From Escherichia phage 2G7b: DNA of 47,142 nt. Under the pieces are notes generated by a model, which worked only from the letters and a program-made list of their open reading frames with translations, made no database searches and was not told where the DNA came from. Where the stretch lies: the sequence record NC_049954.1. One strand, 5' to 3'. The position numbers and the translations under genes were made by a program. Shown piece after piece: positions 1-47,142 of the stretch (its first letter is position 1; each line of letters begins with the position of its first letter).

Positions 1-12
1 GGGCGGCGACCT
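1..12. other. cos: cos left cohesive end (12-nt GGGCGGCGACCT) of a linear virion genome
   Basis: Window starts with the exact lambda left-end sequence GGGCGGCGACCTCGCGGGTTTTCGCTATTTATG; window end matches lambda right terminus. Confidence 0.85.
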
Positions 13-189
13 CGCGGGTTTTCGCTATTTATGAAAATTTTCCGGTTTAAGGCGTTTCCGTTCTTCTTCGTCATAACTTAATGTTTTTATTTAAAATACC
101 CTCTGAAAAGAAAGGAAACGACAGGTGCTGAAAGCGAGCTTTTTGGCCTCTGTCGTTTCCTTTCTCTGTTTTTGTCCGTGGAATGAACA
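13..189 (+). promoter_or_regulatory. cosB-type terminase-binding region upstream of nu1
   Basis: Non-coding stretch between the cohesive end and nu1 start, matching my recollection of the lambda left-end sequence; individual R/I sites not mapped. Confidence 0.6.
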
Positions 190-709
190 ATGGAAGTCAA
201 CAAAAAGCAGCTGGCTGACATTTTCGGTGCGAGTATCCGTACCATTCAGAACTGGCAGGAACAGGGAATGCCCGTTCTGCGAGGCGGTGGCAAGGGTAAT
301 GAGGTGCTTTATGACTCTGCCGCCGTCATAAAATGGTATGCCGAAAGGGATGCTGAAATTGAGAACGAAAAGCTGCGCCGGGAAGTTGAAGAACTGCGGC
401 AGGCCAGCGAGACAGATCTCCAGCCAGGGACTATTGAGTACGAACGCCACCGACTTACGCGTGCACAGGCCGACGCACAGGAGCTGAAAAATGCCAGAGA
501 CTCCGCTGAAGTGGTGGAAACCGCATTCTGTACTTTCGTGCTGTCGCGGATCGCAGGTGAAATTGCCAGTATTCTCGACGGGATCCCCCTGTCGGTGCAG
601 CGGCGTTTTCCGGAACTGGAAAACCGACATGTTGATTTCCTGAAACGGGATATCATCAAAGCCATGAACAAAGCAGCCGCGCTGGATGAACTGATACCGG
701 GGTTGCTGA

Positions 710-735
<26 letters not shown>
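190..735 (+). CDS. nu1: terminase small subunit Nu1
   Basis: 181-aa ORF MEVNKKQLADIFGASIRTIQNWQEQGMPV.. recognised as lambda Nu1; position immediately after cos. Confidence 0.95.
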
Positions 736-4416
<3,681 letters not shown>

Positions 4417-4436
<20 letters not shown>

Positions 4437-5736
4437 TCTCCCGCATATTGCCAGCATGGCCTTTAATGAGCCGCTGATGCTTGAACCCGCCTATGCGCGG
4501 GTTTTCTTTTGTGCGCTTGCAGGCCAGCTTGGGATCAGCCGCCTGACGGATGCAGTATCCGGCGACAGCCTGACTGCCCAGGAGGCACCCGCGGCGCTGG
4601 CGTTATCCGGTGATGATGACGGACCACGACAGGCCCGCAGTTATCAGGTCATGAACGGCATCGCCGTGCTGCCGGTGTCCGGTACGCTGGTCAGCCGGAC
4701 GCGGGCGCTGCAGCCGTATTCGGGAATGACCGGTTACAACGGCATTATCGCCCGTCTGCAACAGGCTGCCAGCGATCCGATGGTGGACGGCATTCTGCTG
4801 GATATGGACACACCGGGCGGGATGGTGGCGGGAGCATTTGACTGTGCTGACATCATCGCCCGTGTGCGAGACATAAAACCGGTATGGGCGCTGGCCAACG
4901 ACATGAACTGCAGTGCAGGTCAGCTGCTTGCCAGCGCCGCCTCCCGGCGTCTGGTCACGCAGACCGCCCGGACAGGCTCCATCGGCGTCATGATGGCTCA
5001 CAGTAATTACGGTGCTGCGCTGGAGAAACAGGGCGTGGAAATCACGCTGATTTACAGCGGCAGCCATAAGGTGGATGGCAACCCCTACAGCCATCTTCCG
5101 GATGACGTCCGGGAGACACTGCAGTCCCGGATGGATGCAACCCGCCAGATGTTTGCGCAGAAGGTGTCGGCATATACCGGCCTGTCCGTGCAGGCTGTGC
5201 TGGATACCGAGGCTGCAGTGTACAGCGGTCAGGAGGCCATTGATGCCGGACTGGCTGATGAACTTGTTAACAGCACCGATGCGATCACCGTCATGCGTGA
5301 TGCACTGGATGCACGTAAATCCCGTCTCTCAGGAGGGCGAATGACCAAAGAGACTCAATCAACAACTGTTTCAGCCACCGCTTCGCAGGCTGACGTTACT
5401 GACGTGGTGCAAGCGACGGAGGGCGAAAACGCCAGCGCGGCGCAGCCGGACGTGAACGCGCAGATCACCGCAGCGGTTGCGGCAGAAAACAGCCGCATTA
5501 TGGGGATCCTCAACTGTGAGGAGGCTCACGGACGCGAAGAACAGGCGCGCGTGCTGGCAGAAACCCCCGGAATGACCGTGGAAACGGCCCGCCGCATTCT
5601 GGCCGCAGCACCACAGAGTGCACAGGCGCGCAGTGACACTGCGCTGGATCGTCTGATGCAGGGTGCACCGGCACCACTGGCTGCAGGTAACCCGGCATCT
5701 GATGCCGTTAACGATTTGCTGAACACACCAGTGTAA
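4417..5736 (+). CDS. C: head protease/scaffold protein C (GTG start)
   Basis: In-frame GTG at 4417 gives MTAELRNLPHIASMAFNEPLMLEP.., the recognised gpC N-terminus; the longer tool ORF from 4282 is an upstream extension in the B overlap. Confidence 0.85.
5341..5736 (+). CDS. nu3: scaffolding protein Nu3 (in-frame internal start within C)
   Basis: Internal ATG giving MTKETQSTTVSATASQADVTDVV.. in the C frame, as in lambda. Confidence 0.75.
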   Translation: MTKETQSTTVSATASQADVTDVVQATEGENASAAQPDVNAQITAAVAAENSRIMGILNCEEAHGREEQARVLAETPGMTVETARRILAAAPQSAQARSDTALDRLMQGAPAPLAAGNPASDAVNDLLNTPV

Positions 5737-5745
5737 GGGATGTTT

Positions 5746-6078
5746 ATGACGAGCAAAGAAACCTTTACCCATTACCAGCCGCTGGGCAACAGTGACCCGG
5801 CTCATACCGCAACCGCGCCCGGCGGATTGAGTGCGAAAGCGCCTGCAATGACCCCGCTGATGCTGGACACCTCCACCCGTAAGCTGGTTGCGTGGGATGG
5901 CACCACCGACGGTGCTGCCGTTGGCATTCTTGCAGTTGCTGCTGACCAGACCAGCACCACACTGACGTTCTACAAGTCCGGCACGTTCCGTTATGAGGAT
6001 GTGCTCTGGCCGGAGGCTGCCAGCGACGAGACGAAAAAACGGACCGCGTTTGCCGGAACGGCAATCAGCATCGTTTAA
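5746..6078 (+). CDS. D: head decoration protein D
   Basis: [43 protein letters not shown].. ; AGGGA ribosome-binding site 6 nt upstream of ATG 5746. Confidence 0.95.
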
Positions 6079-6098
6079 CTTTACCCTTCATCACTAAA

Positions 6099-6120
6099 GG
6101 CCGCCTGTGCGGCTTTTTTT
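6099..6120 (+). terminator. intrinsic-terminator-like hairpin after D (GGCCGCC-tgt-GCGGC + T7)
   Basis: GC hairpin followed by TTTTTTT directly seen; probably a partial terminator since E follows. Confidence 0.5.
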
Positions 6121-6133
6121 ACGGGATTTTTTT

Positions 6134-7159
6134 ATGTCGATGTACACAACCGCCCAGCTGCTGGCGGCAAATGAGCAGAAATTTAAGTTTGATCCGCTGT
6201 TTCTGCGTCTCTTTTTCCGTGAGAGCTATCCCTTCACTACGGAGAAAGTCTATCTCTCACAAATTCCGGGACTGGTAAACATGGCGCTGTACGTTTCGCC
6301 GATTGTTTCCGGTGAGGTTATCCGCTCCCGTGGCGGCTCCACCTCTGAATTTACGCCGGGATATGTCAAACCCAAGCATGAGGTGAATCCGCAGATGACC
6401 CTGCGTCGCCTGCCGGATGAAGATCCGCAGAATCTGGCGGACCCGGCTTACCGCCGCCGTCGCATCATCATGCAGAACATGCGTGACGAAGAGCTGGCCA
6501 TTGCTCAGGTCGAAGAGATGCAGGCCGTTTCTGCCGTGCTCAAGGGCAAATACACCATGACTGGTGAAGCCTTCGATCCGGTTGAGGTGGATATGGGCCG
6601 CAGTGCGGCCAACAACATCACGCAGTCCGGCGGCACGGAGTGGAGCAAGCGTGACAAGTCCACGTATGATCCGACCGACGATATCGAAGCCTACGCGCTG
6701 AACGCCAGCGGCGTGGTGAATATCATCGTGTTTGATCCGAAAGGCTGGGCGCTGTTCCGTTCCTTCAAAGCCGTCAGGGAGAAGCTGGATACCCGTCGCG
6801 GCTCTCATTCCGAACTGGAGACAGCGGTAAAAGACCTGGGCAAAGCGGTGTCTTATAAGGGAATGTATGGAGATGTGGCCATCGTCGTGTATTCCGGACA
6901 GTACGTGGAAAACGGCGTCAAAAAGAACTTCCTGCCGGACAACACGATGGTGCTGGGTAACACTCATGCACGCGGTCTGCGCACCTATGGCTGTATTCAG
7001 GATGCGGATGCATTGAGTGAGGGTATTAATGCGTCTCCCCGTTATCCGAAAAACTGGAAGACATCCGGCGATCCGGCGCGAGAGTTCACCATGATTCAGT
7101 CAGCACCGCTGATGCTGCTGGCTGATCCTGATGAGTTCGTGTCCGTTCAACTGGCGTAA
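6134..7159 (+). CDS. E: major capsid protein E
   Basis: MSMYTTAQLLAANEQKFKFDPLFLRLFFRESYPFTTEKVYLSQIPGLVNMALYVSPIVSGEV.. recognised gpE; tool ORF start 6107 is an upstream extension. Confidence 0.95.
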   Translation: MSMYTTAQLLAANEQKFKFDPLFLRLFFRESYPFTTEKVYLSQIPGLVNMALYVSPIVSGEVIRSRGGSTSEFTPGYVKPKHEVNPQMTLRRLPDEDPQNLADPAYRRRRIIMQNMRDEELAIAQVEEMQAVSAVLKGKYTMTGEAFDPVEVDMGRSAANNITQSGGTEWSKRDKSTYDPTDDIEAYALNASGVVNIIVFDPKGWALFRSFKAVREKLDTRRGSHSELETAVKDLGKAVSYKGMYGDVAIVVYSGQYVENGVKKNFLPDNTMVLGNTHARGLRTYGCIQDADALSEGINASPRYPKNWKTSGDPAREFTMIQSAPLMLLADPDEFVSVQLA

Positions 7160-7200
7160 TCATGGCCCTTCGGGGCCATTTTCTCTCTGTGGAGGAGTCC

Positions 7201-7596
7201 ATGACGAAAGATGAACTGATTGCCCGTCTCCGGTCGCTGGGTGAGCAACTGAACCGTGATGTCAGCCTGACGGGGACGAAAGAAGAACTGGCGCTCCGTG
7301 TGGCAGAGCTGGAAGAGGAGCTTGATGACACGGATGACGCAGCCGGTCAGGACACGTCTGTCAGCCCGGAAAATGCGCTGACCGGACATGAAAATGAGGT
7401 GGTATCAGCACAGACGGATACCGTGACTGATACGGCTGCTCTGGTCACGGTTGTGGCACTGGTGACGCTGCATACCGATGCACTTCACGCCACGCGGGAT
7501 GAGGCTGTGGCATTTGTGCTGCCGGGAACGGCGTTTCGTGTCTCTGCCGGTGTGGCAGCCGAAATGACAGAACGTGGCCTGGCCAGAATGCAATAA
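7201..7596 (+). CDS. FI: DNA packaging protein FI
   Basis: MTKDELIARLRSLGEQLNRDVSLTGTKEELALRVAELEEELDD.. recognised gpFI. Confidence 0.9.
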   Translation: MTKDELIARLRSLGEQLNRDVSLTGTKEELALRVAELEEELDDTDDAAGQDTSVSPENALTGHENEVVSAQTDTVTDTAALVTVVALVTLHTDALHATRDEAVAFVLPGTAFRVSAGVAAEMTERGLARMQ

Positions 7597-7607
7597 CGGG
7601 AGGCACT

Positions 7608-7961
7608 GTGGCTGATTTCGATAACCTGTTCGATGCTGCCATTGCCCGCGCCGATGAAACGATACGCGGGTACATGGGAACGTCAGCCACCATGACATCC
7701 GGTGAGCAGTCCGGCGCAGTAATACGTGGTGTTTTTGATGACCCTGAAAATATCAGCTATGCCGGACAGGGCGTGCGCGTTGAAGGCTCCAGCCCGTCCC
7801 TGTTTGTCCGGACTGATGATGTGCGGCAACTGCGGCGTGGAGACACGCTGACCATCGGTGAGGAAAACTTCTGGATAGACCGGGTTTCGCCGGATGATGG
7901 CGGAAGCTGTCATCTCTGGCTTGGGCGGGGCGTACCGCCTGCCGTTAACCGTCGCCGCTGA
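7608..7961 (+). CDS. FII: head completion protein FII
   Basis: 117-aa ORF MADFDNLFDAAIARADETIRGYMGTSAT.. from a GTG start. Confidence 0.9.
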   Translation: MADFDNLFDAAIARADETIRGYMGTSATMTSGEQSGAVIRGVFDDPENISYAGQGVRVEGSSPSLFVRTDDVRQLRRGDTLTIGEENFWIDRVSPDDGGSCHLWLGRGVPPAVNRRR

Positions 7962-7972
7962 AAGGGGGATGT

Positions 7973-8551
7973 ATGGCCATAAAAGGTCTTGAGCAGGCCG
8001 TTGAAAACCTCAGCCGTATCAGCAGAACGGCGGTGCCCGGTGCCGCCGCAATGGCCATTAACCGCGTTGCTTCATCCGCGATATCGCAGTCGGCGTCACA
8101 GGTTGCCCGTGAGACAAAGGTACGCCGGAAACTGGTAAAGGAAAGGGCCAGGCTGAAAAGGGCCACGGTCAAAAATCCGCAGGCCAGAATCAAAGTTAAC
8201 CGGGGGGATTTGCCCGTAATAAAGCTGGGTAACGCGCGGATTGTCCTGTCCCGACGCAGGCGTCGTAAAAAGGGGCAGCGTTCAGCCCTGAAAGGTGGCG
8301 GCAGCGTGCTTGTGGTGGGAAACCGTCGTATTCCCGGCGCGTTTATTCAGCAACTGAAAAATGGCCGGTGGCATGTCATGCAGCGTGTGGCCGGGAAAAA
8401 CCGTTACCCCATTGATGTAGTGAAAATCCCGATGGCGGTGCCGCTTACCACGGCGTTTAAACAAAATATTGAGCGGATACGGCGTGAACGTCTTCCGAAA
8501 GAGCTGGGCTATGCGCTGCAGCATCAACTGAGGATGGTAATAAAGCGATGA
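7973..8551 (+). CDS. Z: tail assembly protein Z
   Basis: 192-aa ORF MAIKGLEQAVENLSRISRTAVPGAAAMAINRV.. recognised gpZ. Confidence 0.9.
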   Translation: MAIKGLEQAVENLSRISRTAVPGAAAMAINRVASSAISQSASQVARETKVRRKLVKERARLKRATVKNPQARIKVNRGDLPVIKLGNARIVLSRRRRRKKGQRSALKGGGSVLVVGNRRIPGAFIQQLKNGRWHVMQRVAGKNRYPIDVVKIPMAVPLTTAFKQNIERIRRERLPKELGYALQHQLRMVIKR

Positions 8552-8943
8552 AACATACTGAACTCCGTGCAGCCGTACTGGATGCACTGGAGAAGCATGA
8601 CACCGGGGCGACGTTTTTTGATGGTCGCCCCGCTGTTTTTGATGAGGCGGATTTTCCGGCAGTTGCCGTTTATCTCACCGGCGCTGAATACACGGGCGAA
8701 GAGCTGGACAGCGATACCTGGCAGGCGGAGCTGCATATCGAAGTTTTCCTGCCTGCTCAGGTGCCGGATTCAGAGCTGGATGCGTGGATGGAGTCCCGGA
8801 TTTATCCGGTGATGAGTGATATCCCGGCACTGTCAGATTTGATCACCAGTATGGTGGCCAGCGGCTATGACTACCGGCGCGACGATGATGCGGGCCTGTG
8901 GAGTTCAGCCGATCTGACTTATGTCATTACCTATGAAATGTGA
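8548..8943 (+). CDS. U: tail terminator protein U
   Basis: 131-aa [39 protein letters not shown].. Confidence 0.9.
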
Positions 8944-8950
8944 GGACGCT

Positions 8951-9691
8951 ATGCCTGTACCAAATCCTACAATGCCGGTGAAAGGTGCCGGGACCACCCT
9001 GTGGGTTTATAAGGGGAGCGGTGACCCTTATGCGAATCCGCTTTCAGACGTTGACTGGTCGCGTCTGGCAAAAGTTAAAGACCTGACGCCCGGCGAACTG
9101 ACCGCTGAGTCCTATGACGACAGCTATCTCGATGATGAAGATGCAGACTGGACTGCGACCGGGCAGGGGCAGAAATCTGCCGGAGATACCAGCTTCACGC
9201 TGGCGTGGATGCCCGGAGAGCAGGGGCAGCAGGCGCTGCTGGCGTGGTTTAATGAAGGTGATACCCGTGCCTATAAAATCCGCTTCCCGAACGGCACGGT
9301 CGATGTGTTCCGTGGCTGGGTCAGCAGTATCGGTAAGGCGGTGACGGCGAAGGAAGTGATTACCCGCACGGTGAAGATCACCAATGTGGGACGTCCGTCG
9401 ATGGCAGAAGATCGCAGCACGGTGACGGCGACAACCGGCATGACGGTGACACCCGCCAGTGCTTCCGTAGTGAAAGGGCAGAGCACCACGCTGACCGTGG
9501 CATTCCAGCCGGAGGGCGCAACCGACAAGAGCTTCCGTGCGGTGTCTGCGGATAAAACAAAAGCCACCGTGTCGGTCAGTGGTATGACCATCACCGTGAA
9601 AGGTGTTGCTGCAGGCAAGGTCAACATTCCGGTCGTATCTGGTAATGGTGAGTTTGCTGCGGTTGCAGAAATCAACGTCACCGCCAGTTAA
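8951..9691 (+). CDS. V: major tail tube protein V
   Basis: [31 protein letters not shown].. recognised gpV with its C-terminal Ig-like extension. Confidence 0.95.
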
Positions 9692-9706
9692 TCCGGAGAG
9701 TCAGAG

Positions 9707-10129
9707 ATGTTCCTGAAAACCGAATCATTTGAACATAACGGTGTGACCGTCACGCTTTCTGAACTGTCAGCCCTGCAGCGTATTGAGCATCTCGCCCTGA
9801 TGAAACGGCAGGCAGAACAGGCGGAGTCAGACAGCAACCGGAAGTTTACTGTGGAAGACGCCATCAGAACCGGCGCGTTTCTGGTGGCGATGTCCCTGTG
9901 GCATAACCATCCGAAGAAGACAAAGCTGCCTTCCATGAATGAAGCCGTTAAACAGATTGAGCAGGAAGTGCTTACCACCTGGCCCACAGAGGCAATTTCT
10001 CATGCTGAAAACGTGGTGTACCGGCTGTCCGGTATGTATGAGTTTGTTGTGAATAATACCCCTGAACAGGCAGAGGACGCCGGGCCTGCAGAGCCTGTTT
10101 CTGCGGGAAAGTGTTCGACGGTGAGCTGA
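9707..10129 (+). CDS. G: tail assembly chaperone G
   Basis: 140-aa ORF MFLKTESFEHNGVTVTLSELSALQRIEHLALMKRQ.. Confidence 0.9.
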   Translation: MFLKTESFEHNGVTVTLSELSALQRIEHLALMKRQAEQAESDSNRKFTVEDAIRTGAFLVAMSLWHNHPKKTKLPSMNEAVKQIEQEVLTTWPTEAISHAENVVYRLSGMYEFVVNNTPEQAEDAGPAEPVSAGKCSTVS

Positions 10130-10545
10130 GTTTTGCCCTGAAACTGGCGCGTGAGATGGGGCGACCCGACTGGCGCGCCATGCTTGCCGGGATGTCATCC
10201 ACGGAGTATGCCGACTGGCACCGCTTTTACAGTACCCATTATTTTCATGATGTTCTGCTGGATATGCACTTTTCCGGGCTGACGTACACCGTACTCAGCC
10301 TGTTTTTCAGCGATCCGGATATGCATCCGCTGGATTTCAGTCTGCTGAACCGGCGCGAGGCTGATGAAGAGCCTGAAGATGATGTGCTGATGCAGAAAAC
10401 GGCAGGGCTTGCCGGAGGCGTCCGCTTTGGCCCGGACGGGAATGAAGTTATCCCCGCTTCCCCGGATGTGGCGGACATGACGGAGGATGACGTAATGCTG
10501 ATGACAGTATCAGAAGGGATCGCAGGAGGAGTCAGGTATGGCTGA
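10111..10545 (+). CDS. T: T portion of the G-T tail assembly chaperone, made by -1 frameshift from G
   Basis: Slippery heptamer GGGAAAG at 10105-10111 near the end of G; -1 frame ORF MFDGELSFALKLAREMGRPDWRAMLAGMSSTEYADW.. extends to 10545. Confidence 0.85.
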   Translation: MFDGELSFALKLAREMGRPDWRAMLAGMSSTEYADWHRFYSTHYFHDVLLDMHFSGLTYTVLSLFFSDPDMHPLDFSLLNRREADEEPEDDVLMQKTAGLAGGVRFGPDGNEVIPASPDVADMTEDDVMLMTVSEGIAGGVRYG

Positions 10546-13099
10546 ACCGGTAGGCGATCTGGTCGTTGATTTGAGTCTGGATGCGGCCAGATTTGACGAG
10601 CAGATGGCCAGAGTCAGGCGTCATTTTTCCGGTACGGAAAGTGATGCGAAAAAAACAGCGGCAGTCGTTGAACAGTCAATGAACCGGCAGGCGCTGGCTG
10701 CACAGAAAGCGGGGATTTCCGTCGGACAGTATAAAGCCGCCATGCGTATGCTGCCTGCACAGTTCACCGACGTGGCCACGCAGCTTGCAGGCGGGCAAAG
10801 TCCGTGGCTGATCCTGCTGCAACAGGGTGGTCAGGTGAAGGACTCCTTCGGCGGGATGATCCCCATGTTCAGGGGGCTTGCCGGTGCGATCACCCTGCCG
10901 ATGGTCGGGGCCACCTCGCTGGCGGTGGCGACCGGTGCGCTGGCGTATGCCTGGTATCAGGGCAACTCAACCCTGTCCGATTTCAACAAAACGCTGGTCC
11001 TTTCCGGCAATCAGTCGGGTCTGACGGCAGATCGCATGCTGGTCCTGTCCAGAGCCGGGCAGGCGGCAGGGCTGACGTTTAACCAGACCAGCGAGTCACT
11101 CAGCGCACTGGTTAAGGCGGGAGTAAGCGGTGAGGCTCAGATTGCGTCCATCAGCCAGAGTGTGGCGCGTTTCTCCTCTGCATCCGGTGTGGAGGTGGAC
11201 AAGGTCGCTGAAGCCTTCGGGAAGCTGACCACAGACCCGACGTCGGGGTTGACGGCGATGGCACGCCAGTTCCATAACGTGACGGCGGAGCAGATTGCGT
11301 ATGTTGCTCAGTTGCAGCGTTCCGGCGATGAAGCCGGGGCATTGCAGGCGGCGAACGAGGCCGCGACGAAAGGGTTTGATGACCAGACCCGCCGCCTGAA
11401 AGAGAACATGGGTACGCTGGAGACCTGGGCAGACAGGACCGCGCGGGCATTCAAATCCATGTGGGATGCGGTGCTGGATATTGGTCGTCCTGATACCGCG
11501 CAGGAGATGCTGATTAAGGCAGAGGCTGCGTTTAAGAAAGCGGACGACATCTGGAGTCTGCGCAAGGATGATTATTTTGTTAACGATGAAGCGCGGGCGC
11601 GTTACTGGGATGATCGTGAAAAGGCCCGTCTTGCGCTTGAAGCCGCGAGAAAGAAGGCTGAACAGCAGAGTCAACAGGACACAAATGCGCAGCAGCAGAG
11701 CGATACTGAAGCGTCACGGCTGAAATATACCGAAGAGGCGCAGAAGGCTTACGAACGGCTGCAGACGCCGCTGGAGAAATATACCGCCCGTCAGGAAGAA
11801 CTGAACAAGGCACTGAAGGACGGGAAAATTCTGCAGGCAGATTACAACACGCTGATGGCGGCGGCGAAAAAGGACTATGAAGCGACGCTGAAAAAGCCGA
11901 AACAGTCCGGCGTGAAGGTGTCTGCGGGCGATCGTCAGGAAGACAGTGCTCATGCTGCCCTGCTGACGCTTCAGGCTGAACTCCGGACGCTGGAGAAGCA
12001 TGCCGGAGCAAATGAGAAAATCAGCCAGCAGCGCCGGGATTTGTGGAAGGCGGAGAGTCAGTTCGCGGTACTGGAGGAGGCGGCGCAACGTCGCCAGCTG
12101 TCTGCACAGGAGAAATCCCTGCTGGCGCATAAAGATGAGACGCTGGAGTACAAACGCCAGCTGGCTGCACTTGGCGACAAGGTTACGTATCAGGAGCGCC
12201 TGAACGCGCTGGCGCAGCAGGCGGATAAATTCGCACAGCAGCAACGGGCAAAACGGACCGCCATTGATGCGAAAAGCCGGGGGCTGACTGACCGGCAGGC
12301 AGCGCGGGAAGCCACAGAACAGCGCCTGAAGGAACAGTATGGCGATAATCCTCTGGCGCTGAATAACGTCATGTCAGAGCAGAAAAAGACCTGGGCGGCT
12401 GAAGACCAGCTTCGCGGGAGCTGGATGGCAGGCCTGAAGTCCGGCTGGAGTGAGTGGGAAGAGAGCGCCACGGACAGTATGTCGCAGGTTAAAAGTGCAG
12501 CCGCGCAGACCTTTGATGGTATTGCGCAGAATATGGCGGCGATGCTGACCGGCAGTGAGCAGAACTGGCGCAGCTTCACCCGTTCCGTGCTGTCCATGAT
12601 GACAGAAATTCTGCTTAAGCAGGCAATGGTGGGGATTGTCGGGAGTATCGGCAGCGCCATTGGCGGGGCTGTTGGTGGCGGCGCATCCGCGTCAGGCGGT
12701 ACAGCCATTCAGGCCGCTGCGGCGAAATTCCATTTTGCAACCGGAGGATTTACGGGAACCGGCGGCAAATATGAGCCAGCGGGGATTGTTCACCGTGGTG
12801 AATTTGTCTTCACAAAGGAGGCAACCAGCCGGATTGGCGTGGGGAATCTTTACCGGCTGATGCGCGGCTATGCCACCGGCGGTTATGTCGGTACACCGGG
12901 CAGCATGGCAGACAGCCGGTCGCAGGCGTCCGGGACGTTTGAGCAGAATAACCATGTGGTGATTAACAACGACGGCACGAACGGGCAGATAGGTCCGGCT
13001 GCTCTGAAGGCAGTGTATGACATGGCCCGCAAGGGTGCCCGTGATGAAATCCAGGCACAGATGCGCGATGGTGGTCTGTTCTCCGGAGGTGGACGATGA
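10538..13099 (+). CDS. H: tail tape measure protein H
   Basis: 853-aa ORF, same length and order as lambda gpH; coiled-coil rich with C-terminal Gly-rich segment. Confidence 0.95.
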   Translation: MAEPVGDLVVDLSLDAARFDEQMARVRRHFSGTESDAKKTAAVVEQSMNRQALAAQKAGISVGQYKAAMRMLPAQFTDVATQLAGGQSPWLILLQQGGQVKDSFGGMIPMFRGLAGAITLPMVGATSLAVATGALAYAWYQGNSTLSDFNKTLVLSGNQSGLTADRMLVLSRAGQAAGLTFNQTSESLSALVKAGVSGEAQIASISQSVARFSSASGVEVDKVAEAFGKLTTDPTSGLTAMARQFHNVTAEQIAYVAQLQRSGDEAGALQAANEAATKGFDDQTRRLKENMGTLETWADRTARAFKSMWDAVLDIGRPDTAQEMLIKAEAAFKKADDIWSLRKDDYFVNDEARARYWDDREKARLALEAARKKAEQQSQQDTNAQQQSDTEASRLKYTEEAQKAYERLQTPLEKYTARQEELNKALKDGKILQADYNTLMAAAKKDYEATLKKPKQSGVKVSAGDRQEDSAHAALLTLQAELRTLEKHAGANEKISQQRRDLWKAESQFAVLEEAAQRRQLSAQEKSLLAHKDETLEYKRQLAALGDKVTYQERLNALAQQADKFAQQQRAKRTAIDAKSRGLTDRQAAREATEQRLKEQYGDNPLALNNVMSEQKKTWAAEDQLRGSWMAGLKSGWSEWEESATDSMSQVKSAAAQTFDGIAQNMAAMLTGSEQNWRSFTRSVLSMMTEILLKQAMVGIVGSIGSAIGGAVGGGASASGGTAIQAAAAKFHFATGGFTGTGGKYEPAGIVHRGEFVFTKEATSRIGVGNLYRLMRGYATGGYVGTPGSMADSRSQASGTFEQNNHVVINNDGTNGQIGPAALKAVYDMARKGARDEIQAQMRDGGLFSGGGR

Positions 13100-13425
13100 A
13101 AACCTTCCGCTGGAAAGTGAAACCCGGGATGGATGTGACATCGGCTCCTTCCGTCAGGGAGGTGCGCTTTGGTGATGGCTATTCCCAGCGTGCGCCTGCC
13201 GGGCTGAACGCTGACCTGAAAACGTACAGCGTGACGCTGTCTGTCTCCCGTGAGGAGGCCACGGCGCTGGAGTCGTTTCTGGCTGAGCACGGGGGCTGGA
13301 AGGCCTTTCTGTGGACGCCGCCTTATGGCTACAGGCAGATAAAGGTGACCTGCGCAAAATGGTCGTCGCAGGTCAGTATGTTGCGTGTTGAGTTCAGCGC
13401 AGAGTTTAAACAGGTGGTGAACTGA
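13096..13425 (+). CDS. M: tail tip protein M
   Basis: 109-aa ORF MKTFRWKVKPGMDVTSAPSVREVRFGDGYSQRAP.. Confidence 0.9.
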   Translation: MKTFRWKVKPGMDVTSAPSVREVRFGDGYSQRAPAGLNADLKTYSVTLSVSREEATALESFLAEHGGWKAFLWTPPYGYRQIKVTCAKWSSQVSMLRVEFSAEFKQVVN

Positions 13426-14123
13426 TGCAGGATATCCGGCAGGAAACACTGAATGAATGCACCCGTGCGGAGCAGTCGGCCAGCGTGGTGCTCTGGGAAA
13501 TCGATCTGACAGAGGTCGGTGGAGAACGTTATTTTTTCTGTAATGAGCAGAACGAAAAAGGTGAGCCGGTCACCTGGCAGGGGCGACAGTATCAGCCGTA
13601 TCCCATTCAGGGGAGTGGTTTTGAACTGAATGGCAAAGGCACCAGTACGCGCCCCACGCTGACGGTTTCTAACCTGTACGGTATGGTCACCGGGATGGCG
13701 GAAGATCTGCAGAGTCTGGTCGGCGGAACGGTGGTCCGGCGTAAGGTTTACGCCCGTTTTCTGGATGCGGTGAACTTCGTCAACGGAAACAGTGACGCCG
13801 ATCCGGAGCAGGAGGTGATCAGCCGCTGGCGCATCGAGCAGTGCAGCGAACTGAGCGCGGTCAGTGCCTCTTTTGTACTGTCCACGCCGACGGAAACGGA
13901 CGGCGCTGTTTTTCCGGGACGTATCATGCTGGCCAACACCTGCACCTGGACCTATCGCGGCGATGAGTGCGGTTATCACGGTCCGGCAGTCGCGGATGAA
14001 TATGATCAGCCGACGTCCGATATCACGAAGGATAAATGCAGCAAATGCCTGAGCGGTTGTAAGTTCCGCAATAACGTCGGCAACTTTGGCGGCTTCCTTT
14101 CCATTAACAAACTTTCGCAGTAA
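13425..14123 (+). CDS. L: tail tip protein L
   Basis: 232-aa ORF with C-terminal Cys cluster (CSKCLSGCKFRNN). Confidence 0.9.
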   Translation: MQDIRQETLNECTRAEQSASVVLWEIDLTEVGGERYFFCNEQNEKGEPVTWQGRQYQPYPIQGSGFELNGKGTSTRPTLTVSNLYGMVTGMAEDLQSLVGGTVVRRKVYARFLDAVNFVNGNSDADPEQEVISRWRIEQCSELSAVSASFVLSTPTETDGAVFPGRIMLANTCTWTYRGDECGYHGPAVADEYDQPTSDITKDKCSKCLSGCKFRNNVGNFGGFLSINKLSQ

Positions 14124-14128
14124 ATACC

Positions 14129-14872
14129 ATGACACAGACAGAATCAGCGATTCTGGCGCACGCCCGGCGATGTGCGCCAGCGGAGTCGTGCGGCTTCGTG
14201 GTAAGCACGCCGGAGGGGGAAAGATATTTCCCCTGCGTGAATATCTCCGGTGAGCCGGAGGCGTATTTCCGTATGTCGCCGGAAGACTGGCTGCAGGCAG
14301 AAATGCAGGGTGAGATTATGGCGCTGGTCCACAGCCACCCCGGAGGTCTGCCCTGGCTGAGTGAGGCCGACCGGCGGCTGCAGGTGCAGAGTGATTTGCC
14401 GTGGTGGCTGGTCTGCCGGGGGACGATTCATAAGTTCCGCTGTGTGCCGCATCTCACCGGGCGGCGCTTTGAGCACGGGGTGACGGACTGTTACACGCTG
14501 TTCCGGGATGCTTATCATCTGGCGGGGATTGAGATGCCGGATTTTCATCGCGGGGATGACTGGTGGCGTCACGGTCAGAATCTCTATCTGGATAATCTGG
14601 AGGCCACAGGGCTGTATCAGGTGCCGTTGTCATCAGCACAACCGGGCGATGTGCTGCTGTGCTGTTTTGGTTCATCGGTGCCGAATCATGCCGCCATTTA
14701 CTGTGGTGACAGCGAGCTGCTGCACCATATTCCTGAACAACTGAGCAAACGAGAGAGGTACACCGACAAATGGCAGCGACGCACACACTCCCTCTGGCGT
14801 CACCGGGAATGGCACGCATCTGCCTTTACGGGGATTTGCAACGATTTGGCCGCCGCATCGACCTTCGTGTGA
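14129..14872 (+). CDS. K: tail tip assembly protein K (JAMM/MPN metalloprotease motif plus NlpC/P60-like domain)
   Basis: 247-aa ORF; N-terminal part has E..HSHPGGLPWLSEAD (H-x-H-x7-S-x2-D JAMM motif); C-terminal part has DCYTLFRDAYHLAG (NlpC/P60-type Cys). The classical shorter K annotation would start at the internal MQGEIMALV. Confidence 0.85.
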   Translation: MTQTESAILAHARRCAPAESCGFVVSTPEGERYFPCVNISGEPEAYFRMSPEDWLQAEMQGEIMALVHSHPGGLPWLSEADRRLQVQSDLPWWLVCRGTIHKFRCVPHLTGRRFEHGVTDCYTLFRDAYHLAGIEMPDFHRGDDWWRHGQNLYLDNLEATGLYQVPLSSAQPGDVLLCCFGSSVPNHAAIYCGDSELLHHIPEQLSKRERYTDKWQRRTHSLWRHREWHASAFTGICNDLAAASTFV

Positions 14873-15441
14873 AAACGGGGGCTGAAGCCATCCGCGCACT
14901 TGCCACACAGCTCCCGGCGTTTCGTCAGAAACTGAGCGACGGCTGGTATCAGGTACGGATTGCCGGGCGGGACGTCAGCACGTCCGGGTTAACGGCGCAG
15001 TTACATGAGACTCTGCCTGACGGCGCTGTGATTCATATTGTTCCCAGAGTCGCCGGGGCCAAGTCAGGGGGCGTATTCCAGATTGTTCTGGGGGCTGCCG
15101 CCATTGCCGGATCATTCTTTACTGCCGGAGCCACCCTTGCAGCATGGGGGGCAGCCATTGGGGCCGGTGGTATGACCGGTATCCTGTTTTCTCTCGGTGC
15201 CAGTATGGTGCTCGGTGGTGTGGCGCAGATGTTGGCACCGAAAGCCAGGACGCCCACGGCAGCAAGTACAGATAACGGCAAACAGAACACCTATTTCTCC
15301 TCACTGGATAACATGGTTGCCCAGGGCAATGTTCTGCCCGTTCTGTACGGTGAAATGCGCGTGGGGTCGCGGGTGGTCTCTCAGGAGATCAGCACGGCAG
15401 ACGAAGGGGATGGTGGTCAGGTTGTGGTGATTGGTCGCTGA
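14770..15441 (+). CDS. I: tail tip assembly protein I
   Basis: 223-aa ORF overlapping K 3' end as in lambda; N-terminal ubiquitin-like part and Gly/Ala-rich hydrophobic segment. Confidence 0.9.
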   Translation: MAATHTLPLASPGMARICLYGDLQRFGRRIDLRVKTGAEAIRALATQLPAFRQKLSDGWYQVRIAGRDVSTSGLTAQLHETLPDGAVIHIVPRVAGAKSGGVFQIVLGAAAIAGSFFTAGATLAAWGAAIGAGGMTGILFSLGASMVLGGVAQMLAPKARTPTAASTDNGKQNTYFSSLDNMVAQGNVLPVLYGEMRVGSRVVSQEISTADEGDGGQVVVIGR

Positions 15442-15500
15442 TGAAAAACGTTTATGTGAAACCGCCTCCGGGCGGTTTTGTCGTTTATGGAGCGTGAGGA

Positions 15501-18500
15501 ATGGGTAAAGGCAGCAGTAAGGGGCATACTCCGCGCGAAGCGAAGGACAACCTGAAGTCCACGCAGTTGCTGAGTGTGATCGATGCCATCAGCGAAGGGC
15601 CGATTGAAGGTCCGGTGGATGGATTAAAAAGCGTGCTGCTGAACAGTACGCCAGTGCTGGACAGTGAGGGGAATACCAACATCTCCGGCGTCACGGTGGT
15701 GTTCCGGGCCGGTGAGCAGGAGCAGACACCGCCGGAGGGATTTGAATCCTCCGGCTCCGAGACGGTGCTGGGTACGGAAGTGAAATACGACACGCCGATC
15801 ACCCGGACCATCACGTCGGCAAACATTGACCGACTGCGTTTTACCTTCGGCGTGCAGGCACTGGTGGAAACCACCTCAAAGGGGGACAGGAATCCGTCGG
15901 AAGTCCGCCTGCTGGTTCAGATACAGCGTAATGGTGGCTGGGTGACGGAAAAAGACATCACCATTAAGGGCAAAACCACCTCGCAGTATCTGGCCTCGGT
16001 GGTGGTGGGTAACCTGCCGCCGCGCCCGTTCAGTATCCGGATGCGCAGGATGACGCCGGACAGCACCACAGACCAGCTGCAGAACAAAACGCTCTGGTCG
16101 TCATACACCGAAATCATCGATGTGAAACAGTGCTACCCGAACACGGCACTGGTCGGCGTGCAGGTGGACTCGGAGCAGTTCGGCAGCCAGCAGGTGAGCC
16201 GTAATTATCATCTGCGCGGGCGTATTCTGCAGGTGCCGTCGAACTATAACCCGCAGACGCGGCAATACAGCGGTATCTGGGACGGAACGTTTAAGCCAGC
16301 ATACAGCAACAACATGGCCTGGTGTCTGTGGGATATGCTGACCCATCCGCGCTACGGCATGGGGAAACGTCTTGGTGCGGCGGATGTGGACAAATGGGCG
16401 CTGTATGTCATCGGCCAGCATTGCGATCAGTCGGTGCCGGACGGTTTTGGCGGCACGGAGCCGCGCATCACCTGTAATGCGTACCTGACCACACAGCGCA
16501 AGGCGTGGGATGTGCTCAGTGATTTCTGCTCGGCGATGCGCTGTATGCCGGTATGGAACGGGCAGACGCTGACGTTCGTGCAGGACCGACCGTCGGATAA
16601 GGTGTGGACCTATAACCGCAGTAATGTGGTGATGCCGGATGATGGTGCGCCGTTCCGCTACAGCTTCAGCGCCCTGAAGGACCGCCATAATGCCGTTGAG
16701 GTGAACTGGATTGACCCGAATAACGGCTGGGAGACGGCGACAGAGCTTGTGGAGGACACGCAGGCCATTGCCCGTTACGGTCGTAGCGTCACGAAGATGG
16801 ATGCTTTTGGCTGTACCAGCCGGGGGCAGGCACATCGCGCCGGGCTGTGGCTGATTAAAACAGAACTGCTGGAAACGCAGACCGTGGACTTCAGCGTGGG
16901 TGCCGAAGGGCTTCGCCATGTACCGGGCGATGTCATTGAAATCTGCGATGATGACTATGCCGGTATCAGCACCGGCGGGCGCGTGCTGGCGGTAAACAGC
17001 CAGACCCGGACGCTGACGCTCGACCGTGAAATCACGCTGCCATCTTCCGGCACCACGCTGATAAGCCTGGTTGACGGGCAGGGGAGTCCGGTCAGCGTGG
17101 AGGTTCAGTCCGTCACCGACGGCGTGAAGGTAAAAGTGAGCCGTGTTCCTGACGGCGTTGCCGAGTACAGCGTGTGGGGGCTGAAGCTGCCGACGCTGCG
17201 CCAGCGCCTGTTCCGCTGTGTGAGTATCCGTGAGAACGATGACGGTACGTATGCCATCACTGCCGTGCAGCATGTACCGGAGAAAGAAGCCATCGTGGAT
17301 AACGGGGCGCACTTTGACGGTGACCAGAGCGGCACGGTGAATGGTGTCACGCCGCCAGCAGTGCAGCATCTGACCGCAGAAGTCACTGCAGACAGCGGGG
17401 AATACCAGGTGCTGGCGCGCTGGGATACGCCGAAGGTGGTGAAGGGGGTGAGCTTTATGCTTCGCCTGACCGTGGCAGCGGATGACGGCAGTGAGCGGCT
17501 GGTCAGCACGGCCCGGACGACGGAAACCACTTACCGCTTCACGCAACTGGCGCTGGGAAACTACAGGCTGACAGTCCGGGCGGCAAATGCCTGGGGGCAG
17601 CAGGGCGATCCGGCGTCGGTATCGTTCCGGATTGCCGCACCGGCAGCGCCATCTCGGATTGAGCTGACGCCGGGCTATTTTCAGATAACCGCCACGCCGC
17701 ATCTTGCCGTTTATGATCCGACGGTACAGTTTGAGTTCTGGTTCTCGGAAAAGCGGATTACCGATATCAGGCAGGTTGAAACCACAGCCCGCTATCTTGG
17801 CACGGCGCTGTACTGGATAGCTGCCAGTATCAATATTAAGCCGGGCCATGATTATTATTTTTACGTTCGCAGTGTGAACACCGTTGGCAAATCGGCATTC
17901 GTGGAGGCCGTCGGTCGGGCGAGCGATGATGCGGAAGGTTACCTGGATTTTTTCAAAGGCAAGATAACCGAATCCCATCTCGGCAAGGAGCTGCTGGAAA
18001 AAGTCGAGCTGACGGAGGATAACGCCAGCAGACTGGAGGAGTTTTCGAAAGAGTGGAAGGACGCCAACGATAAGTGGAATGCCATGTGGGCTGTCAAAAT
18101 TGAGCAGACCAAAGACGGCAAACATTATGTCGCGGGGCTTGGCCTCAGCATGGAGGACACGGAGGAAGGCAAACTGAGCCAGTTCCTGGTTGCCGCTAAC
18201 CGTATCGCATTTATTGACCCGGCAAACGGGAATGAAACGCCGATGTTTGTGGCGCAGGGCAATCAGATATTCATGAACGAAGTGTTCCTGAAATATCTGA
18301 CGGCTCCCACCATTACCAGCGGCGGTAATCCTCCGGCATTTTCCCTGACACCGGACGGGCGGCTGACGGCGAAAAATGCCGATATCAGCGGTAACGTGAA
18401 TGCGAACTCCGGGACGCTCAACAACGTCACGATTAACGAGAACTGCCGGGTTCTGGGAAAACTGTCCGCGAACCAGATTGAAGGCGATCTCGTTAAAACA

Positions 18501-18896
18501 GTGGGCAAAGCTTTCCCCCGTGACTCCCGAGCACCGGAGCGGTGGCCATCAGGGACCATTACCGTCAGGGTTTATGACGATCAGCCGTTTGACCGGCAAA
18601 TTGTTATTCCGGCGGTGGCATTCAGTGGCGCTAAGCATGAGAGAGAGCATACTGATATTTACTCCTCATGCCGTCTGATAGTGCGGAAAAACGGTGCTGA
18701 AATTTATAACCGTACCGCGCTGGATAATACGCTGATTTACAGTGGCGTTATTGATATGCCTGCCGGTCACGGTCACATGACACTGGAGTTTTCGGTGTCA
18801 GCATGGCTGGTAAATGGCTGGTATCCCACAGCAAGTATCAGCGATTTGCTGGTTGTTGTGATGAAGAAAGCCACTGCAGGCATCACGATTAGCTGA
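15501..18896 (+). CDS. J: central tail fibre / host specificity protein J
   Basis: 1131-aa ORF in lambda gene order; recognised gpJ sequence. Confidence 0.95.
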
Positions 18897-18914
18897 ATTT
18901 TATAACCCAGATAC

Positions 18915-18939
18915 GGGCACCAGAAATGGTGCCTTTTTT
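18915..18939 (+). terminator. hairpin GGCACC-agaaat-GGTGCC followed by TTTTTTA after J
   Basis: Directly seen inverted repeat plus T-run. Confidence 0.5.
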
Positions 18940-18963
18940 ATTGCAGAAAAGCGAGAGGTAATT

Positions 18964-19563
18964 ATGCGTAAATTATGTGCTGTTATTCTGTCCGCAGTAG
19001 TCTGGCTGGTTGCCGCTGGTACGCCAGCGAGCGCAGCAGAGCATCAGTCCACACTAAGCGCCGGGTATCTTCAGACCCATACTGATATGCCAGGCAGTGA
19101 TGACCTGAAGGGCATTAACGTGAAATACCGTTATGAATTTACGGACACGCTGGGGCTGGTGACGTCATTCAGTTATGCCAATGCCAAAGATGAGCAAAGA
19201 ACGCATTACAGCGATACCCGCTGGCATGAAGATTCAGTGCGTAACCGCTGGTTCAGCATGATGGCGGGGCCATCTGTACGCGTGAATGAATGGTTCAGTG
19301 CTTATGCGATGGCAGGTGTGGCTTACAGCCGTGTTTCGACGTTCTCCGGGGATTATCTCCGCGTAACTGACAACAAGGGGAAAACGCACGATGTGCTGAC
19401 CGGAAGTGATGACGATCGCCACAGCAACACGTCTCTGGCGTGGGGAGCTGGCGTGCAGTTTAACCCGACCGAATCCGTGGCCATTGATATTGCTTATGAA
19501 GGCTCCGGCAGTGGCGACTGGCGCACTGACGGTTTCATCGTGGGTGTCGGTTATAAGTTCTGA
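18964..19563 (+). CDS. lom: Lom-like outer membrane protein (Ail/Lom/PagC family)
   Basis: 199-aa ORF with signal peptide MRKLCAVILSAVVWLVAAGTPASA and C-terminus ..AIDIAYEGSGSGDWRTDGFIVGVGYKF as in lambda Lom; N-terminal two thirds diverged. Confidence 0.85.
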   Translation: MRKLCAVILSAVVWLVAAGTPASAAEHQSTLSAGYLQTHTDMPGSDDLKGINVKYRYEFTDTLGLVTSFSYANAKDEQRTHYSDTRWHEDSVRNRWFSMMAGPSVRVNEWFSAYAMAGVAYSRVSTFSGDYLRVTDNKGKTHDVLTGSDDDRHSNTSLAWGAGVQFNPTESVAIDIAYEGSGSGDWRTDGFIVGVGYKF

Positions 19564-19590
19564 TTAGCCAGGTAACACAGTGTTATGACA

Positions 19591-19616
19591 GCCCGCCGGT
19601 TCAGGCGGGCTTTTTT
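19591..19616 (+). terminator. rho-independent terminator after lom (GCCCGCC-ggttca-GGCGGGC + T6)
   Basis: Strong GC hairpin followed by TTTTTT. Confidence 0.75.
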
Positions 19617-19627
19617 GTGGAGTGGAT

Positions 19628-22003
19628 ATGGCAGCAGTAAAAATCTCAGGTGTGCTGAAAGATGGTGCGGGAAAACCAATACAGAACTGCACTATTCAAC
19701 TGAAGGCAAAGCGTAACAGCACCACGGTACTGGTGAACACGGTGGCTTCTGAAAATCCGGATGAAGCCGGACGTTACAGCATGGATGTTGAGTATGGCCA
19801 GTACAGCGTCACCCTGCTGGTTGAAGGTTTTCCGCCTTCACATGCCGGGACCATTACCGTCTATGAAGGCTCCAGACCAGGTACGCTGAATGATTTTCTC
19901 GGTGCCATGACGGAAGATGATGTCATGCCGGAGGCATTGCGTCGTTTTGAGGAAATGGTGGAAGAAGCGGCACGCAACGCTGAAGCCGCCTCTCAGAGCG
20001 CAGCGGCGGCAAAGAAATCCGAAACTGCAGCGGCATCATCGAAGAACGCGGCGAAAACCTCAGAAACGAATGCAGCTAATAGTGCACAGGCGGCAGCGAC
20101 CTCAAAGACTGCATCGGCAAACTCCGCGACAGCAGCCAAAAAATCAGAAACCAACGCGAAAAATAGCGAGACAGCCGCAAAGACGAGCGAAACCAACGCA
20201 AAGTCCAGCCAGACGGCAGCGAAAACCAGCGAAACGAATGCCAAAGCCAGTGAAACTGCGGCAAAAAACAGCCAGGTTGCAGCAGCCCAAATCGAGAGCG
20301 CGGCAGCCGGTTCTGCGACTTCAGCAGCTGGATCAGCAACTGCTGCGGCTAACAGCCAGAAAGCTGCGAAGACGAGTGAAACTAACGCAAAGTTCAGCCA
20401 GACGGCAGCGAAGACCAGCGAAACGAATGCCAAAGCCAGCGAAACTGCGGCGAAAAACAGTCAGGATGCAGCAGCCCAAAGCGAGAGTGCTGCAGCTGGT
20501 TCTGCAAGCGCGGCGGCTGCTTCTGCCACTGCATCAGCCAACAGTCAAAAAGCAGCAAAAACCAGTGAAACCAATGCAAAGACAAGCGAGACTGCAGCGG
20601 CGAACTCGGCGAAAGCATCGGCAGCAAGCCAGACAGCAGCTAAAGCAAGTGAAGACGCAGCCAGAGAGTATGCAAGTCAGGCAGCAGAGCCGTATAAATA
20701 TGTCTTACAGCCGCTGCCTGATGTGTGGATACCATTTAACGATTCGCTGGATATGATTACGGGCTTTTCGCCATCATATAAAAAAATTGTTATTGGTGAC
20801 GATGAAATAACGATGCCTGGCGACAAGATTGTTAAGTTTAAACGTGCATCGAAAGCAACCTATATTAACAAATCTGGTGTGCTGACAGAGGCTGCCATTG
20901 ACGAGCCACGATTTGAACGTGATGGCCTGCTTATTGAGGGGCAAAGAACAAACTACATGCTCAATTCGGAAAGCCCTGCAAGTTGGGGGCGATCATCAAA
21001 TATGGATGTGCCCGAAACAGGGACGGATAATTTTGGTTTTACCTATGGAAAGTTTGTCTGCAACGATTCTCTGATTGGGCAAACCTCAGCCATTAATATG
21101 GCATCAATTGCTGCAACAAAGTCAGTTGATGTCTCAGGCGATAATAAACACGTGACAACCTCATGTCGTTTTAAAACAGAACTGCAGGTAAGGTTGCGTA
21201 TCCGGTTTGATAAATATGACGGTAGCACAACAACTTTTCTTGGTGATGCGTATATTGATACACAAACGCTTGAAATTAATATGACAGGCGGTGCTGCCTC
21301 AAGAATTACAGCGAGAGTCAGAAAGGACGAAGCTACCGGATGGATTTTTGCAGAGGCAACAATTCAGGCAATTGATGGGGAGTTAAAAATAGGCTCTCAG
21401 ATACAGTATTCTCCTAAGCAGAGCGGGGCAACCGTATCTGGTGACTATATTTATCTGGCCACCCCACAAGTAGAAGATGGGCCTTGTGTATCATCTTTTA
21501 TTATATCAGGAGCGACGGCGGCGACCCGCGCAAGCGATATAGTTACAGTTCCAATTAAGAATAATCTTTATAATCTTCCTTTTACGGTTCTTTGTGAGGT
21601 ACATAAGAACTGGTATAAAACGCCAAATGCAGCGCCACGTGTTTTTGATACCGGCGGTCATCAAACCGGAGCGGCTATTATTCTTGGCTTCGGTCGTTCA
21701 ACAGATTACGACGGATTTCCTTATTGCGATATTGGAGGAGCTAACAGACGGGTAAACGAAAACGCATCGCTTGAAAAAATGGTTATGGGGATGCGTGTAA
21801 AGTCAGAGCAGTCTACGTGCTCAGTAAGTAACGGGCATATATCCAGCGAAACAAAAACCACATGGTCCTGTATTCAGAACACCGCAATTATCCGTATTGG
21901 AGGCCAGACTACAGCCGGGTTACGTCATTTATTTGGTCATGTCAGGAATTTTAGAATATGGCACAAGGCATTGACTGATGCTCAGGTGGGGGAGTCAATC
22001 TAA
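19628..22003 (+). CDS. stf: side tail fibre protein, mosaic: lambda Stf-like N-terminal half with repeat region, non-lambda C-terminal domain
   Basis: N-terminus MAAVKISGVLKDGAGKPIQNCTIQLKAKRNST.. and KTSETNAK/SETAAK repeats match lambda Stf; C-terminal ~400 aa (..YKYVLQPLPDVWIPFNDSLDMITGF.. to ..RNFRIWHKALTDAQVGESI) does not. Confidence 0.8.
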   Translation: MAAVKISGVLKDGAGKPIQNCTIQLKAKRNSTTVLVNTVASENPDEAGRYSMDVEYGQYSVTLLVEGFPPSHAGTITVYEGSRPGTLNDFLGAMTEDDVMPEALRRFEEMVEEAARNAEAASQSAAAAKKSETAAASSKNAAKTSETNAANSAQAAATSKTASANSATAAKKSETNAKNSETAAKTSETNAKSSQTAAKTSETNAKASETAAKNSQVAAAQIESAAAGSATSAAGSATAAANSQKAAKTSETNAKFSQTAAKTSETNAKASETAAKNSQDAAAQSESAAAGSASAAAASATASANSQKAAKTSETNAKTSETAAANSAKASAASQTAAKASEDAAREYASQAAEPYKYVLQPLPDVWIPFNDSLDMITGFSPSYKKIVIGDDEITMPGDKIVKFKRASKATYINKSGVLTEAAIDEPRFERDGLLIEGQRTNYMLNSESPASWGRSSNMDVPETGTDNFGFTYGKFVCNDSLIGQTSAINMASIAATKSVDVSGDNKHVTTSCRFKTELQVRLRIRFDKYDGSTTTFLGDAYIDTQTLEINMTGGAASRITARVRKDEATGWIFAEATIQAIDGELKIGSQIQYSPKQSGATVSGDYIYLATPQVEDGPCVSSFIISGATAATRASDIVTVPIKNNLYNLPFTVLCEVHKNWYKTPNAAPRVFDTGGHQTGAAIILGFGRSTDYDGFPYCDIGGANRRVNENASLEKMVMGMRVKSEQSTCSVSNGHISSETKTTWSCIQNTAIIRIGGQTTAGLRHLFGHVRNFRIWHKALTDAQVGESI

Positions 22004-22284
22004 TGAAAGATTTAACACTCAAATTTGCCGACAGGGCCGACTTTTCGGCCTTTATGGAGAGTATTGGCTATTATGATGACGAGTCGATGCAGGATGATAT
22101 TCTTATTGACGTGATAGGTAACGCGTACAAAGAAACCGGAGAACTGACTGAAGATGGCGAACCGGTATGTGTTAAGGAAGACGGATATTTTGTAAACGTG
22201 CGCATCATTAATGATTCGCAAATATCGTCATTATTCGATGAATACGTGGTTGCTGTTGAGCATCAACTTCGTGGCTGGATGTGA
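22003..22284 (+). CDS. hypothetical acidic 93-aa protein, start overlaps stf stop
   Basis: ORF MKDLTLKFADRADFSAFMESIGYYDDESMQDD..; ATGA overlap with stf suggests translational coupling; no family recognised. Confidence 0.5.
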   Translation: MKDLTLKFADRADFSAFMESIGYYDDESMQDDILIDVIGNAYKETGELTEDGEPVCVKEDGYFVNVRIINDSQISSLFDEYVVAVEHQLRGWM

Positions 22285-22293
22285 GGAAGAAAA

Positions 22294-23331
22294 ATGGCTA
22301 CATCGACAGTAATTCCTGATGACATCAAAACGCTAAAATCCGACGTTAGCAAATTAAAAAACGATCAAGGAAGCTACGCAACAAAATTATATGTAGACAG
22401 CAAAGATGAAATCGTTGGTGACTGGTCTGCTTCATGGTATCAGCAGGTATTGCCAACTAGCGGAGCTATATTTGGGAGAAAACTCCGCTCAACTCACAGG
22501 ACGGCAGGTGTTGAGGATGCGTATTGCGAACTATACCTCAAAAAATGGATAGACAGTCCAGGTAACGCAATGGCGCGCCTTAACCTGAACGATAACGGGA
22601 CAAACATTTGCTGGGACTCTACCAACCTTTATGGCGGTACGATGATTTTTCCCGGTGACAGCGGATACCTCAAAATGGGTAACTGCCTTATGTCATACAG
22701 CAAGCGTGGAAGTAACGCGCTTATTAAATTTGATTACACCGACACATTACAGATCAAATATGCCAATCATGGGTCAACCATGACATTAAACACACAGGGA
22801 ACCGCTTATGCTGGTGTTACTGCTCAATTGTGGGGCAACTCCAGCCGTCCTGTTGTTTATGAAGTCGGTGTTGATGGTGGCGCTTATATGTTCTATGCGC
22901 AGAAAAATACCGATAACACCTATATGTTAAGCGTTAATGGTGCATGTCATGCCACCACATTTAACCAGCATTCCGACCGGGATCTGAAAGACAACATTCA
23001 GGTGATCGATAATGCAACCGACCGCATCCGTAAAATGAACGGCTATACATACACGCTTAAAGAAAACGGTATCCCCTATGCTGGTGTCATTGCACAGGAA
23101 GCTCTGGAAGCAATCCCAGAAGTTGTAGGTTCCGCAATGAAATATCAGGACGGTGCAAGCGGATCGGAAGGTGAAGAAGGTGAACGTTATTACACAGTAG
23201 ATTATTCTGGTGTTACTGGCTTGCTTGTTCAGGTAGCCAGAGAGTCAGACGACAGGATAACAGCACTGGAAGAAGAAAACGCAGAATTAAGACAAAGATT
23301 ATCTGCAATTGAGGCGGCGCTTGCGTCTTAA
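22294..23331 (+). CDS. tail-fibre-tip-like protein with C-terminal intramolecular-chaperone (peptidase S74-like) domain
   Basis: 345-aa ORF; C-terminal ~110 aa (..HSDRDLKDNIQVIDNATDRIRKMNGYTYTLKENGIPYAGVIAQEALEAIPEVV..coiled-coil ALEEENAELRQRLSAIEAALAS) resembles the autocleaving chaperone domain of endosialidase/L-shaped tail fibres. Confidence 0.6.
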   Translation: MATSTVIPDDIKTLKSDVSKLKNDQGSYATKLYVDSKDEIVGDWSASWYQQVLPTSGAIFGRKLRSTHRTAGVEDAYCELYLKKWIDSPGNAMARLNLNDNGTNICWDSTNLYGGTMIFPGDSGYLKMGNCLMSYSKRGSNALIKFDYTDTLQIKYANHGSTMTLNTQGTAYAGVTAQLWGNSSRPVVYEVGVDGGAYMFYAQKNTDNTYMLSVNGACHATTFNQHSDRDLKDNIQVIDNATDRIRKMNGYTYTLKENGIPYAGVIAQEALEAIPEVVGSAMKYQDGASGSEGEEGERYYTVDYSGVTGLLVQVARESDDRITALEEENAELRQRLSAIEAALAS

Positions 23332-23361
23332 TAATATTAAGGGGTCGAGCGCCCCGTTTTA

Positions 23362-23670
23362 TTGGGTAGGATGAAAATGGATATAACACCTTTCCTTCAT
23401 GCGCTTTGTGCTGTGGCTGCGCAGCTACTGATTGGTCTTTTTACCGGGAACTGGGCTTACGGGGCGATAGCCGGTTGTACGTTCTTCATTGCGCGTGAAC
23501 ACACCCAGGCAGAATATCGCTGGATTGAAATGTTCGGGCATGGCAAGCGAATGAATATGCCGTGGTGGGGCGGTTTTGATCCGCGCGCGTGGGATGTAGC
23601 AAGTCTGATGGATTTTGCTGTGCCGGTGGTGGCGTGTCTGCTGGTCTGGCTGTTGGTTAATCGTGGGTGA
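23362..23670 (+). CDS. hypothetical small membrane protein (two hydrophobic segments)
   Basis: 102-aa ORF with hydrophobic stretches LHALCAVAAQLLIGLFTG and FAVPVVACLLVWLLV; no family recognised. Confidence 0.45.
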   Translation: MGRMKMDITPFLHALCAVAAQLLIGLFTGNWAYGAIAGCTFFIAREHTQAEYRWIEMFGHGKRMNMPWWGGFDPRAWDVASLMDFAVPVVACLLVWLLVNRG

Positions 23671-23680
23671 AAAAAGGTGA

Positions 23681-23809
23681 GCTGTATATGCAACGGAGGA
23701 AGAAACCTCGTTGCTGGAAGCCTGGAAGAAGTATCGGGTGTTGCTGAACCGTGTTGATACATCAACTGCACCTGATATTGAGTGGCCTACGAACCCTGTC
23801 AGGGAGTAA
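23681..23809 (+). pseudogene. tail fibre assembly (tfa) C-terminal remnant, copy 1
   Basis: 42 codons ..[39 protein letters not shown], the conserved Tfa C-terminus; preceded by an in-frame stop so no N-terminal part. Confidence 0.75.
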
Positions 23810-23863
23810 TCATTGGGATTATGCCGCAGCACGTCTTAAGCAAGAACGTGCTGCGGTTGGATG

Positions 23864-24532
23864 CTATTTTTTCCCTGAAGCGGAAAACATTACTACAGTA
23901 CCTTGAACCTTGGTTTTAACATTCTCGAAATGCTCTGAGAGTATATGTGTTAAGCCTTCTTCGGAATCTTTTGTGTTTGAAAAGATGCCTTTCTGATTGT
24001 AAATGCGCATCAGTTTTTGACCGAAGCTATTGTGCACAACTCCATCGCCAAGAATTGTGGCTCCGTATAGAGTTCCATCGTCAGTTAAGGCCTGCGCCGC
24101 ATTGCGTATTACACAGCTTTTTGTAGATATATTTCCAGGCAGGCAGTGAAGAAGGTAAAACATGGAAATGGAATCAAATTGACCATGTAACGCTGCGGGA
24201 TAAGGTTCAAAAACATCATGGCTAATTTTATGTTTAATTTTTGATTCCCCAGCCCTTGTAGATGCCGCGTTCAGGCTAGCTTCGTTCAAATCCATTAAAG
24301 ATATCAGACTACTCTCAGGTACGTGAGTAAGGTAAAACCCAGTTCCAACACCAATATCCAGATGGTTGTTACCTAAATGTTCCAGAAAGTGTGGAAGAAG
24401 GTGTTCCTTTGTAGGACATCCCCATGCAAGCCGATTTGATACTCCCAAAACCCACCAGTCATAAAGCTTTAGGGTAAGTGGTGTGTAAATTTTAGCCCCA
24501 TCATCTGTGTTTTTTTTCATTAATTTCACCAT
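23864..24532 (-). CDS. ybcY: class I SAM-dependent methyltransferase (DLP12 ybcY-like)
   Basis: 222-aa ORF with motif I HLDIGVGTGFY; flanked by tfa remnants as ybcY is between tfaD and tfaX in K-12 DLP12 (from memory). Confidence 0.65.
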   Translation of the reverse strand: MVKLMKKNTDDGAKIYTPLTLKLYDWWVLGVSNRLAWGCPTKEHLLPHFLEHLGNNHLDIGVGTGFYLTHVPESSLISLMDLNEASLNAASTRAGESKIKHKISHDVFEPYPAALHGQFDSISMFYLLHCLPGNISTKSCVIRNAAQALTDDGTLYGATILGDGVVHNSFGQKLMRIYNQKGIFSNTKDSEEGLTHILSEHFENVKTKVQGTVVMFSASGKK

Positions 24533-24588
24533 GTTATAGTTTTATTTGTGAATTAAATCAATTATGGCGATGAATTACAAGGGGTTAA

Positions 24589-47142: not shown

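What the first reader, a model, noticed from the sequence alone, without database searches (positions are those of the whole stretch)
19628..23670. Mosaic receptor-binding module: lambda Stf N-terminus fused to a foreign C-terminal domain, followed by a fibre-tip protein with an autocleaving chaperone domain
The 793-aa fibre keeps the lambda Stf N-terminus and the KTSETNAK repeat region, but its C-terminal ~400 aa are unrelated to lambda Stf. Instead of an intact tfa chaperone, the next genes are a 93-aa acidic protein (start overlapping the fibre stop), a 345-aa protein whose C-terminus looks like the intramolecular-chaperone (peptidase S74-like) domain of endosialidase/L-shaped tail fibres, and a 102-aa membrane protein. 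Only tfa fragments remain downstream. This suggests host range was retargeted by swapping the distal fibre module for one with a different folding strategy.
Basis: partly seen in the sequence, partly recalled or inferred. Interest (0 to 1): 0.6.

Follow-up and report, generated by a model that had tools for sequence, protein, structure and literature searches.

The report
Two-part side tail fibre cassette

Summary
All four ORFs, the 1-nt stop/start overlap, the repeats and the downstream tfa scraps are there. The fibre (19628-22003) has the lambda Stf N-terminus (PF08400; 58% identity to lambda orf-401). From aa 361 on it shows no similarity to lambda Stf.

The 345-aa protein carries Peptidase_S74 (E 7e-14). 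An invariant Ser227/Lys232 pair aligns with the MyRF/endoNF catalytic dyad.

The cassette 20708-23331 is low-GC (0.42-0.45 against 0.53-0.57). It is 94% identical in a virulent Nonagvirus, and variants occur in T1-like and P2-like phages. The whole module is about 98% identical in phages Tritos, HannyBb and PhiR63_1, and is present in 372 of 5426 complete E. coli genomes.

Comparison of about 130 loci shows a conserved "socket": the junction, the 93-aa protein and the first ~16-32 aa of the third protein. The lectin domains and distal tips are swapped independently of it.

The membrane protein is a separate moron, not part of the module. The role of the 93-aa protein (adaptor or chaperone) is unresolved.

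Verdict: real, functional, a new member of a known kind, of modest interest.

The parts
19628..22003 (+). Side tail fibre gene (791 aa from ATG; alternative GTG start at 19622). It has a lambda Stf-type N-terminus and shaft fused to a foreign C-terminal module.
   Evidence: ORF. Full-length match to phrog_1419. RefSeq name 'prophage tail fiber N-terminal domain-containing protein'.
19634..20023 (+). Tail-attachment domain of the fibre (aa 3-132).
   Evidence: Pfam PF08400 phage_tail_N, E 7e-67. 58% identity to lambda orf-401.
20165..20599 (+). Ala/Ser/Thr/Lys-rich shaft repeats (the KTSETNAK motif): 189-nt unit x 2.3 copies, with 21- and 42-nt sub-repeats.
   Evidence: Tandem Repeats Finder. 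Translation.
20708..20977 (+). Conserved junction of the C-terminal module (fibre aa 361-450, QPLPDVWIPFNDSL...EPRFE.DGLLIEGQRTN). It is the recombination joint and a candidate docking or trimerisation region.
   Evidence: 68-100% identity across 130 loci while neighbouring domains vary. Similarity to ESCO3 DNA begins exactly at 20708. pLDDT 31-45 in the monomer model.
20930..21532 (+). Lectin-type beta-sandwich domain 1 (fibre aa 435-635), the 'GTA head spike fiber' domain. Hypervariable between prophages.
21575..22000 (+). C-terminal domain 2 (fibre aa ~650-791), mainly beta-strand and tentatively LamG-like. Variable body with the conserved end GGQ..G.RHLFGH.RN.RIWHK.L.
   Evidence: AF2 model mainly beta-strand, pLDDT 46-84 and below 56 over the last ~40 aa. 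Sub-threshold Pfam Laminin_G_3 at CTD aa 375-427, E 0.005. 33-100% identity among loci, assorting independently of domain 1.
22003..22284 (+). p93: small acidic alpha/beta protein, translationally coupled to the fibre. It is an obligate companion of the lectin-type C-terminal module (adaptor or assembly factor).
   Evidence: TAATG overlap. phrog_1361. Follows the module in lambdoid, Nonagvirus, T1-like and P2-like contexts. AF2 pLDDT 87. No informative fold or family match. 49 cluster representatives in 1.84 billion proteins.
22294..23331 (+). p345: short distal fibre with a C-terminal S74 intramolecular chaperone.
   Evidence: phrog_4563 'tail fiber protein', full length. RefSeq 'tail fiber domain-containing protein'. 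In phrog_6578 the same tip is the C-terminus of a 1210-aa single-chain Stf-type fibre.
22294..22389 (+). Conserved N-terminal peptide of the distal fibre (aa 1-32, MATSTVIPDDIKTLK...), the inferred docking segment.
   Evidence: 66-100% identity while the rest of the gene is replaced by 224-234-aa S74 types or by a Tfa-dependent gp34/gp37-type tip.
22972..23331 (+). S74 intramolecular chaperone / autoprocessing domain (aa 227-345). Ser227 is the codon at 22972-22974 and Lys232 the codon at 22987-22989. Predicted cleavage is between His226 and Ser227.
   Evidence: Pfam PF13884, E 7e-14. S227 and K232 are invariant in all variants. The profile hits the MyRF ICA domain 7DC3 (E 2e-8) and S16 gp37 6F45 (E 2.5e-8), with S227/K232 on the S587(A)/K592 positions. 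Dyad and cleavage site as in PMC8326128.
19590..19611 (+). Terminator-like hairpin between lom and the fibre gene (upstream edge of the unit).
   Evidence: Scan: 8-bp stem, 7 GC pairs, T-run. The overall count of such sites is not above the shuffled expectation.
23341..23355 (+). Terminator-like hairpin just after p345. It separates the fibre unit from the membrane-protein gene.
   Evidence: Scan. Sequence read.
23377..23670 (+). p97/p102 small membrane protein. A neighbour and backbone moron, listed because the finding included it; not part of the fibre cassette.
   Evidence: GC 0.537. Absent from the ESCO3, tinuso and P2-like cassettes. An 80%-identical homologue lies after the tailspike of P22-like phage Gally. 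Two hydrophobic segments.
23690..23806 (+). Remnant of a lambda-type tfa gene (last 39 codons).
   Evidence: tblastn, 90% identity to lambda Tfa aa 156-194. RefSeq pseudogene.
24726..24812 (+). Second tfa remnant.
   Evidence: tblastn, 86% identity to lambda Tfa aa 154-182. RefSeq pseudogene.

Best explanation
Window 19628-23331 encodes a bipartite, probably branched, side tail fibre of a functional lambdoid phage.

**Proximal protein (791 aa).** It anchors to the tail tip through the lambda Stf-type N-terminal domain and extends an Ala/Ser/Thr/Lys-repeat shaft. From aa 361 it ends in a foreign module: a conserved ~90-aa junction followed by hypervariable beta-sandwich domains, at least the first of ConA/LamG/pentraxin type. 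These are homologous to the capsule-binding head-spike fibre of the Rhodobacter gene transfer agent. They most likely bind surface glycans (O-antigen or capsule).

**p93.** A translationally coupled 93-aa acidic protein always accompanies this module.

**Distal protein (345 aa).** Its conserved N-terminal ~16-32 residues dock it onto the conserved junction and/or p93. Its body (aa ~40-226) is a second receptor-binding tip. Its C-terminal S74 domain (aa 227-345) drives trimerisation and then cuts itself off at His226/Ser227 using the Ser227-Lys232 dyad. This leaves a ~25-kDa mature fibre subunit and makes a Tfa chaperone unnecessary.

**Origin.** The block 20708-23331 is a mobile low-GC cassette exchanged by recombination in the conserved junction. 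It moves between lambdoid, 9g-like, T1-like and P2-like phages, and its lectin domains and distal tips are shuffled independently.

**Shown here:** gene anatomy, family memberships, the dyad, fold type, cassette boundaries, and the pattern of conservation and variation.

**Inferred:** glycan binding, physical docking of p345 on the Stf C-terminus or p93, actual autocleavage, and the role of p93.
For: - Anatomy and overlaps.
- PF08400 and Peptidase_S74 above Pfam cutoffs.
- Full-length PHROG tail families for all genes.
- No similarity to the lambda Stf C-half; tfa only as remnants.
- NF048003 domain above cutoff and Rcc01080 sequence match. Rcc01080 mediates capsule binding (PMC7296036).
- S227/K232 are invariant and aligned to the MyRF S587/K592 = endoNF S911/K916 dyad.
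- Cassette GC is 0.42-0.45 against flanks of 0.53-0.57.
- 94% nt identity to virulent Nonagvirus ESCO3 exactly over 20708-23262.
- The same three-gene order occurs in T1-like phage tinuso and, with a Tfa-dependent tip, in a P2-like prophage.
- In 80 + 51 IMG/VR loci the junction, p93 and the first 32 aa of the third gene are conserved, while domain 1, domain 2 and the third-gene body assort independently.
- The module is about 98% identical in phage records Tritos, HannyBb and PhiR63_1.
- phrog_6578 shows the p345 tip fused in a single chain to an Stf-type N-terminus.
- Two-protein and branched lateral fibres with IMC tips, and a lectin-like domain on the proximal subunit, are described for T5-like phages: PMC4728585, PMC10713586, and the BASEL paper.
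Against: - No direct evidence that p345 or p93 are virion components, or that p345 binds the Stf C-terminus. No multimer prediction could be run.
- Phage-21-type loci (47 of 47) keep a p92 homologue but have no third gene. So p93 cannot be solely an adaptor for the distal fibre.
- The strict link between type-A p93 and a third gene could reflect physical adjacency rather than function.
- The C-terminal module model is only moderate overall (pLDDT 67). The junction is unmodelled and domain 2 is at 46-84.
- The Pfam Laminin_G_3 hit is below threshold.
- No ligand can be inferred from sequence.
Confidence: 0.75

Rival explanations
1. p93 is only a folding/trimerisation chaperone for the 791-aa fibre, a functional replacement of Tfa that is not in the virion. 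The distal fibre docks directly on the conserved junction or the conserved C-terminal strands of the fibre.
For: - A p92/93 homologue follows every copy of the lectin-type module, including 47 of 47 phage-21-type loci that lack a third gene.
- It is translationally coupled to the fibre.
- The fibre has neither an IMC domain nor a Tfa, so something must nucleate its trimer.
- The junction is unmodelled as a monomer.
Against: - No similarity to Caudo_TAP or any chaperone family.
- In lambdoid loci the type-A p93 is always followed by a third gene and type B never is. That hints at a link to the distal fibre.
Confidence: 0.4
2. The C-terminal 431 aa of the big fibre is merely a structural platform for the distal fibre. 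The only receptor-binding element is p345.
For: - The N- and C-terminal ends of the module are conserved.
Against: - Domains 1 and 2 are hypervariable (29-100% identity) among otherwise near-identical prophages, as expected of receptor-binding domains.
- Phage-21-type fibres have the module and no distal fibre at all.
- It is homologous to a capsule-binding GTA fibre.
Confidence: 0.12
3. p345 is an independent tail fibre or spike that attaches elsewhere on the tail tip. It is only genetically linked to the Stf gene.
For: It has its own RBS and a distinct N-terminal coiled-coil-like segment. Attachment has not been shown.
Against: The same N-terminal peptide is kept in lambdoid, 9g-like and T1-like siphoviruses and in a P2-like myovirus. 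Their tail tips and baseplates are of different kinds (established knowledge of these phage groups; not compared here), so the only shared candidate partners seen at these loci are the lectin-type module and p92/93.
Confidence: 0.08
4. The region is decayed prophage debris, with pseudogenised or non-functional fibre genes.
For: tfa fragments and other pseudogenes lie immediately downstream.
Against: - All three ORFs are intact and coupled.
- The module is about 98% identical in deposited phage genomes, and 94% identical in a virulent phage recorded with host E. coli DH5a.
- 372 genomes carry it at 80% coverage or more.
Confidence: 0.03

Closest known systems
Phage lambda (Ur-lambda) side tail fibre Stf with its chaperone Tfa
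   Same: Same genomic position after J and lom. Same N-terminal tail-attachment domain (PF08400) and Ala/Ser/Thr-rich shaft, with 58% identity over ~330 aa.
   Different: From aa 361 there is no similarity to lambda Stf. There is no gp37-like tip and no functional tfa, only two remnants. It ends instead in lectin-type domains, followed by p93 and an S74 fibre.
Phage 21 / mEp460 / ev017-type side tail fibre (Stf + 92-aa protein + membrane protein)
   Same: Same Stf N-terminus and the same lectin-type C-terminal module (71% identity; domain 1 roughly 90% or more by eye). A homologous 92-aa protein (54%) and a 96%-identical membrane protein follow.
   Different: Phage 21 has no third, S74 fibre gene (47 of 47 loci of that type). 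Domain 2 is diverged.
Lateral tail fibre cassette of Nonagvirus vB_EcoS_ESCO3 (and VogelGryff, tinuso)
   Same: C-terminal module + p93 + S74 fibre at 94% nt and 91-96% aa identity, in the same gene order. The T1-like phage tinuso has the same trio with a 224-aa S74-type tip.
   Different: Virulent phages with other backbones and a shorter shaft. No membrane-protein gene downstream.
Branched L-shaped tail fibres of T5-like phages (DT57C LtfA/LtfB; BASEL IrisVonRoten Gp22-24)
   Same: A proximal fibre that anchors to the tail carries a second, exchangeable fibre protein with an IMC-type tip. A lectin-like (galectin-like) domain on the proximal subunit is described for IrisVonRoten.
   Different: No sequence relationship was detected here. 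The proximal C-terminus is GTA-spike-fibre-like. A dedicated 93-aa partner is present. Attachment has not been shown.
Peptidase S74 / intramolecular chaperone auto-processing domains (endosialidase endoNF, T5 pb1, S16 gp37, MyRF)
   Same: Pfam match above threshold. Ser-x4-Lys dyad aligned to MyRF S587/K592 = endoNF S911/K916. C-terminal helical segment present.
   Different: The mature part is very short (226 aa; about 100-115 aa in the sister variants). No detectable sequence similarity to endosialidase or T5 pb1 receptor-binding domains.
RcGTA head spike fibre Rcc01080
   Same: Homologous domain (PDB sequence match E 1e-7; NCBIfam NF048003 above cutoff). Rcc01080 mediates binding to capsule polysaccharide.
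   Different: In RcGTA it is a 325-aa monomer on capsid vertices, attached by an N-terminal Leu-Gly peptide. Here it is the C-terminus of a tail fibre.

Membership tests
Lambda-type side tail fibre (Stf) | N-terminal prophage tail fibre domain (PF08400), in the position after J and lom | tested here: met
   PF08400 E 7e-67, aa 3-132. Gene order J-lom-fibre. 58% identity to lambda orf-401.
Lambda-type side tail fibre (Stf) | gp37-like C-terminal tip folded by a separate Tfa (Caudo_TAP) chaperone | tested here: not met
   No similarity to lambda orf-314. Only two tfa fragments, of 39 and 29 codons. No Caudo_TAP hit for p93.
Peptidase S74 / intramolecular chaperone auto-processing domain | Match to the family profile above the curated threshold | tested here: met
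   PF13884, 52.3 bits against 22, aa 227-278. The profile hits MyRF ICA 7DC3 and S16 gp37 6F45 at E ~2e-8.
Peptidase S74 / intramolecular chaperone auto-processing domain | Catalytic Ser-Lys dyad (Ser-x4-Lys) at the start of the domain | tested here: met
   S227 and K232 are invariant in 7 divergent variants. They align to MyRF S587(A)/K592, which is equivalent to endoNF S911/K916 (PMC8326128).
   Both structure-prediction jobs went to the fibre C-terminus and p93. Sequence alignment to two solved ICA-domain chains covers aa 215-339.
Peptidase S74 / intramolecular chaperone auto-processing domain | Trimerisation-dependent self-cleavage releasing the C-terminal domain | not testable with these tools
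   Needs protein expression with S227A/K232A mutants, or virion mass spectrometry.
GTA head spike fibre domain (NCBIfam NF048003) | Match to the family profile above the curated cutoff | tested here: met
   50.3 bits against 36, fibre aa 435-635. phmmer hit to Rcc01080 (6TB9), E 1e-7 over ~245 aa.
GTA head spike fibre domain (NCBIfam NF048003) | Binding of surface polysaccharide | not testable with these tools
   Known for RcGTA (PMC7296036). Here it is only inferred from homology, fold and hypervariability.
Concanavalin A-like lectin / LamG / pentraxin fold | Jelly-roll beta-sandwich superposable on family members | tested here: met
Concanavalin A-like lectin / LamG / pentraxin fold | Pfam Laminin_G_3 profile match | tested here: inconclusive
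   17.3 bits against cutoff 27.6, E 0.005, covering only the last 53 aa.
Branched two-protein lateral tail fibre (DT57C LtfA/LtfB type) | Second fibre protein lacks a tail-attachment domain and is encoded next to the anchoring fibre | tested here: met
   p345 has no PF08400. It lies 290 nt downstream of the fibre gene. Its N-terminal peptide is conserved across unrelated tail types.
Branched two-protein lateral tail fibre (DT57C LtfA/LtfB type) | Physical attachment of the second protein to the first | not testable with these tools
   No multimer prediction was available. The inference is comparative only.
Tail fibre assembly chaperone (Caudo_TAP / Tfa), as a candidate family for p93 | Profile or fold similarity to Tfa-type chaperones | tested here: not met

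The most novel reading that the evidence does not exclude
The conserved junction of the fibre (aa 361-450), the 93-aa protein and the ~16-32-aa N-terminal peptide of the third protein form a universal plug-and-socket. It would let unrelated phages (lambdoid, T1-like and 9g-like siphoviruses, and P2-like myoviruses) hang interchangeable distal fibres on a lectin-tipped proximal fibre. Those distal fibres may be S74-folded or Tfa-folded. The result would be a dual-specificity branched fibre, with p93 as a previously undescribed adaptor class.
Probability: 0.35. Interest if true: 0.5.

Novelty: new member of a known kind. Interest (0 to 1): 0.3.

Why it matters
Side and lateral tail fibres set the first, reversible step of host recognition. 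They are the parts most often re-engineered for phage therapy and for lambda-based DNA delivery, including lambda-Stf chimeras such as the S74-bearing K1F fusion (PMC11338833).

This cassette is a natural, very common example of such engineering: 372 of 5426 complete E. coli genomes carry it. It has a clear recombination joint at fibre aa 361 and independently swappable lectin domains and distal tips.

If the junction/p93/N-terminal-peptide socket is confirmed, it would offer a ready-made, chaperone-independent way to mount new receptor-binding tips on lambda-type particles. It would also assign a function to a small orphan protein family (phrog_1361).

As it stands, the finding is a correct description of an ordinary mosaic fibre locus, not a new kind of system.

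Tried and rejected
1. **Structure prediction with IMG/VR-derived rows.** I rebuilt the alignment from eligible rows.
2. **Second homologue search with a profile of divergent C-terminal modules.** This was meant to deepen the alignment. It returned nearly the same proteins, at 75% identity or more, so the model of the junction and domain 2 stayed weak.
4. **T5 pb1 or endosialidase structures as sequence relatives of p345.** Neither was found even at E <= 1. Only the IMC part is recognisable.
5. **Membrane protein as part of the module, for example a fibre-linked exclusion factor.** Rejected as a cassette member on GC content, the intervening terminator-like hairpin, its absence from non-lambdoid cassettes, and its presence after a P22-type tailspike. 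Its function stays unknown.
6. **Literature.** Nine searches found no paper describing this three-gene cassette. They found only general statements that small-siphovirus lateral fibres may consist of one or several proteins.
7. **Antisense and alternate-frame ORFs over the repeat region** (for example 19917-20756). Dismissed as composition artefacts.

Full report
**Context.** The window is a lambdoid prophage of Escherichia coli. The 4.1-kb query around the finding is 100% identical to several complete E. coli chromosomes. At 80% coverage or more it is present in 372 of 5426 complete genomes. It lies after the tail-tip gene J (15501-18896) and lom (18964-19563). It lies before a stretch of cargo genes and the integrase.

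**Checking the observation.** The ORFs are as described.
- The fibre gene runs 19628-22003: 791 aa from the ATG that matches lambda's MAVKISG start, or 793 aa from an upstream GTG.
- A 93-aa ORF runs 22003-22284. Its ATG shares one base with the fibre's TAA (TAATG). Its pI is 4.05.
- A 345-aa ORF runs 22294-23331, behind a GAGGAAG ribosome-binding site.
- A small hydrophobic ORF runs 23362 or 23377 to 23670.
- Pfam places phage_tail_N at aa 3-132 of the fibre (E 7e-67) and Peptidase_S74 at aa 227-278 of the 345-aa protein (52.3 bits against a cutoff of 22).
- BLASTP against lambda gives 58% identity between fibre aa 3-329 and orf-401. Nothing matches orf-314, the C-terminal half of Ur-lambda Stf.
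- The KTSETNAK region is a 189-nt x 2.3 tandem repeat with 21- and 42-nt sub-periods.
- tblastn with lambda Tfa finds only two C-terminal scraps, at 23690-23806 and 24726-24812. RefSeq also marks these as pseudogenes.

**What the foreign C-terminus of the fibre is.** Residues 361-791 hit the head spike fibre Rcc01080 of the Rhodobacter capsulatus gene transfer agent (PDB 6TB9, E 1e-7, ~245 aligned residues). They also hit the NCBIfam domain model NF048003 "GTA_spike_fiber" above its cutoff (aa 435-635). In RcGTA that protein is a flexible monomer that mediates attachment to the capsule polysaccharide (PMC7296036).

The big fibre therefore does not end in a trimeric gp37-like tip that needs a chaperone. 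It ends in lectin-type globular domains.

**The 345-aa protein.** Beyond the Pfam hit, an alignment of seven variants shows Ser227 and Lys232 to be invariant, even between forms with 29% overall identity. A profile of that alignment finds two solved intramolecular-chaperone domains: mouse MyRF (7DC3, E 2e-8) and Salmonella phage S16 gp37 (6F45, E 2.5e-8). Ser227 and Lys232 sit on the positions of MyRF S587 (Ala in the crystallised mutant) and K592. Those residues are the catalytic dyad, equivalent to endoNF S911/K916, and MyRF is cut just before the serine (PMC8326128).

By analogy, p345 would be cut between His226 and Ser227. That yields a 24.9-kDa mature subunit and a 13-kDa released chaperone. 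I did not predict its structure because both prediction jobs went elsewhere.

PHROG family 6578 (1210 aa) matches both the fibre's N-terminal region and p345 aa 131-341 at its own C-terminus. So the same tip also exists as the end of single-chain Stf-type fibres.

**A mobile cassette.**
- GC content is 0.44, 0.42 and 0.45 for the fibre C-terminus, p93 and p345. It is 0.53-0.57 for J, lom, the fibre's N-terminal part and the membrane-protein gene.
- The virulent Nonagvirus vB_EcoS_ESCO3 shares exactly window 20708-23262 at 94% nucleotide identity. In ESCO3 the stretch forms the C-terminus of its lateral tail fibre, a 93-aa protein and an "endosialidase chaperone" protein.
- The T1-like phage tinuso has the same trio with a 224-aa third protein.
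- On a P2-like prophage contig, the module sits on a fibre with a P2-type N-terminus (PF12571/PF03406) and is followed by a 92-aa homologue. An uncalled third gene follows. It keeps the same N-terminal peptide but continues as a gp34/gp37-type tip, and a Caudo_TAP chaperone gene comes next.
- The complete lambdoid version is about 98% identical in the deposited phages Tritos, HannyBb and PhiR63_1. The genes are therefore functional.

**Conserved socket, variable parts.** I compared 80 IMG/VR loci holding a p93 at 92% identity or more.
- Conserved: the Stf N-terminus; the junction (fibre aa 361-460, 68-100% identity); p93; the first 32 residues of the third protein (66-100%); and the membrane protein.
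- Variable: lectin domain 1 (29-100%), domain 2 (33-100%) and the body of the third protein. These vary independently of one another.

The third protein comes in three forms. One is the 345-aa type, which has two N-terminal subtypes. One is a 227-234-aa type that also carries Peptidase_S74 (27.3 bits). The third is the Tfa-dependent type seen in the P2-like context.

The N-terminal peptide MAT(S/V)T(V/T)IP.DI..LK survives in sipho- and myovirus contexts, whose tail tips and baseplates are of different kinds. The only partners common to all these loci are the lectin-type module and p92/93. The distal fibre therefore most probably docks there. This is a comparative inference, not a demonstration.

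**The 93-aa protein.**
- It has no Pfam or NCBIfam family.
- It belongs to a tiny family: 49 cluster representatives among 1.84 billion proteins, almost all stand-alone proteins of 85-110 aa.
- It gives a confident alpha/beta model (pLDDT 87).

Phage 21 and relatives carry the same fibre architecture (71% identity over the C-terminal module), a 54%-identical 92-aa protein and the membrane protein. They have no third gene. In 47 of 47 such IMG/VR loci the membrane-protein gene starts 16 nt after p92.

So p92/93 is tied first of all to the lectin-type module. It may act as a trimerisation or assembly factor, since the fibre has neither an IMC nor a Tfa. It may act as a structural cap or adaptor, or as both. 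In lambdoid loci the type-A p93 is always followed by a third gene and type B never is. That fits an adaptor role, but it could equally reflect the two genes lying 9 nt apart. I could not separate these readings.

**The membrane protein.** It is not part of the cassette, for four reasons.
- It has backbone GC (0.537).
- It follows a terminator-like hairpin at 23341-23355.
- It is missing from the non-lambdoid cassettes.
- An 80%-identical homologue lies downstream of the tailspike in the P22-like phage Gally, in the classic moron position before the integrase.

Its function is unknown.

**Comparison with what is known.** Mosaic Stf genes, IMC-bearing fibres and two-protein or branched lateral fibres are all established.
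- DT57C LtfA/LtfB: PMC4728585 and PMC10713586.
- BASEL phages with a lectin-like domain on the proximal subunit and IMC-tipped distal fibres.
- Maffei et al. state that lateral fibres of small siphoviruses may consist of one or several proteins.
- Engineered lambda-Stf chimeras, including a fusion to the S74-bearing K1F spike, work on lambda particles (PMC11338833).

In nine literature searches I found no paper that describes this particular trio. PHROGs, NCBIfam and RefSeq already hold and name its parts. I therefore rate it a new member of a known kind.

The most novel reading still open is that the junction, p93 and the N-terminal peptide form a general plug-and-socket for interchangeable distal fibres across unrelated phage groups. 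I give that about 0.35.

Noticed in passing
window 23377-23670 (alternative TTG start 23362): Small two-segment membrane protein, 92-100% conserved in lambdoid prophages with this fibre type. It sits behind a terminator-like hairpin (23341-23355). An 80%-identical homologue lies after the tailspike gene of P22-like phage Gally. Distant homologues lie next to tail-fibre genes in Halomonas and Aeromonas phages. It looks like a moron (exclusion or conversion factor?) of unknown function.
   Followed up: partly
window 23690-23806 and 24726-24812: Two C-terminal fragments of a lambda-type tfa gene. In phage Tritos the first fragment is followed by a PinR-type invertase gene, so these may be scars of an invertible fibre segment or of earlier fibre-module exchanges.
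   Followed up: partly
window 23864-27695, minus strand: Cargo genes between the fibre genes and the integrase: a class I SAM-dependent methyltransferase (23864-24532), a 494-aa alpha/beta hydrolase with a hydrophobic N-terminus that may be a signal peptide (25071-26555), and an omptin (OmpT-like) outer-membrane protease (26742-27695). GC falls to 0.35-0.44.
   Followed up: no
L091-L140 (IMG/VR loci of phage-21 type) against L007-L086: A strict dichotomy. The phage-21-type 92-aa protein is never followed by a third fibre gene (47 of 47; the membrane gene starts 16 nt later). The type-A 93-aa protein is followed by one in every locus long enough to tell.
   Followed up: yes
L087, about 2556-3467: On a P2-like prophage contig the public gene call misses an ORF of ~303 aa. 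It carries the conserved N-terminal peptide of the third protein fused to a Gp34_trimer/gp37-type tip, and is followed by a Caudo_TAP chaperone gene.
   Followed up: yes
L112, about 2340-4890: One IMG/VR locus has ~2.5 kb inserted inside domain 2 of the fibre gene, possibly an insertion sequence.
   Followed up: no
window 19917-20756 (+) and 19993-20627 (-): Long alternate-frame and antisense ORFs (up to 279 aa) over the fibre's repeat region. They are composition artefacts of the Ala/Lys/Thr/Ser repeats, not genes.
   Followed up: partly
window 20708-20947 (fibre aa 361-440): The best-conserved stretch of the C-terminal module is the least confident part of the monomer model (pLDDT 31-45). 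This suggests it folds only in the trimer or in complex with a partner.
   Followed up: no
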